Notes under the pieces: generated by a model
What the model was told of the DNA's origin: nothing
Database searches by the model: none
The model's input: only the letters and a program-made list of their open reading frames with translations
Part shown: in pieces, positions 1 to 64,000 of the stretch
Layout: each line of letters starts with the position of its first letter
Position numbering within the stretch: position 1 is the stretch's first letter
Source: Candidatus Aminicenantes bacterium
GTDB lineage: Bacteria > Acidobacteriota > Aminicenantia > Aminicenantales > Aminicenantaceae
DNA: 64,000 nucleotides
Direction of reading: 5' to 3'
Assembly (NCBI GenBank): GCA_029882525.1
Contig: JAOUKO010000001.1
Coordinates: 241-64,240 of the forward strand
Program-made: the position numbers and the translations under genes

Positions 1-16
1 GGAGGACTGAGGAGAA

Positions 17-613
17 TTGGTGCGCCGAGTTATTGGGTTACTTTCCAAGCCCCGACAGGAATGGACACGAATTAAGGAAGAATCCCTTCCGGCTTCCCGT
101 CTTTTTTTCTCCTATGCCCTGGCTTTAGCCTCGATTCCCCCCGTGTTTCGGTTCCTGGCGGGTCTCGTCTACGGTCATTACAAGAGACCTTATACGGGAT
201 GGAGCTGGACGATTGCTGGCAGAGAGCTTCTTTTTAGTGCTGCCGTCTACATCTTATCCTTGATGATCGTTTATCTATGGGCATGGATAATCTCCATCTT
301 TGGTACTGTTTTTTCTACCCGCTGCCTGAGAAGCGATTCTCTGAAGCTGGCGGTTTTGAGCATGAGCCCCTATTGGCTGGGAGGCGTGTTTTACTTCATC
401 CCTGAGGTTGGATGGGCCTTAAAGATCCTGGCGGGATCGTACGGATTTTATCTCCTCTATCTTGGTTTTGCTGTCTATTTCTTTGAGACTTCCAGAGGGA
501 AGCTTTTAGGGTATTTTGTGGTGAGCAGCTTGTTCGGCTTGATTCTCGTGGCCTATGTTGAAGTGTTCCTGAGACTCCTTTTTGCCTTCTGGGGAGTCTT
601 AAAGATCGGCTGA
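17..613 (+). CDS. Yip1-domain (DUF1282-like) multi-pass membrane protein
   Basis: 198 aa, about 5 predicted hydrophobic helices, N-terminal motif resembling bacterial Yip1-family proteins; paralog of 16632..17327. Confidence 0.45.
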   Translation: MVRRVIGLLSKPRQEWTRIKEESLPASRLFFSYALALASIPPVFRFLAGLVYGHYKRPYTGWSWTIAGRELLFSAAVYILSLMIVYLWAWIISIFGTVFSTRCLRSDSLKLAVLSMSPYWLGGVFYFIPEVGWALKILAGSYGFYLLYLGFAVYFFETSRGKLLGYFVVSSLFGLILVAYVEVFLRLLFAFWGVLKIG

Positions 614-1321
614 TTCCTCCAGGATTTTCATGAATGCTTCCTGGGGAGAAGGAGCTTCAGTGATCGGACGCCCGATAACCAAGTAGTCAGCGCCTTTCCG
701 GATGGCCAGCCCGGGCGTCATGATCCTCTTCTGGTCGTGAGCGTCTGACCAGGAAGGCCGGATACCAGGAGCAACGACTAGCAATTCCTTTCCTAATTCC
801 TTCTTGAGGATCTCGATTTCTTGAGGTGAACAGACGACTCCGTCCACACCGGCTTTTTGAGCCAGGTGGGCCAGTCTGAAGACCTGGGCAATAGTATCGG
901 GTACCATTCCGATCTCTTCGAGCTGTTCGTTTTTGAGGCTGGTCAGAATGGTCACAGCGAGAAGGAGGGGCTTTTCTGTTTTTTCTTTCTCTGCGGCTTC
1001 GAACGCTGATTCCACAGCCCTCATCATCATCTCTCCGCCTCCAGAGGAATGAAGGGTCAGCATGTGGGCGCCGTGCCTGACTGCGGATTTGACCGCATCC
1101 CCGACTGTGTTGGGTATGTCATGAAGTTTCAGGTCCAGAAAGACTTTTTTCCCCAGGTTTTGGATTACATCGAGCAGTGGAGGCCCTTCTGCTGTGAAGA
1201 GTTTGAGTCCCACCTTAAAGATCTCCACGCCTTCAAGCTTATTGATGAGAGTCAGGGCATCCTTTTTTGTGCCCACATCCAGGGCGACTATTATTCTCCT
1301 GGCCATATCTTCTTTGTTCAT
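599..1321 (-). CDS. pyrF: orotidine 5'-phosphate decarboxylase
   Basis: Motifs IIVALD, KVGLKLF, DLKLHDIPNTV, VIGRPI typical of OMP decarboxylase; ATG at 1321 preceded by GGAAGGAGG RBS (the ORF-track start at 1351 is TTG without RBS). Confidence 0.85.
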   Translation of the reverse strand: MNKEDMARRIIVALDVGTKKDALTLINKLEGVEIFKVGLKLFTAEGPPLLDVIQNLGKKVFLDLKLHDIPNTVGDAVKSAVRHGAHMLTLHSSGGGEMMMRAVESAFEAAEKEKTEKPLLLAVTILTSLKNEQLEEIGMVPDTIAQVFRLAHLAQKAGVDGVVCSPQEIEILKKELGKELLVVAPGIRPSWSDAHDQKRIMTPGLAIRKGADYLVIGRPITEAPSPQEAFMKILEESADL

Positions 1322-1399
1322 CCTGGCCCTCCTTCCAAGATTTTCTTTCAAGCCGTGTACCGATTAAGGTTATGTCTTTATCCTGCACATGGCTGGGGC

Positions 1400-2311
1400 T
1401 CAGGTTCTCAGACTCCCGATGAGTGTCTCGATCCTGTCTATTCCCATTTTCTGGCAGTATCCGTTCAACTCATCGATGATCCTCTTCGTGGCTTCAGGGT
1501 CGACAAAATTGGCTGTACCCACTTCCACGGCTTTGGCCCCTGCGATCAGGAATTCGAGTGCGTCATTTCCCTCCAGGATTCCACCCATGCCGATCACGGG
1601 GATATTTACCCGGCTGGCCACCTGGTGAACCATCCGCAGGGCGATGGGTTTGATGGCTGGACCGCTCAGCCCGCCATAGACATTGGCCAGCTTCGGCCTT
1701 CTTGTTTCTGTATCCACTGCCAAGGCCAGGAATGTGTTCACCAGTGAAATGGCGTCCGACCCTGCCTCTTGAGCGCTGAGGGCAATCTCCAGGATATCTG
1801 TCACATTGGGAGAAAGCTTGGTGATGAGAGGCCGGGAGCTGATTTTCCGGACCAGACTGACCGCAGAAAAGGTCGCTTCAGGACTTAAGGCCGGACAGAG
1901 CCCGTCCTTTTTCACGTTGGGGCAGGAGATGTTCAACTCATAGGCGGAAATGCCTTCTTTCTTATCCAGGAACTCAACAACAGAGCCATATTCTTCTTCG
2001 CTCTCCCCGCAGACGTTGACAATTATGGCTGTGTCGTATTTCCGTATCCGGGGAAGAACCTCCTCTGAGAATCTTTCCACGCCGATTCCCGGGAGCCCGA
2101 TGGCGTTGATCAACCCGCTTGACGCCTCGGCCAGCCGAGGCGGTGCGTTTCCTTCTCTTGGAGAGAAATAAAGGCCTTTGACTACAAATCCTCCCAGAAG
2201 ATTCAGGTCGATGAAAGGCTCGAATTCAAGGCCGTACCCGAAGGTGCCGCTGGCCGCGATCACGGGATTCTTGAGTTTAATAAAGCCGAGGTCGACCGAG
2301 AGGTCTGTCAT
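1400..2311 (-). CDS. pyrD: dihydroorotate dehydrogenase (class 1B) catalytic subunit
   Basis: N-terminus MTDLSVDLGFIKLKNPVIAASGTFGYG and NISCPN FMN-site motif; ATG at 2311 overlaps pyrK stop (ATGA). Confidence 0.85.
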   Translation of the reverse strand: MTDLSVDLGFIKLKNPVIAASGTFGYGLEFEPFIDLNLLGGFVVKGLYFSPREGNAPPRLAEASSGLINAIGLPGIGVERFSEEVLPRIRKYDTAIIVNVCGESEEEYGSVVEFLDKKEGISAYELNISCPNVKKDGLCPALSPEATFSAVSLVRKISSRPLITKLSPNVTDILEIALSAQEAGSDAISLVNTFLALAVDTETRRPKLANVYGGLSGPAIKPIALRMVHQVASRVNIPVIGMGGILEGNDALEFLIAGAKAVEVGTANFVDPEATKRIIDELNGYCQKMGIDRIETLIGSLRT

Positions 2312-3129
2312 CCTTCCTCTTCTTCCCAAACGATTTCTTCGGCGGGAAAGACCGGGCCTTCTTCGCAGATTTTCACCAACTCCTCTCCATCGCCTCTCTT
2401 GATTCTCTTCACACAGCCCCAGCAGGCTCCAAACCCGCAGCCCATCACTGATTCCAGCGAGAATTCCGCCGGTATACTCTTTTGCCGGGCGGTACCAGAG
2501 ATTTTTTTCATCATCGGCTCAGGGCCGCAGGCAAATATGCGCGCGGGGGTGAACTTTTTCAGTTCGGCTTTAAGGAGATCGCTGACAAATCCTTTGAACC
2601 CGAACGATCCGTCATCCGTGGAACAAGAGATATCGAAGCCCTGTTTCTCTAGATTTTCTCTTAGAGGGAGGTCGGCCCGGGTTTTCCCGCCGTAAAATAT
2701 CCTGCTCGCAGCTCCTGAGGACCGGAGTTCCTGAGCCAGAAAGTATAAGGGGGCAATTCCTCGCCCGCCGCCGACCAGAGCCACGGCCTTTCCCTTGAGC
2801 TCTGCCTCAGCTTTAAAACCATTCCCCAGAGGGCCGAGGATATCGAGGGTTTCGTCCGTGTTCTTTTGACTCAAGAGGTCTGTTCCCAGGCCGGCAACCT
2901 GAAAGAAGATCTCGATGGTCTTTCCGTTTTTGGAGTGGATGCTGAACGGACGCCGGAGAAGGGGGTGGTGATGGGCGTTGATCCGGACCATGATAAACTG
3001 GCCGGGCCGGGATCGGTCCGCAATTCGGGGGGATTCGAGTCTCATCAGGAAATAGTCCCTCCAGCTTTCTTTACCGACTATCCGTGCTCGAGGGTCTTTG
3101 ATCATTCGCCCGGGTGAATACCCAGACAA
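2308..3129 (-). CDS. pyrK: dihydroorotate dehydrogenase electron-transfer subunit (FAD/2Fe-2S)
   Basis: PGQFIMV, RRPFSI, GGGRGIAPL, C-terminal CGFGACWGC cluster motif; translationally coupled to pyrD; start uncertain (TTG 3129 or ATG 3105). Confidence 0.8.
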   Translation of the reverse strand: MSGYSPGRMIKDPRARIVGKESWRDYFLMRLESPRIADRSRPGQFIMVRINAHHHPLLRRPFSIHSKNGKTIEIFFQVAGLGTDLLSQKNTDETLDILGPLGNGFKAEAELKGKAVALVGGGRGIAPLYFLAQELRSSGAASRIFYGGKTRADLPLRENLEKQGFDISCSTDDGSFGFKGFVSDLLKAELKKFTPARIFACGPEPMMKKISGTARQKSIPAEFSLESVMGCGFGACWGCVKRIKRGDGEELVKICEEGPVFPAEEIVWEEEEG

Positions 3130-3237
3130 AAATATCAGAATCTCTACCCTATGGCAATAAAAACTTTGACAACATTATTCCGTTTGGATAATAATCAAAT
3201 CTCCCCCGATTCATAATCATACTGGGAGGAATCATCA

Positions 3238-4434
3238 ATGGATATTTCCAAAAGGGGTCAAGAAATCCAGCCTTCCCCCATAAGAAAGCTCAAGCCTTAT
3301 GCGGATGAAGCGCTGGAACGGGGAATTCACGTCTATTTCCTGAACATCGGGCAGCCCGATATTCCCACGCCGCAGCCGATCATGGACGCCTTCCACAATT
3401 ACAACGAGAAAGTTCTGAGCTATGGACCGGCACAGGGATTTCTCGAATTAAGGCAGGCCATTGCTGGCTATTTCCGCTCTTACGACATCCCCATCGACTC
3501 GGAGAATGTGGTCATCACCATCGGCGGCTCTGAGGCCATCCATTTTTCCTTCAGCGCAGTGGCCGACCCGGGAGATGAGATCATCATTCCTGAGCCGTTC
3601 TACACCAACTATAACGGATACGCGGCCTTCGCCAGCGTCAAGATCGTTCCCCTCACCCTGCGGGTTGAGGATGGGTTTCGCCTTCCGCCAACAGAAGAGA
3701 TCGAAGCCAGGATCACTCCCCGGACAAGGGCGATTCTGCTCTGCTCTCCGAATAATCCCACCGGAACCGTATACACGCCTGAGGAACTGGAGAGGGTCAC
3801 TGCTGTTGTGAAGAAGCATGACCTGTTCTTGATCGGAGACGAAGTCTACAAGGAATTCGTTTACGACGGCGGGACGCACAAGAGCGTTCTGGAGTACGAA
3901 GAGATCAAAGAGAGGGTCATTGTCGTCGACAGCATATCCAAGCGTTTCAGCAGTTGCGGTGCCCGGGTGGGCGCGGTCATCACCTGGAATGAGGATGTGT
4001 ACCAGGCCGTCCTCAAGTTTGCCCAAGCCCGTCTCTGCCCTCCTTCAGTTGAACAGAAAGCCGCGCTTGCGGCCTACCAGATGGGCCTGGATTATTTTCA
4101 GCCTGTTAAAGAAGAGTACCAGAAAAGGAGAGATGTTCTGTTCGATGGCTTGAAGGACATCCCGGGGATCGTCATCCATAAACCCCAGGGCGCTTTCTAT
4201 ATCATCGTCAGGCTGCCGATCAAGGATTGTGAGCATTTTGTCCAATGGATGCTTACCGATTTTCACCATAACCAGGAAACGGTGATGGTGGCTCCAGCCC
4301 AGGGTTTCTACTGCACGCCCGGCAGAGGCAAGGATGAGGTGCGCATAGCCTACGTGCTCAAGGAGGAGGATCTGAAGCGGGCCATCGTCGTCTTCAAGGA
4401 AGGACTGAGGAAGTACCAGAGCCTGTTTTTGTAA
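3238..4434 (+). CDS. PLP-dependent aminotransferase class I/II (aspartate aminotransferase-like)
   Basis: 398 aa; PIRKL, LNIGQPD, conserved SKRF lysine region; GGGAGG RBS 8 nt upstream. Confidence 0.75.
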   Translation: MDISKRGQEIQPSPIRKLKPYADEALERGIHVYFLNIGQPDIPTPQPIMDAFHNYNEKVLSYGPAQGFLELRQAIAGYFRSYDIPIDSENVVITIGGSEAIHFSFSAVADPGDEIIIPEPFYTNYNGYAAFASVKIVPLTLRVEDGFRLPPTEEIEARITPRTRAILLCSPNNPTGTVYTPEELERVTAVVKKHDLFLIGDEVYKEFVYDGGTHKSVLEYEEIKERVIVVDSISKRFSSCGARVGAVITWNEDVYQAVLKFAQARLCPPSVEQKAALAAYQMGLDYFQPVKEEYQKRRDVLFDGLKDIPGIVIHKPQGAFYIIVRLPIKDCEHFVQWMLTDFHHNQETVMVAPAQGFYCTPGRGKDEVRIAYVLKEEDLKRAIVVFKEGLRKYQSLFL

Positions 4435-4637
4435 ACCTTGAACCGTTCCTTAGCCGTTAAGTAGCCTGAATGGCACTAGCGGCAGGTTGAATACAGTATT
4501 GAGGGGGCACATAACGACAGGCCCCGTCCCGCTTTCTATCCGCAATTTCGGCTCATCCACTTTACTTGAGAGACCATCTCAAATTCAGTGATAATGGAGT
4601 GCTCGGGCAGAATTCTTACCTCACGAAAGCACCTCTA

Positions 4638-4806
4638 TTTCCGTAATAATTAATAATGAAGGTGCAGTCTGTTACAGCGACGGTTCCCCTCCATCCTTGC
4701 CAAGACCCTCCCCCCCTCCTCCATGGGCTTCGGATGGAGAGGAACCGTCGCTGCACTTCCCCATTAGCTCAGATGTTTTCCTTATCACGGAAACAGAGAT
4801 GCTTGC
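4638..4806 (+). repeat. Family-A intergenic hairpin element, copy 1 (arms 4677-4696 / 4732-4751)
   Basis: Shares >80% identity with elements at 8608-8777, 12140-11779(-), 23905-24156, 37321-37500; inverted repeat gcgacggttcccctccatcc / ggatggagaggaaccgtcgc with conserved loop gccaagaccctccc..ccatgggcttc. Confidence 0.8.
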
Positions 4807-4815
4807 TTACCTTAC

Positions 4816-4844
4816 TTGAATTTTGAAAGCGATGTGTGTATAGT
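4816..4844 (+). promoter_or_regulatory. sigma-70-type promoter for ppdK (TTGAAT-17bp-TGnTATAGT)
   Basis: -35 TTGAAT 4816-4821, 17-bp spacer, extended -10 TGTGTATAGT ending 4844, 30 nt upstream of RBS GAGAGGAG. Confidence 0.5.
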
Positions 4845-4873
4845 TTTGGTTTAATTTAGAGAGGAGATTTAAG

Positions 4874-7603
4874 ATGGCAAAAAGACACGTGTACTTTTTC
4901 GGAAAAGATCGCGCCGAAGGCAACAGGGACATGAAGGAAATCCTCGGCGGGAAAGGAGCGAACCTGGCGGAGATGGCTGGGATCGGCCTGCCCGTTCCCC
5001 CTGGTTTTACCGTTTCCACCGATGTCTGCATCTCTTACTCTAAGCTGGGAAACAAAATCCCGCCTGAAGTGGAAAGAGAAATACTGGACAATTTGAAGAA
5101 ACTGGAGGATCAGACCGGGCAGAAATTCGGAGGAGAAGAGAATCCCCTCCTTGTCTCCGTTCGTTCAGGGGCCAAGTTTTCCATGCCCGGGATGATGGAT
5201 ACTGTCTTGAACCTGGGCCTGAATGACAAAACCCTCGAGACTTTGGCCAACAGGAGCGGTGACAGACGGTTTGCCCTGGACTGTTACCGCCGTTTGATAC
5301 ACATGTTTGGGGATGTCGTGCTGGGAGTCTCCAAAAAGAAATTTGAGGAGATCCTGAAGAAAAAGAAAGAGGAGAAAAAGGTTGTCCAGGATAATGAGCT
5401 TTCAGAGCATGCCCTTCAGGAGGTGATCGCTGACTACAAGCGATTGATTAAAAAAGAAACAGGAAAAGAGTTCCCTCAGGATGTCAAAGAGCAGCTGCTG
5501 ATGTCCATTTCTGCTGTGTTTGAATCCTGGAACAACCCTCGTGCCGTGACTTACCGCCGGTTGAATCACATCCCCGATGACCTGGGCACAGCTGTCAACG
5601 TCCAGCAGATGGTTTTCGGGAATATCGGTGAGGACTCGGCGACAGGAGTCGGTTTCACCAGGGACCCTGCGACAGGGGAAAAGGAACTTTACGGCGAATA
5701 TCTCTTCAACGCCCAGGGCGAAGACGTTGTGGCGGGCGTCCGAACTCCTTCTTCTCTGAAATCATTGGAGAAGGAAATGCCCTCTGCCTACAAGGAGCTC
5801 AGCGAGATCACCACCCGGTTGGAGAAGCATTACCAGGATGTTCAGGATTTCGAGTTCACCATCCAGGAAGGCAAGCTTTATATGCTTCAGACGAGAAGCG
5901 GCAAGAGGACAGGCTTGGCTGCGGTGAAGATAGCGGTGGACATGGTTGAGGAAGGCCTTGTCAGCAAAGAGCAGGCTCTTCTGATGGTGGAGCCCGAGGC
6001 TTTGAACCAGCTTCTTCATCCTGTCTTTGATGTGGCGGAAAAGCAGAAGCATGAAGTCCTTGCCCGGGGATTGGCGGCTTCACCGGGTGCGGCCGCAGGA
6101 CAGGTGGTCTTCACTGCCGAGGAGGCTGTGACCTGGGCCAAACAGGGAAAGAAGGTGATTCTGGTTCGGGAAGAGACATCCCCTGATGATATTCATGGAA
6201 TGAGCGCCTCCCAGGGGATTCTGACGGCTACGGGCGGCATGACCTCGCACGCGGCTGTAGTCGGACGGCAGATGGGAAAGCCGGCAGTGGTCGGATGCGG
6301 AAACATCAAGCCTGATGAGGAACAGAAATTCTTCACTGTGGGGAAGACCCGCTGCAAGGAAGGAGACTGGATTTCCATCGACGGGACCTTAGGGGAAGTA
6401 CTGGAAGGAAAGATCAAGACTCAACCCTCAGAGGTCATCCAGGTTGTCAGAGGGGGAAAAAAACCCGAAGAGTCAAGATTATACCAGGATTTCACAAAAT
6501 TCCTCTCCTGGGCGGATGAGGTGAGAAAGCTGGGAGTCAGAGCGAACTCGGATACTCCTGAGGATGCCCGGACAGCCCTCGCTTTTGGAGCAGAGGGAAT
6601 CGGGCTGGCCCGGACCGAGCACATGTTTTTCGAGAAGAAAAGGCTGCCTTTCATGAAAGAGATGATTCTCTCTCAGGAAGAGAATGAAAGGCGGAAAGCT
6701 CTGGATAATCTTTTGCCCTTCCAGAAAGAGGATTTCTACGGGCTGTTCAAGGCCATGAAAGGCCATCCGGTCACCATCCGCACGCTCGACCCGCCTCTCC
6801 ATGAATTTCTTCCCCGTAAGGAAGACCTCATGGTTGAGATGGCCGAACTGAAAGCCTCTGGAAGCAAAGACGAGAAAAAGATCAAAGAATTAGAGAAACT
6901 GCTCGAGCGGGTGAAAAGCCTCTCCGAGTTCAATCCCATGCTCGGCCACAGGGGTTGCCGTTTGGGAATCTCCTATCCCGAGATCATCGAAATGCAGGCG
7001 ACTGCCATTTTTGAGGCCGTCTGCCAGTTGCTCAAGGAAGGAGAGAAGGTCTATCCCGAGATCATGGTTCCGCTGGTGGGAACGAAGGAAGAGCTCGCTA
7101 ACCAGAAGCAGATCCTTCAGCGGGTGGCTGAAGAGGTGATGAAAAAGAACAAGGTCAAGGTGGACTATTCGATAGGCACCATGATCGAGATTCCAAGAGC
7201 AGCCATCACTGCTGATGAGATTGCCGAGGAGGCCGAGTTCTTCTCATTCGGGACCAATGACCTGACGCAAATGGTTTTCGGAGTCTCCCGGGATGATGGA
7301 GCTGAATTCCTTGCTTACTACATCGCCCACGGTATCTTGAAGAACAATCCCTTTGAGACCGTTGATGTCGATGGAGTGGGTGAGCTCATGAGATGGGCCG
7401 TAGAGAAAGGCCGGAAGACCAGGCCTGACCTAAAGATCGGGATCTGCGGTGTCCACGGAGGTGATCCCCGGTCCGTGTTCTTCTGTCATAAGATCGGCCT
7501 TAACTATGTGAGCTGTTCCGCCTACCAGGTTCCCATAGCTCGCCTGGCTGCGGCCCAGGTTGCATTGATGGAAAAGACCGGAGAAGTTCTGATCGGGGAA
7601 TAG
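4874..7603 (+). CDS. ppdK: pyruvate, phosphate dikinase
   Basis: 909 aa; N-terminal KRHVYFFGKD..GGKGANLAEM, central TGGMTSHAAVVGR phospho-histidine motif, C-terminal PEP-utilising domain. Confidence 0.9.
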   Translation: MAKRHVYFFGKDRAEGNRDMKEILGGKGANLAEMAGIGLPVPPGFTVSTDVCISYSKLGNKIPPEVEREILDNLKKLEDQTGQKFGGEENPLLVSVRSGAKFSMPGMMDTVLNLGLNDKTLETLANRSGDRRFALDCYRRLIHMFGDVVLGVSKKKFEEILKKKKEEKKVVQDNELSEHALQEVIADYKRLIKKETGKEFPQDVKEQLLMSISAVFESWNNPRAVTYRRLNHIPDDLGTAVNVQQMVFGNIGEDSATGVGFTRDPATGEKELYGEYLFNAQGEDVVAGVRTPSSLKSLEKEMPSAYKELSEITTRLEKHYQDVQDFEFTIQEGKLYMLQTRSGKRTGLAAVKIAVDMVEEGLVSKEQALLMVEPEALNQLLHPVFDVAEKQKHEVLARGLAASPGAAAGQVVFTAEEAVTWAKQGKKVILVREETSPDDIHGMSASQGILTATGGMTSHAAVVGRQMGKPAVVGCGNIKPDEEQKFFTVGKTRCKEGDWISIDGTLGEVLEGKIKTQPSEVIQVVRGGKKPEESRLYQDFTKFLSWADEVRKLGVRANSDTPEDARTALAFGAEGIGLARTEHMFFEKKRLPFMKEMILSQEENERRKALDNLLPFQKEDFYGLFKAMKGHPVTIRTLDPPLHEFLPRKEDLMVEMAELKASGSKDEKKIKELEKLLERVKSLSEFNPMLGHRGCRLGISYPEIIEMQATAIFEAVCQLLKEGEKVYPEIMVPLVGTKEELANQKQILQRVAEEVMKKNKVKVDYSIGTMIEIPRAAITADEIAEEAEFFSFGTNDLTQMVFGVSRDDGAEFLAYYIAHGILKNNPFETVDVDGVGELMRWAVEKGRKTRPDLKIGICGVHGGDPRSVFFCHKIGLNYVSCSAYQVPIARLAAAQVALMEKTGEVLIGE

Positions 7604-7618
7604 CTGATCGTGGGACTT

Positions 7619-8473
7619 CTATCTTAATCTCCTCTCCAGCTCCCTGATTTTCGCCTCAGTCTGGATGATGTAGACGGAATAGGAATCCGGAGCGTACTCC
7701 AGAAAATCCTTGAAGTCTGCCAGAGCCTCTTCTAGCTTTCCGAGTTGTTCGTAAGCAAAGCCTCGCCCCGAGTAGGCAAGGGCAAAGCTCGGGTCCAGCT
7801 CAAGAGCTTTGGTGAAATCCGATATCGCTTCTTCAAACTTCCCTGTCATGAAATAAGCATTCCCTCGGTTGTTGTAATTGACCACGACAGTCGGGTCCAG
7901 CTCGAGGGATCTGGTGTAGTCTGATAAGGCATTGTCGAATTGTTGAATGCTCTTATAGGCCAGCCCGCGGTTGCTGAAAGCGTAGATTTGGTCGGGGTTT
8001 ATCTCGATGGCTTTCGTGTAGGCCTTGATGGCTTCATCAAAAAGTCTGGTTTCCAGGTATAAATCTCCCATATAGAGATAGGCGGTGTCGTTCTCCGGGT
8101 TGAGCTTGATGACTGTGGTGTAATCCAGGACGGCTCTATCGTATCTTTGAATATCTTTATAGGCAACGCCCCGGTTGATGTAGACGTCGATAAAGTTAGG
8201 GTCGAGATCGAGCGCCTTGGTATAGTCTGAGATGGCTTCAATATGCTTTTCCAGTTTATGGTAGGCTCCTCCCCTGTTGTTATAGGCGGTGGCGTCATCG
8301 GGATTCTGTTCGATGGACCTGGTGTACTCTTGGATATCCTTGACGACCTGTTCAGCGGTCATTGCTGCTGCATCTTCTGTGTTGCTTTTCTCGGATTTGC
8401 TTCTGCATCCAGAAGAAATAGACAAAAGGATTGTGGCGGTCAGGATCAGAAGGAAAAACGTGAATTTATTCAC
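7619..8473 (-). CDS. TPR-repeat lipoprotein
   Basis: GTG start; signal peptide with lipobox ISSGC; about 7 tandem 34-aa TPR units (AYNNRG.AY...A..DY..AL.L.P). Confidence 0.6.
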   Translation of the reverse strand: MNKFTFFLLILTATILLSISSGCRSKSEKSNTEDAAAMTAEQVVKDIQEYTRSIEQNPDDATAYNNRGGAYHKLEKHIEAISDYTKALDLDPNFIDVYINRGVAYKDIQRYDRAVLDYTTVIKLNPENDTAYLYMGDLYLETRLFDEAIKAYTKAIEINPDQIYAFSNRGLAYKSIQQFDNALSDYTRSLELDPTVVVNYNNRGNAYFMTGKFEEAISDFTKALELDPSFALAYSGRGFAYEQLGKLEEALADFKDFLEYAPDSYSVYIIQTEAKIRELERRLR

Positions 8474-8607
8474 TCATTCCTCTATTACAAGGAATCTCTG
8501 CTTGGAGTCTATCATATCGTTCCTGTGTGTTCAATTCTATACGGTTTTAAATAGTTTTCACCAGTGTTCATTTCGAATCCGCGATTCTCGTTTTCCGGAA
8601 GCATCTT

Positions 8608-8777
8608 TTTTTCCGTGACAGTTAATAATGAAGGTGTAATCTGTCACGGTGCCGGTTCCCCTCCATCCTCGCCAAGACCCTCCCACCCTCCTTCATGGGC
8701 TTCGGATAGAGGGGAACCGGCGCCGCACTTCTCAATTGGTCGAATATTTCCCTCATCACGGAGATAGAGATGCTTTC
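8608..8777 (+). repeat. Family-A intergenic hairpin element, copy 2
   Basis: Aligns along its length with copy 1; stem mismatch displaced relative to copy 1 (stem preserved). Confidence 0.8.
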
Positions 8778-9207
8778 TCGTTTTCCTTGAAGTTTGACGT
8801 CCATCCAGGAGTGTGCTATTTTTCTTATTCTGAAGGATTTCCTCAGACCCGAGTTCCAAAAGGCCATGAACAGGTTTTTTTCCATGCTCTTAAACCTGAC
8901 ATCTTTAAGCAAGTCACTCCCTTGGAACAAAATCACTGCTCCTGAACTGGACTCCAAGCTGATCGAACGACTTAAGTCCCTCGGCTGCATCAAGGAGAGA
9001 TGAACGGGAGCAGCCCCCGAGAAATTTGATTTTAATTGATCTGCATCGTTTATTATTATAGAGATGTATGGAATGCGGGCTTGGACGGGTTGCCCAGACT
9101 GATGAGCGGCCTGAAATTCATCCTTTATCAGGTTGATTGATATAGATTCATCAAAATTTAAGCTTAGCTTTACGACCGCTGGTTTTTTTGTTATTTAATA
9201 TTGTCAC

Positions 9208-10164
9208 ATGTTAAACCCGAAACGCATATTCCGGTTTTTCCGCAAGCCCGGATTCCTCTTCAAGCTTGTCTACAGTGACGATTACTGGACGGTCGACCTG
9301 GGACAGCATGTCTTTCCCGTACAGAAGTACAGACTCATCTTCGAAGCTCTCCTCCGGATGGGAGCCAGGAAGGAGGATTTTCTCCTTCCCCCTCTTCCTC
9401 GAGATGAGGACCTTTTTCTGGTTCATACTTCCAAGTACATTAAGAAATTGAAAACAGGAAACCTTTCCCATTCGGAGATCTTGACTCTGGAACTTCCTTA
9501 CTCTGAGGAGCTCTTGGAATTCGCGTTGCGGTTTGTCGGCGGAACCATTCTTACCGCCGAAAAGGCTCTGGAGGACGGGTTGGCAGTCCATATCGGAGGC
9601 GGCTTCCATCATGCTTTTTCTGATCATGGTGAGGGCTTCTGTGTCTTGAATGATGTCGCTGTTGCCCTGGAAAAGATGAAGCATGAGGGAAGGATTCAAA
9701 AAGCCATGGTGGTCGATTGCGACCTCCATCAGGGAAATGGAAATGCCTTCATTTTTGCCAAAAAGGATTATGCTTTTACTTTTTCCATCCACCAGATGGA
9801 TATCTATCCTGCTCAAAAGCCCTCGAGCTCAAAGGATGTAGGGTTGTGGTCGGGGGATGGAGATGAACAATACCTGAAAGAGCTGCGCTCTCACTTTCCT
9901 CTTTTATACGAAGAATTTCAGCCGGACCTTGTTTTTTATCTCGCCGGAGCTGATCCCTATGAGAAAGACCAGCTTGGCAGCTTAAAACTGACTCTTGAAG
10001 GGCTAAAAGAGCGGGACAGGATTGTGATCGAATCAGCCAGAAGGCTTCGTCTTCCTGTGGCGGTGATGTTTGCGGGTGGTTATGCTTGGGATGTGCATGA
10101 TACCGTCACCATTCATCTCAACACCATTAAAACGGCCCAGAAGATTCAGGGGAAATATCCTTAG
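9208..10164 (+). CDS. histone deacetylase/acetoin-utilisation (AcuC-like) family deacetylase
   Basis: HIGGGFHHAFSDHGEGFCVLNDVAVA and DCDLHQGNG motifs of arginase/deacetylase fold. Confidence 0.7.
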   Translation: MLNPKRIFRFFRKPGFLFKLVYSDDYWTVDLGQHVFPVQKYRLIFEALLRMGARKEDFLLPPLPRDEDLFLVHTSKYIKKLKTGNLSHSEILTLELPYSEELLEFALRFVGGTILTAEKALEDGLAVHIGGGFHHAFSDHGEGFCVLNDVAVALEKMKHEGRIQKAMVVDCDLHQGNGNAFIFAKKDYAFTFSIHQMDIYPAQKPSSSKDVGLWSGDGDEQYLKELRSHFPLLYEEFQPDLVFYLAGADPYEKDQLGSLKLTLEGLKERDRIVIESARRLRLPVAVMFAGGYAWDVHDTVTIHLNTIKTAQKIQGKYP

Positions 10165-10481
10165 CTTTTTGTTTCCTTTTCGATCCAGCCCAAATAATCT
10201 TTCAAACCTTGATGCACATCCAGGGCTATGATTTCTGGGATTTCATAGGGGTGGATCTCTCGTATCCTTTTTTCCAGCTCCTGATAGAGTGCCGTTCTGG
10301 TCTTAATGAAGAGGATATGTTCAGTCTCTCTGGCAATCTTTCCCTGCCACCGATAGAATGATAAGGAAGGAGCGGAGACTGTCACGCACGCAGCCAGCTT
10401 CTCTTTAACGAGTTGTTCAGCAATTTTTTGTCCGATTTTTTCCTCCGGGACCGTTGTCAAAACCAAGATGCATTTTTTCAA
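10161..10481 (-). CDS. cutA: divalent-cation tolerance protein CutA
   Basis: 106 aa, LAACV...YRWQG...E..L..KT motif pattern of CutA1. Confidence 0.7.
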   Translation of the reverse strand: MKKCILVLTTVPEEKIGQKIAEQLVKEKLAACVTVSAPSLSFYRWQGKIARETEHILFIKTRTALYQELEKRIREIHPYEIPEIIALDVHQGLKDYLGWIEKETKS

Positions 10482-10499
10482 TAAAAACCTCGCTTGCGC

Positions 10500-11729
10500 T
10501 TATTCCTGGAGGAAGATGTGGGCAAACACTTTTGCGTCCCCGACCATGTTGTCGATTATGCAGTATTCGTTGGGCTGATGGGCTGTCTCATCGAGTTTGG
10601 CCCAGCAGGCGGCTTCAAAATTGGCTCTTCGAAAAAGAGCCGCGACGGTTCCGCCGCCAATCCCGATGGCCTTGCCTTCCTTTCCGTAGATGGCCTTGAT
10701 CGCTTTTTTCAGGGCATGGACAACCGGCGCCTCTGCTGATGTCGGGGGGGCTGCAGGGGCTTTCTGGGTTTCTTTCACCTCAATTTTCACCTTGAACTCT
10801 TTTTCGATCTTGGCCGTCAGCTTTTCGATTTCGGCTTGGACTTCTTCTGTCGTGTACCTGGGCAAAATGCGGCTGTCCATGTAGAAAACATCTTCTCCGG
10901 GGATGGTGTTGATGTTGGGAACGTTGGGCTCTTTTTTTGTGGGCTCGAAAGTGGAGATGTCCGGGTCAAAGAGAGGATCCTTATAGGGGAAAATCTTATA
11001 GAGTTTGTTCAGCTCCGTGATGAGGAACGAGGCAGCCTTGAAGCTGTTGACTCCCTTTTCAGGAGTCGATCCGTGAGCCTGTTTGCCCAGTGTCTTGAAT
11101 TTCAGCCAGAGGATGCTTTTTTCAGCGACTTCGATCATCGTCCCCTCCTCGTTCCCGGCGTCCGGAACGATGATCAGGTCATTTTTCCGGAAAGCGTCGG
11201 TCTTGTTGAGGACATAATCGATTCCTTTCTCACTTCCTGTTTCCTCGTCAGCCACAAGAGCGATGCCGATATCATAGTTGGTCTTTATCCCTTCCTCAAA
11301 AAAAGCCTTTATAGCGAAGAGCGAGGCAACCATGTCCTGCTGGTTGTCTTCCACTCCCCGGCCGTATATTTTGCCTCCTTCCACCCATGCTTTGAAAGGA
11401 TCCCCTCTCCATAAAGCCAGCTCTCCAGGAGGAACAACATCCATATGGGTCATCACCCATATGGTTTTGGATGAATTTTTTCCCCTGAAGAATGCGAGAA
11501 TGTTCGGCCGGCAGCCGGCAGGAGCATCCAGGTCTGGAGCTTTGATGACCTCTATCTCGCTAAAGCCGTTTTTTTTCAGGAAGTCTAGCAGGACATCTGC
11601 TTTTTCGCCTTCCCCTTCTCCTCCGCTCGATGGTGCGATGGCTGGAATGGAGCTGAGTTTGATCTGTAAATCGATCATCTCATCGCGGAAGCTGTCGATT
11701 TTATGGAAGATTTTTTCCAGCTCAGTCAT
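10500..11729 (-). CDS. M20-family metallopeptidase (ArgE/DapE-like)
   Basis: 409 aa; MTHMDVVP, VADEETGS, dimerisation-domain pattern of M20 peptidases. Confidence 0.7.
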   Translation of the reverse strand: MTELEKIFHKIDSFRDEMIDLQIKLSSIPAIAPSSGGEGEGEKADVLLDFLKKNGFSEIEVIKAPDLDAPAGCRPNILAFFRGKNSSKTIWVMTHMDVVPPGELALWRGDPFKAWVEGGKIYGRGVEDNQQDMVASLFAIKAFFEEGIKTNYDIGIALVADEETGSEKGIDYVLNKTDAFRKNDLIIVPDAGNEEGTMIEVAEKSILWLKFKTLGKQAHGSTPEKGVNSFKAASFLITELNKLYKIFPYKDPLFDPDISTFEPTKKEPNVPNINTIPGEDVFYMDSRILPRYTTEEVQAEIEKLTAKIEKEFKVKIEVKETQKAPAAPPTSAEAPVVHALKKAIKAIYGKEGKAIGIGGGTVAALFRRANFEAACWAKLDETAHQPNEYCIIDNMVGDAKVFAHIFLQE

Positions 11730-11778
11730 GGGGATTCTCCTTTTGGTGAGAATAGTAGCACTTGCCTGAGCTTAAGGC

Positions 11779-12140
11779 AAGCTTTTTGCGTGTTCTCTAT
11801 TTCCGTGATGAGGGAAACATCCCACCTAATGTAAACGCAGTAAATAAGGGTACAATCTCTGTGCGGCCTGGATGCCGCCCTCAACCCCCGGACCCCGAGG
11901 GAACCTGTCCCGTCGGTTCCCCCCGTCGGATAAGCCGACGAGTCCCCCCTCCGCTACGGGGGCGCAGGGGCGGCATCCAGGCCCGCTCAATAGAGGATGT
12001 CACACGAATTATTGCGTTAATATGAGTTGAGAAGTGCGGCGGCGGTTCCCCTCTATCCGAAGCCCATGAAGGAGGGGGGGAGGGTCTTGGCTGGGATGGA
12101 GAGGAATCGGAGTTTTAACAGATTACACCTCCATTAAAAC
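11779..12140 (-). repeat. Composite repeat: family-A element (copy 3) interrupted by GC-rich B-module (approx 11829-12020)
   Basis: Reverse complement aligns with copy 2 up to cacttctcaa, then with the 37120-37313 B-module, then with the family-A tail ...gggatgtttccctcatcacgg. Confidence 0.75.
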
Positions 12141-12152
12141 CTCAAGAGCATT

Positions 12153-12734
12153 CTAGGCTTCCTTAGGGCGGCTAAGCATCCTGATCCCGACAAAAGAGTA
12201 ATCCACTGCAGAGAGAACGGTGAAAATAAGTGTCAGGAGATAGAGCCAGATGAGCAGCGGGAATGAAACCTGTCTGGTGTTGAGGAAAAGGACGATGAGA
12301 ATGACCATGACCTGGAGGACAGTGCAACTTTTTCCGAGAAGGGTGGGCAGAAAGCTTTTTTGGCCTCTAAGTAAATAGAGGATGAAGGCGGCAGAGACGA
12401 TGAGCAGATCCCGGCCGATAACAGTTAGGGTCAGCCAGAGAGGAATGACGTTCGGAGAGTTCAGGGAAGGGATGGTCAGGATAATGAAGGAGGCGGTCAT
12501 CAGGAGTTTGTCCGCGGCTGGGTCCAGGAAGGCTCCTATTTTTGTTTTCATATGCCAGATCCGGGCCGTGAACCCGTCCAGGACGTCCGTGAAGCCAGCA
12601 AAAAGAAAGACAACGAATGCTTCGGGAGTCTTCCTCTTGACCATCAAGAACAGGAAGACGGGAATGAGGAGTATTCTCAAGATGCTGAGAAGGTTGGGCG
12701 GGTTAAGGACTGTGTTTTTCTTTTCTCTATTCAT
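12153..12734 (-). CDS. pgsA: CDP-alcohol phosphatidyltransferase (phosphatidylglycerophosphate synthase-like)
   Basis: 193 aa, DG..AR.....T..G...D...DK motif, 4-6 TM helices. Confidence 0.65.
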   Translation of the reverse strand: MNREKKNTVLNPPNLLSILRILLIPVFLFLMVKRKTPEAFVVFLFAGFTDVLDGFTARIWHMKTKIGAFLDPAADKLLMTASFIILTIPSLNSPNVIPLWLTLTVIGRDLLIVSAAFILYLLRGQKSFLPTLLGKSCTVLQVMVILIVLFLNTRQVSFPLLIWLYLLTLIFTVLSAVDYSFVGIRMLSRPKEA

Positions 12735-12770
12735 CTCAGGAATATCTTCAATCTAGATAGCTCGCTTGAT

Positions 12771-14093
12771 TCATTTTATCAAAGCCAGGATGATATCCAA
12801 TAGTTTTATCGCCTCCTCTCCGGAAACAGTCGAGTCGGGCTCGAACGTCCTATCCAGGGAGAGTTCCATGATGCTATAAGAAAGCATCTTGAGAATCGGT
12901 TGATAGTAGTAATTCTGGGGAGAGACATCAGAGATTTCGATCCTGTCCGGGGGGATTTGCTGGATGAATTTATATCCTTTCTTTTCGAGATAGACAGTGA
13001 ATTGGGAGAGTATATTTGCCATTTCTGCTCGAGTGACAGTCTTTTTTGGCTGGAAAGTATGATTCGGGTATATCCCCATGATCTGAAGTGACGAGATTTG
13101 AAGGATGAATTTTGAAGCCCAGGAGGCGGAAATATCGATGATGATGGGTGGTGAATCCGTCATCTCGTCCACGATTCCCTTGAACTTGACAGCCAGAAGA
13201 GCGGCCATTTCCTCCCGGGTTATGGAATCAGAGGAAGGGATGGATTCATACTTGCTGGGAAGTTCGAATATATCGAGCCTTTTCCTTAAGCCTTGGATTT
13301 GATCCTCTGCCTCTTTATTTTCCGGGTCCAGCTTCTGCAGCTGCTCGTAGATGGCCAGGCTTTTAGTGTGCTGGCCTGCCTGCGAGAGGGTTTCAGCGTA
13401 TTTTTTTAATATTTCCTTGTTCCCCGGTTCACTGGTGCTCGCCGCTTTCAAGTGGACTAAAGCGTTTTGAAGCTTGTTTTCCTTTATGTAGATATCGGCG
13501 AGAGTGAGATGGGATTTGGTGTGCTGAGGGGAATAGTAGAGAGCCTTGAGCAGCGCGGCTTTGGCTCTTTTGGTGTCGCCTTCAGTCAGAGAAGTCTGGG
13601 CTTCTTCCTCGACCTCCTCCATTTTTCTGTTCTTCAGGGCTTCATACTGCTCCTTCGCCCAGGGATTTTCCGGCTCTGTTTTAAGCACTTCCCTGAAAGC
13701 AGCGAACGCCTGGTCATCTCGCCCTGTCTCCTGGTAGATCTGGGCCAGACCGGCGTGAGCGAGTGCAAGCTCGGGTCGTTCTTCAAGAGCCTTTCTGAAG
13801 AATTTCTCAGCAGACTGCAGTTTATTCGTAAGAAAATTGATGTAGCCTAGGCTTACATTGTAGATCGGGCTGTCCATGCCCAGTCTGGAAACTGTCTTTT
13901 CGGCCCTGCTTCCTCTGCCCTGTTTCAGGTCGGTCCACACTTCTTCGGCGAGGATTCTCTCTTCCAATGTCAGTTCAGCCGCGATTGAGGGTGGGAGACT
14001 TCCAATGTATAGAGAAGGCGGAGGGGCTTGATAGGTTGCACATGACCAAAGCCCTGTTAAGAGCAAAAAGACGATGAATGCTTTTTTTACCAA
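12771..14093 (-). CDS. TPR-repeat protein with C-terminal S-layer-homology (SLH) domain
   Basis: Signal peptide; TPR units in residues about 60-260; C-terminal SWASKFILQISSLQIMGIYPNHTFQPKKTVTRAEMANIL matches SLH consensus. Confidence 0.55.
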   Translation of the reverse strand: MVKKAFIVFLLLTGLWSCATYQAPPPSLYIGSLPPSIAAELTLEERILAEEVWTDLKQGRGSRAEKTVSRLGMDSPIYNVSLGYINFLTNKLQSAEKFFRKALEERPELALAHAGLAQIYQETGRDDQAFAAFREVLKTEPENPWAKEQYEALKNRKMEEVEEEAQTSLTEGDTKRAKAALLKALYYSPQHTKSHLTLADIYIKENKLQNALVHLKAASTSEPGNKEILKKYAETLSQAGQHTKSLAIYEQLQKLDPENKEAEDQIQGLRKRLDIFELPSKYESIPSSDSITREEMAALLAVKFKGIVDEMTDSPPIIIDISASWASKFILQISSLQIMGIYPNHTFQPKKTVTRAEMANILSQFTVYLEKKGYKFIQQIPPDRIEISDVSPQNYYYQPILKMLSYSIMELSLDRTFEPDSTVSGEEAIKLLDIILALIK

Positions 14094-15349
14094 TTCTCTT
14101 CTCCTCTTTTTATATAGGGTGAATAATTCACCATGGCCTGAGGATTGGCCATGATTTTCAATTCAGAATAATCTCCGTTCTTTCTTCTTTTTAAGACCAC
14201 CGTCCATTTGGAAAAAGACTGGATCAGGTCTCTCTCGGAGTTTGGGATACGCAGATAGAACAATTCCATCTCTCTAAAAAGGACTGCCCTCAGACGTGAC
14301 TTGAGGTCTGGGATTCCGTCCCCTGTTTTTGCGGAAGTGTACAGGGAAAGGCCGTTAGAGAGCCGGTTTCTTTTTAACAGCTCTTCCTTATCAGGAAGAA
14401 GGTCGATTTTATTGCAGACGTTGATGATTGGAACGTCAGGCACACCAATATCTGAGAGTGTCGATTCCACTGCTTCGACCTGACCCTCATAGTTGGGACG
14501 GGTTATGTCTATTACGTGAAGAATACAATCCGCTTCTTTGAGCTCCTCAAGCGTGGCGCGAAAGGAAGTGATCAGCTCGACCGGGATTTTTTTGATGAAC
14601 CCGACTGTATCACTCAAAAAGAAATAGAGGCCGTCAGCAAAGCTCACTCGGCGGAGGATGGGGTCCAGAGTCGCGAAGAGCTGAGGCGATGTGAATATTT
14701 TTTCCTGGGAAAGGCAGTTGAATAGAGTGGATTTGCCTGCATTCGTGTATCCGACGAGAGACACGAACGGGATGGGGCTTTTTTTTCTTCTTTCTCTCTG
14801 GTCGGCGCGTCTTTTTTGAATATTCGAGATTTCCTTATTGATTTTGGAGATCCTGTCCTGGATTCTTCGTCTGTCTTCTTCCAGCTTTTTCTCTCCAGGT
14901 CCGCGGGTGCCGATGCCGCCTCCCAGCCGCGAAAGGGCTGTTCCCTTTCCCAGAAGACGCGGCAGGTAATAGATGAGCTGGGCCAGCTCAACCTGAAGCT
15001 TCCCCTCTTTGCTCATGGCGTGTTGGGCGAATATATCAAGGATCAACTGTGTCCGGTCTATGACTTTCGCCTTTATATCGTCCTCCAGATTTTGCTGCTG
15101 GACGGGGCGGAGGTTATTGTCAAAGATGATCAGGTCGGCTTCAGTCTCTTCTTTTAAAAGGCTGATCTCAGAGACCTTTCCTTCGCCTATGAGGTATTTG
15201 GGGCTGATTTCTGTTCGGAACTGGAAGACTTCCGCGACAACCTCAGCGCCGGCTGTGCTGGCCAGCCCTTTGAGTTCTCTCATGGATTCTTGCGCTTCTG
15301 ATTTTTCCTTTTTATTCGTGGAGAGGTGGATAAGGATTGCCTTTTCCAT
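14087..15349 (-). CDS. hflX: GTPase HflX
   Basis: N-terminal HflX domain, GYTNAGKST G1 motif, DTVGF, NKID. Confidence 0.85.
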   Translation of the reverse strand: MEKAILIHLSTNKKEKSEAQESMRELKGLASTAGAEVVAEVFQFRTEISPKYLIGEGKVSEISLLKEETEADLIIFDNNLRPVQQQNLEDDIKAKVIDRTQLILDIFAQHAMSKEGKLQVELAQLIYYLPRLLGKGTALSRLGGGIGTRGPGEKKLEEDRRRIQDRISKINKEISNIQKRRADQRERRKKSPIPFVSLVGYTNAGKSTLFNCLSQEKIFTSPQLFATLDPILRRVSFADGLYFFLSDTVGFIKKIPVELITSFRATLEELKEADCILHVIDITRPNYEGQVEAVESTLSDIGVPDVPIINVCNKIDLLPDKEELLKRNRLSNGLSLYTSAKTGDGIPDLKSRLRAVLFREMELFYLRIPNSERDLIQSFSKWTVVLKRRKNGDYSELKIMANPQAMVNYSPYIKRGEENW

Positions 15350-15350
15350 T

Positions 15351-16274
15351 TTATTCGAGGTTGTCCTTGATGAATTTCAAGACCGCATCAAAATCATTGG
15401 GAGAGAACCAGTTTATCCCTTCCATTTTCCTGAACCAGGTCATCTGTCTTTTGACATAGCGTCGAGTATCCCTTTTCGTCAATAAGATCGCTTCTTCCAG
15501 CGGCATTTCTTTTCTGATGAACTTCAGGACATTTTTATAGCCTAAGGCCCGGAATGGGGGGGAATTCTCATCCACTTCTTGCTTGAGAAGATTCTCCACT
15601 TCTCTGATCATACCCTTTTCGAACATTTTATCGGTTCTCTTTTCTATCTTTTTATAGAGTACCTGTCTTTCTAATTTTAACCCAATTCTTATTATATTGA
15701 AATCGTCCACATGGGATCTTGTGTTTAAGAAGTGCTGAGAGAGAGGTTTTTGAGTGGAGAGAAAGATCTCGAGCGCGCGGATGATCCTGACTTTATCGTT
15801 ATCATGGATTTTTTGACAGGAGGCCGGGTCGACTTCCATGAGCTTCGCCCTCAGGCTTTCCAGGCCCTTTTCCTGCGCTTCCTTCTCCAGTTTCTGTCGA
15901 AGCTCGGGGTCTCTCTTTCCCTCAGGGAATAGACCATCAAGGAGAGCTTTCAAGTAGAGACCTGTTCCTCCCACGATGATAGGGATTTTCTTTCTTCTCA
16001 GTACGTCTTTTATGGCTTTTAGAGCCTGGTCGACGAAATCCGCAGCCGTGTATTGGGTAGAGAAGTCGGCAACATCAAGGAGATGATGCGGGATGCCTTC
16101 TCTCTTTTTAAGGGGAATTTTATCTGTGCCGACATCAAACCCTTTGTAGACCTGCATGGAGTCGCAGTTGATGATTTCACCCCCCAATTTCTTGGAGAGC
16201 CTCACAGCGATGGAGCTTTTGCCCACCCCTGTAGGACCCAGGATGACGATCAGGTTCTTGGCTTTAGAGTGCAA
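15351..16274 (-). CDS. miaA: tRNA dimethylallyltransferase
   Basis: GPTGVGKS P-loop, DSMQVYKG.D.GT.K, IIVGGTGLY. Confidence 0.85.
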   Translation of the reverse strand: MHSKAKNLIVILGPTGVGKSSIAVRLSKKLGGEIINCDSMQVYKGFDVGTDKIPLKKREGIPHHLLDVADFSTQYTAADFVDQALKAIKDVLRRKKIPIIVGGTGLYLKALLDGLFPEGKRDPELRQKLEKEAQEKGLESLRAKLMEVDPASCQKIHDNDKVRIIRALEIFLSTQKPLSQHFLNTRSHVDDFNIIRIGLKLERQVLYKKIEKRTDKMFEKGMIREVENLLKQEVDENSPPFRALGYKNVLKFIRKEMPLEEAILLTKRDTRRYVKRQMTWFRKMEGINWFSPNDFDAVLKFIKDNLE

Positions 16275-16631
16275 TTTTTACCAGAAGAAGAACAAAGAGA
16301 AGCGTTAGGAAGAGGAGAAGAGCAAGAATCTGTTTCCTTTTCAATCTATTTCTCCAATTCTTTCTGTGCTTTTGCTAAGCGCGGCTTCGAGTACTTTCCC
16401 CAAGGTTTTTTTATGAATGTGTCCAGGTTGATGTTCATCTCGCCCCTTTTCGAGATGAAGGCTCTTTTCCTCATCCTCATTTTTAGGCTCAAGTTTCCGG
16501 GCTTCTTTTTCCGTCGGAGGACAAAACAGAGATGAGTCAAGGGAGTGTTGGCGAGACTTTCCTCGGGGAGGCGTTCTTCCATACAGATAATGTATAGATG
16601 AAGGAACTCACTGTCAAACGGAAAGCGATCT

Positions 16632-17327
16632 CTACCTGCCCAGGAATCCCAGGCCGACGTAGAGAAGGCTCTTGAGGAACCAGAAACCGTAAGAAATGAA
16701 GAGGGCTTTCTTCAGCTCTACCTTGAAGACAGAAGAGAGGCCGTAGCCAAGAATTCCAAAGAGCCAGAGCTGGAAAAAGTCAAACTGGCTCAATACCCTG
16801 AAAGCAGTCGAGGTGACTTCCAGGCGGGGGAAGAAGACGGCGAGTGAGGTCGTGGTCTGGAAGATGGATTTGCGGCGGAGAATCAGGACAAGCCGGACTG
16901 CGTTCCCCAGGATTTTATCCACAAAGCTGGCATGGATGTAGACGGATAGAAGCTGCTTGTAGTTTCCTTCGGTTGAGAACATCCGGCCCATAGCCAGAAG
17001 AATCAGTGGTGGAAGGAAGAAGCCGATGAGGTTCGCAAAAAGAGGACTGATAATCGTTAAAAAGATCCGGAACCATGGTGGAGGGTTTTCCATGAATTCA
17101 AGCTGTCTGTTGAACGCCTCTTCTCCCATTCTTTCCTGTCGCCTGACGTCATTTTTCAGGGTTTGAAGCGAATCCTGGAGAAGGTAAGGCCCGATAACCG
17201 CACTAAAGATGATTAAGAGGACGAGAAGAATGATCAGCGCATCAATCCAGACAGGTTTTTCAGAGACTGCCTTAAGGGTTTCCTTAGGACTGAAAAACAC
17301 TCCCTGCAATCGGTTAAAAAAGTTCAT
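16632..17327 (-). CDS. Yip1-domain membrane protein (YknW-like), last gene of ABC/MFP operon
   Basis: 231 aa, 5 hydrophobic helices, N-terminal [18 protein letters not shown] typical of bacterial Yip1 proteins; 4-nt overlap with upstream ATPase gene. Confidence 0.5.
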
Positions 17328-18031
17328 GTCAGCCCTCCTTTGCGTTCGTCCTGGATTATCCTTCCATCTTTGAGATGGATGATTCGCTGGGCTCGTGCGG
17401 CGATATCCCTGTCGTGAGTGACGATGATGATGGTGTTTCCCTCGGAGTGAATTTTGTGGAAAAGGGAAAGGATCTCCTGACCTGTTTTGGAATCCAGGTT
17501 TCCTGTAGGCTCATCTGCTAAGAGTAAGGATGGATCGTTGACCAGGGCGCGGGCAATAGCCACTCTCTGCCTTTCGCCGCCCGAAAGCTCTGAAGGCCGG
17601 TGGTTCATCCTGTCGGTCATTTCCACCATTTGCAGCGCCTTCTTGGTCTTTTCCTCTCTTTCTTTCTTCCTGGCTCCTTTGTAGATAAGCGGGATTTCTA
17701 CGTTGTGGAATGCAGTTGCTCGAGGAAGGAGGTTAAAGACCTGGAAGACGAACCCGATCTCTCTGTTGCGGATGAAGGCCAGTTCGTTGTCGCTGAGCGT
17801 ACTCACCAGTTTTTTTTTGAGGTAATATTTTCCTTTTGTGGGAGTGTCCAGACAGCCTATGATGTTCATCAGGGTGGATTTGCCTGAGCCGGAAGGGCCC
17901 ATGATGGCCACAAATTCATTCTGATAGATGGTGAACGTGGCTTCGCGGAGAGCATTGACTTCCTGTTTTCCCAGCTGGTAGACCTTCCACAGGTCTTCTG
18001 CGGAGATAATGATGTTGTTTTCGCTGGTCAT
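17324..18031 (-). CDS. ABC transporter ATP-binding protein (MacB/LolD/YknY type)
   Basis: Walker [25 protein letters not shown] signature, Walker B LLLADEPT. Confidence 0.85.
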
Positions 18032-18036
18032 GATTT

Positions 18037-19263
18037 TTATTTTTCCTCTTTCTTTTCTTCCTGTTTGATGAGGGTGTCATCTTTGAGCTGGCGAAGGGCG
18101 CTGTAGGGCCCGACTACGATCTCCTGTCCTTCTTCCAATCCGGAGGTGATCTCGATATTCATCTCGCCCATGATTCCCTTCTTCACGGGATAGAACTTTA
18201 CGCGGCTGTTCTCGACGACATAGACTCCCTCTTCCTGCCCGTCACCTTTCTCTTTTTCTTTCTCCTCTTTTTCCCGGAGGATCAGGGCAGAGATCGGCAC
18301 AGCCAGAATGTCTTTTTTCTCCGCGGTGATGATGTCTGCCGAGGCGGAAAGACCGGGCTTGAGGCTATTGGGAGGATTCTCGAGGGTGATGACCACCTTG
18401 AAGTCCTTGGACTCCTGGGAAATGGTTGTCGTCTGCAGGGCAGAGCTGCCGATTTCGGTGACCTTCCCCTCTAGGGTCTGGTCTGGCAGGGCGTCAACTC
18501 TCACTTCTGCTCGGTGTCCGAGCTCAACTCCGATGACATCCGTTTCGTCGACTTCCACTTCAACTTCCATCACGGAGAGGTCGGCAATGGTCATCAGGAC
18601 GGTACCGGGATTGTTCATGGTGCCGATGATGGCCACCTCCCCTTCCTCGACTCGGAGACTGGTGATGATTCCATCAATCGGAGAGTTGTAAACGGTTTTG
18701 CTGAGTGTATCCAGGGTGCTCTCAAGGGAAGCTTGCGCCTGTTCGATTTGGTAAATGATAGCCTTGTGCTGGGCTTTCGATATATCATACTGGGCTTCAG
18801 CCGCTTCCAGCTGCTCTTCTGAAATGAGGTCTTCTTCGAAAAGCTTTTTTTGTCTTTGATAAAAGCTTTCATCTTTTTTCAGTGTGGCTTCAGCACGTAT
18901 GAGTTCAGCTCTGTGGGAGGAGATAAGAGCACGGTCACGGTTAGCCATGGCCTCGAATTGGGTCGAGTCAAGCTTCAGGAGGAAATCATCCTTCTTGACT
19001 CTTTGCCCTTCCTCTACACCTATCTTGACGATTCTCCCCGAGACATGGGCACTGATGTTCACGTTTTTTTTGGGCTTGACTTCCCCTGAGGCTGAGATCT
19101 TCGAGGTCAAGTTGTCTTTTTTGACCTTCTCCACAGTCACTCGTATGGATTTTTCTCGCTGTGATTGAAGGTTGAAGATGACGATGATAGCGATAAAGAC
19201 GATGACGGCGGAAATGATGATTGCTTTTTTTCTTCTCTTAAAGAAGCTCTTTTTTTCACTCAT
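18037..19263 (-). CDS. periplasmic adaptor / membrane-fusion protein (HlyD/MacA/YknX family)
   Basis: N-terminal TM anchor, biotinyl-lipoyl-like hairpin GEVKP...[11 protein letters not shown], long coiled-coil, beta-barrel C-terminus. Confidence 0.75.
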
Positions 19264-19326
19264 CTCTTGTGCCTCTCTGGATTTGTTATCTTATTATATT
19301 ACGGAATAAAAGGCAAAAAGTTTAGG

Positions 19327-19606
19327 AGGAACATTTCCAAATCCGTGATGAAAGAATGATTTTGGAAATCCCCTCGCTCCCTTCAGATTTTTAACGCCAT
19401 TCCTTCACCGCCCTCTGCGGCGGTCTCAAAACTGCGCACTTCAACGTTAAGCTCAAAAGGAATATCCGAACTATCATCTCACATCTCCCTTTGATTCTCT
19501 TCTGCTCAAACATTTCGACCGGCCGGAAGGCTTCCCTTGAGGGCGTTTCAGTAAGGCTAAATCTTCAAGGTCGCTTCGGATTTTTCCAAAATCATTTCCA
19601 TCCGTC
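19327..19606. repeat. Family-B MITE copy (TIR GGAAC..GGAAATC..CGCTCC..GATTTTTAACGCC)
   Basis: Ends match the 40-bp terminal inverted repeats of the 31705-32103 element; internal similarity to 31740-31990. Confidence 0.6.
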
Positions 19607-19705
19607 TTTACTATAATAGATTTGCCAATGCTTACAGATTACGGGGAGTCTACCCTAATATGTGGCTTGAAAAGGGAGAGGTTGGTAATGTAATATGGAA
19701 GGATT

Positions 19706-20533
19706 ATGAAACCCGGTGAGTACTTGATGGTTTCAGAAGAAGCCGCACGGAAAGCAGGCAGGCTGCTTAAAGAGAATATAAACAAGTCAAATGAAATATT
19801 TTATAAAGGTGCTGTTGACCTTGTGACTCCTTTCGACACCAAGGCCCAGAGGACGATTTTTGACCATCTGTCCTCCTTTTTCCCTGATCATGATTATCTC
19901 GCAGAGGAAGGATTGAGCCAAAATAAGGGAGCAGAGACGCGCTGGATAATCGATCCTCTGGATGGCACCACAAACTACGCTCACCACTATCCGGTGTTCA
20001 CCATATCCATCGCCTTGGAAAGAAAATCTAAAATCGTCATGGGATTGGTTTATGATCCCATGAGGGAAGAAATGTTCTCGGCGCTTAAAGGAAAAGGGGC
20101 CTTCCTCAACGGAAAGAAAATCAGTGTTTCGGATATAGACGAGTTGGACAAGAGCCTCCTGGCAACAGGCTTTCCCTATGATGTTCGCGTCAGCCAGGAG
20201 AACAACATCTCTCATTTTAATAATTTTATTATTCGAGCCCAGGGGATCAGGCGCTGTGGCTCAGCAGCCATGGACCTCTGTTATGTGGCCTGCGGGCGGT
20301 ATGATGGCTTCTGGGAATTGAAGCTTAAGCCCTGGGATATGGCTGCGGGAACCCTTATCGTTCAGGAAGCAGGAGGACAGGTGTCGGACTTCAGGGGTGG
20401 TGTGTTCAGCGTTTTCGGCTCCGAGATTTTGGCCACAAACGGGTCTATACACCAACAGATGGTGGATATCCTGGAGCTGAAAGAATTCCGGCCGTTAAAC
20501 AAAAAACAAGAGCCTGAGGCGGAAAATGAATAA
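19706..20533 (+). CDS. inositol monophosphatase family protein (SuhB-like)
   Basis: EEG motif region, DPLDGT, WDMAAG motifs of the IMPase/FIG superfamily. Confidence 0.75.
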   Translation: MKPGEYLMVSEEAARKAGRLLKENINKSNEIFYKGAVDLVTPFDTKAQRTIFDHLSSFFPDHDYLAEEGLSQNKGAETRWIIDPLDGTTNYAHHYPVFTISIALERKSKIVMGLVYDPMREEMFSALKGKGAFLNGKKISVSDIDELDKSLLATGFPYDVRVSQENNISHFNNFIIRAQGIRRCGSAAMDLCYVACGRYDGFWELKLKPWDMAAGTLIVQEAGGQVSDFRGGVFSVFGSEILATNGSIHQQMVDILELKEFRPLNKKQEPEAENE

Positions 20534-20578
20534 CTCTTGAGTTGACTCGATGAGATAAATAGAATACAAAAAAAGCAG

Positions 20579-21958
20579 ATGAGGAAAGAGAAAAAAATGA
20601 GGATGAAACCCGGAAGGAGAAAAGGCAAGCTCCTCTCTCTGGGCTTATGGATGTCCGGCCTTTTTGTATTCGCATCTTTTTTATTGATCGGCTTGGCTCC
20701 GGGTCAGGGCCTCAGCTCGAATCCGCAGGAAGAGGAGAGCGAAAGGGAATTCGATTTTATTCCTGAGAGAGATGAGATCATCTATGCCCGGAGAATCGCA
20801 GCTGGGATAGAAGAGGAGGCAGACGTCATAAAAAATGAATCCTTGAATGACTTCCTGGAAGGAATCGGGAGAAGAATTGTTGACCAGAACAACCTCAAGG
20901 AGCTGGTCGGGGATTGGGAGTGGTCTTTCAGGATCATCGATACTCCAGGTATGAATGCTTTCGTCACCCTAGGAGGGCAGGTCTTTGTGAGCAGCGACCT
21001 GGTTGAGGCCATGGAGACAGAGTCCGAGCTGGCCGCGGTTCTGGCTTTTGAGCTGGGGCATCTCGCTGCCCGTCATATTCATCAGCACATTTTCGAGAGG
21101 CTGACTCGACAGAGTGATTTCTTACCTGAGGAGACAATCAGCGGTGAGAGAGGCTGGGAGATTCTTTCCAGGATTTTCATGTCTGAAGGAGGCATCCTGG
21201 CCTTTTTTTCAGGACTGCAACACAACTCTCTCCAGGTAGAGAAGGCCGATGAGCTCTCTCTCTTAAGCTGCTTCAATGCTGAGTACAATCCCCAAGACCT
21301 TCTTATCTTGCTCAGCCGGATGGGAAGAAGAGAAAGGCCGCTATCTCCCTGGTTGAGGAGGAATCCCTGGAGCGAGAAAAGACGAAGGGAGATGTCCTCC
21401 AGCCTGAGTATGCTTCCGTCTTCCACCTTTCCGACCGAGCCTTCAAGGTTCAGGGAATTCAAATCCTTGCTCAGGTCGTTGGCCAGCCTTTCCCTTCGGC
21501 GTGACCTGCGTATGCCTCAATCAGGCAGAGAAATATTCCTGGATGTCACCGTGATGGGCAACAAGGACTGGACGGATACCGGCGTTGAGGTCTATGAAGG
21601 ACAGGAAATTTCATTCCAGGCCTTCGGGACCATATACCTCCAGAAGGGGAATCCCGCCCGCTGCAGTCCGGACGGTTATGACCTCAGGACAATGCAACAG
21701 CCGTTTCCCGATAGAAACATTGGGGCCCTTATCGGCAAAGTGGCTGTTCTCATTTCCATGGAGGTCGATGAGGAATCAGGAAAAGAGACTCGTTACGAGA
21801 TCAAGGAGAAGTTTTTTATCGGAGCAGAGAGTCAGATGAGAATGCCCATCAGCGGACGGCTTTTTCTGGGGATCAACGAGAACCTTGTGGGCGATAATGA
21901 CGGGGCCTTCAGTGTCAGTATCGTTTCTGTGCCTGTCAGGCAGAATCCTTCCCGTTAG
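20579..21958 (+). CDS. M48-like metallopeptidase homolog with degenerate zinc motif (FELGH) plus C-terminal PA-IL-lectin-like beta domain
   Basis: Signal/TM anchor; M48 (BepA/HtpX-like) core with FELGHLAARH where HEXXH is expected, EKADELS third-ligand region; C-terminus ...ALIGKV...GAFSVSIVSV resembles PA-IL/LecA fold. Confidence 0.5.
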   Translation: MRKEKKMRMKPGRRKGKLLSLGLWMSGLFVFASFLLIGLAPGQGLSSNPQEEESEREFDFIPERDEIIYARRIAAGIEEEADVIKNESLNDFLEGIGRRIVDQNNLKELVGDWEWSFRIIDTPGMNAFVTLGGQVFVSSDLVEAMETESELAAVLAFELGHLAARHIHQHIFERLTRQSDFLPEETISGERGWEILSRIFMSEGGILAFFSGLQHNSLQVEKADELSLLSCFNAEYNPQDLLILLSRMGRRERPLSPWLRRNPWSEKRRREMSSSLSMLPSSTFPTEPSRFREFKSLLRSLASLSLRRDLRMPQSGREIFLDVTVMGNKDWTDTGVEVYEGQEISFQAFGTIYLQKGNPARCSPDGYDLRTMQQPFPDRNIGALIGKVAVLISMEVDEESGKETRYEIKEKFFIGAESQMRMPISGRLFLGINENLVGDNDGAFSVSIVSVPVRQNPSR

Positions 21959-23297
21959 ATTTTTTCTTGAGGAACTTTTCCATGAACTGGATGTCGTAGT
22001 TTCCTCTGACAAAGTCCGAGTTGGAGAGAATACTCAAGTGGAGGGGGATGTTCGTCTTGATGCCCACGACAATGGTTGTTTCCAGAGCAGTGAACATTTT
22101 CTTTATCGCTTCTTTTCGTGAAGGCGCCCTAACGATGATCTTAGCCACAAGGGAGTCATAATCAGGGGGAATCTGCCAGCTGCTGTAGGCGGCGGAGTCC
22201 ACCCGTACTCCTTCGCCTCCCGGGAGCACCAGGAACTCGATTTTCCCGGGGGAAGGGATAAAGTTTTCTGGGTCTTCGGCATTTATCCGGCATTCTATGC
22301 TGTGGCCGCTCAGCTTTGTATCATGGGGGATGGAGAGCTTTTCCCCTGCAGCGATTTTAATCTGTTCCTTGATCAGGTCGATATCGTAAACCATTTCTGT
22401 GATCGGGTGTTCGACTTGGACTCGGGTATTCGCTTCCATGAAATAGAAATGTTTGTTGTCGTCCACCAGGAATTCAAACGTCCCCAGACTCTCATAGCCT
22501 ATGAACTGAGCTGCGTCTTGGACGGCTTTGGTGAGCTTTCTCCGGAATTTCTCGTCTATGAAAGGCGAAGGCGTCTCCTCCAGGAGCTTCTGGTACTTTC
22601 TCTGGATGGAACATTCCCTTTCTCCGAAGGCGAGGATGTTCCCTTTTTTATCGCCGATGACCTGGACTTCAATGTGATGGGCTCCAGGGATCACTTTTTC
22701 TATATAGAGAGAAGGATCTCCGAAAGCGGCCTTAGCCTCGTTCTGGGAGATGGAAAATTGCTCCTCCAGCTTGACTGCTGAGCGGACGATTCTCATCCCC
22801 TTCCCGCCTCCCCCGGCTGCTGGCTTGAGAATAATGGGATAGCCGATTTTTTGAGCGATGCTCTTGGCTTCAGCAAAGTCTTCGATAATGGTATCACTGC
22901 CTGGGATAATCGGCAGTTTGGCCGCCCTCATCTCCTGGCGGGCTCTGTTCTTGTCGCCCATCAGCCTGATGAGAGATGCCGAGGGGCCGATAAAGGTGAT
23001 TCCGTGGGTTTCACAGGTTTCAGGGAAACGGGGGTTTTCGGCCAAGAAGCCGTAGCCCGGATGAATGGCGTCAGATTTTGTGATCTCAGCCGCACTGAGG
23101 AGGTTGGGAATGTTGAGGTAGCTTTCCGAGGCTTTGGCTGGTCCGATGCAGATTTTTTCATCGGCAAACATGGTGTGAAGGCCGTTCTTGTCCGGTTCAG
23201 AATAGACGGCAACGGTCTTCAAGCCCATTTCCCGGGCAGCACGGATTATCCGCAGGGATATCTCACCCCGATTGGCGACTAAGATCTTTGAGAACAT
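21936..23297 (-). CDS. accC: acetyl-CoA carboxylase biotin carboxylase subunit
   Basis: 453 aa; ATP-grasp motifs, KILVANRGEI, GGGGKGMR, EMNTR-like region. Confidence 0.9.
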   Translation of the reverse strand: MFSKILVANRGEISLRIIRAAREMGLKTVAVYSEPDKNGLHTMFADEKICIGPAKASESYLNIPNLLSAAEITKSDAIHPGYGFLAENPRFPETCETHGITFIGPSASLIRLMGDKNRARQEMRAAKLPIIPGSDTIIEDFAEAKSIAQKIGYPIILKPAAGGGGKGMRIVRSAVKLEEQFSISQNEAKAAFGDPSLYIEKVIPGAHHIEVQVIGDKKGNILAFGERECSIQRKYQKLLEETPSPFIDEKFRRKLTKAVQDAAQFIGYESLGTFEFLVDDNKHFYFMEANTRVQVEHPITEMVYDIDLIKEQIKIAAGEKLSIPHDTKLSGHSIECRINAEDPENFIPSPGKIEFLVLPGGEGVRVDSAAYSSWQIPPDYDSLVAKIIVRAPSRKEAIKKMFTALETTIVVGIKTNIPLHLSILSNSDFVRGNYDIQFMEKFLKKKSNGKDSA

Positions 23298-23303
23298 AGG
23301 TGG

Positions 23304-23795
23304 TCAGGAGAGTGGTTTGATCGAGAATAGCTTCTGCCCGTATTCGACGGGTTTCCCGTTTTCGACGTATACTTCTTCGAGTACTCCGTCCAACTCTGAC
23401 TCGATTTCATTCATCAGCTTCATGGCCTCGATAATGCAGAGGGTCTGGTTTTTCTTTATCTGATCTCCCTCCTCAACGAAAGGAGAAGAAGATGGATCAG
23501 AAGCGCGGTAGAAAGTTCCGACCATGGGCGAGGTGATGTAATAGATGTCATTCTTTCCCTTTTCCAGCTCCGTTTCTTGAGGAAGCGCCGTCTCTTCTGC
23601 CTTGGGTTCTCCGGATTCCTGGAGGGGGATGGCCGTTTCTGAAGGAGGAAGGATGCTCGGGTTTCTGCTGACCTTGACTTTCAACCCCTCCACTTCCAGC
23701 TCAAAATGGGATAATTTCTTCTCTTCCATGAATTGGACAAGCTTGTTTATTTCTTTGTAATCTATTTTCGGGCTCATTTTTCCTCTCCTCTGCAA
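23304..23795 (-). CDS. accB: biotin carboxyl carrier protein
   Basis: C-terminal biotinyl domain with EAMKLMNEI (AMKM lysine motif); directly upstream of accC. Confidence 0.85.
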   Translation of the reverse strand: MQRRGKMSPKIDYKEINKLVQFMEEKKLSHFELEVEGLKVKVSRNPSILPPSETAIPLQESGEPKAEETALPQETELEKGKNDIYYITSPMVGTFYRASDPSSSPFVEEGDQIKKNQTLCIIEAMKLMNEIESELDGVLEEVYVENGKPVEYGQKLFSIKPLS

Positions 23796-23904
23796 TCAGG
23801 AGTGAGAAGCTTCTTCTATAAAAAAGAAATGGAAAAAATTATTACTACCTTAATCGCAATCATCAGAAATGTCAAGTTGAGGCATTGGCATGTCAGCATC
23901 TCTC

Positions 23905-24156
23905 TCTCCTTGACAGCTGATTATGAAGGTGTAGTCGTTAGCAGCGCCGGTTCCCCTCCATTCAAGCCAAAATCCTTCCCTCCTTCATGGGCTTCGGATG
24001 GAGAGGAACCGCCGCCGCCCTTCTCAACTCATATTAATGCAATCATTCGTTTGACATCCTCTACTGAGTGGACCTGGATGCCGCACAGAGATTGTAACCT
24101 TATTTACTGCGTTTACATGAGGCCAGATGGTTCTCTCACCAGGGAAATGCTTCCGA
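23905..24156 (+). repeat. Family-A element copy 4 with truncated B-module insertion (approx 24037-24113)
   Basis: Hairpin arms ccggttcccctccattc / ggatggagaggaaccg; B-module ends catattaatgcaat...ttactgcgtttacat inserted at same point as in the 11779-12140 copy. Confidence 0.75.
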
Positions 24157-24362
24157 TTCGCATTTCAAGATTCCCGATCATGCTCTCTTCGCTTGTGACT
24201 TCAGGTTGGATTGACTTTGAATCGATCATCGCGTAACATGAGTGGGAGTCAGGTTTCGGGGCTACACTGGGATCAGTCCTTATCATCCAGAAGCCTGGAA
24301 ACTCAGCGCCTGATAAGGTGTTGACTTTATCGGCCAAGCCCGACCTCAACGGAGATAAAAGG

Positions 24363-25694
24363 ATGTTTGATCAGTTGTCGAGCCGTCTTCAAAAAGTGAT
24401 GAAGTTTCTCCGAGGTGAGGGGAAAATCACTGAAAAAAATATGGCTGAAGCGCTCAAGATGATTCGTATGGGCTTTCTGGAGGCTGATGTCAATTATCGG
24501 GTGGTGAAAGAGTTTGAGGAAAGCATCAAGGTCAAGGCTTTGGATCAGAAAGTCCTCATGAGCCTGACTCCGGCCCAGCAGGTCATCAAGATCGTTAGGG
24601 ATGAGCTGACTTTCCTCTTGGGACAGGATGTTAAAAAGCTGACATTTGCCAGCCATCCTCCCTCCATCTTCATGCTGGTCGGGCTTCAGGGCTCGGGCAA
24701 AACCACTACCTGTGGCAAGCTGGGCAAGTGGGTACTGACTTTAAAGAAGAGTCCTCTTCTCGTTTCTTTCGACCTGAAAAGGCTGGCTGCTCAGGAGCAG
24801 TTGAAGATGATCGCCAGCATGCTCAAACTTCCTTTTTATGAGATGACCAAGGAGCAAATGGCTTCACCTTCTGATGCGCTTAAAGAGCTATTGAAGTTCA
24901 CTGAGAACAGAGGTTATGACACCCTGATCGTGGATACTGCCGGGAGACTCCATATTGATGAAGAGCTCATGAATGAGCTCTGGATGGTGAAAGATGTTCT
25001 CAAGCCCACTGAGTTGATCTATGTGGGAGATTCTATGACTGGTCAGGATGCTGTGAAAAGCGCCCAGCTTTTCGAGGAAAAAATAGGGTTGACATCGGTC
25101 ATTTTGAGCAAGCTAGACGGAGACGCCAGGGGGGGTGCTGCCCTGTCCATCGTGTCCGTGACCGGGAAGCCCATCAAATTTATCGGGGTAGGTGAGAAGT
25201 TCGACAAACTCGAGGTTTTTCACCCAGACCGGATGGCATCACGAATACTGGGGATGGGAGACATCTTGAGCTTAATCGAGAAGGCTGAGGAAGAAGCTGA
25301 CCTGGAAGAGGCAGAAGCCCTGGCTCGCAAGTTGAAAAGACAGGAACTGACCTTCGAAGACTTTAAAAAACAGCTTGTTCAGATGAAAAAAATGGGATCT
25401 TTGTCCCAATTCTTGAATCTTTTGCCTCAAAGCGGACCTTTTAAGAAGATGGCCCAGGTCAGCATCGATGACAGGAAGATAATTCATTTCGAAGCCATCA
25501 TCAACTCGATGACCAAGGAAGAGAGAGAAAACCCGAAAATAATAGACGGGAGCCGCCGATCCAGGATAGCAAAGGGCAGCGGGAGGCCTGTTTCTGAAGT
25601 CAACCAGTTGCTGAAGCAGTTTGCCGAGATGAAAAAAATGATGAAAAGATCTCAATTCCAAAAGCTTATTTCTTCTTTACCCTCATCTCATTAG
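24363..25694 (+). CDS. ffh: signal recognition particle protein Ffh
   Basis: N domain MFDQLS.RLQ, G domain GLQGSGKTT, DTAGR, M domain Met-rich C-terminus; upstream in-frame Met at 24318 less likely. Confidence 0.9.
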   Translation: MFDQLSSRLQKVMKFLRGEGKITEKNMAEALKMIRMGFLEADVNYRVVKEFEESIKVKALDQKVLMSLTPAQQVIKIVRDELTFLLGQDVKKLTFASHPPSIFMLVGLQGSGKTTTCGKLGKWVLTLKKSPLLVSFDLKRLAAQEQLKMIASMLKLPFYEMTKEQMASPSDALKELLKFTENRGYDTLIVDTAGRLHIDEELMNELWMVKDVLKPTELIYVGDSMTGQDAVKSAQLFEEKIGLTSVILSKLDGDARGGAALSIVSVTGKPIKFIGVGEKFDKLEVFHPDRMASRILGMGDILSLIEKAEEEADLEEAEALARKLKRQELTFEDFKKQLVQMKKMGSLSQFLNLLPQSGPFKKMAQVSIDDRKIIHFEAIINSMTKEERENPKIIDGSRRSRIAKGSGRPVSEVNQLLKQFAEMKKMMKRSQFQKLISSLPSSH

Positions 25695-25734
25695 AAAACC
25701 TCTCCAACTCCGTAATAACGATCACACATAAAGG

Positions 25735-25825
25735 TGAGGGCTAAAGGTTCGGAAGCACGCTGATTTTCCCCAGCGAGCGGAAGCGAGCGTTGGAAGGGGG
25801 AAATCAGTTCCCCCTCCAAGTTGAC
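25735..25825. repeat. Family-B MITE internal fragment
   Basis: gcgagcggaagcgagcgttggaagggggaaatcagttccccctccaag matches 31978-32030 core including the ggaaggggg/ccccctcc hairpin. Confidence 0.5.
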
Positions 25826-25879
25826 TTTAGCTGAAAATTTTTATATTATCACACTTCATCTTAAAGAAAGTGGTTTAAA

Positions 25880-26149
25880 ATGATTTCAATACGACTTATG
25901 CGACTTGGAGCGAAGAAAAAACCTTTTTATCGAATCGTCGCTGTTGATTCGAGAAAACCGAGAGAGAGCAAAGCGAAGGATATTCTCGGTTATTATAATC
26001 CATTAAAGGAACCTCCTGAGATCGAGGTCGATCTGGAAAAAACAAATTATTGGCTGGAAAGAGGAGCTCAAGCTTCCAAAACAGTTCGTTCTCTTTTAAA
26101 TAAAGTCTCCAAGACTGAGAAAATTTCCAATCAACATTCTAAAACTTAA
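25880..26149 (+). CDS. rpsP: 30S ribosomal protein S16
   Basis: [25 protein letters not shown]... canonical S16 N-terminus. Confidence 0.9.
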
Positions 26150-26160
26150 AGGAGGTTACA

Positions 26161-26397
26161 GTGAAAGAACTCGTAGAATTGATTGCCAAATCGTTAGTTG
26201 ACAATCCGGAAAAGGTACAGGTTTCCCAGCTCGAAGGGGAACAGACCACAATTTTGGAACTCAAGGTTGCTCCGGAAGATTTGGGAAAGGTTATCGGCAA
26301 ACAGGGAAGAACAGCACGGGCCATAAGAATCATTCTCGGTGCTGCAGGAATGAAGTTGAAGAGGAGATTTAATCTCGAGATAATCGAAAAAGGGTAG
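26161..26397 (+). CDS. KH-domain RNA-binding protein (YlqC/UPF0109 family)
   Basis: 78 aa; [19 protein letters not shown] loop; conserved position between rpsP and rimM. Confidence 0.7.
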
Positions 26398-26398
26398 C

Positions 26399-26906
26399 TT
26401 GATCACTATAGGGAAATTTATCAGGATCCAAGGCAAGAGGGGCGAATTAAGGTTCAAGCCTTATTTCGAACACTCCCTGAAACATTTTTTTTTCAAGGGT
26501 ATTCCTTCAGGTCAAAGGATCTTTTAAAGAATATCGAGTTGAATCCTTACGCTCCTATAAGGAGTTTTATAGAATCAAGCTTGAGGGAATAGACACCCTT
26601 CCCCAGGCACGTGAGATGGTCGGTCTGGAAGTCCTGCTTCCAGATGAAGGGTTCCAGGATCTCGAAGAAGATAATTACTACGTCTTTCAGATTATCGGCT
26701 GCTCTGTTGTCACCAAAAGCGGAGAGGAAGTCGGAACAGTCACAAATTTATGGCTTGTCCCAGAGAATGACCTTCTCGTTGTGACAAAAGGAAAGACAGA
26801 GATCCTCATCCCCTTTTCGCATTCTGTGTGTTTAGAAGTCGACCTGGAGCTGAAGAAAATCAAGATTGACCCGCCTGAGGGTCTTTTAGACTTGAATGAG
26901 ATTTGA
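26399..26906 (+). CDS. rimM: 16S rRNA processing protein RimM, interrupted by +1 frame change in T9 run (26485-26493)
   Basis: TTG start; N-terminal part IGKFIRIQGKRGELRF reads in frame 2 to 26527; C-terminal PRC-barrel part (...KEYRVESLRSYKEFYRIKLEGIDTLPQAREMVGLEVLLP...) reads in frame 0 from 26481; removing one T restores a full RimM. Confidence 0.7.
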
Positions 26907-27648
26907 TATAATCACCATATTCCCCGAAATTTTTGGAAGCGTTTTCTCTGGAGGAATAATAAATAAAGCCCTGGAGAAGGGCTTGATTGAAGTGCGTGTT
27001 CACGATTTGAGGGCATTCACCCTCGACAAGCACAAACAGGTGGATGACCGCCCTTATGGAGGCGGCCAGGGCATGGTCCTGAAGCCAGAGCCGATATTCG
27101 TTGCTGTAGAGAAGATCAGGCAGAACGAGGAAACGCCGGTATACCTTCTTTCACCGCAGGGAAGAAAGCTCGATTTCCGGTTCGCAGAGGAGCTAGCCCA
27201 GAGGAAGCAGATTATCCTTATCTGCGGCCGCTATGAAGGAGTCGATGAAAGAGTGATTCAGCACCTTGTGACTGGCGAGATTTGCATCGGTGATTACATC
27301 CTCACCGGAGGCGAGCCGGCGGCTTTTGTCGTTGTTGATGCAGTCTCAAGGTTTGTCCCCCGGGTAGTAGGGAAGGAAGATTCGGTGAAGGATGACTCAT
27401 TTTTTGATGGCCTCCTGGAGCATCCCCAGTACACGCGACCTCGTGACTTCAGAGGAATGAAAGTTCCAGAGGTCCTGTTCTCTGGGGACCATAAAAAGAT
27501 TGAGTCCTGGAGGAGAAGAAGATCTTTGGAAAAAACTTGGCGGATGAGACCCGATCTTTTGGGGGATCGGGCTTTATCTGGAGAAGAGAAGAAGATACTG
27601 AATGAAATAAAAACAGAAAAGAAAGGAAAGAGCGATGAACCTGATTGA
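26896..27648 (+). CDS. trmD: tRNA (guanine37-N1)-methyltransferase
   Basis: [21 protein letters not shown], trefoil-knot SPOUT motifs. Confidence 0.9.
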
Positions 27649-27994
27649 CTTGGTCGAAGAAAAACAGTCATCGAAGGATGCAGATTCCTTTAGGGTGGGA
27701 GATACGGTTAAAGTCCATGTGATCATCAGGGAAGGCGATAAAGAGAGAATTCAGATTTTCCAGGGAAACGTGATCGCCCAAAGAGGCACTGGACTAGGAG
27801 CGACATTCGCTGTGCGGAAGGTATCTTTCGGAATCGGGGTAGAAAGGATTTTTCCTGTTCATTCCAAAATGATCAAGAAGGTTGAGGTTGTGAGACATGG
27901 AAAGATCAGAAGAGCCAAATTATACTACCTTCGGAAGCTCAAGGGGAAAGCAGCCAAATTGAAGGAAAAGAGATATATAGAAGATCTAGAGTGA
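27635..27994 (+). CDS. rplS: 50S ribosomal protein L19
   Basis: FRVGDTVKV...IQIFQG.VIA..G....TF.VRK...G.GVER.FP.HSP canonical L19. Confidence 0.9.
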
Positions 27995-28180
27995 TCGCGT
28001 TGTATAGGCAATAAGGAGTGGCTCGGGATCATCGGGAGCGCTCTTTTTGAGGGGAAAAAAGACTTTGCAATTAATAAAGGAAGGAGAAAGATTGAATCTT
28101 TGTCCCCAAGCATAAGGGCTTTTTCCTTTGTCCGTCGCACATCTCAGCGTTAAAACCATCTTTTCCTGCTAAGGTACCAG

Positions 28181-28798
28181 ATGGCAGATTTCAGGATTGA
28201 GAAGAGGATTCTGGGCCGGGGATTCAGAACTATAGCCGGTGTCGATGAGGTAGGAAGAGGAGCGCTTTTTGGTCCCGTTGTCTCTGCTGCTGTCATTCTC
28301 CCTGATGAGCTGATCAGGAAGAGGTTGTCTGGCTGGGTGAGGGAGGTCGATGACTCTAAAGTCATTTCCCCTGGCAAAAGATGGAGACTGGCCAGAGAGA
28401 TTCTTTTTCATGCTGTTTCAGTAGGAGTCGGTCTATGCTCGAATTTTGAGATAGATGAAGAGAATATTTACTGGGCTTCGATCTGCGCCATGAAGAGAGC
28501 TGTGGAGAATTTGTCTTGTGAACCGGATTTTGTCTTGGTTGACGGATTTGGCTTAAATAATGTAAAGTATCCTCAGATTTGTGTGCCCAGAGGCGATAAA
28601 AAGAGCACTTCAATCGCAGCCGCCTCCATCGTTGCGAAGGTTTTGAGAGACGAGATGATGATCCTTTTAGATAAAGTGTATGGAGGATATTTCTTATCCA
28701 AAAACAAAGGATACGGGACAGAAGAGCATTACAGAGCTTTGAGAGAAAAGGGGCCAACTCCATTGCACAGGTTCACTTTTAATCTCAGGTGTAAATAA
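28181..28798 (+). CDS. rnhB: ribonuclease HII
   Basis: IAGVDEVGRGALFGPVV catalytic DE motif, DDSK, KGY.TE.. Confidence 0.85.
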   Translation: MADFRIEKRILGRGFRTIAGVDEVGRGALFGPVVSAAVILPDELIRKRLSGWVREVDDSKVISPGKRWRLAREILFHAVSVGVGLCSNFEIDEENIYWASICAMKRAVENLSCEPDFVLVDGFGLNNVKYPQICVPRGDKKSTSIAAASIVAKVLRDEMMILLDKVYGGYFLSKNKGYGTEEHYRALREKGPTPLHRFTFNLRCK

Positions 28799-28799
28799 G

Positions 28800-31664
28800 A
28801 TGGGGACTGAAAGAGAGAGAGTTAAAATCCTGGAGCAAGCGGAGAGAAGCGTAAAGCGGGGAAAACTCCAGGAAGCCATTAATGAGTACTTGAAGCTCTT
28901 AGACTTCGATGCCCAAGATGTAAACGTCAGGAACCTCCTGAGCGACCTCTATCTCCGGGCAAATCAAAGGGACAGAGCGATAGAGGAAATGTATAAAGTG
29001 GCCAGCTATTACGAAGGAAGAGGCATGTATTCCCAGTCCATGGCCGTTTATAAAAAGATCAACAAATTGAATCCCGGAAACATTGAATCCAGCATGAAAC
29101 TCGCCGACCTTTACTATACCCAGGGATTTCTCTCTGAAGCCAAGGCAGAATATTCGAAGATTGCCAGGGGCTTGATGAAGAATCACCGGACAAAGGAAGC
29201 CATTTTTCTGTATGAGAAGCTCCTGAAGCTGGATAGAAAAGATGTTCAGACATGTTTGACTTTGGCCGATCTTTATACTCGAGGGGGAGAAGTTGACAAA
29301 GCCGTGGACAGGCTCAATGACGTGGCCGAATTCAGGATCCGGGATAATTCGCTGAAGGAAGCCCATGAAATCCTTAAAAGAGCCCAAAAGATTAAAGCTG
29401 AGGATTCGAGGACTTTTTCCAACCTGGTGTCCATCCTTAAAAAAGAGAAAAAGACCAAGGAGGCTCGCAAGCTTATCGATGAAGTCCTTCAGAAAAAAAA
29501 GGAAGATGTGACTGCACTCAGGCTTTTGGGGAACCTGCATTTTGATGAGGGTGATTTTGAGAGGGCTGAAGTCGTATTCTCTCAGGTCATCGCCCTAAGG
29601 TCTAAAGATGTCGAAGCAAGAGTGAAGCTGGGCCGAATCTCCATCTTCAAAGACAACCTTGATAAGGCTTTTAAATTTTACGAACCTTTGGTTGAGAGCT
29701 TGATCAAGAAAGGGAAGCCGGAAAAGGCCATCGGGCTTCTCGGGCTCATTCTTGCTTCCAAGAAAGCTCATCTGCCGACTTTAAAATCCTTGGCTTCTAT
29801 CTATAAAACGATAGACCAGAGAAAGAATCTCGAGATCGTTTACCGCGTTCTTCTGGATGAATACCGGAGAGATAATAATAAGAAAGAATATGCGTCTATT
29901 CTGGGTGAGCTTGTCGAGATAAATCCTGAAGATAAGGAGTTAGCGAACCAGTACACACTCTTGAAGGGAGGCGGTGCAATCCCTGAGGTGGCGAGAGAGC
30001 CTGAGGTGGAGAAGGCAGCGTTAGAGGAGGAAGCGCGAAAAGCCGCCGAAGAGGACGCCAAAAAAGCAGAAGAGGAACGTTTGAGGGCTGAGGAACAAGT
30101 CAGGCAATTGGGTGAAGAAAAGAGACGTGCTGAAGAAGAGCGGTTGAAAGCCGAAGATGACGCTAAAAAAGCAGAAGAGGAACGTTTGAGGGCCGAAGAG
30201 GAGGCTAAAAGAGTAGAGGAGGAGCGGTCGAAAGCTGAAGGGGAGGCGCGAAAAGCCGTCGAAGAAGAAGCCCTGAGAGCCGCCGAGAAGGAAGCGAGGA
30301 AGAGAGTCGAAGAAGAGGCCCGGAAAGCAGAAGAAGCTGCCCAGAGGGCAGAGCAGGCGGCCCGAAAGGCTGCCGAAGAGGAAGCCAGACGTGCAGTCGA
30401 GGAAGAAGCCAGGAGTCGGGCCGAGGAGCTAGCCGAACGAGCCGAAGCAGAAAAGAAACGTGCGGAAGAAGAACGTTTGCGTGCTGAGGAGGCAGTGAGG
30501 AAAGCGGAGGAAGAGAGAAGGAGAGCGGAGGAGGAACGTTTTAAGGCCGAGCAAGAAGCAAAGCGCTTGGAGGAAGAAAAAAGAAGAGCCGAAGAAGAAC
30601 GAAGAAAAGCCGAAGAAGGAGCCCCGAGAGCCGAAGAGGAGCGGATGCGGATCGAGGAAGAGACCAGGCGCATGGCCGATGAGGAGGCGCGAAAAGTCGC
30701 CGAAGAAGAAGCCCGGAGAGCCGCCGAAGACGAAGCCAAACGAGCCGCTGATGAAGAACGAAAAAGGATGGAAGCTTTGGAAGCGGCCCACGTGTCCACC
30801 GAAGAGATAAGAGAGTTAGAGGAGATTATCGAGGAGGAAAAGGAGGAAGAACCTGCCGCAGCTCCAGAGGGGTCTGATGAGATGCTGGAGATGAACCTGG
30901 CCCAGGCAGACCTCTACATTAACCAAGGTCTACTCCGGAATGCGAAGAGAATCCTCGAGAATTTGCGCATAAATTTTCCCAACAATCCGAGAATAGAAGA
31001 GAAGCTTTCAGCACTGGGACAGGTGAGCACTCAGGTCAGCGTCGACGAGATTCTTCAACGGGTGACCGAGGTTTCTGAGAAGGAAAGCGAATTAATTGGC
31101 AAGAGAGGAGTGGCTAAAGAGATTCCAGAGCAACCAAAAGAGGCAACGAAGGAAACGGCTGCTCCAGCAGAGAAGGCCTCAATCCCGGAGGAAAAAGAGA
31201 GGAAAGTTGAAAAGAAAGAAATCCCCCTTAAGAAATTAGAGGATAAAGAGGAAGAAGTCAAGAAGACAGCCGAGAAGGAGGTAGCGGCCAAAGAGGATAA
31301 GATGGACCTCTTTCATTCTGGATTTTCATTTCTTGAGAAAGGCGAGTTTGACCAGGCCATCGAAATATTTAAGCAGGCGTCCAAGGATGAGAGCTTAAGA
31401 GAGGAATGTTTCCATGCCCTTGGTCAGTGTTACAAACAGAAAGATGAATATTTAGAAGCAGCAAAATGGCTGAAGAAAGCCCAGGAGCTGACCGTCGAAG
31501 GATCCGATCAATTTCTGGCTTTGAGTTATGAGTTGGCGTCGCTCTATGAAGAAGCCAAGGAACTGGAGAAAGCCTTGGATCTCTACGAAGATATAAAGGA
31601 ATGGGATGCGAAATACAGGGATATCAGGAAGAAGACCAAGGCTTTAAAAAAGAGCATTAAATAA
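28800..31664 (+). CDS. TPR-repeat protein with central ~250-aa E/R/K/A-rich single-alpha-helix region
   Basis: 954 aa; N- and C-terminal TPR units; residues about 395-650 almost entirely AEEERLRAEEEAKR-type repeats; start overlaps rnhB stop (TAAGATG). Confidence 0.6.
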   Translation: MGTERERVKILEQAERSVKRGKLQEAINEYLKLLDFDAQDVNVRNLLSDLYLRANQRDRAIEEMYKVASYYEGRGMYSQSMAVYKKINKLNPGNIESSMKLADLYYTQGFLSEAKAEYSKIARGLMKNHRTKEAIFLYEKLLKLDRKDVQTCLTLADLYTRGGEVDKAVDRLNDVAEFRIRDNSLKEAHEILKRAQKIKAEDSRTFSNLVSILKKEKKTKEARKLIDEVLQKKKEDVTALRLLGNLHFDEGDFERAEVVFSQVIALRSKDVEARVKLGRISIFKDNLDKAFKFYEPLVESLIKKGKPEKAIGLLGLILASKKAHLPTLKSLASIYKTIDQRKNLEIVYRVLLDEYRRDNNKKEYASILGELVEINPEDKELANQYTLLKGGGAIPEVAREPEVEKAALEEEARKAAEEDAKKAEEERLRAEEQVRQLGEEKRRAEEERLKAEDDAKKAEEERLRAEEEAKRVEEERSKAEGEARKAVEEEALRAAEKEARKRVEEEARKAEEAAQRAEQAARKAAEEEARRAVEEEARSRAEELAERAEAEKKRAEEERLRAEEAVRKAEEERRRAEEERFKAEQEAKRLEEEKRRAEEERRKAEEGAPRAEEERMRIEEETRRMADEEARKVAEEEARRAAEDEAKRAADEERKRMEALEAAHVSTEEIRELEEIIEEEKEEEPAAAPEGSDEMLEMNLAQADLYINQGLLRNAKRILENLRINFPNNPRIEEKLSALGQVSTQVSVDEILQRVTEVSEKESELIGKRGVAKEIPEQPKEATKETAAPAEKASIPEEKERKVEKKEIPLKKLEDKEEEVKKTAEKEVAAKEDKMDLFHSGFSFLEKGEFDQAIEIFKQASKDESLREECFHALGQCYKQKDEYLEAAKWLKKAQELTVEGSDQFLALSYELASLYEEAKELEKALDLYEDIKEWDAKYRDIRKKTKALKKSIK
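30040..30640 (+). repeat. Imperfect ~105-bp tandem repeats inside CDS 28800..31664
   Basis: aaaaaagcagaagaggaacgtttgagggc recurs at 30061, 30166, variant at 30461 and 30531; generates the Ser/Ala-rich antisense ORF artifact. Confidence 0.6.
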
Positions 31665-31704
31665 ATTGGCTTTCTTCCATTTTGTGTGGGTTTTCATTAG
31701 TATC

Positions 31705-32103
31705 GGAACGACAGGGAAATCGAATCGCTCCAGTCGGATTTTTAACGCCATTCCCTCCCCATCCTTCTCGGTCCTGCGGAACTCCGCATGTCTATCTTAT
31801 CTCACGCCTGAAGCTCTATCTTTTTTCAATCCCGCTTGATCAACCACTCCGTGCTCAAACAGTCCTCGGACCCGACTGTGTCGGTTTCCCTCGAAGGACA
31901 ACATCGTTGCGGAGAAACGATGTTGGGGGGATCCAAGGGGGTATGTCCCCTTGGTCGCAGGACGCATGTCCGAGAAGGGGAGGCAGCGAGTCGCAAGGAA
32001 GCGAGCGAGCGTTGGAAGGGGGAAGGCAGAGCGCTTTCCCCTCCAAGGAGGCTCGGGAAGGCTAAATCCTCCGATGTCGCTCTGGTGATTTCCCTGTTGT
32101 TCC
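31705..32103. repeat. Family-B MITE, full-length copy with ~40-bp terminal inverted repeats
   Basis: Left end GGAACGACAGGGAAATCGAATCGCTCCAGTCGGATTTTTAACGCC; right end reverse complement GGAACAACAGGGAAATCACCAGAGCGACATCGGAGGATTTAGCC; no coding capacity. Confidence 0.7.
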
Positions 32104-32162
32104 TAATATCGAATATATGTGTATGTTACCCACACAAAATGAAAGAGAGTCAATGAAATAAA

Positions 32163-32262
32163 TAAAGGGACAGGCTAGTTATAAGGGACTGTCCCTTTCA
32201 GTCCTTTTGATATGATAGAGAGGGACTGTCCCCTTTCGCAAAATTAGCCTGTCCTTTTTTTC
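32163..32262. repeat. Family-C nested palindrome element (GGGACAGGCT - 2x GGGACTGTCCC - AGCCTGTCC - T7)
   Basis: Read directly; a second copy with same architecture at 59260-59385. Confidence 0.7.
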
Positions 32263-32411
32263 TGGCTTTTTATTTGAGAAAAAATGATGCAAGGATTCGT
32301 TATCTTTACTGAAAAAGCGACTCGAAAATCCGGGCTAAAAAGTCATAGAGCCGTTTCGCTTAAGGAAAGGAAGAGAATCTCGGGTTTATTTGAAATAAAA
32401 GGGAGCTATAT

Positions 32412-33827
32412 TTGAAACGTCATCTTCTTCTCGATATTCTCAGCATGATCAAAAAGGAAATACAATCGGACAATGTAAAGGTTCTCGTGTTGAACGAGAA
32501 AAAAGAAATCATCTTTCGGAAAGGGCTCGGCAGCTCCCAGAATGAGAACGAGCACCTCGACCATGCTGTCATCCAGAAATGCATTGAGGAGAAGCAACCG
32601 GCTAACATCTATGGAGGCCGCGGGCTTTCAGGATGGGAATGTTCTAAAAATGGCTCAAAGAATATCCTCTGCCTTCCTTTTATCATTGAAGGAAAACCGG
32701 CCGGAGTTCTCTATCTGGATAGAAGTGACAGCCCCGATCCCTTTACTCTTCAGGATTTGGAGCTCCTGATCGTGCTCTCCAAGCCTATCCAGTGGGTGTT
32801 GAAGAATGGACAGAAATTCCAGGAGGCCGCCACCGGAAAAAATGGATTAGCCGGGTCTTTGCTGAGGGGCCGGAGTGGAGCTTTGAAGAGGATCATCACC
32901 TTGATTGACAGGGTGAAGGATTGCGAAACTCCTGTTTTTATCTGTGGAGAGAGCGGTACAGGAAAGGAGCTCGTCGCCAGAGCCATTCATCAGAACGGCA
33001 CAAGAAGGAACGGTAAATTCGTTGCGGTGAACTGCGGGTCCTTGCCTGAGCATCTTCTGGAGAGTGAGCTGTTTGGCTATGTGAGAGGAGCCTTTACCGG
33101 GGCCTTGAGGAACAGACCGGGATTGGTTGAAGAGGCCAATGACGGCACTTTCTTCTTGGATGAGATCGGGGACTTGCCTCTTTTTCTCCAAGCGAAACTC
33201 CTTCGGCTTCTCCAGGAAAAGGAGATCAGGAGGATTGGCGCTAACAGGGTTTTTACAGTGAATGGGAGGTTCATTAGCGCTACAAATAAGGATATTGAGC
33301 GAGAGGTTGAATGTGGGAATTTCCGTAAAGACCTGTATTACCGCCTCAAGATCATTACCATCGAGATTCCTCCTTTGAGGGAGAGGAAGGAAGACCTTCT
33401 TTTTCTGCTGGATTATTTTCTCGAAAGATACTGTGGGGATATGAAGCGGGAGAGGGTCTATTTTTCCCCAGGGGCGCTAGAGCTACTGATGGACTATTCT
33501 TGGCCGGGAAACGTAAGAGAGCTTCAGAACGAAATCCAAAGGTGTCTGGTCTTGACGGGGGAGGATAGTCTTATCAAAGAGGAATATCTTTCTCCGAAGA
33601 TCAATCCCGGGGCAGTGAAGTTCTCCAAGTCAAATTATGAATTCTATCAGGCTAGAGCCGAGTTTGAGAAAAGATTTTTAAGCCAGGCTCTTGCCCGCTG
33701 GAATTACAGCAGAACGAAAACGGCTGAAGAAGTGGGCTTGAGCAGGCAGGGTCTGTTTAAGTTGATGAAGAAATACAGGATAGATGCCAATAAGCGCAGA
33801 GAGACAGGCAATCAGAAGAAAAGGTAG
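32412..33827 (+). CDS. sigma-54-dependent transcriptional activator (GAF domain + AAA+ + Fis-type HTH)
   Basis: TTG start with AAGGGAG RBS; GESGTGKE Walker A, GAFTGA sigma-54 contact motif, C-terminal HTH. Confidence 0.85.
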   Translation: MKRHLLLDILSMIKKEIQSDNVKVLVLNEKKEIIFRKGLGSSQNENEHLDHAVIQKCIEEKQPANIYGGRGLSGWECSKNGSKNILCLPFIIEGKPAGVLYLDRSDSPDPFTLQDLELLIVLSKPIQWVLKNGQKFQEAATGKNGLAGSLLRGRSGALKRIITLIDRVKDCETPVFICGESGTGKELVARAIHQNGTRRNGKFVAVNCGSLPEHLLESELFGYVRGAFTGALRNRPGLVEEANDGTFFLDEIGDLPLFLQAKLLRLLQEKEIRRIGANRVFTVNGRFISATNKDIEREVECGNFRKDLYYRLKIITIEIPPLRERKEDLLFLLDYFLERYCGDMKRERVYFSPGALELLMDYSWPGNVRELQNEIQRCLVLTGEDSLIKEEYLSPKINPGAVKFSKSNYEFYQARAEFEKRFLSQALARWNYSRTKTAEEVGLSRQGLFKLMKKYRIDANKRRETGNQKKR

Positions 33828-33917
33828 ATGCTTCTCTTCTCTGAGCGTAATGAGTTGATTTTTGCAGCATAAAATGGGAGAGGACCAGGTTGGTTATGGG
33901 TTTGGAATGGAAGGAGT

Positions 33918-34235
33918 ATGACTTGTCTGGAATGGTTTTTTTTGGTAAATTTTTCTCAAATGAAAAACATGAAGAAAAAGGGAGTCTTCCAGGTTGTCTG
34001 TCCCTGCTGCCATTCTCTTCTCTGGCTGGATCCTGTCTCTCGGGAGGTGATTCAATCCAAAAAGGGGGGAGGAAAGAAGAAGCAGACGCTGGATGATCTG
34101 CTCTTGAAGGAGAAAAAGAGAAAGAGCGCATTCGAGCGTAGATTTGAAGCCACTGCAGAGTTAGAAAAAGAGAGAAAGAAAAAGGCAGAGGAAGGATTCA
34201 GGAAGGCCCTGTCAAAGGTTGAGAAGGAAGACTAA
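33918..34235 (+). CDS. small lysine-rich protein with CPCC..(zinc-ribbon-like) motif, hypothetical
   Basis: 105-aa ORF (possible alternative start at 33960 MKNMKKK); VVCPCCHS motif; charged C-terminal tail; no recognised family. Confidence 0.3.
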   Translation: MTCLEWFFLVNFSQMKNMKKKGVFQVVCPCCHSLLWLDPVSREVIQSKKGGGKKKQTLDDLLLKEKKRKSAFERRFEATAELEKERKKKAEEGFRKALSKVEKED

Positions 34236-34280
34236 AAATGAGCAACATCGGATTTCAAGCCTGAAGTCCATTCCTTCCCA

Positions 34281-35708
34281 TTAACTCCCGATCTGTGTTT
34301 CGTCCTCTCGGATTTTCGAAGCCATGGTGAATCCCGTAAAGCCAAACAGGATAAGGATTATGACAGCTGCATAGTTCATTATGGCCCATGGAAGATAAGT
34401 GATGGGGGAAACTCCGATGGCCCCTGTGATAAAAGCGCCGGCCATGCTCCAGGGGATGAGAGGAACGATGATCGCGCCGCTTTCCTCGATAATCCGGGAC
34501 AGGTTTTTGGCTGCAAGGCCTTTTTTCTTGTAGATTGGTGAGAGAAGTTCTCCGGGAATGATCATCGACAGGTAAGAGCTTGCCGTCATCATGGCTGTGA
34601 CTATTGAGGAAGCGATGGTCGTCAGCACAATGCTCCATGTTTTGTTGGCGAATTTCATCACCCGGTCAAGAATGATTGAGAGAAGCCCCGTGCGCTGCAT
34701 GATTCCCCCGAAGCTGAAGGCGGTGAAAGCGATGAGTTGTGTTTCCATCATGCTCATCAGCCCTCCCCGGGAGATCAGCGCATCCACTTCAGCGACTCCG
34801 GTCTGAGCTTGATATCCGGTGTTCATGGCCGTCGCCACATCCGTGACCGAAGCACCCTGGAAGATAATGGCCAGGATTCCGGCCACGAAGGAGGAGAGGA
34901 GCATCCCTGGTATGGTCGGCTTTTTGGTAAAGGCGAAGTAGAAAACAATAGCCATGGGCAGGAGCAAGAGGATATTGAACCTGAAGTTGTCTTTCAATGT
35001 TTGGATGATGAGAGTCATGGTCTCGGATTCCACTTTTTCTCCACCGTACCTCAGCCCGACAAAAAAATAGATCAACAGACCCAGGAGCCAGGCTGGAGTC
35101 GCTGACCAGAGCATGTGCTTGATATGGTCAAAGAGGTTCGACCCTGCCGCAACTGGAGCAAGATTGGTCACGTCTGAGAAAGGAGACATTTTATCTCCGA
35201 AATAAGCTCCCGCGACTATGGCTCCTGCGGCTGGACCGAGCGGGATTCCCAGGCCCATGGCAATGCCGATGAAAGCCACTCCCAGAGTGCCTATGGTGCC
35301 CCAGGACGTTCCCGTGGCCAAAGAGGTGAGTGAACAGACAAAACAGGCTGTTACCAGGAAATATTGAGGCGATATGAGTTTTAGGCCGTAGTAAATGACC
35401 ATGGGAATGGTTCCGCAGGCGATCCAGGAACCGATGAGAATACCGACACAGAGCATGATCAGGATCGCCGGCATCGCTTTATGGATGCTGTTGACGATGC
35501 CCTCTTCCATTTCTTTCCATTTGAAACGGAGGATGAGTCCGAGGATACCCGTGATAAAAGCAGCTGTTACCAGGAGAACCTGGGCTGCGATTTTGTAGAC
35601 TCCGTAGCCGACTCCGAGAAGGAGCCCCATGGCGATCAGCGGGATCAAAGCTATGATGAGGCCGGGTTTTTTGTCTCTTTGTTTTTGGTTGTTTGCTTTC
35701 TCTTTCAT
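34281..35708 (-). CDS. Na+/H+ antiporter NhaC-family transporter
   Basis: 475 aa, about 11-12 TM helices, architecture of NhaC family. Confidence 0.7.
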   Translation of the reverse strand: MKEKANNQKQRDKKPGLIIALIPLIAMGLLLGVGYGVYKIAAQVLLVTAAFITGILGLILRFKWKEMEEGIVNSIHKAMPAILIMLCVGILIGSWIACGTIPMVIYYGLKLISPQYFLVTACFVCSLTSLATGTSWGTIGTLGVAFIGIAMGLGIPLGPAAGAIVAGAYFGDKMSPFSDVTNLAPVAAGSNLFDHIKHMLWSATPAWLLGLLIYFFVGLRYGGEKVESETMTLIIQTLKDNFRFNILLLLPMAIVFYFAFTKKPTIPGMLLSSFVAGILAIIFQGASVTDVATAMNTGYQAQTGVAEVDALISRGGLMSMMETQLIAFTAFSFGGIMQRTGLLSIILDRVMKFANKTWSIVLTTIASSIVTAMMTASSYLSMIIPGELLSPIYKKKGLAAKNLSRIIEESGAIIVPLIPWSMAGAFITGAIGVSPITYLPWAIMNYAAVIILILFGFTGFTMASKIREDETQIGS

Positions 35709-35746
35709 CTTTTACTCTCTTTGATTCATGCCTCCGTTCATGTTTT

Positions 35747-36931
35747 TCAAGCCTGAGGGGAGGCGGAAAATGTACCCCTGGTGATGAGTTTTTTATCGGA
35801 CATCATCGGCTTTCCCTTGGCGAAGGAATCCGTGAGATGGAGGTCTTTATCGAGCAGGATGAGGTCAGCGTCCTTTCCGACTTTGATTTCTCCCTTAGAT
35901 TGAAGCTTGTAAAAGACAGCAGGACTGGTGGAAAATAGCTTGACTGCATCCTGGAGCTCAATTATGTTTTTATGCACCAGGTGGCGGAAATTTTTCAGGA
36001 GACTTTTCTGGGTAGCAATAGCCAGGCCCTGAAGATTGCCTTTATCGTCGAAAACGGGGATGCTTCCGTTGCTGTCAGAGCTGACTGTAATCCGGGAAAG
36101 GGATGCCTTATTCTTCAGACAGAGCTGGATGGCTTTTCCGATGCTCACTTCACGATCGGCTTGAGCCTCGGGATCATCACCCGCTGTTAAGTCAAAACAG
36201 CCTCCTTCCTTGTTGAAAGCAATGGCCTCCTCGAGGAGTTCGGGATTGCGGTTGACATGGGTCGGGATAACCTGAGTGCAGGGGATTTCTGTTTCTTTCA
36301 TCATTCGAAAGAGCATTTCCAGCCTGCGCGGTCCGTCACCCAGATGGAGGTGGAGAATCCCTGCTTTTCCACCGAGCATTCCTCCGACCCGGCATTCTGC
36401 AGCCAGACGGGAGAACTCTTCGAAAGTGGGCTGGGAAGAGCGGTGGTCAGAGATGGCGATTTCACCGGCCCCGATGACTTTATCAATGAGGATCAGGTCG
36501 GAGCGAATGCTGCCTGTGAGTGTCACCGGCGGAATTTGATAGGAGCCAGAGTAGATATAGGTCGTGATCCCTTCCAACTCAAGGCCTCTTGCTTTGGCTA
36601 AAAGGGATTCCATATGGCGGGTTGTTCCATCCGTTCCCAGGCAGCCTATGACAGTCGTCACTCCGCTGGAGATGATGTCTTCTACTGTGATTTCAGGAGC
36701 CCTGGTTGCCGGCCCTCCTTCCCCGCCGCCGCCCAGGATGTGGACATGGCTGTCGATCAGACCGGGAATGATGATTTTCTCAGAGGCATCGACGACTTCA
36801 TATTCCATTCCTTTGATCTCAATCTGGCCGGGCTCATTCACGGCACCGATCTTATCGCCTAAAATGAGGACATCTTTTTTTCCCTCGGGTTCGGGTGAAA
36901 ATACCAAACCCTGGCTGATGAGAGTCAACAT
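35747..36931 (-). CDS. iadA: isoaspartyl dipeptidase (beta-aspartyl peptidase, amidohydrolase superfamily)
   Basis: PGLIDSHVHILGGGGEGG metal-binding motif and overall IadA-like length/pattern. Confidence 0.75.
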   Translation of the reverse strand: MLTLISQGLVFSPEPEGKKDVLILGDKIGAVNEPGQIEIKGMEYEVVDASEKIIIPGLIDSHVHILGGGGEGGPATRAPEITVEDIISSGVTTVIGCLGTDGTTRHMESLLAKARGLELEGITTYIYSGSYQIPPVTLTGSIRSDLILIDKVIGAGEIAISDHRSSQPTFEEFSRLAAECRVGGMLGGKAGILHLHLGDGPRRLEMLFRMMKETEIPCTQVIPTHVNRNPELLEEAIAFNKEGGCFDLTAGDDPEAQADREVSIGKAIQLCLKNKASLSRITVSSDSNGSIPVFDDKGNLQGLAIATQKSLLKNFRHLVHKNIIELQDAVKLFSTSPAVFYKLQSKGEIKVGKDADLILLDKDLHLTDSFAKGKPMMSDKKLITRGTFSASPQA

Positions 36932-37117
36932 CTTTTCCTCCGATTAAAGACTCCATGGGTGAGTATCATATTTTACTGGCTAAGTTATCATGGAATATTC
37001 TTATTTTCAAGATGAGTGACTCGACTTTTCATTCCTCAGGCCCTTTTAATTCAGGAAAAGAACATTCATAAGGAGCGAATGGAAACATCACAAATGCCGT
37101 AAAAGAAAGAAGCTAAT

Positions 37118-37500
37118 ATTAACGCAATAATTCATGTGACATCCTATCTTGGGCGGCATGAATGCCGCCCTCAAGCCCCCGTAGAGGAGGAGGGACCCGT
37201 CGGTTTATCCGACGGGGGGAACCGACGGGACAGGTTCCCTCGGGGGCCGGGGGCTGAGGGCAGCTTCAGGCCGCCTAGAGATTGTAACCTTATTTACTGC
37301 GTTGACATTAGTAAATGGAGCCTCTCGATCTCCCGTGACTTTTAATAATTAAGATGTAATCTGTTACCGCGCCGGTTCCCCTCCATCCAAGCCAAGACCC
37401 TCCCACCCCCCCACCATGGGCTTCGGATGGAGAGGAACCGTCGCCCCACTTCTCCCTTAGGTCAGATGTTTCCTTCATTGCGGAATTAGTGACGCTTGCA
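37118..37500 (+). repeat. Composite repeat: GC-rich B-module (37120-37313) followed by family-A hairpin element copy 5 (37321-37500)
   Basis: B-module bounded by ttaACGCAATAATTC ... TTATTTACTGCGTTGACAtta (imperfect TIR AACGCAaTAA / TTAtTTacTGCGTT, TTA flank both sides); A part aligns with copies 1-4. Confidence 0.75.
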
Positions 37501-37564
37501 GAGTGAATTAGGTTTTTGAATTTTAGTGAATTTTCAATTAAAATAATGGTGCGGGATTTCCAGA

Positions 37565-38323
37565 ATGGAAATGTATGAGAAAGAGCTGAAAAGATTCGAG
37601 CCCATCATTCAGAGGCTCAGCGATATTGCTCTGGTCGGGAAGAAAATCGTGATACAAGGAAAGGAGAATTTTATCCAGCACGGCCCGAATATCATTATCG
37701 GGAATCATATCGGCACATTCAAAGACATCGCCATCCTGTTGAAAGTGGTTCCCCGCCCTGTTTTTTTCACGGCCAACAAAATGCTTTTCGACAAGCACGA
37801 TTTCAATTTTCTCATCCGGAAGCATCTCCAGAGACACCTGAAGAATTTCGGGCTTTTTATGGATTTGATCCTTAGCCCTTTGAAATCCCTTTTTGTCAAT
37901 TATTTCGTGGCAAACATCAGGAAGGTCGGGGCCATTCCAGTGGACTTGGAGAATAAGAAAAGGATTGCCATGGAAAAGTGCCATGAATACCTGAAGAGGG
38001 GGAGAGCCATCATCGCCCTCCAAGGCTGGGGACGGGTGATGAAAAAAGCACCCAATCCTTATGTGCATAATTTCAAGAAAGGGACAGCCATCCTTTCCTA
38101 CAACCTGCAGATGGATGAAGGGATATCTGTTCCAGTGACGCCTATTGCTATGTTCGGAACACAGGTCCCCTTCCTGGTTCCCACCACTATCAAGGTGAAC
38201 GTCGGCAGGCCGATGTATATCTCCGATTATCTGGGAAGGGATTTTTCTGAAAGCGTGGAGAGATTCAGAGAAGCTCTTGAGGGAAGTGTGAAAACGCTTA
38301 TCTTCGATATTCTCAAGTGGTAG
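37565..38323 (+). CDS. putative acyltransferase (PlsC/lysophospholipid acyltransferase-like), weak
   Basis: 252 aa; GNHIGTFKD resembles HX4-5D acyltransferase motif; otherwise weak. Confidence 0.35.
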   Translation: MEMYEKELKRFEPIIQRLSDIALVGKKIVIQGKENFIQHGPNIIIGNHIGTFKDIAILLKVVPRPVFFTANKMLFDKHDFNFLIRKHLQRHLKNFGLFMDLILSPLKSLFVNYFVANIRKVGAIPVDLENKKRIAMEKCHEYLKRGRAIIALQGWGRVMKKAPNPYVHNFKKGTAILSYNLQMDEGISVPVTPIAMFGTQVPFLVPTTIKVNVGRPMYISDYLGRDFSESVERFREALEGSVKTLIFDILKW

Positions 38324-38383
38324 GCCTTCCTCCCTCAGTATCTTCCTGATCTAGGAAAGGGGGAGGATTTGCTTTCAATCCTT

Positions 38384-39331
38384 CTAGAGAAGGAATTTTC
38401 CGTCTTTAGCGATCCATTTTCCTTTAACGCGGATGGTGACTCTATCCACCAGGGCATCATAATGATGCCGGCTGACATTTTGGCCCAGCCCGTAGGAGTC
38501 GCCCAGGGCAAAGTGGGCTGTCCCGAAGGCCTTTTCTGCTTCCAGCATGTTGGGGCAGATGCGGGCCCTCCTGTTCGTCCCGATGCCAAATTCGCCTATG
38601 ATCTTTCCTGAGTCATCCGGGCCGATGTTTTTGATGATGGCTTCTATCCCTTTTCCTTCATATCTCTTCAACCGTCCCTTCTCAAACTCCATCACTCCCC
38701 GACCAAGCTTGTCGTCGATGAGACTGATCGCCAGTTTTCCTCTAAAGGTCTCCTCCACCGGCGCAGTGAAACACTCGCCTGCAGGAAGGTTTCCATGCAT
38801 TCCCTTCCGGCTTATATCTCCGGTGTCGCTGCTCCATTTTCTTCCTTTTACACTGAACTCGATTTGGGTGCCTTCCGGATTCTCCACGAGGACATCTTCC
38901 GCATCCTTCAGGGCCTTTATTACTTTCCGAGTGAAGAGGTCCATTTGTCTGAAATCGACGTTCACTAGGCGCTCCATCATGTCTTTTGTCAGGCCTGGCA
39001 TCATGCATATCCGGCCGTGTTCCATCCCGACTTTGACCATATAGCCTCTGAAAGGCTTTTCTTCGATGCGTGCATCCAGCATGTAGGCGATAGCGCTTGC
39101 TTTTTTGGCCATTTCCATGAAGAGCTGCGTGGGCTCCGTAATAGGCCTCAGAGTCTCGGTCATAAGATATGTTGTGGTTTCGGCACCGGCCTTTTTTGCC
39201 CAGTAGGCGAATGTTTCCGCGATTTCCATCTTCTCTTTATCAGTCACCAGCAGGAATTTTTCCCCTTTGCGGAGACGTAGAGAGTGATACACGGCCTTTT
39301 CTCCGGCCTTAAGAAGTTTTGTCATCCTCAT
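38384..39331 (-). CDS. aminopeptidase-like protein (M29/AmpS-like fold), tentative
   Basis: 315 aa; N-terminal pattern resembling thermophilic aminopeptidase family; assignment from pattern only. Confidence 0.4.
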   Translation of the reverse strand: MRMTKLLKAGEKAVYHSLRLRKGEKFLLVTDKEKMEIAETFAYWAKKAGAETTTYLMTETLRPITEPTQLFMEMAKKASAIAYMLDARIEEKPFRGYMVKVGMEHGRICMMPGLTKDMMERLVNVDFRQMDLFTRKVIKALKDAEDVLVENPEGTQIEFSVKGRKWSSDTGDISRKGMHGNLPAGECFTAPVEETFRGKLAISLIDDKLGRGVMEFEKGRLKRYEGKGIEAIIKNIGPDDSGKIIGEFGIGTNRRARICPNMLEAEKAFGTAHFALGDSYGLGQNVSRHHYDALVDRVTIRVKGKWIAKDGKFLL

Positions 39332-39460
39332 TCTGGCACCTCGGTATTAATCTGGGGTTGAAGTCAGTCTTTTCCTTTTATAGAAGGGAGGAATGAATAA
39401 AAGACTGTGATGATGGATAGCCGCGTGTTTGGGACCTGATGGATAACTCAGCAGCGGTGG

Positions 39461-41392
39461 CTATTCCTCCCCTTCGAACCCGGAAAGAATCTCCGAGCTG
39501 ATTTTCAGGAACAGGTCGTATTTTATCTTGACACCGTATTCCTGCCTCAATTTAGCCAAATAAGATAGGAAGAATTTGTTCCTTTTGGCTTCCAACAGGT
39601 CTTCCTTCTCCGTTTCCTTATCCTTCTCTAAATCCTCCTGGGTCACTTCTTTCCGGCCCAGCACTTTGATCAAGACATAACCACCTTCGAATTCGACCGG
39701 GTCGCTGGGCTCTTCCAGGGGAAGGGAGAAAGCCAGCCGGTCGATGGTGGCATTCTCTCCGATGATGCTCAGGTACTGTTCCCGTTTGTGTTCGTTGGAG
39801 GTCTTGTATTCAAGGCCATATTTTTCAGCAAGTTCTTCAAGGCTTTGACTTTTTAGCTCCTCTTTAACCTTTCTCATCTTTTCTGCAGCGCGCTCTTTTT
39901 TCATTATGGCCGTGAGCTCTATTTTAACATCGTCAGCTACTTCCTCGTATTTTGCCGGTCGCGGAGGCTCGATCTTTTGGAGCTGAGCCATCCCCACTCC
40001 TCTATAGGTATAGATCGGAGAGGAAATCTCTTTTTCCTTAAGCTGGAATAGAGTGGTGCTGATGGTGCCGGAGGGGTCTATGTCTTTGAACGGCTCTTTC
40101 TCTTTGAGAAGACCTGTGTTCATGATCTCCCTGCCAGCTGTCTGGGCTGCAGCCTCAAGGTTTTTCTCTTTTGTTGCGTCTTTTTCAATTCCGGAGATTC
40201 TCTTTTCAGCCAGTTCTCGAGCTTTCTGGTCTTGGAGTATGCTCTGAATTCTTGCTCTGACTTCGTCCAATGGCTTCATTCGGGGAGGCTTTTTCTCCGT
40301 GACTTTAAGGATGGATATCCCTTCTTCGGTCTCTATGGTATCAGAATACTCGCCTTCAGCGAGCCTCTCTACCTCTTCTTGTTCCTGGGAAGAGAGGGAT
40401 CTCCATTCGAAGAGGCCCCAATCTCCTCCATCCTGAGCCTTGCGGTCCTTGGAATAGAGTTTCGCCAGTTTGCTGAAATCTTCTCCCATCCTGATTCTCT
40501 CCAGGATATTCCGGCCTTCTGCCCGGACAAGCTCTTTGTCTTTGTCTTCGTAGGGAAGAAATATCCGCCTGACATTTGTCCTCTCAGGGTCTTCGAACTG
40601 GGACTCGTTCTCTTTGTAGTAACTCTCGATTTCTGCTTCGGTCAGTTCGATCTCGTTCTTCAAGTCTTCAGTCCTGAAGAAAACCACAGCGGCTTCTCTT
40701 CTCTCTGGGATTGTGTATTTCTCTTTGTTATTCTCGAAATGCTCCTGGGCCTCGCTGGAGGAAGGCTCTGCTTCCAGCTCTATTTTGTCAGTCTCAGCGA
40801 TGGCGTACTCCATCTTGGCGGACTCGTTCTTGTTCTTGTAGGTTTCCCAGAGCTCCTCTGGAGTGATGGTGATTCCTGCCGTGATGACTTTAACCACCTT
40901 CTCGATGACGATATCCTGTTTGATGCTTTCCTCGAACCTGGAGACGGATATGCGGTTCCACTCAAGGATTCTCTTGTAATTTTCATATCCGATGAACTTT
41001 CCGTCTTTCTGAAAGACCGGATAGCTGGTTATTTTTTCACGTAATTCCTCTGGGGTGACATCTATCCCCATTTCTCTTGCCTTTTGAAGCAGGATGGTTT
41101 GCTGGATCATCTGTTCGAGCACCTGCTGGGGGATGTTGAGCTGCTGGATAAGGTTTCTGTTGATCTCTTGAAACTCGTTTTTCATCATCTCCAGCCTCTG
41201 CATGAGATTCTGATAGTAGTAATCTGCAGAGATCTTTTCTTTTTTGACAGTGGCGATGGTTCTTGTAGCCCTGGCTTCGCCGAGGTGTCCGGCTCCGCCC
41301 CAGACGGCAAAGATGGTTATGATGAAGGCGGCAATCACCAACCATAGGGTCGGGGCCAACGACTTGACGTTTTTTCGCATTGCTTTAAGCAT
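39461..41392 (-). CDS. periplasmic chaperone PpiD/SurA-family peptidyl-prolyl isomerase
   Basis: 643 aa; N-terminal membrane anchor, SurA-N-like domain, parvulin-type PPIase region. Confidence 0.65.
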   Translation of the reverse strand: MLKAMRKNVKSLAPTLWLVIAAFIITIFAVWGGAGHLGEARATRTIATVKKEKISADYYYQNLMQRLEMMKNEFQEINRNLIQQLNIPQQVLEQMIQQTILLQKAREMGIDVTPEELREKITSYPVFQKDGKFIGYENYKRILEWNRISVSRFEESIKQDIVIEKVVKVITAGITITPEELWETYKNKNESAKMEYAIAETDKIELEAEPSSSEAQEHFENNKEKYTIPERREAAVVFFRTEDLKNEIELTEAEIESYYKENESQFEDPERTNVRRIFLPYEDKDKELVRAEGRNILERIRMGEDFSKLAKLYSKDRKAQDGGDWGLFEWRSLSSQEQEEVERLAEGEYSDTIETEEGISILKVTEKKPPRMKPLDEVRARIQSILQDQKARELAEKRISGIEKDATKEKNLEAAAQTAGREIMNTGLLKEKEPFKDIDPSGTISTTLFQLKEKEISSPIYTYRGVGMAQLQKIEPPRPAKYEEVADDVKIELTAIMKKERAAEKMRKVKEELKSQSLEELAEKYGLEYKTSNEHKREQYLSIIGENATIDRLAFSLPLEEPSDPVEFEGGYVLIKVLGRKEVTQEDLEKDKETEKEDLLEAKRNKFFLSYLAKLRQEYGVKIKYDLFLKISSEILSGFEGEE

Positions 41393-41493
41393 CTAATCAC
41401 CTCATATGGGATGAGTTCCTTGCCAGGATCGAAAAGACAGCATTTTTTTGTTCCTTGATTTTTCTCCTAGCCACGAAACCGATATCCATCCGT

Positions 41494-42639
41494 TTATTTT
41501 TCTTTTAGAAGATGTCTGGAAATGACCAGGCGTTGAATTTCTGAGGTTCCTTCGTAAATAGAGAGCACTCTGGCATCCCGGTAGAGCTGCTCGATAAAGA
41601 ATTCTTTTGAATATCCGTAGCCACCATGGATCTGCAGCGCTTGGTAGACAATCTTATTGGCGGCTTCAGAGGCGAAGAGTTTAGCCATAGCTGCTTCTTT
41701 AGAAAAGGGCTTGCCTCTATCCTTTAGGTTCGCTGCTTTATAGGTGAGTAAACGAGCGGCTTCAATGAGAGTTGAAATATCCGCTATCATGAATTGAATA
41801 GCCTGGAATTCAGAGATTTTTCTGCCGAAGGCTTCCCTTTGTTTGGCATACTGAACCGCTTCCTTTAAAGCGCGTTCAGCCAGTCCAATGGATTGGGCTG
41901 CGATGCCGATCCTCGAGCCGTCGAGGCTGTTGAAAGCGATGGCCGCTCCATTTCCTTCTTCCCCGAGAAGGTTCTCCTGAGGAACTTGGCAGTCCTCGAG
42001 GACGATTTCTGCAGTCGGGGAACAATGAAGGCCCAGCTTTTCTTCGATTCGAGAGATTTTAAAACCCGGAAAGCCTTTCTCAACAATGAAGGCGTTCAAT
42101 TTTTTGTTGCCTGAGTCAGCCCCGGCTGCAGTGAACAGGATCATGGCTATAGCGTCGTTTCCGGTGGTCACCCAAGCCTTTGTTCCGTTTAAAAGATAAA
42201 AATCACCTCTCTTTTCGGCTTTTGTCTTGAGGTTAGTGGCATCCGAACCAGCTCCAGGCTCTGTAAGGGAGAAAGCTCCTATGATTTCCCCTTTGGCGGC
42301 TTTGGGAAGGTATTTTTTCTTCTGCTCTTCAGTCCCAAATTCCAGGATGGCATGGCAGAAGAGCGCACAGTGCACGCTGACGATGACCGCGACTGCGGAT
42401 GAGACCTTGCTGATCTCTTCCAGAGCAAGCATGGTTGAGAAGTAGTCTGTTCTAGAACCCCCGTATTCAGGGGGGACGGTCATACCCAGAATTCCGATCT
42501 CGCCAAGCTTGGCCAGGATTTCATCAGGAAATTCTTTATTATCTTCCAGGTGTTTGACTTGAGGGGCAATCTCCTTTTGAGAGAAATCCTTCACCATCTC
42601 TTTGAGCAACCTTTGGTCTTCTGTGAGTTCAAAGTCCAT
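41494..42639 (-). CDS. acyl-CoA dehydrogenase (short/medium-chain type)
   Basis: 381 aa; FSLTEPGAGSD, catalytic-base region YEGTSEIQRLVI, FAD-binding motifs. Confidence 0.85.
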   Translation of the reverse strand: MDFELTEDQRLLKEMVKDFSQKEIAPQVKHLEDNKEFPDEILAKLGEIGILGMTVPPEYGGSRTDYFSTMLALEEISKVSSAVAVIVSVHCALFCHAILEFGTEEQKKKYLPKAAKGEIIGAFSLTEPGAGSDATNLKTKAEKRGDFYLLNGTKAWVTTGNDAIAMILFTAAGADSGNKKLNAFIVEKGFPGFKISRIEEKLGLHCSPTAEIVLEDCQVPQENLLGEEGNGAAIAFNSLDGSRIGIAAQSIGLAERALKEAVQYAKQREAFGRKISEFQAIQFMIADISTLIEAARLLTYKAANLKDRGKPFSKEAAMAKLFASEAANKIVYQALQIHGGYGYSKEFFIEQLYRDARVLSIYEGTSEIQRLVISRHLLKEK

Positions 42640-42714
42640 TATTGGTTTGATCCTCCCTTTAAAAGTCTATTTGCCTCTTCATCATGAGGATAAAGATCCT
42701 TGAATTCTCGGACC

Positions 42715-43212
42715 TCAAGGATTCGATTTTGCCCGCTGGAAGAGAGGAAAAAGCTGGCCATAAGTCGTTTCCAGGTCTGAGATAACCACCTTTGTCCTGC
42801 CCACTAGAGGCATGAAATTGGAGTCTCCGGTCCAGCGAGGAATGACATGAAGATGGAAGTGGTCAGCCACGCCCGCTCCTGCGCTGTGGCCGAGATTCAT
42901 GCCTGTGTTAAAGCCGTGGGGACGGTATTTCCTCTTCAGGATCCTCAAGCTTATCTTGAGGAGGTCAGCCATTTCGTCGGTGGATTTTTTCTCGGCTTGC
43001 TCGAACGATGCCAGATGCTCGTAAGGAGCGATCATCAGGTGACCCGGCGTGTAGGGATATTTATTCAGCACAATGAAATTTTTTTTGCCTCTATAGAGTA
43101 TGAAAGCGTCTTTATCATTTTTCGCCTTAAGGGCATGACAGAAGATGCATTCACTCATTTTTGAGAGTTTTCTCACGTATTCTTCTCTCCAGGGAGCAAA
43201 GATGTATTCCAT
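42715..43212 (-). CDS. HIT-family hydrolase
   Basis: HFHLHVIPR histidine-triad motif, CIFC zinc-binding N-terminus. Confidence 0.7.
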   Translation of the reverse strand: MEYIFAPWREEYVRKLSKMSECIFCHALKAKNDKDAFILYRGKKNFIVLNKYPYTPGHLMIAPYEHLASFEQAEKKSTDEMADLLKISLRILKRKYRPHGFNTGMNLGHSAGAGVADHFHLHVIPRWTGDSNFMPLVGRTKVVISDLETTYGQLFPLFQRAKSNP

Positions 43213-43214
43213 CG

Positions 43215-43490
43215 TTATTTATTGATCATGTTCTTCAGGATTTTGCTCGGTTTAAAGTAGAGTACTTTTTTAGGAGGAACAGTCACAGGCTCGCCAGTGC
43301 GTGGATTTCTACCTGACCGGGAATTTCTTTGACGAAAACGGAAACTTCCGAAACCTCTGAGTTCAATTTCTTCACCTTTCAGGATCGCCTCTTTGATCGT
43401 TTGGAAAAAAAGATTCACGCCAGTCTCTGCCTCTTGTTTGGAGATGTTCATTTCCTTCGCAATTTTGTTGATTAAGTCGGCTTTAATCAT
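43215..43490 (-). CDS. HU/IHF-family DNA-binding protein (IHF-beta-like, downstream of rpsA)
   Basis: 91 aa; GFGSF..R.R..R.GRNP.TGE beta-arm motif; conserved rpsA-ihfB arrangement. Confidence 0.8.
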   Translation of the reverse strand: MIKADLINKIAKEMNISKQEAETGVNLFFQTIKEAILKGEEIELRGFGSFRFRQRNSRSGRNPRTGEPVTVPPKKVLYFKPSKILKNMINK

Positions 43491-45231
43491 CTTTGTCCTC
43501 CTTTTTTTTGGCCTTTCGAATAGGCCGTATTTTTTTAAGCTGGTCTTTCATGAGGTCGCCCAGAGTCAATTTATCATCCTGGCTTTGGATATATTTCTGA
43601 TATTCCAGTTTTTGAAGCTCGAACTGGGCCAGTTTGAAGCTGAGCGATATCTTCTTCTCCCTGGGACTCATCTTAACGATTTTTGCAATGCGCTCTTCTC
43701 CGATGGAGAAGGCTTCCTCCGGTTTCTCGATTTTCTTCTCATCCAACTCGGAAAGGAAAACGATGCCTTCAATCCCTGGTGTTATCTCGACGAATACTCC
43801 AAAATCAGTGATGCGGACGATCTTGGTTTTGACGAGGTCTCCTGTCTTTTGCCGTTTGAAAAAATCCTCCCAGATATCACCTTCAAGCTGCTTGATGCCG
43901 AGAGAGAGTTTCTGCTTTTCTATATCGATATTGAGAATGATGGCTTCCACTTCCTCGCCGACTTTTAGCTTGTCAGAAGGGTGCTTGATTTTTTCCCAGG
44001 AGATATCAGAAATATGGATGAGTCCCTCAATCCCTTTCTCCACCTCCATAAAGGCGCCAAAGTCGGTGATGCTGGTTATTGTACCCATGATCCTGGAGCC
44101 GGGGCTGAATTTCTGCTTCAGGACTTCCAGCGGATGCGGTGTCGCCTGTTTTAGTCCTAAGGAGATTCTTTTAGAGGAAGGATTGATATCCAGGATATTG
44201 ACCGTGACTTCCTCTCCAGGTGAGAGGACTTTTTTCGGATGAACGATCTTTCGGGACCAGGTCAGATCCGATACATGGACCAGCCCCTCAACTCCTTTTT
44301 CCAGTTCAACAAAGGCGCCGAAATCGGTCAGGCTGACCACAGTTCCCTTGACTTTTGTGCCAACTTTATATTTTTCTTCCACGCTTTCCCAAGGGTCAGG
44401 GGTCAACTGCTTATACCCGAGAGAGATCCTTTCCTCCTTCTCGTTGAAATCAAGCACGACCACTTCCACTTCCTGCCCGACCTGGAAGACTTCAGAAGGG
44501 TGGGAAGTTTTTCCCCAGGAAATGTCTGAGACATGAAGGAGACCTTCCACGCCGCCCAAATCGATGAACGCTCCGAAGTTTGTCAGTGATTTGACCTTTC
44601 CTTTGATTTTCTGTCCTTGACTGATCTGGTTGAATACCCGTCTTCTTCTTTTTTCCCTCTCGTCCTGGAGAAAAAGCTTCCTGGAGAGAACGGCATTCTC
44701 GCTTTTTCGGTCAAATCTGATGACTTTGAATTTATAATTATTTCCGATGAGCTCTTGGGGTTCTTTGACAGCCCTCACATCAGCATGGGAATCTGGGAGG
44801 AAAGCTCTGATTCCCACGTTGACGGTATATCCGTTCCTGATTTTTTCTATGATTTTTCCCTTTACCCAGGAATTGGTGTTGAAGGCCCTGTCAAGGTCGT
44901 TAAGGGCCTTGAACGCCATGGCCTTCCTGTGAGAAAGCAGTACGTAGCCTTCCTTCGAGTCGCTCTTTTCAAAAGTCGCTTCGATTGTGTCTCCTGGACG
45001 AATTTCGGTGATGTCCAGGCTCTGGATAATGTCCTCCTTAGGAATGATCCCTTCGGACTTGAATCCGATGTCCACAAGAACATGGGTGGGCGTGACCTTG
45101 ATCACTTTGCCTTTGATGATTTTACCCGGGACGATTTCTTTGGCACTGAATTGATATTGATCAAGCAGGCTTTCGTAGTCTTGAGATGAGATGTGGTCTT
45201 CGTTGTCTGCGTCTTTTGTTATCTCTGACAT
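43483..45231 (-). CDS. rpsA: 30S ribosomal protein S1
   Basis: 582 aa with six S1 domains (repeated G.V..I..FGAFV..-type motifs). Confidence 0.9.
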   Translation of the reverse strand: MSEITKDADNEDHISSQDYESLLDQYQFSAKEIVPGKIIKGKVIKVTPTHVLVDIGFKSEGIIPKEDIIQSLDITEIRPGDTIEATFEKSDSKEGYVLLSHRKAMAFKALNDLDRAFNTNSWVKGKIIEKIRNGYTVNVGIRAFLPDSHADVRAVKEPQELIGNNYKFKVIRFDRKSENAVLSRKLFLQDEREKRRRRVFNQISQGQKIKGKVKSLTNFGAFIDLGGVEGLLHVSDISWGKTSHPSEVFQVGQEVEVVVLDFNEKEERISLGYKQLTPDPWESVEEKYKVGTKVKGTVVSLTDFGAFVELEKGVEGLVHVSDLTWSRKIVHPKKVLSPGEEVTVNILDINPSSKRISLGLKQATPHPLEVLKQKFSPGSRIMGTITSITDFGAFMEVEKGIEGLIHISDISWEKIKHPSDKLKVGEEVEAIILNIDIEKQKLSLGIKQLEGDIWEDFFKRQKTGDLVKTKIVRITDFGVFVEITPGIEGIVFLSELDEKKIEKPEEAFSIGEERIAKIVKMSPREKKISLSFKLAQFELQKLEYQKYIQSQDDKLTLGDLMKDQLKKIRPIRKAKKKEDKDD

Positions 45232-46097
45232 TGGATGATTTTCTCCCTTTGAAATGGATGTTTAAAGCTGGTTTTGATTTTGTCCACAGCTTCCTGGATG
45301 GCTTCAGGAGGTGTAGAAGCACCCCCAGAAAGGCCTATTTTTTTTGATCCTTTCAGCATTTCGTGATTTATTTGATTTGCGCTTTCGATAAAATGCGTGT
45401 TGGGCAGTATCCTTTTTGAAATCTGGAAGAGCTTGTTCGTGTTGGAGCTGTTTTTCCCCCCGACTATGAAGAGGGTGTCCACGCAGGATGCCAGTTCAGA
45501 GGTCGCTTTCTGCCGGGTTTGGGTGGAATGGCATATTGTGTTAAAGACTTTCAACTCTTCTGTTTTTTCGATGAGAGCAGCCACGATTTTTTCAAAGAGG
45601 TAAAGGTCCTGGGTGGATTGGGCGAGGACCGCCCTTTTCTTTTTTCGCGGCAGTTGCCTCACCCGGTCCTCGTTCTCGACGATGATTCCTTTTCCCTGGC
45701 TATACCCGATGAGCCCCTGGATCTCAGGATGTTCCCTGTTTCCGACGATGATGATTTCTTTCTTCTCCTTGGCCAGCATTTCGACCAGCCTCTGGATTTT
45801 TTTTACGATCGGACAGGTGGCATCAACAATCTTGATGTTCTTCTTCTGGAGCCGTCTGTAGATGTCGGGAGAGACTCCATGGCTTCGAATGATGACCCAT
45901 CCCTGATCGAACTCATCCAGGTCAGTGACGGATTGGATTCCCTGTTGCTTCAGGTCTGCAATGACCTGGGGATTGTGGATCAAGTCACCGAGGGTATAGA
46001 CATTCCCGGTTTTCTTCTGCCGTGTTTCCCGGGCGATGTTCAAAGCCCTTTTGACTCCGTAGCACAATCCTGAATTCTTGGCGATGATGATTTCCAT
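45219..46097 (-). CDS. ispH: 4-hydroxy-3-methylbut-2-enyl diphosphate reductase
   Basis: MEIIIAKNSGLCYGVKRA, three conserved Cys, ...HNPQV.. Confidence 0.9.
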   Translation of the reverse strand: MEIIIAKNSGLCYGVKRALNIARETRQKKTGNVYTLGDLIHNPQVIADLKQQGIQSVTDLDEFDQGWVIIRSHGVSPDIYRRLQKKNIKIVDATCPIVKKIQRLVEMLAKEKKEIIIVGNREHPEIQGLIGYSQGKGIIVENEDRVRQLPRKKKRAVLAQSTQDLYLFEKIVAALIEKTEELKVFNTICHSTQTRQKATSELASCVDTLFIVGGKNSSNTNKLFQISKRILPNTHFIESANQINHEMLKGSKKIGLSGGASTPPEAIQEAVDKIKTSFKHPFQREKIIQCQR

Positions 46098-46331
46098 TTT
46101 TTGGACTCGAATGAAGCAAATATACTACCCTAGTCGAACCTTTTTGTCAATTCTAAATATAGATAAAATCTAAACTTAGCTCGATTTTGCCCCACTTATA
46201 GAGAAGATTTTCCATTTTATTGAGCAGAAGAAGAAGAGGATTCTTGGGGCTGTTATAACTCCGAGATCTCCGGTTCTTTGAGCCTTTGGAGAGGCAAGAA
46301 GGGGAGATATAAAACAGATACTCCGATTATT

Positions 46332-46898
46332 CTACTGCTCAGCAATATCTTCTTCCTCGGGAATATCCTCCTCGTCGAGGATTTTGGACAGCTCCTCTGG
46401 AGAAGGAAGGTCCTTTATGGTATTCAGCCCGAAATAGGTCAAGAATTTTTCCGATGTCCTGTAGATCAGCGGATTCCCTGGACTTTTTTTTCGGCCAACG
46501 ATCTTAACCAGTCTTTTCTGGAGAAGGGTCTTCAGGGTAGAGCTGGAGTCCACGCCTCTTAAGGCCGAGATTTCAGCCAGGGTTATGGGCTGGTGGTAGG
46601 CGATGGCGGACAGAGTCTCGAGAGCTGCGGAGGAGAGCTTGCCTTTCCTCTCTATCTTCAGAAGACGCTTGATGAACGAATCATGCTCCGGCTTTGTGGA
46701 GAAGAGCAAACCTCCCCCAGAGTGGATGATCTGAATTCCCCTCTCGTTCGACACGTACGTATCCAAGAGTTCCTTTATGGCCTGCTCGATTTCCTCTTGT
46801 TTGAATTCGGTAAGGACGCTCTTGATTTTTTCCAGGGTGAGCGGCTCCAGGGATATGAATATCAAGGATTCGATGATCTCTTTCAGGCGGTTTTCCAT
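46332..46898 (-). CDS. scpB: segregation and condensation protein B
   Basis: IESLIFIS..PL...I; tandem winged-helix pattern; overlaps scpA stop. Confidence 0.8.
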   Translation of the reverse strand: MENRLKEIIESLIFISLEPLTLEKIKSVLTEFKQEEIEQAIKELLDTYVSNERGIQIIHSGGGLLFSTKPEHDSFIKRLLKIERKGKLSSAALETLSAIAYHQPITLAEISALRGVDSSSTLKTLLQKRLVKIVGRKKSPGNPLIYRTSEKFLTYFGLNTIKDLPSPEELSKILDEEDIPEEEDIAEQ

Positions 46899-47632
46899 CA
46901 GTTATTCGTCAAGCGCTCCTTTCTGCGGAGCCAGACTTTAATCGGCTGAAAATGACTTTCCTGGAGGGCGATAACGATCCTGGCCTTGATCAATTCCAGA
47001 AGCCCTAAGAAGGAAACCAGAGCTTCCTCAAAAGATTCCGCCTGGCTGAAATAATCCAGAAAATCGAGAAACTCGTTCGCTTCCAGAAAGGCCAGAATTT
47101 CCTTCATCTTCTCTTCCAGCGAATATTCCTTCCCTTTGATCGTTTTGATCCCTTCCCTTTCCTTCTTTTTCATCAGGACAAAGAAGGATTCACCTAGGTC
47201 GAACAGGGAGATCTCGATGTAGTCCATGGCATCTTCCTGGAGAAGATGAGGAAGGAACGATCTTTTCCATTTCAGCAGCTCCTCTTCCTCTTTTTCTCGG
47301 AGCAGCGAGCTGGCTGCTTTTATTCTCTGGTAATCCAGCAGCCGGTTGACAAGGATCTGGCGGGGATCCTTTTCATCCTCAAGAGGTTTTTCCCGGGGAA
47401 GGAGCATCTGGGATTTAATGTAGATGAGGAGAGCGGCGATGAGCAGGAATTCTGCCTCCCGGTCGAGGTTTATTCTTTCCTTCTGGTTGAGGTATTTCAG
47501 ATATTCTCTGGTGACGGTTGCGATGGGGATGTCATGAATGTCGATCTTTTTCTTTCTGATCAGGAAGAGAAGAAGGTCCAGGGGGCCTTGAAAAACCTCC
47601 AGTTTCACCTGATAATCTGTCGATGCGTCCAT
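46898..47632 (-). CDS. scpA: segregation and condensation protein A
   Basis: FQGPLDLLL.LI...K.DI..I.I..VT.QY. Confidence 0.8.
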   Translation of the reverse strand: MDASTDYQVKLEVFQGPLDLLLFLIRKKKIDIHDIPIATVTREYLKYLNQKERINLDREAEFLLIAALLIYIKSQMLLPREKPLEDEKDPRQILVNRLLDYQRIKAASSLLREKEEEELLKWKRSFLPHLLQEDAMDYIEISLFDLGESFFVLMKKKEREGIKTIKGKEYSLEEKMKEILAFLEANEFLDFLDYFSQAESFEEALVSFLGLLELIKARIVIALQESHFQPIKVWLRRKERLTNN

Positions 47633-47658
47633 TGAGTTTGGATTATACTCACATATAA

Positions 47659-48651
47659 CTAGAGGCCAATGGCCGCTCTGACTTCCTCCATGGTCTGCTG
47701 AGCCACGCGGCGCGCTTTTTTGTTCCCTTCTTCCAGAATATCCCAGACAAGCTGGGGATTTTTTTCGTACTTGCTCCTCTTTTCCCTGAAGGGAGCAAGA
47801 AGTTCGATCAGCCTGTTAATGACCACTTCTTTGCATTCCAGACAGCCAATTCCGGCAGTCCGGCATCCCTGGGCCAGTTCCTCTCTTTTGGTTTTGTCCA
47901 CGAAGGCCTTGTGGAAGGTAAACACCGGGCAGTCTTTCGGCTCTCCTGAGTCTGTCTTGCGCTTGCGCCGGGTATCGGTCACCATAGGTGATATTTTCTG
48001 CCGGATGACTTCTGGTGGGTCCTTAAGGAAGATGGAATTCCCGAGAGACTTGCTCATCTTGCGACCATCTGTTCCGGCAAGCTTCGGGACTTCAGTGAGG
48101 ATGGTCTGAGGTTCAGGAAATACGTTCCCATAGAGACGGTTGAAGCGCCGTGTGATCTCACGGGCAAGCTCCAGATGATAGGCTTGGTCTTCACCGACAG
48201 GGACGGCATTGGCCTTATACATGAGGATGTCCGCTGTCTGAAGCACCGGATATCCCAGGAACCCGTAGGTGTTCAGATCCTTATCCGGAATCTCCCTCTG
48301 CATCTCCTTTAAAGTCGGGACTCTCTGCAGCCAGGGAAGAGGAATTATCATTGACAAGAGCAGATGGAGTTCTGCATGTTCCTTAACCTCGGCTTGATTG
48401 AAGATAACGCTTTTTTGCGGGTCCAACCCGATACTCAGCCAATCCGCTCCCACTTCAAAGATGAAGTTCTTGATGATTTTCGAATTCTGGTATTCAGAGC
48501 TCAAGGCATGCCAGGTCACGATGCTGTAGAAGCAGGTGTGCTCTTCCTGGAATTTTAGCCAGTTGCGCAGTGCTCCGGCCAAGTGGCCGAGATGGCAGGG
48601 ACCTGTCGGCCTCAAACCGCTCAAGACGACCTTTTTCTTTTTACCGCTCAT
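47659..48651 (-). CDS. trpS: tryptophan--tRNA ligase
   Basis: SGLRPTGPCHLGHLAG (HIGH-type), KMSKS; ATG at 48651; the 5' 250 codons of ORF 47659..49401 overlap the M50 gene out of frame and are not coding. Confidence 0.85.
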   Translation of the reverse strand: MSGKKKKVVLSGLRPTGPCHLGHLAGALRNWLKFQEEHTCFYSIVTWHALSSEYQNSKIIKNFIFEVGADWLSIGLDPQKSVIFNQAEVKEHAELHLLLSMIIPLPWLQRVPTLKEMQREIPDKDLNTYGFLGYPVLQTADILMYKANAVPVGEDQAYHLELAREITRRFNRLYGNVFPEPQTILTEVPKLAGTDGRKMSKSLGNSIFLKDPPEVIRQKISPMVTDTRRKRKTDSGEPKDCPVFTFHKAFVDKTKREELAQGCRTAGIGCLECKEVVINRLIELLAPFREKRSKYEKNPQLVWDILEEGNKKARRVAQQTMEEVRAAIGL

Positions 48652-48653
48652 TT

Positions 48654-49334
48654 TTAAAGAAACACTATAGTATGGATGACCAGGGCTATCGGATACATCA
48701 GAATCCGGAGAAGCCCGAGATAGATCAGCGCCAGAAGTATGATGAACCCGAAGGGGCGGATCCGCTCGTATTTCTGGCCGGCCTCTTCCGAGAGGAAACC
48801 CATCAGGATACCGCTTCCGTCCAGGGGAGGAATCGGAATGAGGTTGAAAACAGCAAGCAGACAGTTGACGTAGGCGAGATAATAGAGGATAAGGGCCAGT
48901 ACTCCCAAAGGAAAAAAGCCGCGGTTCAGCCCTCCTATTTCGGAGAGGGAGGCTCTCAGGAAGAAAACAACATCGGGGCTGATAATCTTCAGAAAAACGA
49001 TGACAATGAGAGCAATGGTGGCCACGGTCAGGTTGGAAGCTGGACCGGCCGCCGATATCCAGAGATTGTCCCGACGGGGATTTCTCAGGTTGAGAGGATT
49101 GACAGGAACAGGCTTGGCCCAGCCGATAGGGACCAATCCCATGATCAGCATGATGAACGGAAAGATAACCGTTCCTATGGGATCGATGTGGGCGATGGGA
49201 TTGAGGGTAACCCTTCCCAGGGCGTAAGCAGTCGGGTCTCCCAGTTTGTATGCGGCCCAACCGTGAGCGGCTTCGTGCACGGTTATGGCGAAGAGCAGTA
49301 CAAAGACCACGATGATGATAGTAGAAACAGCCAT
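48654..49334 (-). CDS. M50-family (site-2-protease-like) membrane metalloprotease
   Basis: HEAAHG zinc motif in TM helix, LDG motif (NLIPIPPLDGS), about 6 TM helices. Confidence 0.75.
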   Translation of the reverse strand: MAVSTIIIVVFVLLFAITVHEAAHGWAAYKLGDPTAYALGRVTLNPIAHIDPIGTVIFPFIMLIMGLVPIGWAKPVPVNPLNLRNPRRDNLWISAAGPASNLTVATIALIVIVFLKIISPDVVFFLRASLSEIGGLNRGFFPLGVLALILYYLAYVNCLLAVFNLIPIPPLDGSGILMGFLSEEAGQKYERIRPFGFIILLALIYLGLLRILMYPIALVIHTIVFL

Positions 49335-49394
49335 TTTTCTTCCAGAGGTATTTATACCATATGAGGGGAACCTCGTAAAGCAAAAAGGGAATAA

Positions 49395-49435
49395 ATCTCA
49401 TGAAACGACAGGGAAATCGCTTCGCTCCAGTCCAA
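49395..49435. repeat. Solo terminal-repeat fragment of family-B MITE
   Basis: gaaacgacagggaaatcgcttcgctccagtcc matches the 31705 TIR. Confidence 0.4.
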
Positions 49436-49505
49436 TGGGGAAGATGATCAATAAAAAAGGCCCCATCACTGGTGACAGGGCCTTTGAATATCTGATCTAA
49501 AATGG

Positions 49506-51086
49506 TCAGCTTTTCAGGATTTTCTCGACTTCCTCTTTGTCCACTTCGGTGATGAAGGATATGCCGCTGATGTTCGCCGCATCTTGGGTCAAAGAGGCTA
49601 TATCGTCGCGGGTGATGTATTTCAGGGAGAACTTCCTGTTACCAGCCATGAGCTGACGCAGTCCTTGGCTGAGCCTGTGGAAGTAAGTGTAGAGCCCCAT
49701 CGCTCCTGTGGGGATGTTGTTGAACCTTTCCTTGTATTTCTTCTTCAATTCAGGTGCTGTAACGAATATTTCTTCGGCTGTATTGCCAAAGCGCTCCACA
49801 TAAACAGGGATCTGACCTTCGTCGATTCTCTTTCCGATCGTCTTGCCTACCATTGTGGCGGCCATAGGTCCTCTGGCCATGCCCACGACTTTGAAATACG
49901 GAGCACCCAGGGCAAGAGCTTTATAGATCTGGTCTTCGAAAGTGATTCCGCCAGCAGCCGCAACATCAGGAATATGTTCTCCTTTTTCGTCCAGCTTCTT
50001 GAGGTACTGATAGAGCAGGGACCAGATCTCCACACTCGGGATTCCCCATTCGTTCATCATTCGCCAGGGACTCATTCCTGTCCCGCCTCCGGCTCCGTCG
50101 ACTGTCAGGAGGTCGAGCCTTGCTTTGGAAGCGTACTTGACTGCCCGGGCCAGGTCTGCCGGCCTGTAAGCGCCTGTTTTCAAGAAGACGTACTTGGCTC
50201 CTGCCTTTCTCAATTCCTCGACTCTCTTCATGAAGCTTTCTTCTTCGACCATGCCCAGTCGAGAATGTCTTTCAAACTCCTTGAAGCTTCCCTTTTCAAA
50301 GGCCTTGATGACATCGGGATCATCGGGATCGGGAAGGACGATGTAGCCTTTTTTCTTCAGCGCTTGTGCTTTTTCGAGGCTCTTGATCTTGACCTCGCCG
50401 CCGATATCCTTGGCGCCCTGCCCCCACTTCAGCTCGACGACTTCGACACCGAGCTTTTCGATGACGTATTCATGGACTCCCAGCCTCGTGTCTTCCACGT
50501 TCGCTTGGACAACCACTGTCCCGTAGCCGTCCTCTTGGAATTCTTTAAAGAAGTTTACCCGTCTTTCCATGTCAGGCGACCGGACGACTTTCCCGTTCTT
50601 GATCTCTGATTCATCATCCATGCCGCAGACGTTTTCCCCGACAGTCAGGATGCTCCCTGAAAGAGCCGCACCCTTGGCCAGTCCTTCCCAATTCTGTTTG
50701 GCAACATTCGTCGAGCCCATGCCGGAGATAATAAAAGGGACTTTGAGCTTGATCCCTTTATCGTGGCCGATTGCGGTTTCGATGGTCACTTTAGGGAAAG
50801 TGGCTTTATCCGAGTCAGCCTCAACGCCATGGGCGCCCACGGCTGTTCCCATGATCGTGAAATCAGAGAGGTCGACAGGATATTCCTTTTCAGAGGCCGC
50901 GGTGATGATCCCGAAAGGCTGAGGATAGAGAACTTCATGCCCTCTGTAGGCTGATTTTCCTATCTCGCACATTCCGATACAGCCATCGACACACGTCACG
51001 CACATCCCGCTGAAGGGACTGATGGAACCTTCTGTCCTGTTCTTTGTCAGAGTAGCTGCGCTTCTGTTGAGTTTTGTATAGGCCAT
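49506..51086 (-). CDS. glutamate synthase-like FMN-binding catalytic-domain protein (archaeal-type GltB domain 2) with N-terminal Cys cluster
   Basis: 526 aa; CVTCVDGCIGMC N-terminal Cys motif; central TIM-barrel motifs of Glu_synthase family (GMGST, AGGGTG). Confidence 0.75.
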   Translation of the reverse strand: MAYTKLNRSAATLTKNRTEGSISPFSGMCVTCVDGCIGMCEIGKSAYRGHEVLYPQPFGIITAASEKEYPVDLSDFTIMGTAVGAHGVEADSDKATFPKVTIETAIGHDKGIKLKVPFIISGMGSTNVAKQNWEGLAKGAALSGSILTVGENVCGMDDESEIKNGKVVRSPDMERRVNFFKEFQEDGYGTVVVQANVEDTRLGVHEYVIEKLGVEVVELKWGQGAKDIGGEVKIKSLEKAQALKKKGYIVLPDPDDPDVIKAFEKGSFKEFERHSRLGMVEEESFMKRVEELRKAGAKYVFLKTGAYRPADLARAVKYASKARLDLLTVDGAGGGTGMSPWRMMNEWGIPSVEIWSLLYQYLKKLDEKGEHIPDVAAAGGITFEDQIYKALALGAPYFKVVGMARGPMAATMVGKTIGKRIDEGQIPVYVERFGNTAEEIFVTAPELKKKYKERFNNIPTGAMGLYTYFHRLSQGLRQLMAGNRKFSLKYITRDDIASLTQDAANISGISFITEVDKEEVEKILKS

Positions 51087-51157
51087 AATGATTACCTCCT
51101 TATTGACTCATTGATTTATTTGCAGCAAGAAGCACGAATATCATTTGTTTTCATTCC

Positions 51158-51868
51158 TTATTTGGTGTTGCTGACCTGCTCCTTACCGTCTTTTTTTTCT
51201 CTCACACACGTCCCGCAGCGGCCGGCGTCATACATCCAGCACTGAAGGTCGTCGTAATGGTCCAAACAGGTTGGCTCCATAGTCAAGCAGGCATTGCAGA
51301 CTGCCGTATCTGCTTCGGGGCCCTGGCACCTGAGCTGGCAGGCTGGGCAGATATAAATGCAGCCTCCGCAGAGGCGGCATTCTTCGGAGCGGATGTCGAA
51401 GGGGGTCGAGATTTTCCGCTTGAATCCTCGGTTTTGAAAGCCGATCGCCCGTCCGTCCATCTGCTCGGCGCACATCCGGACGCATAATCCGCACAGGATG
51501 CATTCTTCGTTCCGGACCTTGAAACGGACTTGAGTGACACCGAATTTCGAGGCCAAGTCCTGAATGACCTTAGAATTGGGAGCGATGGAAAGCATCAGCT
51601 CTATCATCATCTTTCGCGTCTCGATAACTCTTTTTGTATCCGTCCTGACGATCAAGCCTTCTTCCACGGGATAGGTACAGGATGAGACAAGTTTGGCTTT
51701 AGGGCCCTCGCCGATCTCGACCAGACAAAGACGGCAGCCTCCGTACGGGCTTAAGCCATCTTTATAGCAAAGGGTTGGAATCTCAAGCCCATAAAACTTG
51801 GCTGTTTCAAGAATGGTCCAACCCTCTTCAGCCTTGACTTCCAATCCATTCATGATTAAATTAATCAT
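51158..51868 (-). CDS. NuoG/HydA-N-terminal-like ferredoxin (2Fe-2S + two 4Fe-4S motifs), no catalytic domain
   Basis: 236 aa; plant-type 2Fe-2S Cys pattern near the N-terminus, then CILCGLCVRMC and CRLCGGCIYICPAC. Confidence 0.7.
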   Translation of the reverse strand: MINLIMNGLEVKAEEGWTILETAKFYGLEIPTLCYKDGLSPYGGCRLCLVEIGEGPKAKLVSSCTYPVEEGLIVRTDTKRVIETRKMMIELMLSIAPNSKVIQDLASKFGVTQVRFKVRNEECILCGLCVRMCAEQMDGRAIGFQNRGFKRKISTPFDIRSEECRLCGGCIYICPACQLRCQGPEADTAVCNACLTMEPTCLDHYDDLQCWMYDAGRCGTCVREKKDGKEQVSNTK

Positions 51869-54800
51869 TTCGTCCTTCCCATTGCGTTTTTGCCGTCTTT
51901 GGTTTCCAAATCACATCTTAGGCAGCGTCTTGCTTCCTCGACGGCTTTCTCTTCGGTTAATCCTAACTCAACTTCTTTAAAGTTCTTTTTTCTTGCGTTT
52001 AGAGATAACCTCGGCATTTTAGCTCTTTTTGCTTTTTGTATTTCTTCTTCAGTCAGCTCTACTGGCTCAACATAGAGGGATGGTCTGCTGAGCTTGTAGT
52101 CTCTGGCTAATCTTTCTCCTTCGAGATACTTTTCGATGGATTCTGCAGCTATCTTTCCTGCGGCGATGGCTTCGACCACTGTTTTAGGCCCGGAGACTGC
52201 GTCACCGCCGGCGAAGACGCCTTCTCTACCCGTCGAAAGAACTTCCTTATCAGCAATGATAGTCCCCCATTGGGTGACCTTCAGGTTATCTCCCTCTTTA
52301 ATGAATGAAATATCTGGCCTTTCTCCTATGGCAGGAATGAGTGTGTCTAATTCGACCGAGAACTCTGAGCCATCGATAGGAACAGGCCGTCTTCTGCCGC
52401 TTTCATCGAGATCGCCCAGCTTCATTCGTATGCATTCCACGCCGACTACCTTCCCGTTTTTTGTTAAAACCTTCTTGGGCGCCACTAAATACTGGATTTC
52501 GATGCCTTCCTGGAGTGCACTGTCGATCTCTTCTTCAAATGCGGGCATTTCTTTTCTTGTTCTTCTGTAGAGTATCGTCACCTTTTGGCAATCCTTACTT
52601 CGGATAGCGACTCGGGCTGCATCAACAGCTGCATTTCCGCCGCCGATAATGCCTACTTTTTCACCCAGCTTGACTTTTTCACCCAAATTGACTGCATGAA
52701 GAAGTTCCATGGCCTGAATAACGCCTTCTGCATTTTCTCCTGGAATCTTCAAATCCATCGATTTGTGAGCGCCAGTGGTAATAAATACAGCTCGATAGCC
52801 CTCTTTGAACAGGTCGTCGATAGTAAAATCTTTTCCCAAAGCAGTGTTTGTTTTAATGGTAACGCCAGATTTTATGATATTTTCAATGTCAGCATTTAGG
52901 ATTTTATTAGGCAACCGGTGCTCTGGAATCCCTATTGCCAGCATTCCTCCGGGCACGGAAAGGGATTCAAAGATGGTTGCTTGATATCCTTTCAGGCACA
53001 GATTGTATCCAGCTGTTAATCCTGCTGGGCCTGCACCTATGATCGCTACTTTTTCTTTATCGGTCTTGACGCGTTGGGCAGGTATTTGATAACCATTTTG
53101 TCTTGCCCAATCCATGACAAACCGCTTCAGGTCCCGAATGGCAATTGGCTCTCCTATTTCTCCGGCTCTACAAACTGTTTCACATGGATGATGGCAAACC
53201 CGACCGCAGACCGAAGGCAAAGGATTATCCTTGATGATGACTTTTAAAGCCTCTTCGAATTTTCCTTGAGCGATGAGAGCAATATAGACCGAAGCTTCCT
53301 GATCAATGGGACAGATGTATTGACATGGAGCAGAGACGATTTCTTTACAGACCAGAGCAGGGCATTTCTTAGAGAAGATGTGGCTTTCGTATTCATGTCG
53401 AAAATATCTAAGCGTCGACAGGACAGGGTTTGCGGCGGTCTGGCCCAGCCCGCAGAGTGAGGCATCTTTTGTGGTCCGAGCCAATTGTTCAAGCAACTGG
53501 ATATCTTTTTCTGTTCCCGTTCCTTCGGATATATCCTTGACGATTTCCCACATTCTTTGAGTTCCTTCTCGACAGGAGAGGCATTTGCCACACGATTCGT
53601 CTCTCAGAAAATTCAAGAAGTATTTCGCCACATCGACCATGCACGTGTTTTCGTCCATAACGATCATTCCGCCAGAGCCCATTATCGATCCTGCTTGAGT
53701 CAAGCTTTCATAATCTATCGGCAGATCCAACTTTTCCTTCGGGAGGCATCCTCCTGAAGGTCCGCCGGTTTGAACGGCTTTAAACTCTTTTCCTCCGGGA
53801 ATTCCTCCTCCGATATCAAAAATGATCTCTCTAAGAGTGATCCCCATGGGAACCTCGACTAACCCCGTATTATTGATTTTACCGACCAAAGAAAATATTT
53901 TGGTTCCCTTGCTTCCTTTGGTTCCTATATTGGAAAACCAATCGGCTCCTTTTTCGATGATAAGAGGAACATTGGCCCAGGTTTCGACGTTGTTGATGTT
54001 AGTTGGCTTGTTCCAGAGGCCTTTTACAGCGGGGAAAGGCGGTCTCTGCCTGGGTTCTCCGACTCTTCCTTCAACCGAGGCTATAAGCGCTGTTTCCTCG
54101 CCGCAGACAAAAGCCCCCGCCCCTTTAGAGATATGAATCCTGAAATTAAAATCCGTGCCGAGTATTTTTTTGCCGATCAGCCCGAATTCTTCTGCTTGGG
54201 AAATGGCTCTGGAGATATGTTTCACGGCAAGTGGATATTCGTCTCTGACATAGATAAACCCTTCCTCGGCACCGATGGCATAAGCACCGATGACCATTCC
54301 TTCCAATACGCGATGAGGGTTTCCTTCCAGCAAGCTGCGGTCCATGTAAGCCCCTGGATCTCCTTCATCAGCGTTGCAGATGATGTATTTTGTGTCGCCT
54401 TTTGCTTTCCTTGCGAATTCCCACTTGTAACCCGCCGGAAAACCGGCTCCTCCCCGGCCTCTAAGTCCAGACTGCTTTACAGTTTCAATGACTTCTTCTG
54501 GAAACATACCGCCTAAAACTTTGGCCAGGGAGCTGTATCCTCCGATAGAGAGATAATCGTTGATTTTGGTCGGGTCAATAAGGGCATTGTCGCCAAGAAG
54601 CAGGCGTTTTTGTTTCCTGTAAAAGGAAATGTCATCTTCTTTTAAAACAGTCTCTCCCGATACCGGGTCTGAATACAGAAGCCGCTCGATGGTTTCATTC
54701 TTGAGGATAGTTAGTGAAGCGATGTCTTCAGCATCCTTGGGGTGGACTTTCTGGTAGAAGATGTTTTCAGGCTGAATGATTATGTTGGGTTCAACCTCAC

Positions 54801-55026
54801 AGAAGCCGTGACATCCTGTTACCTTAATCTTTACTTTATTGGCCAGGTTTTTTTTCTGAATGGCTTTTTTCAAGGATTCAATGACTTTTAATGAACCGCG
54901 GGCTTGACCGCATGTTCCGGCAGACACGGTGAGGACATGCTTTTTTTCAGATTTTCTCTTCTGGATTTCGCTCTGAATAGTATGCTTCAAATCTTCGATT
55001 TTTTTTATTTTCTTGATTGCTTTCAT
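51865..55026 (-). CDS. fusion protein: thioredoxin-like 2Fe-2S domain + NuoF/HydB-like FMN/NADH subunit + GltD/NfnB-like FAD/NAD(P)H oxidoreductase
   Basis: 1053 aa; GRGGAGFPAGYKWEF FMN/NADH site, ESCGKCLSCREG 4Fe-4S, then dicluster CQYICP/CGRVCHHPCE, AIIGAGPAGL FAD and IIGGGNAAVD NAD(P) Rossmann motifs. Confidence 0.8.
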   Translation of the reverse strand: MKAIKKIKKIEDLKHTIQSEIQKRKSEKKHVLTVSAGTCGQARGSLKVIESLKKAIQKKNLANKVKIKVTGCHGFCEVEPNIIIQPENIFYQKVHPKDAEDIASLTILKNETIERLLYSDPVSGETVLKEDDISFYRKQKRLLLGDNALIDPTKINDYLSIGGYSSLAKVLGGMFPEEVIETVKQSGLRGRGGAGFPAGYKWEFARKAKGDTKYIICNADEGDPGAYMDRSLLEGNPHRVLEGMVIGAYAIGAEEGFIYVRDEYPLAVKHISRAISQAEEFGLIGKKILGTDFNFRIHISKGAGAFVCGEETALIASVEGRVGEPRQRPPFPAVKGLWNKPTNINNVETWANVPLIIEKGADWFSNIGTKGSKGTKIFSLVGKINNTGLVEVPMGITLREIIFDIGGGIPGGKEFKAVQTGGPSGGCLPKEKLDLPIDYESLTQAGSIMGSGGMIVMDENTCMVDVAKYFLNFLRDESCGKCLSCREGTQRMWEIVKDISEGTGTEKDIQLLEQLARTTKDASLCGLGQTAANPVLSTLRYFRHEYESHIFSKKCPALVCKEIVSAPCQYICPIDQEASVYIALIAQGKFEEALKVIIKDNPLPSVCGRVCHHPCETVCRAGEIGEPIAIRDLKRFVMDWARQNGYQIPAQRVKTDKEKVAIIGAGPAGLTAGYNLCLKGYQATIFESLSVPGGMLAIGIPEHRLPNKILNADIENIIKSGVTIKTNTALGKDFTIDDLFKEGYRAVFITTGAHKSMDLKIPGENAEGVIQAMELLHAVNLGEKVKLGEKVGIIGGGNAAVDAARVAIRSKDCQKVTILYRRTRKEMPAFEEEIDSALQEGIEIQYLVAPKKVLTKNGKVVGVECIRMKLGDLDESGRRRPVPIDGSEFSVELDTLIPAIGERPDISFIKEGDNLKVTQWGTIIADKEVLSTGREGVFAGGDAVSGPKTVVEAIAAGKIAAESIEKYLEGERLARDYKLSRPSLYVEPVELTEEEIQKAKRAKMPRLSLNARKKNFKEVELGLTEEKAVEEARRCLRCDLETKDGKNAMGRTK

Positions 55027-55499
55027 TTTCTTTCTCTTTTTGTCATGTACTTCTTGAGGATTGGAACGACCTTCCGGATGGTTGTCTGAGCGTGGTATTT
55101 GTCGTCAATAACGACTACTGGACCGATGGCACAACACCCTAAACAGGCTACTGTTTGCAGGCTGAACTTTCCGTCTTCTGTGGTTTCTCCAGCTTTGATA
55201 TTCAGTTTTTTTTCGAATTCTTCCAGAATTTTTAGGCCGCCTCTGACGTGGCAGGCTGTTCCCAGGCAGACTGTTACGAGGTGTCGTCCTCTTGGTTCGA
55301 GGCTGAAGGCGCGATAAAAGGTTGCGACGCCAACGATATCGATGAGCGGAATTCCCGTCGTTTCGGATACGATTCTCAAAGCATCCTGAGGAAGATAGTT
55401 GTACTCTTCCTGGATGTCCTGCAGGATGGATATGAGGGCTTTTTTTTCGCTGTTGTATTTTGTTACGAATGATTTGATTTTAGATTCTTGAATTTCCAC
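55023..55499 (-). CDS. NuoE/HydC-like thioredoxin-fold 2Fe-2S subunit
   Basis: 158 aa; VCLGTACHVRG ... ACLGCCAIGPVV four-Cys motif. Confidence 0.8.
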   Translation of the reverse strand: MEIQESKIKSFVTKYNSEKKALISILQDIQEEYNYLPQDALRIVSETTGIPLIDIVGVATFYRAFSLEPRGRHLVTVCLGTACHVRGGLKILEEFEKKLNIKAGETTEDGKFSLQTVACLGCCAIGPVVVIDDKYHAQTTIRKVVPILKKYMTKRERK

Positions 55500-55724
55500 C
55501 CGTTTTCCTCCGAATCGTATTATTGTTCTATTCTATTCAAAGATACTTTTCTCTCGGTTTGAGTGGCCTGAATTCGAGATTTCTCTGTGGGGTCATGATG
55601 AGTCTGACTGAATTTTATATTAGTGACCTGAATTGGAACGTTGAGGTGGACTTGAGAGAGAAAAGCGGATTGAGGTTATGAAGTTTATGATTCCTCCTCT
55701 TAACTTATGAATTTAAAAATTATT

Positions 55725-55738
55725 ATGAATTAATTCAT
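55725..55738. promoter_or_regulatory. Perfect 14-bp AT palindrome ATGAATTAATTCAT in divergent promoter region
   Basis: Read directly; adjacent direct repeats TTATGAATT(55706/55723) and ATTGTCAAT x2 (55794-55814). Confidence 0.3.
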
Positions 55739-55872
55739 TAAAACGTATTAGAATTTAAATTATTAACAAGGTTTTATAACAGATAAATATCATTATTGTC
55801 AATATTGTCAATGATTTTTCATTTCTCATAAGCCAGTGAAGTCAACCCGGGCCTAATCCCCAAGATTCCATC

Positions 55873-55901
55873 TTGACAGACAGGGAGAATGTGCCATAAT
55901 T
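55873..55901 (+). promoter_or_regulatory. sigma-70-type promoter for speH (TTGACA-16/17-cATAATt)
   Basis: Consensus -35 TTGACA at 55873-55878; -10 CATAAT at 55895-55900; RBS AAAAGGAG follows. Confidence 0.5.
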
Positions 55902-55931
55902 AGGTTCATTCTGTCTAAAAGGAGAAGAACA

Positions 55932-56369
55932 ATGCCCCAGAAGATACACCGCTCCATAGGGCATCACTATATCGTGGAAGCCTCGGGATGTGACCCAGAA
56001 ATCATAAGCAGTGTAGAAAAAGTGCAGCAGATATTGGTCAAGGCGGCTGATATTGCGGGAGCCAAAGTCTGGTCAATCTCCGTAAACCGGTTTCCGCCAA
56101 ACGGTGTCAGCGGAGTGATCGTGATCTCTGAATCCCATATATCCATCCATACCTGGCCGGAATACGGATACGGTGCCTTGGACTTTTACACCTGCGGTGA
56201 TGAGACAGACCCGGAAAAAGCTGTCTTCTTTGCTGTCGAGGCTTTTGGTGCCCAGACTTCACACATCACTGAGATCACAAGAGGAATCGAGGAAGGAGAT
56301 AAAATTTTCTATCATAGTTTTGTCACCTGGGAAGAAGATTTCGTCAGCTCCCCGAAAGATGATAAATAA
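55932..56369 (+). CDS. speH: S-adenosylmethionine decarboxylase proenzyme (small bacterial/archaeal type)
   Basis: 145 aa; ESHISIHTWPE self-cleavage/pyruvoyl motif. Confidence 0.85.
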   Translation: MPQKIHRSIGHHYIVEASGCDPEIISSVEKVQQILVKAADIAGAKVWSISVNRFPPNGVSGVIVISESHISIHTWPEYGYGALDFYTCGDETDPEKAVFFAVEAFGAQTSHITEITRGIEEGDKIFYHSFVTWEEDFVSSPKDDK

Positions 56370-56605
56370 TTCATTTTCAGGTAAGTGCTGGTCCCGGGAG
56401 TGTTAAATATTTTTACACTTTGTCTTGCGGGATTCAGGAAAGCCTCCTTTTGAAACCCCCTGCTCCTCTCAAGACGGCATTTTTCTGGATATGTTTAAGA
56501 TGGCATGAAAATTGCTGATGTTTTTTAACACTGGAGCAGTGAAGAGAAAAGAGCCATTTCGAAGACGAATTTTGCCTGATGCCTTGTTCGAACTCTTAGC
56601 CTGTA

Positions 56606-56614
56606 TGTTATAAT
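56606..56614 (+). promoter_or_regulatory. extended -10 element TGTTATAAT, 6 nt upstream of ATG 56621 (possible leaderless transcript)
   Basis: Read directly; no Shine-Dalgarno between it and the start codon. Confidence 0.35.
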
Positions 56615-56620
56615 AGATAA

Positions 56621-59251
56621 ATGAAAAGTAAGCATATTCATCTGTTTCTTATCCTCATTCTTCTCGCTTTTGTCCTCAACCTTGAGGCGAAACCTGGACC
56701 CCAGAATCTGAATGAATTCATCGCCCAGATTCAAGACTCCATCATGAAAAGAGATCTGGCGGCTTATCTGGAGAATTTTGTCTTTGAGATCAGGGAGATA
56801 GAGGAATCGAAATTCAAGAATATATTCGACCTCTTCGGGATGGAGAGAGTCGTTCTATTCAAGACATCTGAGTTGTCCCAGACAGGAGATGCAGCAGAAA
56901 TCTACCTCCAGGCCTTTTTTCAGAACTCCTTTTCTGTGATCATCGAAACCTGGCATTTGAGCCTTGTCAAGGTTGATGACCTCTGGAAGGTAAAAGAGAA
57001 AAAGATCATGGGCAACATCAGCTCGTTGTACAGGGTTCACATCCCTTCAGATAGAGTGGAAAAGGTCAAATCTTTCGATGTGGAACACAAGGACATTAAA
57101 ATTTCCTTCAGGGATGCTCTGCTCTTTTATGACAACATCCCTGAAATGGAGACAGCTTTGATCGTTGTGGGCAAGGGGCGCCTCCGCTTTTCTCCTTCCA
57201 ATCCAGTAGAAAGATATCAGCTTAAATTATCATACAAAAAAGAATATCTTGAAGACGAGCTGAATTATGTCTACCTCAGGTTCTCGGATCATTTTTTCAG
57301 GGAAAACATAAAAATAGTCAAAGATGCAGACGGGAAAAGCGTGCTGCTGCCTCCTGAAAGAGACGAAGCACAGTCCATATTCGAGAGGCATTACTCTCGT
57401 TCATTCACTGTTGAAAATTCCCTGAATAAAGAGCTGCTTTCGACCCTTCCCCAGGGAGACGAAGTGGTTTTCGAGTTTAAAGGGAAAAAGCTGGGAACTT
57501 TTACCTATATCTATTCTCCCTTCTCGGATGAAGAGATCAATTTGTTCCGCTGGAGAGATGAGAAGATCGTCAATCTCTACTCCCCTGACTCTGGAGAGAA
57601 GGGGAAAAGGATGTTTCTCTCTTTTGTCCAGATGTTCGAAGTTAAGGACTACCAGATTGACCTGGATTTTAAGCCCGATCAGTACTTTCTTTCCGGAAGA
57701 GCAAGGATCATAGTGGAATCCAAGGTCGAATCTCTTGATAGGTTGAAATTCAAGCTGAATCCTGGACTCAGCATTCTCCGTATCACCGATAATGAAAGGC
57801 GGGTTTTGTTCTACAGCCAGGACAAGCTGAGAGAGACACTGTATGTCTATTTTCTCCAGCCTCCTCCCCAAAACGAGCCTTATGCCATCGAGGTTTACTA
57901 TCGAGGAAAGCTCGAGCCGCCCGAACAGATCGCAGATGTGGTTGCTGCTGCTCAGATTTACAAGTGGGGAGGTCGATTCGGTCAGAATATTGTCTTTCTT
58001 CCTCCTGAATACGAGACCTATCTTTTTAGCCGAAGTGCCAACTGGTACCCTGCCCCGTCCGAAAATGATTATTTTCAGGCTCGTTTGAAGATCAGCGTTC
58101 CTTCTCAGTTTCAGTGTATCTCCAACGGAGAGTTGGTAGAGGAAACTTTGTGGAGTGGTCCAGAGAAGGTAAAAAAGTTAGAAAATGCCAAAAGTGCTGT
58201 CTTTGTCTATCAGACGACGCAGCCGGTTAAATACCTGTCTTTTATAGTCGGGAAATTCACCAATGCTGGCGAAGACGCGCAGTCGATTCCCGTCCAGCAT
58301 CTGTATTCATCTGGAATCAATTTCTCTCGAAAGGAAATCCTCAAGGAAGCCAAGAATATCGTGCACTTTTTCGAGGACAGATTCGGACCCTATCCTTACG
58401 GAAAGTTGAGCGTTGTCCGCAGATTATGGATAACCGCTGGGGGGCACAGCCCAGCTTCATTCATCATATTGAATGAGCTGTTTCAGTCCCAGGATGGCTC
58501 TGTGCTGGTTCCAGCGAGGAGTCCTGTTGACCTTTCCCGCTGGAGGGAATATTTCATTGCCCATGAGATCGCTCATCAGTGGTGGGGACAAGCCGTTACC
58601 TGGAAATCCTATCATGACCATTGGCTTAGTGAGGGCTTGGCCCAGTTTGCCGCAGTGCAGTACTTAGCCGAGAAGAACGGAAGGCAAGTATACTCTTCCA
58701 TCTTCGGGAAATTTTCCTACTGGACGGAAAGGAAATCGAAATGGGGACCGATTTCTCTGGGAGCCAGGCTAAGCCTGCATGACCCGTTTGCCTACCACGC
58801 CCTTATCTATAATAAAACAGCTTTGGTCCTGAATATGCTGAAAGACATGCTCGGTGAAAATGCGTTCTATGAGGGATTGAAAGGATTCTATCTCAGGCAC
58901 AGATACAGCGCAGCGAGCACGAGGGATTTCATCAAAGCCATGGAGGATGTGTCAGGTAAAGAACTGGATGTTTTCTTCAAGATGTGGTTCGACTCCTATC
59001 TTCTTCCCGAGGTCGGGGTTTCATACTCTGTACACAAATCAGAAGAGGGGTATATCCTGAAGTTGAAAATCAACCAGAGAAAAGAAACTTTTGTATTCCC
59101 GCTTTGGATAGAATGGCTCGAAGACGGAACAAAAGTTGAGAAGATGGTAGTCATCGACGAGCCGAATGAGGAGTTTGAGATCAAGGCTCAAGGCCACCCA
59201 AGGAGAATCAAGGTCAACCCGGACAAGGCTGTCCCCGGAAAATTCCGTTGA
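56621..59251 (+). CDS. secreted M1-family (aminopeptidase N-like) zinc metallopeptidase
   Basis: 876 aa; signal peptide; HEIAHQWWG followed 18 residues later by WLSEGLAQF (HEXXH-X18-E gluzincin motif). Confidence 0.7.
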   Translation: MKSKHIHLFLILILLAFVLNLEAKPGPQNLNEFIAQIQDSIMKRDLAAYLENFVFEIREIEESKFKNIFDLFGMERVVLFKTSELSQTGDAAEIYLQAFFQNSFSVIIETWHLSLVKVDDLWKVKEKKIMGNISSLYRVHIPSDRVEKVKSFDVEHKDIKISFRDALLFYDNIPEMETALIVVGKGRLRFSPSNPVERYQLKLSYKKEYLEDELNYVYLRFSDHFFRENIKIVKDADGKSVLLPPERDEAQSIFERHYSRSFTVENSLNKELLSTLPQGDEVVFEFKGKKLGTFTYIYSPFSDEEINLFRWRDEKIVNLYSPDSGEKGKRMFLSFVQMFEVKDYQIDLDFKPDQYFLSGRARIIVESKVESLDRLKFKLNPGLSILRITDNERRVLFYSQDKLRETLYVYFLQPPPQNEPYAIEVYYRGKLEPPEQIADVVAAAQIYKWGGRFGQNIVFLPPEYETYLFSRSANWYPAPSENDYFQARLKISVPSQFQCISNGELVEETLWSGPEKVKKLENAKSAVFVYQTTQPVKYLSFIVGKFTNAGEDAQSIPVQHLYSSGINFSRKEILKEAKNIVHFFEDRFGPYPYGKLSVVRRLWITAGGHSPASFIILNELFQSQDGSVLVPARSPVDLSRWREYFIAHEIAHQWWGQAVTWKSYHDHWLSEGLAQFAAVQYLAEKNGRQVYSSIFGKFSYWTERKSKWGPISLGARLSLHDPFAYHALIYNKTALVLNMLKDMLGENAFYEGLKGFYLRHRYSAASTRDFIKAMEDVSGKELDVFFKMWFDSYLLPEVGVSYSVHKSEEGYILKLKINQRKETFVFPLWIEWLEDGTKVEKMVVIDEPNEEFEIKAQGHPRRIKVNPDKAVPGKFR

Positions 59252-59259
59252 GGAAAAAA

Positions 59260-59385
59260 GGGGACAGGCTCTTTTTTCAAAAGAAATGGGACAGTCCCTA
59301 TTTTTCCTAATAAAGGGATTAAAAGGGACAGTCCCAAAAAAAGAGCCTGTCTCCTTTTCTCCAAAAAATTAGCCTGTCCCCTTTT
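59260..59385. repeat. Family-C nested palindrome element, copy 2, between convergent genes
   Basis: GGGACAGGCT, GGGACAGTCCC x2, AGCCTGTC, AGCCTGTCCCC in the same order as 32163-32262; abuts stop codons of both flanking genes. Confidence 0.7.
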
Positions 59386-60769
59386 AAACGATTTCTGTCA
59401 CGTCTATCTTCAGCCTTTTGATCATCTCGTTCAAGGTCGTGGCCTTGACTCCCAAGAGGCTGGCCGCTTTTTTTTGGATTCCGTTGCTCTGCTTGAGAGC
59501 TCTGAGGATAGCCTTTTTCTGAATGGTTTGGAGGTTTTCTTTGAGGTTGAGATCCTGATTGGACAGAGTAAGAGCCAGACCTTTATCCGGGGCGGAAAGG
59601 AGGAAAGGAGGAAGATTGTCTCTGGTGATGAGTTTGGTTTTTGTCAGGACGACCGCTCTCTCGATAAGGTTTTCCAGCTCTCTGATGTTTCCCGGCCAAT
59701 CATAGCTGATCAGGATCTCCATGACATCCGGGGTAACACCCTCGATTTCTTTATTGTTTTCCTGACTGTATATATCCAGAAAGTGTTTGACGAGAAGCGG
59801 AATGTCTTCTTTTCTTTCCCGCAAAGAAGGCAGCTCAATCTTGATGACGTTCAATCGGTAAAAGAGGTCTTGCCGGAATCTGCGTTCCTGTATGAGCACC
59901 TCCAAGTCTGAGTTGGTGGCTGCGACGACTCTCACATCGACCCTGATCGTCTTTGTTCCTCCGAGCCTCATGAATTCCCTCTCCTGCATTACCCGCAGCA
60001 GCTTGGATTGAGTCTCTATGTTGAGAGTGGAGATCTCATCGAAAAAAATGGTCCCGTATTCAGCCGCTTCAAACAGCCCTTTTTTTAAGCTGACGGCGCC
60101 TGTGAACGCTCCTTTGACATGTCCGAAGAGATGACTCTCGAGAAGGTCTGGAGGAAGAGAGCCACTGTTGACGATGATGAAGGGAAAGCTCGCCCGGTCA
60201 CTGTTCTGGTGAATGGCCCTGGCAACAAGTTCTTTACCCGTACCGCTTTCGCCTTGAATGAGGATAGTGCTGCGCGTGGGAGCAGAGGCCTTGATCGTTT
60301 CAAAGACATTCTGCATGACTTTACTTTTTCCGATGATGTTCTCGAAGCTGTATTTTCTTTTGAGCTCGTCCTTTAACTTCAGGTTTTCTTCCTGAAGGTT
60401 CTTATGTTCTATGGCTCTCTTCACCGTCAGCAGTAGCTCATCATGTTTAAAGGGCTTCTGGACGTAGTCGAAGGCCCCTATTTTCATGGCGGAAATCGCT
60501 GATTCCACCGAGGCGTAAGCGGTGATGATGATGATGACAGAACGAGGGTCCCTTTTTTTTAATAATTTCAAAACTTCAATCCCATCCATTCCAGGCATGA
60601 GCAGGTCCAGAAGGATGAGGTCGAACGTCTGGGAGGGATGCTTCTCCAGAGCCTCTTCCCCGTTTGCCGAGTTAACAACGGCGTATCCCTCAGAGGTTAA
60701 GAGTTCACCCAGAACCTCGTGGATGATTGGCTCATCGTCGATGATGTGAATCTTTCCTTTGTGTTCCAT
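59384..60769 (-). CDS. sigma-54-dependent two-component response regulator (NtrC family)
   Basis: REC domain (DDEP...D LILLDLLMPGMDG), GESGTGKE, GAFTGA, C-terminal HTH. Confidence 0.85.
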   Translation of the reverse strand: MEHKGKIHIIDDEPIIHEVLGELLTSEGYAVVNSANGEEALEKHPSQTFDLILLDLLMPGMDGIEVLKLLKKRDPRSVIIIITAYASVESAISAMKIGAFDYVQKPFKHDELLLTVKRAIEHKNLQEENLKLKDELKRKYSFENIIGKSKVMQNVFETIKASAPTRSTILIQGESGTGKELVARAIHQNSDRASFPFIIVNSGSLPPDLLESHLFGHVKGAFTGAVSLKKGLFEAAEYGTIFFDEISTLNIETQSKLLRVMQEREFMRLGGTKTIRVDVRVVAATNSDLEVLIQERRFRQDLFYRLNVIKIELPSLRERKEDIPLLVKHFLDIYSQENNKEIEGVTPDVMEILISYDWPGNIRELENLIERAVVLTKTKLITRDNLPPFLLSAPDKGLALTLSNQDLNLKENLQTIQKKAILRALKQSNGIQKKAASLLGVKATTLNEMIKRLKIDVTEIV

Positions 60770-60775
60770 TTTAGA

Positions 60776-63658
60776 TCAGGATGCCGAGATTTTATTGGTT
60801 TTTCTTTTATTCAAATCCATCGGTATATGTATGGAAAATAAAGAGCCTTTACCGCTCTCGCCTTCCACTGCAATGTGCCCTTCATGCTCTTTGATGATGG
60901 CATAGCTGATGGATAGTCCGAGGCCGGTGCCCTTTCCGAATCCTTTGGTTGTGAAGAAGGGGTCGAAGATATGGGGCCGGTCCTGCTCCTTGATCCCTGT
61001 TCCGGTATCCTCTATCCTTATCACAGCTTCGGTATCCGTTTGATCCAGTTCGATTTTCAGTGTTCCGCCTTCAGGCATGGCATCGATGGCATTGAGGATG
61101 ATATTGAGAAAAACCTGCTGGAGCCTTTCGCCATCAGCCCAGATGAGTTTCAACGGATTCAAACTCAGCTCGAGGTTGATGCTCAGGTTTTTCAATTTGT
61201 ACTCGATCAGAGATATGATCTCTTCGAGGCTTTCTTTAAGGTCGACCTGATGGAAGACGGCCTCGGAAGGATTCCGGGCGAAGTTGAGCAGGTTTTTGAT
61301 AATGCGGGTGACTCTTTCCGTTTGGGCTTCGATCTTTTCCAGAATCTGGGAGTGATGGCCGTCACTCAGCTTTTTCTGGAGGATCTGAACATAGCTTGAG
61401 ATTCCTGTCAGAGGCGTGTTGATCTCATGTGCCACACCCGCTGAGAGGAGCCCGATCGATGCCAGTTTTTCTGAAGTGAGGAGCTGTTGCTGAAGGGAGA
61501 TCTTCTCTGTCACGTCTTCAAAAGCGATGACAGTTCCGTAGGGGTTCATCTGGTTGTCCAACAGGGGTGTTTTGGCGATGTCGAATATTTTCTCTCCTCC
61601 GGCCGGCATTTTTAAAGTGATCTCGCTCAGGAGGCGGAAATCCTTTTGAGAGTCCAGCGGGAAGAGAGCCATGTAGTTTTTCTTCCCCAGGACATCATTC
61701 AACGATTTATTCATGACATCTTCTTTTCTCTTGGAGAAGGTCTCTTCCAAAACGCGATTCCAGCCTATTATCTTTCCCGCCTGGTCGATGACCGCGACTC
61801 CCATGGTCAGACTTTCGATGATGTTCTCGCTGTAGTCTTTCAGCCTTTCCAGCTCTGTAGCTCTTAAACTGGCCTGATTGTACAGGTAAGCGTTTTCCAG
61901 GGCCAAAGCCACTGGAGATGAAATGGTCGAAAGGAGCTCCCAGTCTTCGCTGCCGAGGAAAGTGTTATCCATCTTTTTCCCCATTCCCAGGCAGCCGATG
62001 AGCTTGTCTTCGACTTTCAGCGGCATGTAATGGAAAAAACATGAAGAGGAGAGTTCTTCAAATTTTTTTTGAAGCTCTGTCTTTTCACCAAAAGAATATA
62101 AAGAGAGAAAGTCCTTTTCTTTGAGCTGGTCATAAATTGTGTCATTAAAAGTGATTTTGGTGCCTGCGAAGGATAGTCTTCCCCGGGACTTCAGAATATA
62201 AAAGGTTTTTTCTTCGTTTTCTGCAGGGAGAAGAAGAGCAATGCATTTGAGGGAGAGAGCGTTGGCGATCAGATCCAGCAGAGATTGGGAGAGTTTCTGA
62301 AGGTTTCTTTCCCGGCTGAGCTCTTTGCTGATGGATAGAAGCGTCTTCCTGTATTTGTAACTGCGTTTATAAAATGCCCTATCCAGGACGGATTGGAAGA
62401 GCTTTTTCAAGGGCTGGAAAAGAGTCGCACCCAGGATTATGGCCAGGATCCCGAGGATGAGGGCATAATATCTGTTTTCAGCAAATCCTCTGGTTTGGGA
62501 ACCGACGATGAAATAGATGATGGCCAGAACCACAGAAGAAGATATCAGTGTGATCGCCTTTTTGAGTATCAGCTCAAAATCCATCAGTCTTTGTCTGGAG
62601 ATGGCGTAGGCGAAGGTCAGGGGTATAAGGGCCTGGAGGATGACAGTGAGTTCGGCAGCTTTTGAGGGTATCTGTCCGAACAAAAAGGGCATGATGTAGA
62701 AAAGAATGAAGGGGATGATGCCCGCGCCAAGTCCGTTGACGATCCACTTCAGCTGCTTTTTGACCGTAAGGTTGGCCGGTTCACGCGTGCTGTGAAAGAT
62801 GCTCAGCAGGGTCAGCACGGAGAAGAGGGCAAAATGGCTGAGGTCCAGTTTTTCTGATATGAGCTGCAAGCGGAGCATGAGAGAATCCCTCAGGCTGTTG
62901 AGCAGCGGAAGGTGAAGAATGATCTTTCCTAAAAGGAGAACACCAGCGGGAATGTACAGAATAAAGATGGAGAAGGATCTTTTTTTGAATAATTTTTTTC
63001 TTCTGGGGAAGATCAGGAAGAAATGAAGGAGCAGGGGAGGGAAGACCAGGAAGGCGGATTTATCCAGCCAGTAAAAGACACAATCCAGAGTGTCTAATTT
63101 TCCTGTTGGAGAGAAGATAAAGAAGGAATAGAAGGCCAAGGAAATGAGATAGAAGTAGAGGTAGGGCAGGGACAAGGGTTGCTTGGATGTCAGAAGCACA
63201 ATCAATCCGATGACCAGGGTTCCAAACCCGATAAAAGCAAGGTAGAAATAGATGGGATCAGTGGCTTTTTGTTGGAGGTTGAAAGAAGGGAAAAAGCTTT
63301 CCCCGCCTCTGGCGATTTCATAGGTCACCCTTTGATCAGAAAGGCCTGCCAGCCACAGGCTCTTGGCAATGTCTATCTTGTTTTTTATCGGATTGTTATT
63401 GATAGAATAGAGAACGTCCCCTTTTTTTATGTTGCACAAATAAGCAGGGCTCTTGAATTCGACTTTCAAGGCTGTCAAACCCTCTGACTTGGCTATCCAG
63501 ATGACGCCGTCTGTGTACTCTCTCCAGGCGATTTTTTGGGAGATATTCAAGCCACCTAAGCCAAGCAGAAGAAGGATGGGCAGGACGGCCAGGATGATGT
63601 TTATTCTGTTGGAGATTTTTTCCCGGGGCTTTTTTAAAAATCCAAAAAATTGAATCAT
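60776..63658 (-). CDS. multi-pass membrane sensor histidine kinase (N-terminal periplasmic domain, about 8 TM, GAF, PAS, HisKA, HATPase)
   Basis: 960 aa; H-box GVAHEINTPL, N/G-box motifs near C-terminus; immediately upstream of sigma-54 RR. Confidence 0.8.
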   Translation of the reverse strand: MIQFFGFLKKPREKISNRINIILAVLPILLLLGLGGLNISQKIAWREYTDGVIWIAKSEGLTALKVEFKSPAYLCNIKKGDVLYSINNNPIKNKIDIAKSLWLAGLSDQRVTYEIARGGESFFPSFNLQQKATDPIYFYLAFIGFGTLVIGLIVLLTSKQPLSLPYLYFYLISLAFYSFFIFSPTGKLDTLDCVFYWLDKSAFLVFPPLLLHFFLIFPRRKKLFKKRSFSIFILYIPAGVLLLGKIILHLPLLNSLRDSLMLRLQLISEKLDLSHFALFSVLTLLSIFHSTREPANLTVKKQLKWIVNGLGAGIIPFILFYIMPFLFGQIPSKAAELTVILQALIPLTFAYAISRQRLMDFELILKKAITLISSSVVLAIIYFIVGSQTRGFAENRYYALILGILAIILGATLFQPLKKLFQSVLDRAFYKRSYKYRKTLLSISKELSRERNLQKLSQSLLDLIANALSLKCIALLLPAENEEKTFYILKSRGRLSFAGTKITFNDTIYDQLKEKDFLSLYSFGEKTELQKKFEELSSSCFFHYMPLKVEDKLIGCLGMGKKMDNTFLGSEDWELLSTISSPVALALENAYLYNQASLRATELERLKDYSENIIESLTMGVAVIDQAGKIIGWNRVLEETFSKRKEDVMNKSLNDVLGKKNYMALFPLDSQKDFRLLSEITLKMPAGGEKIFDIAKTPLLDNQMNPYGTVIAFEDVTEKISLQQQLLTSEKLASIGLLSAGVAHEINTPLTGISSYVQILQKKLSDGHHSQILEKIEAQTERVTRIIKNLLNFARNPSEAVFHQVDLKESLEEIISLIEYKLKNLSINLELSLNPLKLIWADGERLQQVFLNIILNAIDAMPEGGTLKIELDQTDTEAVIRIEDTGTGIKEQDRPHIFDPFFTTKGFGKGTGLGLSISYAIIKEHEGHIAVEGESGKGSLFSIHIPMDLNKRKTNKISAS

Positions 63659-63682
63659 TTTTGCAAAAAATATATGGTGGAT

Positions 63683-63964
63683 TTAGTCCAAAACGTGTTT
63701 TGCTCCGGCTCGGATGGCCCATTTGATGCTGGGCTGCTTCAACAGTTTTTCCAGCATCGGGTCCATTTTTAACCCCAGAGTTCTTGCATTTCTGGATAAA
63801 ATGGTGTTCATGTAGTCATATTTGGGCTTTTTTTCGGGAACATTCTGGGGATACGCCGGATTCTTGGTCAGAGAAACCCCCTTTGAGGAGAGAGTACTGG
63901 GAGGCGCGAAAACCAGCGCCATGAAGAAAAAGAAAACGATTCCCAGGGTTATTTTTTTCCGCAT
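63683..63964 (-). CDS. small exported protein, hypothetical (first gene of HK/RR operon)
   Basis: 93 aa with N-terminal signal peptide; 24 bp upstream of HK gene. Confidence 0.3.
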   Translation of the reverse strand: MRKKITLGIVFFFFMALVFAPPSTLSSKGVSLTKNPAYPQNVPEKKPKYDYMNTILSRNARTLGLKMDPMLEKLLKQPSIKWAIRAGAKHVLD

Positions 63965-64000
63965 TTACTCTTTAAAAATAAATCTTTCATCCTCATTTGT

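What the first reader, a model, noticed from the sequence alone, without database searches (positions are those of the whole stretch)
4638..4806. Family-A ~170-bp hairpin element: five copies, every one immediately upstream of and co-oriented with the next gene
The copies sit at 4638-4806(+), 8608-8777(+), 12140-11779(-), 23905-24156(+) and 37321-37500(+). They share a conserved 5' lead (tgacagttaataatgaaggtgtaatctgt), a near-perfect 16-20-bp inverted repeat (cggttcccctccatcc / ggatggagaggaaccg), a conserved 33-nt loop (gccaagaccctccc..cctcct.catgggcttc) and a conserved tail (tcagatgtttcc.tcatcacgg.a.agagatgcttgc). Stem mismatches occur at different positions in different copies while pairing is kept, which suggests selection on structure. 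All five lie 50-430 bp upstream of a start codon on the same strand (ppdK, HDAC-like, M20 peptidase, ffh, acyltransferase-like). Simple terminators lack this orientation bias. It would fit a promoter-proximal cis-regulatory element, a transcribed leader or small RNA, or a protein-binding site. The conserved loop argues for sequence-specific recognition.
Basis: seen in the sequence. Interest (0 to 1): 0.7.

Follow-up and report, generated by a model that had tools for sequence, protein, structure and literature searches.

The report
Promoter-hugging miniature transposon (MITE) family
The "hairpin element" is a 182-bp non-coding miniature transposon (MITE) that has multiplied in an uncultured Aminicenantes bacterium; it is ordinary as a kind, except that many copies sit at exactly the same distance upstream of the -35 box of pre-existing gene promoters.

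Summary
All five copies are real (core arms: 11 hits against 0.8 expected). They are not an RNA leader or small RNA. Each canonical copy is 182 bp, with 22-25-bp terminal inverted repeats (G(G/T)AAGCATCTCTATTTCCGTGA) and a 9-bp target-site duplication, which marks a MITE. About 73 distinct insertion sites were recovered from related sediment metagenome contigs. There were no hits in Rfam, in GTDB representative genomes or in viral contigs. The element folds equally well on both strands and covariation is weak. The 33-nt loop is inverted in 4 sites. Orthologous copies diverge faster than their flanks.

The claimed orientation bias is weak. Three of the five window copies lie between divergent genes, where any orientation looks co-oriented. 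In informative tandem sites the count is 23:9 (p≈0.02).

One feature is unexpected. In 21 of 60 element ends that face a gene start, a sigma-70-type promoter begins 16-20 nt (14 at exactly 18) outside the end motif, 7 bp beyond the duplication. The rate elsewhere is 1.2%. Either end of the element can abut a promoter.

Relatives that lack the element keep the same promoters for ppdK and the acyltransferase gene, so these promoters pre-date insertion. This suggests promoter-edge target choice.

The parts
4625..4806 (+). MITE copy 1 (182 bp). TIRs are at 4625-4649 and 4782-4806. The central hairpin arms are at 4677-4696 and 4732-4751, around a 35-nt C-rich loop.
4616..4624 (.). 5' copy of the 9-bp target-site duplication of copy 1 (TTACCTCAC). 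The 3' copy, TTACCTTAC, is at 4807-4815.
   Evidence: 8 of 9 identical
4816..4844 (+). ppdK promoter-like site TTGAAT-17-TATAGT, which directly abuts the 3' duplication of copy 1. It is conserved in a relative that lacks the element (L077).
8597..8777 (+). MITE copy 2 (181 bp).
8778..8786 (.). 3' copy of the 9-bp target-site duplication of copy 2 (TCGTTTTCC). The identical 5' copy is at 8588-8596.
   Evidence: 9 of 9 identical
8794..8822 (+). Promoter-like site TTGACG-17-TATTTT. Its -35 box starts 18 nt after the ...GATGCTT end motif of copy 2, which is 7 nt beyond the duplication.
11788..12162 (-). MITE copy 3, with degenerate TIRs and 375 bp long because a second repeat family is nested inside it. 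The stop codon of the upstream pgsA-like gene (12153-12155) lies inside the 5' TIR.
11830..12026 (-). Nested family-B repeat, which itself holds a G+C-rich palindrome (family C), inside copy 3.
23892..24154 (+). MITE copy 4. It carries a nested family-B repeat without the family-C core at 24028-24117, and its 3' TIR has a 7-nt deletion.
23870..23875 (-). TTGACA -35-like hexamer facing accB. It starts 18 nt outside the 5' end motif of copy 4. The -10 candidate TAAGGT is weak and fails the scan criteria.
37316..37499 (+). MITE copy 5.
37516..37544 (+). Promoter-like site TTGAAT-17-TAAAAT of the acyltransferase gene. Its -35 box starts 18 nt outside the end motif of copy 5. It is conserved in relatives that lack the element.
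37113..37307 (+). Family-B repeat (with the family-C core) that is not nested inside a family-A copy. It abuts the 5' side of copy 5 and is part of a block of about 500 bp of inserted DNA (37013-37508) that is absent from relatives.

Best explanation
[quoted passage not shown] It is a 182-bp non-coding DNA transposon remnant, bounded by 22-25-bp imperfect terminal inverted repeats (5' G(G/T)AAGCATCTCTATTTCCGTGA ... TCACGGAAATAGAGATGCTT(C/N)C 3').

Shown:
- Insertion duplicates 9 bp of target DNA.
- Copies sit in intergenic DNA of an uncultured Candidatus Aminicenantes lineage.
- Other repeat families are nested in some copies.
- Relatives have empty sites.
- One third of the ends that face a gene start lie exactly 16 bp (element tip to -35 hexamer) from a sigma-70-type promoter. 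In the two cases that could be tested, that promoter pre-dates the insertion.

Inferred:
- The element is moved in trans by a DDE transposase of an autonomous insertion sequence with matching ends. The G(G/T)AAGC termini hint at an IS66-like partner.
- The transposition complex chooses its target by reading the -35 hexamer, or the DNA architecture of a promoter occupied by RNA polymerase. This would explain the single-nucleotide spacing at either end of the element.
- The central hairpin and C-rich loop are structural cargo of the element, not a conserved RNA. The loop inverts by recombination or template switching between the 20-bp arms.

The likely consequence for the host is passive. The element pushes upstream DNA 191 bp away from the core promoter and places a strong palindrome between the upstream gene and that promoter.
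For: Terminal repeats and length:
- Full-length copies are regular, 175-179 bp between the end motifs.

Target-site duplication:
- 11 of 34 copies have at least 8 of 9 identical flanking bases in fixed register, against 0.9% when the flanks of different copies are paired.

Copy number and distribution:
- About 73 distinct sites are in hand: 74 after removing duplicates by flank similarity, minus the later-found L018/L021 orthologue pair.
- There was no Rfam match, no hit in GTDB representative genomes and no hit in viral contigs.
- The host is a Candidatus Aminicenantes genome.

Evidence that it acts as DNA, not RNA:
- It folds equally well on both strands.
- The covariation term is +0.26.
- The loop is inverted in 4 sites.
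- The element diverges faster than its flanks between orthologous loci.

Promoter spacing:
- 21 of 60 gene-start-facing ends have a promoter-like site whose -35 starts 16-20 nt from the end motif (14 at exactly 18). Other windows score 1.2% and gene-end-facing ends score 1 of 25. Binomial p is about 2e-25 and Fisher p = 0.002.
- Both the 5' and the 3' end of the element show this.
- The duplication lies between the terminal repeat and the promoter, and there is no other motif in the 16 intervening bases.

Empty sites with the promoter kept:
- ppdK in L077.
- The acyltransferase gene in L160/L161, L162-L164 and L165.
Against: - No autonomous element with matching terminal repeats was found in the 719 kb held, and I could not scan further.
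- The closest empty sites come from relatives only 71-74% identical in protein, so no recent presence/absence polymorphism is shown.
- The terminal repeats are the least conserved part (0.74-0.75 identity) and the 5' stem arm the most conserved part outside my search pattern (0.86). This could mean that the hairpin has acquired a function.
- Promoters are consensus predictions only. Sigma-70-type promoters have not been mapped in Aminicenantes.
- Gene calls are from my own ORF and codon-bias caller.
- Loci were collected through a 24-nt core pattern, so the sample is biased towards well-kept copies.
- Two thirds of gene-start-facing ends do not show the 18-nt spacing. Copy 1 is at 11 nt and copy 3 at 8 nt.
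Confidence: 0.85

Rival explanations
1. The element began as a MITE but has been taken over by the host as a promoter-upstream module. It could be a binding site for a regulator or nucleoid protein, or an insulator that stops read-through from the upstream gene. On this reading the fixed spacing reflects selection for function, not target choice.
For: - The spacing to the -35 box is fixed.
- The central hairpin arm is better conserved than the terminal repeats.
- In tandem sites the element often starts 0-60 nt after the upstream stop codon.
- There is a modest orientation bias of 23:9.
- Double changes in paired positions are slightly in excess.
Against: - Either end can abut the promoter, and the flipped-loop variant also spread.
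- Orthologous copies diverge faster than the adjacent promoter DNA.
- Relatives run the same promoters without the element.
- Random insertion followed by selection would have to enrich a single-nucleotide position by about 30-fold at dozens of unrelated genes.
- No terminator-like feature was found.
Confidence: 0.15
2. This is the first reader's view: a structured cis-regulatory RNA (leader or riboswitch-like) or an independently transcribed small RNA. Its C-rich loop, which resembles the anti-Shine-Dalgarno sequence, would be recognised in a sequence-specific way.
For: - The fold is very stable (z = -6.1).
- The loop contains CCCTCCT.
- The 5' lead contains a weak sigma-70-like motif, GTGACA-16-TAATCT.
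- Copies are co-oriented with the downstream gene in 23 of 32 tandem sites.
Against: - The promoter of the downstream gene lies downstream of the element.
- The opposite strand folds equally well.
- The covariation term is not supportive.
- Stem mismatches split evenly between G-U and C-A types, so neither strand is favoured.
- The loop is inverted in 4 sites.
- There is no Rfam family.
- The presence of target-site duplications shows spread by transposition.
Confidence: 0.05
3. A REP/REPIN-type palindromic repeat spread by a RAYT (IS200/IS605-like) enzyme, or simply a family of transcription terminators.
For: It is a palindromic, intergenic, highly repeated element that is nested with other palindromic repeats.
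Against: - It has 9-bp target-site duplications and long terminal inverted repeats.
- It is 182 bp long.
- It is rare between convergent genes, with 3 of 59 sites.
- No U-tract follows the stem, and no terminator-like site was called.
Confidence: 0.03

Closest known systems
Correia repeat-enclosed elements (CREE) of Neisseria
   Same: - Both are small MITEs (about 100-180 bp) with terminal inverted repeats of about 25 bp.
- Both are present in many copies, mostly just upstream of genes.
- Both are associated with sigma-70 promoters.
- The inner part of a Correia element can invert (review PMC10969869; PMC2649163 abstract).
   Different: - From my own knowledge, Correia elements duplicate a TA dinucleotide, whereas this family duplicates 9 bp.
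- Correia elements carry or create the promoter hexamers in their own ends (PMC2649163 abstract). Here both hexamers lie outside the element and outside the duplication, and they pre-date insertion.
- There is no sequence similarity, and the host phylum is different.
IS66-family insertion sequences (possible source of the transposase)
   Same: IS66 terminal repeats are 20-30 bp long and start with GTAAGCG (PMC11946415; the example GTAAGCGTCCGG... is in PMC12888890). This element's repeats are 22-25 bp long and start with G(G/T)AAGCAT.
   Different: - IS66 makes 8-bp duplications, whereas this element makes 9-bp duplications.
- No IS66-type genes were found next to matching terminal repeats.
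- The resemblance rests on 6 bases only, so it is a lead and not a test.
Putative mobile promoters (Matus-Garcia et al. 2012, PMC3488235)
   Same: In both cases the same sequence is repeated upstream of unrelated genes within one genome, and the authors list MITE-like spread as one mechanism.
   Different: In that study the repeated unit is itself the promoter region. Here the repeated unit stops 16 bp short of a non-repeated, pre-existing promoter.
Mobile elements that home to gene-expression signals
   Same: The idea is the same: a mobile element uses a conserved expression signal as a landmark, which gives a fixed distance between the insertion and the signal. Examples, all recalled from my own knowledge and not checked here, are IS900/IS902 between the ribosome-binding site and the start codon, group IIC introns after terminator hairpins, and Ty3 at RNA polymerase III start sites.
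   Different: My two targeted literature searches found no bacterial transposon or MITE reported at a fixed distance upstream of the -35 hexamer. The literature coverage was limited.

Membership tests
Bacterial MITE | Small size (under about 500 bp) with no coding capacity | tested here: met
   Canonical copies are 182 bp, 175-179 bp between the end motifs. The only ORFs that cross a copy are long antisense or out-of-context ORFs that my codon-bias caller rejected.
Bacterial MITE | Terminal inverted repeats | tested here: met
   GGAAGCATCTCTATTTCCGTGA pairs with TCACGGAAATAGAGATGCTTCC. The two outer helices are 77-90% paired across 23 copies.
Bacterial MITE | Target-site duplication of fixed length and variable sequence | tested here: met
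   The duplication is 9 bp in fixed register. 11 of 34 copies match at 8 or more of 9 bases, against 0.9% in the control. Copy 2 matches at 9 of 9.
Bacterial MITE | Many dispersed copies at unrelated loci | tested here: met
   There are five copies in the window and a sixth just to its left (L001 169-350). About 73 distinct sites were found in related contigs.
Bacterial MITE | Empty sites (presence/absence between genomes) | tested here: met
   L077 lacks copy 1 but keeps the flanking sequence and the promoter. L160, L161 and L162-L165 lack copy 5. These are distant relatives (71-74% protein identity), so recent mobility is not shown.
Bacterial MITE | An autonomous insertion sequence with the same terminal repeats that supplies the transposase | not testable with these tools
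   None was found in the 719 kb held.
Correia element (CREE) | TA target duplication, with promoter hexamers formed by the element ends | tested here: not met
   The duplication is 9 bp. The hexamers lie 16 bp outside the element tip.
REP / REPIN | A 20-40-nt palindrome or a pair of them, no target duplication, and an associated RAYT gene | tested here: not met
   The unit is 182 bp with terminal repeats and 9-bp duplications. I did not look for a RAYT gene.
Any Rfam RNA family | A covariance-model score at or above the family's gathering threshold | tested here: not met
   There were 0 matches in the whole window. The best sub-threshold hits are plant or animal microRNA hairpins scoring 20-27 bits against thresholds of 76-230.
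Intrinsic terminator | A G+C-rich stem with a 3-8-nt loop, followed by a U-tract | tested here: not met
   The loop is 33-35 nt and no T-run follows the stem. No terminator-like site was called inside any copy.
IS66-derived element | Terminal repeats starting with GTAAGCG, and an 8-bp duplication | tested here: inconclusive
   The termini are G(G/T)AAGCAT, which is similar. The duplication is 9 bp rather than 8 (the family features are from PMC11946415).

The most novel reading that the evidence does not exclude
The transposase that moves this MITE selects its target by measuring from the -35 hexamer of sigma-70-type promoters, or from promoter-bound RNA polymerase. It would insert so that the element tip lies 16 bp upstream of the hexamer (9-bp duplication plus 7 bp), with either end of the element. 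That would be a bacterial DNA transposon that homes to the upstream edge of promoters. It would be a 'safe-harbour' strategy comparable to Ty3 at polymerase III genes, and I found no report of such a case.
Probability: 0.4. Interest if true: 0.7.

Novelty: new variant of a known kind. Interest (0 to 1): 0.45.

Why it matters
As a kind, this is an ordinary bacterial MITE, and its first value is practical.
- It explains repeated 'hairpins', spurious gene calls and contig breaks in Aminicenantes assemblies.
- It should be masked before anyone searches these genomes for regulatory RNAs.

The positional rule is the interesting part. Dozens of unrelated genes have the element tip exactly 16 bp from a pre-existing -35 box, at either end of the element.
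- If this reflects target choice, it is a new way for a bacterial transposon to find harmless landing sites. It would also be a potential tool for placing DNA next to promoters.
- It also gives a free, independent annotation of where sigma-70-type promoters lie in a phylum that has no cultured genetics.

Tried and rejected
- **Rfam:** at gathering thresholds on the whole window, and at permissive E-values on copy 1, only chance microRNA hairpin hits appeared.
- **GTDB representative genomes:** an exact-core scan gave 0 hits. A profile search of 80 loci around ppdK relatives also gave 0 hits.
- **Viral contigs:** 0 hits.
- **Empty sites among the first 76 loci:** none found. Empty sites came later, from the ppdK relative L077 and from homologues of the acyltransferase gene.
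- **Autonomous partner element:** I looked for stray terminal repeats in the held loci. Only one weak orphan match turned up.
- **Target-site consensus:** no motif was found within the duplication and its flanks.
- **Family B as a control for promoter spacing:** almost all family-B copies are nested inside family A at one position, so there are too few independent copies.
- **Enrichment in divergent intergenic regions:** this was considered as a sign of function. The greater length of those regions largely explains it.
- **A whole-element inversion between strains (L021 against L018):** this proved to be the same loop-inverted architecture, with an ambiguous strand call from the profile search.
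- **Literature:** searches for Aminicenantes MITEs and for transposons targeted to the -35 box found no precedent.

Full report
**1. Observation**

The five copies are real. The 16-nt arm motif CGGTTCCCCTCCATCC occurs 11 times in the window with up to 3 mismatches, as ten arms in five pairs plus one chance hit. Shuffles give 0.82. Reading the copies and aligning them confirms the lead, the inverted repeat, the C-rich loop and the tail.

The alignment also shows that copies 3 and 4 are long only because foreign sequence sits between the 3' stem and the tail.

**2. Anatomy: a MITE**

A metagenome scan with a 24-nt core pattern returned 74 loci. A profile built from copies 1, 2 and 5 found the element about 100 times in the window plus those loci. 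After removing duplicate loci by flank similarity, about 73 distinct sites remain.

The alignment of 37 full-length copies shows that similarity begins and ends sharply. It begins at 5' G(G/T)AAGCATCTCTATTTCCGTGA and ends at TCACGGAAATAGAGATGCTT(N)C 3'. These are 22-25-bp terminal inverted repeats. The distance between the two end motifs is 175-179 bp in canonical copies.

Immediately outside the ends, 9 bp are repeated in direct orientation and in fixed register.
- 11 of 34 copies match at 8 or more of 9 bases. The rate is 0.9% when the 5' and 3' flanks of different copies are paired.
- Copy 2 has TCGTTTTCC at both 8588-8596 and 8778-8786.
- Copy 1 has TTACCTCAC and TTACCTTAC at 4616-4624 and 4807-4815.

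Small size, terminal inverted repeats, target-site duplication of variable sequence, many dispersed copies and nesting with other repeats together define a MITE.

The host is an uncultured Candidatus Aminicenantes bacterium from estuarine or marine sediment. The family is absent from Rfam, from GTDB representative genomes and from viral contigs.

**3. The element behaves as DNA, not as a conserved RNA**

- Copy 2 folds to -78.1 kcal/mol on the + strand and -78.3 kcal/mol on the - strand.
- On 23 full copies the RNAalifold covariation term is +0.26 kcal/mol, and only 3 of 20 core pairs show any double change.
- With the full-length structure, double changes slightly exceed the shuffled and slid controls: 13 pairs against 8.4±1.9. 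That tool warns this can arise from relatedness alone. In a palindromic transposon it can also arise from repair within the palindrome.
- Stem mismatches split about evenly between G-U and C-A types, so neither strand is favoured.
- The 33-35-nt loop is exactly inverted relative to the asymmetric outer arms at four sites: L010, L013, L072 and the L018/L021 orthologue pair. Three of these share a marker substitution in the 3' arm next to the stem, so a flipped variant itself spread.
- Mean pairwise identity by region is 0.74-0.75 for the terminal repeats, 0.78 for the lead, 0.86 for the 5' stem arm, 0.80 for the loop and 0.76 for the tail. The loop is therefore not specially conserved. The 24 nt that I used as the search pattern score 0.93 by construction.
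- Between orthologous loci of diverged strains the flanks are 90-95% identical, but the element is only about 75-90% identical. This argues against purifying selection on each copy.

**4. Orientation**

I called genes with a simple ORF and codon-bias caller, which reproduced the public gene calls in the window region. The sites with both neighbours called fall into four classes:

| Intergenic context | Sites |
|---|---|
| Divergent | 23 |
| Tandem, co-oriented | 23 |
| Tandem, anti-oriented | 10 (9 after correction) |
| Convergent | 3 |

One strand call was ambiguous, and correcting it gives 23:9 in tandem sites, p = 0.02. Excluding the loop-inverted copies gives 21:8, p = 0.024.

In divergent regions any orientation is 'co-oriented' with one neighbour, and this applies to window copies 2, 4 and 5. 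The five-of-five in the window therefore carries a chance probability of 0.25. The distribution among intergenic classes roughly follows their summed lengths.

**5. The unexpected feature: fixed spacing to promoters**

In the full-length alignment the aligner lined up TTGAC about 18 nt beyond the 3' end. It also lined up the mirror image, TGTCAA, beyond the 5' end of copies whose 5' side faces a gene start.

I scored complete promoter-like sites using the criteria of the scan tool: TTGACA, a 16-18-nt spacer and TATAAT, with at least 9 of 12 matches.

| Flank class | Flanks with a -35 starting 16-20 nt outside the ...GCTT end motif |
|---|---|
| Facing a gene start | 22 of 61, 14 of them at exactly 18 (21 of 60 after removing one orthologue duplicate) |
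| Facing a gene end | 1 of 25 |
| Other 5-nt windows in gene-start-facing flanks | 1.2% |

The binomial p is about 2e-25 and Fisher p = 0.002.

Further points:
- Both element ends behave this way.
- The duplication lies between the terminal repeat and the promoter. The layout is element tip, 9-bp duplication, 7 nt, then the -35 box.
- Those 16 bases carry no motif of their own.
- In the window the scan tool calls 8794-8822 (copy 2) and 37516-37544 (copy 5) at this spacing. It calls 4816-4844 (copy 1) directly against the duplication.
- Copy 4 has a perfect TTGACA at the 18-nt position facing accB, with a weak -10.

**6. The promoters pre-date the insertions**

- *ppdK.* L077 is a relative with 73% identical PpdK and no element. 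It keeps ATTCTTA...CTTGAATTTT...GTGTATA at the same distance from the start codon. It aligns with the window once copy 1 and one duplication copy are removed.
- *The acyltransferase gene.* Homologues at 71-74% identity were found and their contigs fetched. They have no element, yet they keep TTGAAT-17-TA(A/G)AAT at the same distance from ATG. They also share the left-flank sequence ACTGGCTAAGTTATCATGGAATAT..TATTTTCAAGA with the window. About 500 bp of the window (37013-37508, holding family B and copy 5) is therefore inserted DNA.

The promoter was not created by the element and did not evolve next to it. The spacing must come from where the element lands or from where it is retained. Random insertion followed by selection would have to enrich one nucleotide position about 30-fold at dozens of unrelated genes. 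Target choice is the simpler reading, but it is an inference.

**7. Mechanism proposed**

The element is a non-autonomous DNA transposon moved in trans by a DDE transposase that binds the terminal repeats. It makes 9-bp staggered target cuts. It has a preference for the DNA 7-16 bp upstream of -35 hexamers.

This preference could work through direct recognition of the hexamer. The terminal repeat itself contains GTGACA 18 nt from its tip, which mirrors the host TTGACA 16 nt outside the tip. Alternatively, it could work through the bent DNA at the upstream edge of a promoter occupied by RNA polymerase.

The termini resemble the GTAAGCG start of IS66-family repeats. The duplication length differs, however: 9 bp here against 8 bp for IS66. 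This is only a lead. No autonomous partner was found.

**8. Comparison with known families, and novelty**

The closest known kind is the bacterial MITE. Correia elements of Neisseria are the nearest in behaviour: they lie near genes, are linked to promoters, and can invert their inner part. Correia elements, however, duplicate TA (my own knowledge) and carry the promoter hexamers in their own ends. REP/REPIN elements, intrinsic terminators and Rfam families all fail their defining tests.

My literature searches found no Aminicenantes MITE and no transposon targeted at a fixed distance from the -35 box. I rate this a new MITE family with an unusual positional rule.

**9. Caveats**

- Promoters are consensus predictions.
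- Gene calls are my own.
- Loci were collected through the conserved core, which biases the sample towards well-kept copies.
- Related strains are present. I removed duplicates by flank similarity on both strands.
- The empty sites come from distant relatives.

Noticed in passing
window 11830-12026 (-), 24028-24117 (+), 37113-37307 (+); also about 25 loci, e.g. L013 5214-5406, L061 3086-3279: There is a second repeat family (B), about 90 bp without its core, with ends resembling ...TTAACGCAATAA / TTATTTACTGCGTT.... It is nested inside family A at the same internal position in many copies, so an A::B composite seems to have spread as a unit. Copies that stand alone are rare.
   Followed up: partly
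window about 11863-11988 (-) and 37150-37275 (+); L061 about 3130-3250 against L067 about 11650-11770: A third family (C) is a G+C-rich palindrome (GGGCCTGGATGCCGCC ... GGCGGCATCCAGGCC) inside family B. Its roughly 80-nt interior is reverse-complemented between two orthologous loci of diverged strains. Copy 4 lacks it altogether. Inversion between short inverted repeats therefore seems frequent in this lineage.
   Followed up: partly
window 12153-12162: The stop codon of the pgsA-like gene (12153-12155) lies inside the 5' terminal repeat of copy 3. The insertion therefore supplies the last codons of that protein. Many other copies start 0-10 nt after the upstream gene.
   Followed up: no
window 8622-8930 (-) (= L001 9279-9587): Public gene calling predicts a 102-aa hypothetical protein with no Pfam hit that runs antisense across copy 2. 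It is probably a spurious ORF created by the MITE.
   Followed up: no
L157-L159 (contigs of a strain whose acyltransferase is 90% identical): All three contigs end about 184 nt upstream of the gene, inside the 3' stem of the element, so the repeat breaks assemblies. These copies also carry yet another nested palindrome (GGGGGGACGTTCCCTGCTGGGACACTC ... GGGTGTCCCCCTCTGGAACATCCCC) in place of the element's tail.
   Followed up: no
window 19364-19414 and 31715-31765: A 51-nt direct repeat, 80% identical (GGAAATC...TCGCTCC..TC.GATTTTTAACGCCATTCC.TC.CC..CCT), occurs in two unrelated places. It is unexplained and may be another small repeat family.
   Followed up: no
window 30021-30760, within the ORF 28800-31664: The 954-aa ORF contains a long run of imperfect 21-nt (7-codon) repeats rich in GAA, GAG, GCC and AAA. 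This suggests a Glu/Ala/Lys/Arg-rich coiled or disordered segment.
   Followed up: no
L001 169-350 (-), about 300-490 nt to the left of the window start: A sixth copy of family A lies just outside the window. It has a perfect TTGACA 16 nt outside its 5' end motif. That makes six copies in about 65 kb. If this density is representative, the genome holds hundreds of copies.
   Followed up: partly

What the first reader, a model, noticed from the sequence alone, without database searches (positions are those of the whole stretch)
16632..19263. YknWXY-like operon: membrane-fusion protein + MacB-type ABC ATPase + Yip1-domain protein, but no FtsX permease
On the minus strand, an HlyD/MacA-type adaptor (408 aa), a LolD/MacB-type ABC ATPase (235 aa) and a 231-aa Yip1-domain membrane protein are tightly coupled by 4-nt overlaps. 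They resemble Bacillus YknX, YknY and YknW. The expected YknZ/FtsX-type permease is missing: the next ORF is a doubtful 78-aa basic peptide, then miaA. Either the Yip1-domain protein is the transmembrane partner of the ATPase, an unusual ABC architecture, or the permease is encoded elsewhere. A second Yip1 paralog is at 17-613.
Basis: partly seen in the sequence, partly recalled or inferred. Interest (0 to 1): 0.5.

Follow-up and report, generated by a model that had tools for sequence, protein, structure and literature searches.

The report
Efflux-pump operon lacking its permease gene
An uncultured Aminicenantes bacterium, like every relative examined from its class, carries an operon for the adaptor, the ATPase and a Yip1-type helper membrane protein of a MacAB/YknWXYZ-type efflux pump. 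The gene for the membrane permease that such ATPases normally drive is absent from the locus, and it is not yet known what replaces it.

Summary
On the minus strand lie a MacA/YknX-type adaptor (18037-19263), a MacB-type ABC ATPase (17324-18031) and a Yip1/YknW-like membrane protein (16632-17327). miaA follows after a 357-nt spacer. No FtsX permease exists in the 64-kb window or its 73-kb contig.

This is not a deletion or an assembly gap. The same trio, in the same order and tightly coupled, occurs in all 84 loci first analysed (about 80 Aminicenantes species) and in eight further loci. None has FtsX within 8-10 kb.

Distant Yip1 relatives in other diderm phyla (5 of 5 sampled) head complete operons: Yip1, TolC-like, adaptor, ATPase, two FtsX permeases.

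The window ATPase is 60-65% identical to those FtsX-coupled ATPases, including the Q-loop region. The Yip1 protein aligns with the accessory-type proteins end to end, with no added element, and has no detectable similarity to FtsX.

I therefore favour (about 0.5) a split pump whose permease and outer-membrane duct are encoded elsewhere, with Yip1 as a YknW-like assembly factor. The alternative, Yip1 as the ATPase's membrane subunit (about 0.2), is not excluded. The decisive genome-wide search for orphan FtsX genes could not be run.

The parts
18037..19263 (-). Membrane-fusion (periplasmic adaptor) protein of the MacA/YknX type, 408 aa. It has an N-terminal membrane anchor at about residues 14-31.
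   Evidence: TIGR01730 188.5 bits, MacA NF008606 148.9 bits, Pfam HlyD_D23 and HlyD_3. The best PDB relatives are MacA chains, E 3e-32. Orthologues carry the precomputed Pfam Beta-barrel_YknX and YknX_C domains. A single hydrophobic segment lies at the N-terminus.
17324..18031 (-). MacB/YknY-type ABC ATPase (nucleotide-binding subunit only), 235 aa, with all catalytic motifs intact.
   Evidence: ABC_tran 116 bits, MacB NBD 258 bits, LolD 246 bits, both below their cut-offs. PDB: 5xu1_A at 1e-73, then MJ0796, MacB and LolD. It is 60-65% identical to the ATPases of FtsX-containing operons. Only 7 clade-specific positions were found.
16632..17327 (-). Yip1-domain (YknW-like) integral membrane protein, 231 aa. 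Its start overlaps the ATPase stop by 4 nt (ATGA).
   Evidence: Pfam Yip1 53.9 bits against a 28.6 cut-off; NCBIfam YknW_fam 74.7 bits, below its 110 cut-off. The AlphaFold2 model has pLDDT 76 and five long helices. 695 homologues were found, the closest from Candidatus Aminicenantes. It is homologous over its full length to the distant Yip1 relatives that include heads of complete pump operons (hhalign probability 100).
16275..16631 (-). Spacer between the Yip1 gene and miaA. It contains a non-conserved 78-aa ORF (16346-16582). Most relatives carry a DUF4388/PatA_N gene of about 367 aa at this position.
   Evidence: The ORF has no family hit and no tblastn counterpart in the relatives tested; only the last ~90 nt before miaA are conserved. 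57 of 84 loci have the DUF4388 gene here. Fragments of that gene survive in L063 and L013, two loci that lack it intact. No Rfam match.
19264..19705 (.). Divergent intergenic region between the adaptor gene and the inositol-monophosphatase gene. It is the presumed promoter region of the operon.
   Evidence: ORF map and sequence. The consensus scan found nothing above the shuffle expectation, so the promoter is inferred, not shown.

Best explanation
This is the conserved engine-and-adaptor part of a MacAB/YknWXYZ-type (type VII ABC) envelope efflux system. The FtsX/MacB-type permease, and the TolC-like outer-membrane duct, are not encoded with it.

Inferred mechanism:
- The ATPase dimer docks on the coupling helix of one or more FtsX-type permeases encoded elsewhere in the genome.
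- ATP binding is transmitted through the permease to its periplasmic domain.
- The hexameric adaptor links that domain to an outer-membrane duct.
- The Yip1 protein acts as Bacillus YknW is thought to act. It is made in step with the ATPase through the overlapping stop and start codons, and it organises or gates assembly of adaptor, ATPase and permease.

Shown here: the gene content, the tight coupling, conservation across the class, and homology to complete pumps in other phyla. Inferred: the trans-encoded permease, and the idea that one housekeeping-located module could serve several orphan permeases.
For: 1. The trio is fixed. All 84 loci first analysed (about 80 GTDB species, out of 132 species with a hit) keep adaptor, ATPase and Yip1 in that order wherever the contig reaches. 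The Yip1 start lies within a few nucleotides of the ATPase stop. This persists down to about 40% Yip1 identity.

2. Distant family members sit in complete pumps. In 5 of 5 sampled loci the order is Yip1, OEP, YknX-like adaptor, ATPase, then two MacB_PCD+FtsX permeases. In L101, two Yip1 genes follow an ABC-2 exporter that has its own membrane subunits. In every sampled non-X-Y-W ABC context, therefore, Yip1 is an extra and not the permease.

3. The window ATPase is 60-65% identical to those FtsX-coupled ATPases. Only 7 conservative clade-specific substitutions separate them. The segment from the Q-loop into the helical subdomain (GFVFQxFNLLPRAxAxHNVE(L/I)PLIY) is essentially the same. By general ABC-transporter knowledge this region lines the groove that receives the coupling helix. 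In MacB that helix lies between TM2 and TM3 (PMC5985334).

4. The Aminicenantes Yip1 profile aligns end to end with the distant, accessory-type profile, with no added segment. It has no detectable similarity to FtsX. None of the 150 best family representatives is long enough to carry a fused ABC or FtsX domain.

5. In B. subtilis, YknW associates with YknX and YknYZ and modulates assembly (PMC4887032, PMC4338810, PMC5985334).

6. Orphan FtsX-type permeases are a recognised feature of Acidobacteriota, the phylum in which GTDB places Aminicenantes. The ADOP family (TIGR03434) is in NCBIfam. That its genes lack adjacent ATPase genes, and the phylum placement, are from my own knowledge of the model's description and of GTDB.
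Against: No orphan permease was shown in any Aminicenantes genome. The FtsX profile search returned no named Aminicenantes protein among its best 120, which is uninformative either way.

ATPase and permease genes of ABC systems are usually adjacent. A class-wide separation, seen again in a second lineage in a different genomic context (L093), is unusual.

The Yip1 gene sits exactly where the permease gene sits in canonical operons, and it is translationally coupled to the ATPase.

The adaptors of the two permease-less lineages resemble each other (49-50%) more than they resemble canonical adaptors (32-42%). This could reflect a different membrane partner.

Q-loop conservation is partly explained by catalysis rather than by partner choice.
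Confidence: 0.5

Rival explanations
1. The Yip1 protein is itself the membrane subunit of the ATPase. This would be a new ABC architecture: a (Yip1)2(NBD)2 core capped by a MacA-like adaptor, in which the 5-helix Yip1 protein replaces the 4-helix FtsX permease.
For: Yip1 occupies the permease slot directly after the ATPase, with a 4-nt overlap. The arrangement without FtsX or OEP is fixed in all Aminicenantes loci examined. It recurs in a second lineage with a different neighbourhood (L093). The adaptors of these two lineages cluster together and away from canonical ones. The N-terminal amphipathic segment and the short loop 114-122 ([10 protein letters not shown]) are nearly invariant. They are probably cytoplasmic, which is an inference from the model and hydropathy. 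They could be contact sites for the ATPase.
Against: The ATPase shows no adaptation. It is 60-65% identical to FtsX-coupled ATPases, with the Q-loop and helical-subdomain region unchanged. The Yip1 protein has no element beyond those of accessory-type relatives. By reading the sequences, it has nothing resembling the FtsX ERTREIGIRKA motif (sequences), which lies where the MacB review places the coupling helix. Profile comparison with FtsX is null. Fold searches show no similarity to any ABC membrane domain above the helical-bundle noise. No ABC-Yip1 fusion proteins were seen. A periplasmic loop of about 35 residues cannot replace the MacB periplasmic domain that the adaptor normally caps (PMC5985334).
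Confidence: 0.2
2. The trio is not a transporter. It is an ATP-driven envelope device or sensor in which ATPase, Yip1 and the membrane-anchored adaptor act without any permease. It would be loosely analogous to FtsEX, which uses ATP to drive periplasmic events rather than transport.
For: It sits in a housekeeping neighbourhood (accBC, ffh, miaA, hflX) rather than a resistance island. In most relatives a cytoplasmic DUF4388/PatA_N gene, from a family of probable interaction or signalling proteins, lies directly downstream. The MacB family works by mechanotransmission rather than by transport across the membrane (PMC5985334).
Against: Known mechanotransmission systems still need the FtsX membrane subunit. 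The adaptor's assignment to the MacA/YknX class suggests it bridges to an outer-membrane duct, that is, export. The DUF4388 gene is dispensable in the window's own subclade. No positive evidence exists for a signalling output.
Confidence: 0.1
3. The permease gene was lost recently, or was missed by assembly, in this genome. The operon would then be a decaying remnant.
For: Only the short 357-nt spacer with a dubious 78-aa ORF after the Yip1 gene.
Against: Identical gene order in independent assemblies from ENA and JGI. All three genes are intact. The same permease-less trio occurs in all Aminicenantes loci examined, at 37-95% Yip1 identity. The gene at the spacer position in relatives is DUF4388, not FtsX. 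There is no FtsX-like remnant by tblastn.
Confidence: 0.02

Closest known systems
Bacillus subtilis YknWXYZ four-component exporter, which protects against the SDP toxin (Yamada et al. 2012, as described in PMC4887032, PMC4338810 and PMC5985334)
   Same: The same three protein classes are present: a Yip1-family membrane protein (YknW), a MacA-like adaptor (YknX) and a separate MacB-type ATPase (YknY). The window's Yip1 protein matches the NCBIfam YknW family model at E 7e-21. Its adaptor orthologues carry the Pfam YknX-specific domains.
   Different: There is no YknZ (FtsX) permease in the operon. The gene order is X-Y-W instead of W-X-Y-Z. The host is a presumed diderm (Aminicenantes), not a Gram-positive. 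The YknW-family score is below the model's cut-off (74.7 against 110 bits).
Diderm YknW-led operons found here (L086 from candidate division KSB1; L087 and L088, probably Zixibacteria; L091; L092): Yip1, TolC-like OEP, adaptor, ATPase, two FtsX permeases
   Same: All three proteins are homologous: ATPase 60-65% identity, adaptor 35-42%, Yip1 24-29% but alignable over the full length at hhalign probability 100.
   Different: Those operons encode the outer-membrane duct and two MacB_PCD+FtsX permeases in cis, and they put Yip1 first. The window has neither the duct nor a permease, and it puts Yip1 last.
E. coli MacAB-TolC tripartite pump (type VII ABC, mechanotransmission)
   Same: A MacA-type adaptor (best PDB hits) and a MacB-type nucleotide-binding domain (45% identity). 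tolC is also encoded away from macAB in E. coli (my own knowledge).
   Different: In MacB the ATPase is fused to the FtsX-type membrane and periplasmic domains. MacAB has no Yip1 component.
ADOP (Acidobacterial duplicated orphan permease, TIGR03434)
   Same: It is the mirror-image oddity in the same phylum: FtsX/MacB-type permeases encoded without an adjacent ATPase (family description from my own knowledge; the model is present in NCBIfam).
   Different: No ADOP or other orphan FtsX gene was shown in Aminicenantes here. A link to this operon is a hypothesis only.

Membership tests
YknWXYZ / MacAB-type (type VII ABC) tripartite or four-component exporter | Periplasmic adaptor of the MacA/YknX class | tested here: met
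   TIGR01730 scores 188.5 bits against a 94.9 cut-off. MacA chains are the best PDB relatives. Orthologues carry the Beta-barrel_YknX and YknX_C domains.
YknWXYZ / MacAB-type (type VII ABC) tripartite or four-component exporter | MacB-family nucleotide-binding subunit with intact catalytic motifs | tested here: met
   The best NCBIfam and PDB matches are the MacB NBD, Spr0694, MJ0796 and LolD. The motifs were read in the alignment.
YknWXYZ / MacAB-type (type VII ABC) tripartite or four-component exporter | FtsX-type permease with a MacB periplasmic domain, encoded with the ATPase | tested here: not met
   There is none in the 64-kb window, none in the 73-kb contig, and none within 8-10 kb in 84 loci analysed in bulk or 8 further loci. 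Whether one is encoded elsewhere in the genome could not be tested.
YknWXYZ / MacAB-type (type VII ABC) tripartite or four-component exporter | Yip1-family fourth component (YknW) | tested here: inconclusive
   The Pfam Yip1 domain is met (53.9 against 28.6 bits). The NCBIfam YknW_fam equivalog model scores 74.7 bits, below its 110-bit cut-off. So the protein is homologous, but it is not a certified equivalog.
YknWXYZ / MacAB-type (type VII ABC) tripartite or four-component exporter | Outer-membrane factor (TolC-like) for the diderm version | tested here: not met
   No OEP gene was seen in the window ORFs scanned, and none in the called genes of the Aminicenantes loci. The distant operons have one in cis. 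One encoded elsewhere in the genome was not tested.
Pfam Yip1 (PF04893) | Score above the gathering threshold over the whole domain, with a multi-helix membrane topology | tested here: met
   53.9 bits, covering residues 9-224. The model has five long helices. No solved structure of the family exists to compare with.
LolCDE / FtsEX (other split MacB-superfamily systems) | ATPase scoring as LolD or FtsE above the equivalog cut-off | tested here: not met
   LolD TIGR02211 scores 246.1 bits, below 307.75. FtsE TIGR02673 scores 221.7 bits, below 264.85.
ABC transporter membrane domain (any known type), for the Yip1 protein | Homology or fold similarity to a known ABC membrane domain, or a coupling-helix motif | tested here: not met

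The most novel reading that the evidence does not exclude
In Aminicenantes, and in at least one other lineage, a Yip1-domain protein has taken the place of the FtsX permease as the membrane subunit of a MacB-type ATPase. This would be a previously undescribed ABC architecture (Yip1 + NBD + MacA-like adaptor). It would also give the first mechanistic role to the bacterial Yip1 fold. A milder novel reading is that the trio is a shared, housekeeping-encoded engine for orphan FtsX/ADOP-type permeases, which would explain where those permeases get their ATPase.
Probability: 0.2. Interest if true: 0.85.

Novelty: new variant of a known kind. Interest (0 to 1): 0.45.

Why it matters
ABC ATPases are not known to work without a dedicated membrane partner, and that partner is nearly always encoded beside them.

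Here a whole bacterial class keeps the ATPase, the adaptor and an enigmatic Yip1 protein together, in a housekeeping neighbourhood, without the permease.

If the permease is elsewhere, this is a clear case of a split, possibly shared, engine module. It would also be a lead on the unexplained orphan FtsX/ADOP permeases of Acidobacteriota.

If there is no permease, the Yip1 protein defines a new kind of ABC membrane subunit.

Either way, the comparison shows that YknW-like Yip1 proteins are regular components of MacAB-type pumps in several diderm phyla. [quoted passage not shown]

Tried and rejected
1. Deletion or assembly gap: rejected. Independent assemblies give the identical order, and the trio without FtsX is class-wide.

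2. The 78-aa ORF as a gene: rejected. It has no family hit and no conservation. In the window, the spacer shows only non-significant similarity to the DUF4388 gene found in relatives.

3. A degenerate FtsX remnant: none by tblastn with the E. coli MacB membrane part. The multi-helix ORFs in the flanks are a Bac_transf sugar transferase and a MatE transporter.

5. Sequence search of the PDB with the Yip1 profile: no hit.

6. Search for ABC-Yip1 fusion proteins: none among the 150 best representatives, all 75-285 aa.

7. Attempt to find Aminicenantes FtsX proteins with a profile of 8 canonical permeases. The best 120 were from other phyla (Zixibacteria, Deltaproteobacteria, Zhuqueibacterota) or unnamed, so the question stays open.

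8. Metagenome scans:
   - The mixed alignment had no searchable stretch.
   - The P0154/P0139 clade gave no confirmed hit.
   - The P0130/P0125 scan mostly returned more Aminicenantes-type loci.

9. Literature: nothing on Yip1 together with ABC and FtsX in bacteria beyond YknW, and nothing on Aminicenantes together with FtsX.

10. Rfam scan and promoter/terminator scans of the locus: nothing above chance.
Full report
**What is there.**
- Three consecutive ORFs lie on the minus strand: a 408-aa membrane-fusion protein (18037-19263), a 235-aa ABC ATPase (17324-18031) and a 231-aa membrane protein (16632-17327).
- The HMM assignments are solid.
  - The adaptor passes TIGR01730 (188.5 bits, cut-off 94.9). 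It resembles MacA most among solved structures.
  - The ATPase is of the MacB/LolD class. It falls below the equivalog cut-offs for MacB, LolD and FtsE. Its best PDB relative is the ATPase of the S. pneumoniae MacAB-like pump, 5xu1.
  - The third protein passes Pfam Yip1 (53.9 against 28.6 bits). It matches the NCBIfam YknW family at E 7e-21, which is below that model's cut-off.
- The ATPase stop and the Yip1 start overlap (ATGA), with a Shine-Dalgarno box upstream. The adaptor and ATPase genes are 5 nt apart.
- Downstream come a 357-nt spacer, then miaA and hflX.
- None of the ORFs of at least 150 aa that were scanned against Pfam is an FtsX or MacB_PCD protein. tblastn with the E. coli MacB membrane part finds nothing. 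The 9 kb beyond the window on a 73-kb contig holds type IV pilus or type II secretion genes.

**Whose genome.** The closest homologues are from Candidatus Aminicenantes. GTDB treats this group as a class of Acidobacteriota (my own knowledge).

**Is the missing permease an accident?** No.
- Independent ENA and JGI assemblies carry the identical arrangement.
- A scan of one genome per GTDB species found relatives of the Yip1 protein in 132 species. The 80 loci kept were almost all labelled Aminicenantes.
- In those 80 loci plus 4 from protein look-ups, 82 of 84 have the ATPase directly upstream of Yip1. The other two are cut by a contig end. 78 have all three genes, and the rest are cut.
- The distance from the ATPase stop to the Yip1 stop is 691-717 nt, about the length of the Yip1 gene. 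Its start therefore abuts or overlaps the ATPase stop in all of them.
- The unmatched multi-helix ORFs in the flanks are a sugar transferase and a MatE transporter, not FtsX.
- Deep-branching members keep the same block: accBC, inositol-monophosphatase, adaptor, ATPase, Yip1, (DUF4388), miaA, hflX. Their Yip1 protein is only about 40% identical to the window's.

**The spacer.**
- In 57 of the 84 loci a cytoplasmic DUF4388/PatA_N protein of about 367 aa is encoded between Yip1 and miaA.
- The window's subclade lacks it. Fragments survive in two loci that lack the intact gene, L063 and L013.
- The 78-aa ORF is not conserved.
- What was lost here is therefore a soluble protein gene, not a permease gene.

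**The wider family.**
- An exhaustive HMMER search found 931 clusters of relatives. The 150 listed are at most 285 aa, so there are no fusions to ABC or FtsX domains.
- I looked up the genomic context of distant members (24-29% identity). In 5 of 5 cases (candidate division KSB1, two probable Zixibacteria, two unnamed) the Yip1 gene heads a complete operon: Yip1, TolC-like OEP, YknX-like adaptor, ATPase, two MacB_PCD+FtsX permeases.
- This is a diderm edition of Bacillus yknWXYZ.
- In another contig (L101) two Yip1 genes follow an ABC-2 exporter that has its own two membrane subunits and a C39 peptidase.
- One further lineage repeats the permease-less order (adaptor, ATPase, Yip1) in an unrelated neighbourhood, followed by a convergent comEC gene (L093, protein P0154).

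**Which reading fits better.**
- The window ATPase is 60-65% identical to the ATPases that sit next to FtsX genes. That is almost as close as those ATPases are to one another, at 66-74%.
- Across 81 Aminicenantes ATPases, only 7 positions are fixed and different from the four canonical ones. All are conservative changes. The segment from the Q-loop into the helical subdomain is shared.
- By general knowledge of ABC transporters, that region lines the groove that takes the coupling helix. In the MacB family the coupling helix lies between TM2 and TM3 of the FtsX-type domain (PMC5985334).
- The Yip1 profile of Aminicenantes aligns with the distant profile over its whole length, with no extra element. 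It shows nothing in common with FtsX.
- The AlphaFold2 model (pLDDT 76, five long helices) resembles no solved ABC membrane domain.
- In Bacillus, YknW associates with YknX and YknYZ and affects assembly. Its role is still called enigmatic.
- Together these points favour a pump whose permease and outer-membrane duct are encoded elsewhere, with Yip1 as the assembly factor.
- The ADOP family of orphan FtsX-type permeases in Acidobacteriota (TIGR03434, present in NCBIfam; its orphan status is from my own knowledge) makes a trans arrangement plausible in this phylum. It suggests that the trio might be a shared engine.

**What speaks for the more novel reading.**
- Yip1 sits in the permease slot and is translationally coupled to the ATPase.
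- The permease-less order is ancient and fixed. It is found in two lineages.
- The adaptors of those two lineages are closer to each other (49-50%) than to canonical adaptors (32-42%).
- The near-invariant N-terminal amphipathic segment and the loop 114-122 could be contact sites.
- I could not show a single orphan FtsX gene in Aminicenantes. The one profile search I could afford returned only other phyla among its best 120. The genome-scale collections could not be searched again. The Yip1-as-subunit reading therefore stays open, at about 0.2.

**Verdict.**
- It cannot be filed as a full member of that family, because the defining permease is absent in cis.
- It most likely works like a split version of such a pump.
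- It is a new variant of a known kind, of moderate interest.
- A cheap decisive test exists: an FtsX census of the two complete Aminicenantes chromosomes, and a multimer prediction.

Noticed in passing
L011:10743-11852 (+), and the same position in 57 of 84 loci; window spacer 16275-16631: Most Aminicenantes encode a cytoplasmic DUF4388/PatA_N protein of about 367 aa directly after the Yip1 gene and before miaA, possibly as a fourth operon member. The window's subclade has lost it. Gene fragments persist in L063 (C-terminal third) and L013 (N-terminal part).
   Followed up: partly
L086, L087, L088, L091, L092: YknW-like Yip1 genes head complete six-gene operons (Yip1, OEP, adaptor, ATPase, FtsX, FtsX) in KSB1, probable Zixibacteria and other diderm lineages. 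A 2018 review describes YknW as not found in conventional Gram-negative tripartite systems.
   Followed up: partly
L093:2099-4627: A second lineage has adaptor, ATPase and Yip1 with overlapping genes and no FtsX, in a different neighbourhood (two BPD_transp_1 permease genes upstream, a convergent comEC gene downstream). The contig is unnamed, from sequencing run ERR15087768. The organism was not identified.
   Followed up: partly
L101:3959-8714: A cluster of C39 peptidase, two ABC-2-type membrane proteins and an ABC ATPase is followed by two tandem Yip1 genes. One of these is 41% identical to the window's protein. Yip1 proteins therefore also accompany ABC-2-type, probably peptide-exporting, systems.
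   Followed up: partly
window 17-613 (+): A second Yip1-domain ORF (198 aa, Pfam 47.8 bits) shows no BLAST similarity to the first and has no NCBIfam family hit. It converges on pyrF. Its upstream neighbours lie outside the window.
   Followed up: partly
window 16275-16365 (minus strand, just upstream of miaA): About 77-91 nt immediately upstream of the miaA start are conserved at 74-77% identity in relatives, although the rest of the spacer is not. There is no Rfam match. This could be a leader, a promoter or an upstream extension of miaA.
   Followed up: partly
window 20579-21958 (+): A 459-aa M48-peptidase gene lies between the inositol-monophosphatase gene and accC. It is found in only some relatives (L005, L012, L032, L045, L067). 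Others, such as L001 and L003, have an unrelated ORF of about 200 aa there.
   Followed up: no
window 18037-18330 (C-terminal part of the adaptor): A low-complexity glutamate/lysine-rich insert ([17 protein letters not shown]) and an EEKKEEK tail occur in the membrane-proximal part of the adaptor. Their conservation was not examined.
   Followed up: no
L106:998-8509 (contig beyond the window end): A type IV pilus or type II secretion cluster (T2SSF, T2SSE/MshEN, and a secretin with a cohesin domain) lies just past the window's histidine kinase and sigma-54 regulator pair.
   Followed up: no

What the first reader, a model, noticed from the sequence alone, without database searches (positions are those of the whole stretch)
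32163..32262. Family-C nested palindrome (GGGACAGGCT / 2x GGGACWGTCCC / AGCCTGTCCC) upstream of a sigma-54 GAF activator; second copy beside the sigma-54 response regulator
Two loci carry the same ordered arrangement: an outer inverted repeat GGGACAGGCT...AGCCTGTCC(C) enclosing two copies of the 11-bp palindrome GGGACWGTCCC with 20-27-bp spacers. One is at 32166-32254, then T7, about 150 bp upstream of the sigma-54 activator gene at 32412. The other is at 59260-59385, between the convergent stop codons of the M1 peptidase and the sigma-54 response regulator gene. Both are adjacent to the only two sigma-54 enhancer-binding-protein genes in the window. Spaced palindromes are typical enhancer-binding-protein or dimeric regulator binding arrays. 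Alternatively this is a structured bidirectional terminator or REP-like element. A weak TGGC-N10-TTGA -24/-12-like sequence sits at 32262-32277.
Basis: partly seen in the sequence, partly recalled or inferred. Interest (0 to 1): 0.55.

Follow-up and report, generated by a model that had tools for sequence, protein, structure and literature searches.

The report
Dispersed palindromic repeat, not regulator site
The two nested palindromes are copies of a roughly 100-bp hairpin-forming repeat scattered through Aminicenantes genomes; it probably derives from a tyrosine-transposase element and probably acts as a two-way transcription terminator, and its position beside the two sigma-54 activator genes is coincidence.

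Summary
Both loci carry the same ordered architecture: GGGACAGGCT arm, two GGGACWGTCCC palindromes 26 nt apart, then an AGCCTGTCC arm. Both fold into very stable long hairpins.

The regulatory interpretation fails.
- A covariance model finds 32 further copies on 28 unrelated metagenome contigs. None is next to a sigma-54 activator gene.
- Most copies abut gene 3' ends, often filling the gap between convergent stop codons.
- In orthologous loci of related Aminicenantes, the copy upstream of the GAF activator is inverted and decayed, while the adjacent 150 bp is well conserved.
- The copy beside the response regulator is duplicated in 95%-identical relatives. It is absent in 81-82% relatives, where the two stop codons lie 1-33 bp apart.

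The outer arm GGGGACAG matches the published GGGGWSAS core of terminal inverted repeats flanking TIRYT/RAYT-like Y1 transposases. Genes of that kind flanked by the same motifs were found in other lineages.

Best reading: a non-autonomous, REPIN/MITE-like TIR-dimer repeat. Flanked by A- and T-tracts, it probably serves as a bidirectional intrinsic terminator. This is a new member of a known kind and of modest interest.

GGGACWGTCCC twin hairpins recur across many phyla and in Mu-like phages. I found no description of this in the papers I searched.

The parts
32161..32261 (+). Locus 1: complete element copy in 'T-form' orientation. It runs from an A-rich lead-in through the outer stem and inner stem to the T7 tail.
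   Evidence: CM R1 scores 90.8 bits on + and 54.8 on -. Hairpin -48 kcal/mol, z = -6.4.
32167..32176 (+). Left outer arm GGGACAGGCT. The family consensus is GGGGACAGGCT, which carries the GGGGWSAS core.
   Evidence: motif from PMC3733652 and PMC6006769
32185..32195 (.). Inner palindrome 1, GGGACTGTCCC
32196..32204 (+). TTTCAGTCC, a conserved extra half-site-like block that gives the element its polarity
   Evidence: Conserved in 13 of 15 aligned copies.
32222..32232 (.). Inner palindrome 2, GGGACTGTCCC. It pairs with palindrome 1, leaving a central U.U mismatch.
32246..32254 (+). Right outer arm AGCCTGTCC
32255..32261 (+). T7 tract directly after the outer stem (terminator-like tail)
   Evidence: T-tract conserved across the family
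59255..59386 (-). Locus 2: complete element copy in reverse orientation plus one extra outer arm. It fills the gap between the convergent stop codons.
   Evidence: CM R1 scores 113.5 bits on - at 59255-59359 and 70.1 on +. Hairpin -65.3 kcal/mol, z = -7.6. Gene ends.
59261..59270 (+). Outer arm GGGACAGGCT, preceded by AAAAAAGG
59288..59298 (.). Inner palindrome GGGACAGTCCC
59325..59335 (.). Inner palindrome GGGACAGTCCC
59344..59353 (+). Inner right arm AGCCTGTCTC, the pairing partner of 59261-59270 in the minimum-energy fold
   Evidence: inverted repeat I3, 92% complementary
59371..59381 (+). Additional right arm AGCCTGTCCCC followed by TTTT. It is either an alternative partner for the left arm or a remnant of a second copy.
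   Evidence: I1
32412..33827 (+). GAF-AAA+-HTH sigma-54 activator gene. A neighbour, not part of the element.
   Evidence: Pfam; orthologs
59384..60769 (-). REC-AAA+-HTH sigma-54 response regulator gene. A neighbour, not part of the element.
   Evidence: Pfam; orthologs

Best explanation
Both loci are copies of a dispersed, non-coding, roughly 100-110-bp nested palindromic repeat family found in Candidatus Aminicenantes genomes.

Structure: the element is a miniature pair of terminal inverted repeats (5'-AAAA-GGGGACAGGCT ... AGCCTGTCCCC-TTTT-3'). These enclose two GGGACWGTCCC palindromes that pair with each other.

Origin (inferred): the arms carry the GGGGWSAS core that characterises the inverted repeats flanking TIRYT/RAYT-like Y1 (HUH) tyrosine transposase genes. 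The element is therefore most likely a non-autonomous REPIN/MITE-like derivative. It would be copied in trans through its single-stranded DNA hairpin, and it leaves no target-site duplication.

Local effect (inferred): copies accumulate at gene 3' ends. When transcribed from either strand, a copy gives a very stable hairpin followed by a U-tract. It would then act as a bidirectional Rho-independent terminator and 3'-end protector. Locus 2 would terminate the convergent M1-peptidase and HK-RR transcripts. Locus 1 would insulate the activator gene from upstream transcription.

Shown: the repeat family, its hairpin covariation, its positions, its turnover between relatives, and its lack of association with EBP genes. 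Inferred: mobilisation by a Y1 transposase and the terminator activity.
For: 1. Organism and family.
- Protein names of close homologs place the window in Candidatus Aminicenantes.
- A metagenome pattern scan returned many contigs with the identical ordered architecture.
- Alignment A2 of 15 copies shows near-invariant blocks and unrelated flanks.

2. Copy number.
- CM R1 finds 32 copies on 28 contigs (196 kb). Several contigs carry 2-3 copies a few kb apart: L205, L156/L226, L173, L148.

3. Hairpin is maintained.
- 95.6% of cells are paired.
- 6 pairs show compensatory changes, and 0 of 500 shuffles reach this. Slid controls pair only 46-62%.

4. Position.
- Of 15 copies with both neighbours called, 6 lie between convergent genes, 7 between tandem genes and 2 between divergent genes.
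- One-sided cases face a 3' end 6 times and a 5' end once.
- For comparison, the window has 4 convergent intergenic regions out of 29.
- Several copies fill the stop-to-stop gap exactly: L182, L237 and window locus 2.

5. Neighbouring genes are unrelated.
- They encode DUF998, OsmC, DsbD, SDR, AcrB and FtsX proteins.
- No sigma-54 AAA+ gene lies near any copy.

6. Turnover at orthologous sites.
- In relatives with 84-87% EBP identity, the locus-1 site holds an inverted, decayed copy (AGGACAGTCCT, GGGACAGTTCC; one palindrome lost in L303). The next 150 bp is highly conserved.
- In relatives with 95% RR identity, the locus-2 site holds two copies in a 417-bp spacer, one with different outer arms.
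- In relatives with 82% and 81% RR identity, the two stops are 1 and 33 bp apart with no element.

7. Link to a transposase.
- Arm GGGGACAG equals GGGGWSAS / GGGG[AT][CG]A[CG], the core of TIRs flanking TIRYT genes (PMC3733652 and PMC6006769).
- RAYT-like Y1_Tnp genes lie beside GGGACWGTCCC pairs in L001, L030, L099, L195 and L260. In L099 and L260 the motifs are on both sides, and L260 also has GGACAGG/CCTGTCCC arms.
- Y1_Tnp+DnaA_C genes are flanked by GGGGTCAGGCTTGCAA inverted repeats, a one-base variant of the window arm.

8. No target-site duplication at 12 copies, as expected for Y1 rather than DDE transposition.

9. A- and T-tracts flank the outer stem in nearly all copies.
Against: - No Y1 transposase gene with GGGGACAGGCT inverted repeats was found in the window or in about 250 kb of Aminicenantes contigs. 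The cognate mobilising enzyme for this family is therefore inferred from other lineages and a one-base-variant TIR.
- The genome-wide copy number in this MAG is unknown. The window has only 2 copies in 64 kb.
- Terminator activity is untested. The stem-loop is far longer than canonical terminators, and the standard terminator scan does not call it.
- Locus 1 lies about 500 bp downstream of the nearest stop codon.
- The 11-mer centres are T/T (or A/A) in every copy, although a compensating change would give a perfect pair. This hints at sequence-specific recognition beyond simple hairpin stability.
- Both window copies beside the only two EBP genes has a nominal chance probability of about 0.01 (3 of 29 intergenic regions).
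Confidence: 0.75

Rival explanations
1. Enhancer/UAS array: the spaced palindromes are binding sites for the adjacent sigma-54 activators (GAF-EBP and NtrC-type RR). They would autoregulate these genes or drive a nearby -24/-12 promoter.
For: Both window copies lie beside the only two EBP genes. The nominal chance probability is about 0.01. Perfect 11-bp palindromes are typical dimer sites.
Against: - No credible -24/-12 promoter lies near either locus. The best match in the window is 2.7 kb away at 56501, and matches overall fall below chance expectation.
- Locus 2 sits between two stop codons.
- 0 of 32 other copies are near an EBP gene.
- The palindromes decay or invert at the orthologous EBP1 site, while the flanking promoter region is conserved.
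- The element is absent at the RR site in 81-82% orthologs.
- The same 11-mer recurs in phyla and phages unrelated to these EBPs.
Confidence: 0.03
2. Locally evolved intrinsic terminators only: two unusually long bidirectional terminator hairpins that resemble each other by convergence or local duplication, with no mobile-element history.
For: A- and T-tracts flank GC-rich stems on both strands. Locus 2 lies exactly between convergent stops.
Against: - More than 30 copies with near-identical internal sequence sit at unrelated loci on many contigs.
- Relatives show presence/absence, duplication and inversion.
- The loop and spacer sequence (TTTCAGTCC) is conserved, and a terminator has no need for it.
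- The arm matches the TIRYT TIR core.
Confidence: 0.08
3. Binding array for another sequence-specific dimeric DNA-binding protein, such as a nucleoid-associated or genome-maintenance factor. It would recognise GGGACWG half-sites, and the hairpin potential would be incidental.
For: - The 11-mers are invariant while the junctions covary.
- The centre base is never compensated.
- There are seven GGACWG-like half-sites per element.
- The motif is specifically enriched against control palindromes: 45 loci against 10, 3, 0, 0, 0 and 0.
Against: - Spacing between twin 11-mers across lineages ranges evenly over 20-32 nt with no helical phasing.
- The spacer itself forms a hairpin in 139 of 163 pairs.
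- Compensatory changes support pairing.
- A known class of proteins (Y1 transposases) already accounts for GGGGWSAS recognition.
Confidence: 0.08
4. Structured small-RNA genes, for example a regulatory sRNA with its own terminator, present in multiple paralogous copies.
For: Very stable folds with covariation. A T-tract follows the stem.
Against: - No Rfam family matches even at permissive thresholds; only generic long-hairpin miRNA models score, far below cut-off.
- No conserved promoter precedes the copies.
- The flanks are unrelated.
- Both orientations occur relative to neighbouring genes.
- Many copies are truncated or decayed.
Confidence: 0.04

Closest known systems
TIR repeat families derived from TIRtrons (TIRYT, TnpA-Y1 subclass 2.1): Di Nocera et al. 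2013 (PMC3733652), Quentin et al. 2018 (PMC6006769)
   Same: - The inverted-repeat arms carry the conserved GGGGWSAS / GGGG[AT][CG]A[CG] core; here it is GGGGACAG.
- The repeats occur as dimers or clusters that can fold into hairpins.
- They are intergenic and moderately abundant.
- They are found in phyla that lack GTAG REPs, including Acidobacteria and Planctomycetes.
- There is no target-site duplication.
   Different: - No TIRYT gene flanked by this exact arm was found in the sequence available for this lineage.
- The element has an extra inner layer of two perfect 11-bp palindromes plus a polar TTTCAGTCC block.
- A/T tracts give it terminator anatomy.
- The GGGACWGTCCC twin module is not mentioned in those papers.
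REP / REPIN-RAYT systems (Nunvar 2010; Bertels & Rainey 2011; own knowledge plus PMC3337134 abstract)
   Same: - Short palindromic units arranged as inverted doublets that form a long hairpin.
- Dispersed in intergenic regions, mainly downstream of genes between tandem and convergent ORFs.
- Associated with single-copy Y1 HUH transposases that are flanked by the repeats, as seen here in L099 and L260.
   Different: - There is no unpaired GTAG (or CGTC) tag.
- The conserved motif lies inside the stem.
- The RAYT-like proteins score just below the NCBIfam equivalog cut-off: 63-79 bits against 80.
Terminator-bearing MITEs such as Neisseria Correia/NEMIS elements and enterobacterial ERIC/IRU (own knowledge; listed in PMC3733652 background)
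   Same: - Imperfect palindromes of 70-150 bp with terminal inverted repeats.
- Co-transcribed with neighbouring genes.
- Fold into strong RNA hairpins that can terminate or stabilise transcripts.
   Different: - Those elements derive from DDE-type IS, and Correia elements have a TA target duplication. Here no duplication is seen and the arm motif points to a Y1 transposase.
- There is no sequence similarity.
Canonical bidirectional Rho-independent terminators
   Same: A-tract, GC-rich stem and T-tract, symmetric on both strands, placed between convergent stop codons (locus 2).
   Different: - The hairpin spans about 90-120 nt with two stacked helices, not 5-14 bp with a 3-8-nt loop.
- The same sequence is reused at dozens of unrelated loci.

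Membership tests
Sigma-54 EBP upstream activating sequence | Lies about 80-200 bp upstream of a -24/-12 (TGGCAC-N5-TTGCW) promoter | tested here: not met
No match with 2 or fewer mismatches lies near either locus. Locus 2 lies between two stop codons.
Sigma-54 EBP upstream activating sequence | Binding motif conserved together with the regulator in orthologous loci | tested here: not met
   The locus-1 copy is inverted and decayed in 84-87% orthologs, while the next 150 bp is conserved. The locus-2 copy is absent in 81-82% orthologs and duplicated in 95% orthologs.
Sigma-54 EBP upstream activating sequence | Motif copies elsewhere associate with EBP genes or sigma-54 promoters | tested here: not met
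   0 of 32 copies on 28 contigs (196 kb) have a sigma-54 AAA+ gene nearby.
Sigma-54 EBP upstream activating sequence | Bound by the EBP's C-terminal HTH | not testable with these tools
   Needs EMSA or footprinting.
TIRYT-associated TIR repeats (TIRtron derivatives) | Inverted-repeat arm containing GGGGWSAS | tested here: met
   The family consensus arm is AAAAGGGGACAGGCTAC. GGGGACAG fits GGGG[AT][CG]A[CG].
TIRYT-associated TIR repeats (TIRtron derivatives) | Repeated family organised as dimers or clusters in the genome | tested here: met
   Inverted arm pairs occur at every copy. There are 2-3 copies per contig on several contigs, and two adjacent copies in L307/L308.
TIRYT-associated TIR repeats (TIRtron derivatives) | The same arms flank a Y1 transposase gene (subclass 2.1, C-terminal HTH) in the same genome | tested here: inconclusive
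   No Y1 gene occurs in the window or in the Aminicenantes loci held, and the full genome could not be scanned. The one-base variant GGGGTCAGGCTTGCAA flanks Y1_Tnp+DnaA_C genes in L311-L317. L260 and L099 have RAYT-like genes flanked by GGGACWGTCCC.
REP / REPIN (RAYT-mobilised) | Inverted doublet of short palindromic units forming a long hairpin, extragenic, multi-copy | tested here: met
REP / REPIN (RAYT-mobilised) | Unpaired GTAG (or CGTC) tag at one end of each unit | tested here: not met
   No GTAG or CGTC occurs at unit ends in alignment A2.
Intrinsic bidirectional terminator | GC-rich hairpin immediately followed by a U-tract on both strands, downstream of stop codons | tested here: met
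   Locus 1 has T7 on + and TTTATTTATTT on -. Locus 2 has T6 on - and T4 on +. The consensus scanner does not call them because the loop exceeds 8 nt.
Intrinsic bidirectional terminator | RNA 3' ends map to the U-tract; termination in vitro | not testable with these tools
   Needs Term-seq or in vitro transcription.
DDE-type MITE | Target-site duplication flanking the inverted repeats | tested here: not met
   The longest direct match between flanks averages 2.5 nt, against 2.8 nt for random pairs.
Curated RNA families (Rfam 15) | Match at or near a family's gathering score | tested here: not met
   0 hits at gathering threshold in the window. Only generic hairpin models score, far below cut-off.

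The most novel reading that the evidence does not exclude
The GGGACWGTCCC 'twin-palindrome hairpin' (11-mer, variable stem-loop, 11-mer; usually extended to GGGGAC...GTCCCC) may be the signature of a large superfamily of Y1-transposase-associated repeats. I did not find it catalogued in the papers searched. It would be a third type beside GTAG- and CGTC-tagged REPs.

It spans at least ten bacterial phyla: Planctomycetota, Acidobacteriota/Aminicenantes, Bacillota, Bacteroidota, Actinomycetota, Omnitrophota, Nitrospirota, Kiritimatiellia, Pseudomonadota and Saccharibacteria. It also occurs in Mu-like phages.

In Aminicenantes the module is nested inside GGGGACAGGCT arms and may have been co-opted as the standard bidirectional terminator.
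Probability: 0.3. Interest if true: 0.55.

Novelty: new member of a known kind. Interest (0 to 1): 0.3.

Why it matters
For this window, the result removes a tempting but false regulatory link. The two sigma-54 activators are not marked by a shared enhancer.

More generally, it gives a concrete sequence model (alignment A2, CM R1) for a repeat family in an uncultured lineage, Aminicenantes. Annotators could mask these copies or use them as strain markers and as likely operon boundaries.

It also connects the published GGGGWSAS core of TIRYT inverted repeats to an 11-bp palindrome that is specifically over-represented across phyla and in phages. If the Y1-transposase link holds, these elements offer a tractable system. 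They could show how HUH transposases seed genomes with hairpins that are later used as terminators.

Tried and rejected
- **Rfam.** I searched at gathering and permissive thresholds on the window, the element and phage loci. Nothing was found.
- **Literature search for the literal motifs.** It returned only unrelated primer sequences. Searches for the assembly and run accessions found nothing.
- **BLAST of a phage-type twin hairpin against isolated phage genomes.** No match.
- **Looking for full-length elements.** I searched for arms 0.4-4 kb apart enclosing a transposase. The hits were only adjacent small copies.
- **Stop-free-frame test for whether twin hairpins are intragenic.** It was uninformative in GC-rich loci and I discarded it.
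- **Canonical-terminator reading for the cross-phylum twin modules.** Only 12-19% have A/T-rich flanks against 7.5% background, so I dropped it outside the Aminicenantes family.
- **Ideas considered and rejected for lack of any matching feature:** CRISPR-like mini-arrays, self-cleaving ribozymes, nut/boxB-type sites, attC sites, restriction-site artefacts, and a tRNA-like cloverleaf.
- **The first genome-contig scan used too general a pattern.** A genome-wide count for this MAG could therefore not be obtained.

Full report
**Observation.** The sequence is as described. Locus 1 reads AAAGGGACAGGCT-N8-GGGACTGTCCC-N26-GGGACTGTCCC-N13-AGCCTGTCC-T7 (32164-32261). Locus 2 reads AAAAGGGGACAGGCT-N17-GGGACAGTCCC-N26-GGGACAGTCCC-N8-AGCCTGTCTC-N17-AGCCTGTCCCC-TTTT (59257-59385). 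These are the only four GGGACWGTCCC sites in 64 kb, even allowing one mismatch. Chance expects 1.08, and 2 of 100 shuffles reach four. Both loci fold into long two-tier hairpins: -48 kcal/mol (z = -6.4) and -65 kcal/mol (z = -7.6), with 0 of 200 shuffles folding as well. [quoted passage not shown] The neighbouring genes are a GAF-AAA+-HTH activator (32412-33827) and a REC-AAA+-HTH response regulator (59384-60769), the latter with its PAS/GAF histidine kinase. They are the only sigma-54 activator genes in the window.

**Origin of the window.** Exact-protein look-up places the window in MAG GCA_029880145.1 and two ENA assemblies. Close homologs of both regulators are named Candidatus Aminicenantes. 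Strain-level copies are identical across the element.

**The element is a dispersed repeat family.**
It returned many contigs with the full ordered architecture, including a conserved polar block TTTCAGTCC after the first palindrome.
- Fifteen complete copies align with near-invariant blocks and unrelated flanks. The consensus is AAAAGGGGACAGGCTACTTTTT..GGGGACTGTCCCTTTCAGTCCTT-N-AGAGAGGGACTGTCCCC..AAAAAGTAGCCTGTCCCCTTTTT.
- RNAalifold gives an 18-bp outer helix and a 14-bp inner helix in which the two palindromes pair, leaving a central U.U mismatch. 95.6% of cells are paired. Six pairs show compensatory changes, and 0 of 500 shuffles reach this. Slid controls pair only 46-62%.
- A covariance model (R1) finds only the two copies in the window.
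- It finds 32 copies on 28 metagenome contigs (196 kb), several with 2-3 copies a few kb apart.

**Test of the enhancer hypothesis.**
- None of those 32 copies has a sigma-54 AAA+ gene nearby. Their neighbours encode DUF998, OsmC, DsbD, SDR, AcrB and FtsX proteins.
- The window has no credible -24/-12 promoter near either locus. The best match (TGGCATGAAAATTGCT, 56501-56516) lies upstream of the M1 peptidase gene, 2.7 kb from locus 2. Matches overall fall below chance expectation.

**Orthologous loci are decisive.**
- Upstream of the GAF activator, relatives with 84-87% protein identity keep the synteny. They carry the element inverted and decayed: AGGACAGTCCT and GGGACAGTTCC, with one palindrome lost in L303. 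The 150 bp between the element and the start codon is highly conserved.
- At the RR/M1-peptidase junction, 95% relatives have a 417-bp spacer with two copies. One has different outer arms and one is decayed.
- In 82% and 81% relatives, one of them a closed 2.75-Mb genome, the two stop codons are 1 and 33 bp apart with no element.
- With 3 of 29 intergenic regions flanking EBP genes, the co-location in the window has a nominal probability of about 0.01. I attribute it to chance.

**Position and likely local function.**
- Of 15 copies with both neighbours called, 6 lie between convergent genes, 7 between tandem genes and 2 between divergent genes. One-sided cases face a 3' end six times and a 5' end once. 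In the window, by comparison, 4 of 29 intergenic regions are convergent.
- Several copies fill the stop-to-stop gap exactly.
- The outer stem is bracketed by an A-tract and a T-tract in nearly all copies. Transcription from either strand therefore yields a strong hairpin followed by U's.
- I infer bidirectional intrinsic termination and 3'-end protection. This is not shown, and the consensus terminator scanner does not call such long hairpins.

**What kind of repeat it is.**
- A GTDB scan showed GGGACWGTCCC pairs in well over 100 genomes from many phyla. They usually take the form 11-mer, stem-loop, 11-mer.
- In IMG/VR the pair pattern occurs in 45 loci. Six control palindromes gave 10 (GGGTCWGACCC), 3, 0, 0, 0 and 0 loci.
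- Among 163 distinct pairs, the spacer forms a hairpin in 139. The bases outside the pair are G (74%) and C (71%). Spacer length ranges evenly over 20-32 nt.
- Clustering the ORFs around these pairs revealed a Y1_Tnp family (Pfam). Its best NCBIfam match is 'REP-associated tyrosine transposase' at 63-79 bits (cut-off 80), against 22-24 bits for IS200.
- These genes lie beside the 11-mers in Planctomycetes (L001, L030), a Eubacterium MAG (L099, motifs on both sides), a sediment contig (L195) and a low-GC IMG/VR contig. That last contig (L260) has motifs on both sides together with GGACAGG/CCTGTCCC arms, and 15 11-mers in 11.7 kb.
- Homologs of the L195 protein form a large family of 312-aa Y1_Tnp+Bac_DnaA_C proteins, which JGI names 'REP element-mobilizing transposase RayT'. 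Their genes are flanked by inverted repeats GGGGTCAGGCTTGCAA.../...TTGCAAGCCTGACCCC, one base different from the window arm GGGGACAGGCT.

**Agreement with the literature.** Di Nocera et al. 2013 describe TIRtrons: RAYT-like 'TIRYT' genes flanked by inverted repeats sharing GGGGWSAS. Some of these have seeded moderately abundant TIR repeat families organised as dimers (PMC3733652). Quentin et al. 2018 assign TIRYTs to TnpA-Y1 subclass 2.1, which has C-terminal DnaA_C/HTH domains and the flank consensus GGGG[AT][CG]A[CG] (PMC6006769). GGGGACAG and GGGGTCAG both fit that consensus, whereas four of the five control palindromes with few or no hits do not. The family shows no target-site duplication, as expected for Y1 rather than DDE transposition.

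**Conclusion.** The two loci are copies of a REPIN/MITE-like TIR-dimer repeat of Aminicenantes. It was most likely spread by a TIRYT-type Y1 transposase through its ssDNA hairpin, and it now sits at gene ends, where it probably terminates transcription in both directions. The family, its hairpin, its genomic positions, its turnover and its lack of association with EBP genes are shown. The transposase link for this particular lineage and the terminator activity are inferred.

**Novelty and caveats.** The element is a new member of a known kind. None of the REP/RAYT papers I could search mentions the GGGACWGTCCC twin module. Its breadth across phyla and in Mu-like phages is the most novel thread left open. 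The main limits are as follows:
- The full MAG could not be scanned.
- The cognate transposase was not found.
- The metagenome contigs were ascertained by the motif itself.

Noticed in passing
window 31944-31983: A 40-bp segment (AAGGGGGTATGTCCCCTTGGTCGCAGGACGCATGTCCGAG) is present in the window, L122 and L123 but missing in L121, L124 and L125, which are otherwise identical strains. It contains the hairpin CCAAGGGG-GTATGT-CCCCTTGG, whose reverse strand reads GGGGACAT (GGGGWSAS-like), and it is bounded by AAGGGG direct repeats. This suggests recent gain or loss of a small GGGGAC-type palindrome.
   Followed up: partly
window 31665-32160: About 500 bp downstream of the TPR gene has no called gene. 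Both ends are conserved in 84-87% relatives, while the middle is replaced in one lineage. It could be a non-coding RNA or leader whose terminator is the locus-1 element. There is no Rfam match.
   Followed up: no
window 32262-32411: The 150 bp directly upstream of the GAF activator start is far better conserved between relatives than the element itself. It is presumably the real promoter and 5'UTR of that gene.
   Followed up: partly
window 56501-56516: This is the best sigma-54 -24/-12 match in the window (TGGCATGAAAATTGCT, one mismatch). It lies 105 bp upstream of the M1 peptidase start, so that gene may be the sigma-54-dependent target of the neighbouring HK-RR pair.
   Followed up: no
window 4675-4753, 8647-8725 and 11865-11983: Two copies of a different 79-bp hairpin occur (arms CAGCGACGGTTCCCCTCCATCC / GGATGGAGAGGAACCGTCGCTG, 35-nt loop). 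A third GC-rich 119-bp inverted repeat lies at 11865-11983. These are other palindromic repeat families in the same genome.
   Followed up: no
L300 15696-15790 and 1181-1269; L303 10499-10600; window 38324-38383: Relatives carry a second nested-palindrome family (GGGGACGTTCCC..GGGGACACC...GGTGTCCCC..GGGAACGTCCCC), also GGGGWSAS-like. At one convergent intergenic site, L300 has this element, the window has an unrelated plain hairpin, and L303 has only the 12-bp palindrome GGGGACGTCCCC. That pattern looks like different fill states of one site.
   Followed up: partly
L246, L273, L254 and related IMG/VR contigs: Mu-like transposable phage contigs (transposition protein B, Mu-type portal and F protein) carry 2-4 twin GGGACWGTCCC hairpins between late genes, in both orientations. 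They cannot be strong terminators there.
   Followed up: partly
L311-L317 (genes at 6001-6939 and equivalents): A large family of 312-aa Y1_Tnp + Bac_DnaA_C proteins is found mostly on 1-2-kb contigs, which suggests multi-copy elements that break assemblies. Each gene is bracketed by GGGGTCAGGCTTGCAA(A/T)ATT inverted repeats.
   Followed up: partly
L056, L036, L019 (Pirellulales MAG Zod_Metabat.393): A composite Planctomycete repeat combines GGGGACWGGC arms, a poly-T/A hairpin and a twin GGGACAGTCCC module, all inside CCGTTCACAG/CTGTGAACGG flanks. The same two building blocks as in the Aminicenantes element therefore co-occur in a distant phylum.
   Followed up: partly
L309 6434-6574: A further family copy (41 bits) sits near the T2SS/HK upstream region in an 82% relative. 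The window has no copy at the corresponding place, another presence/absence difference.
   Followed up: no
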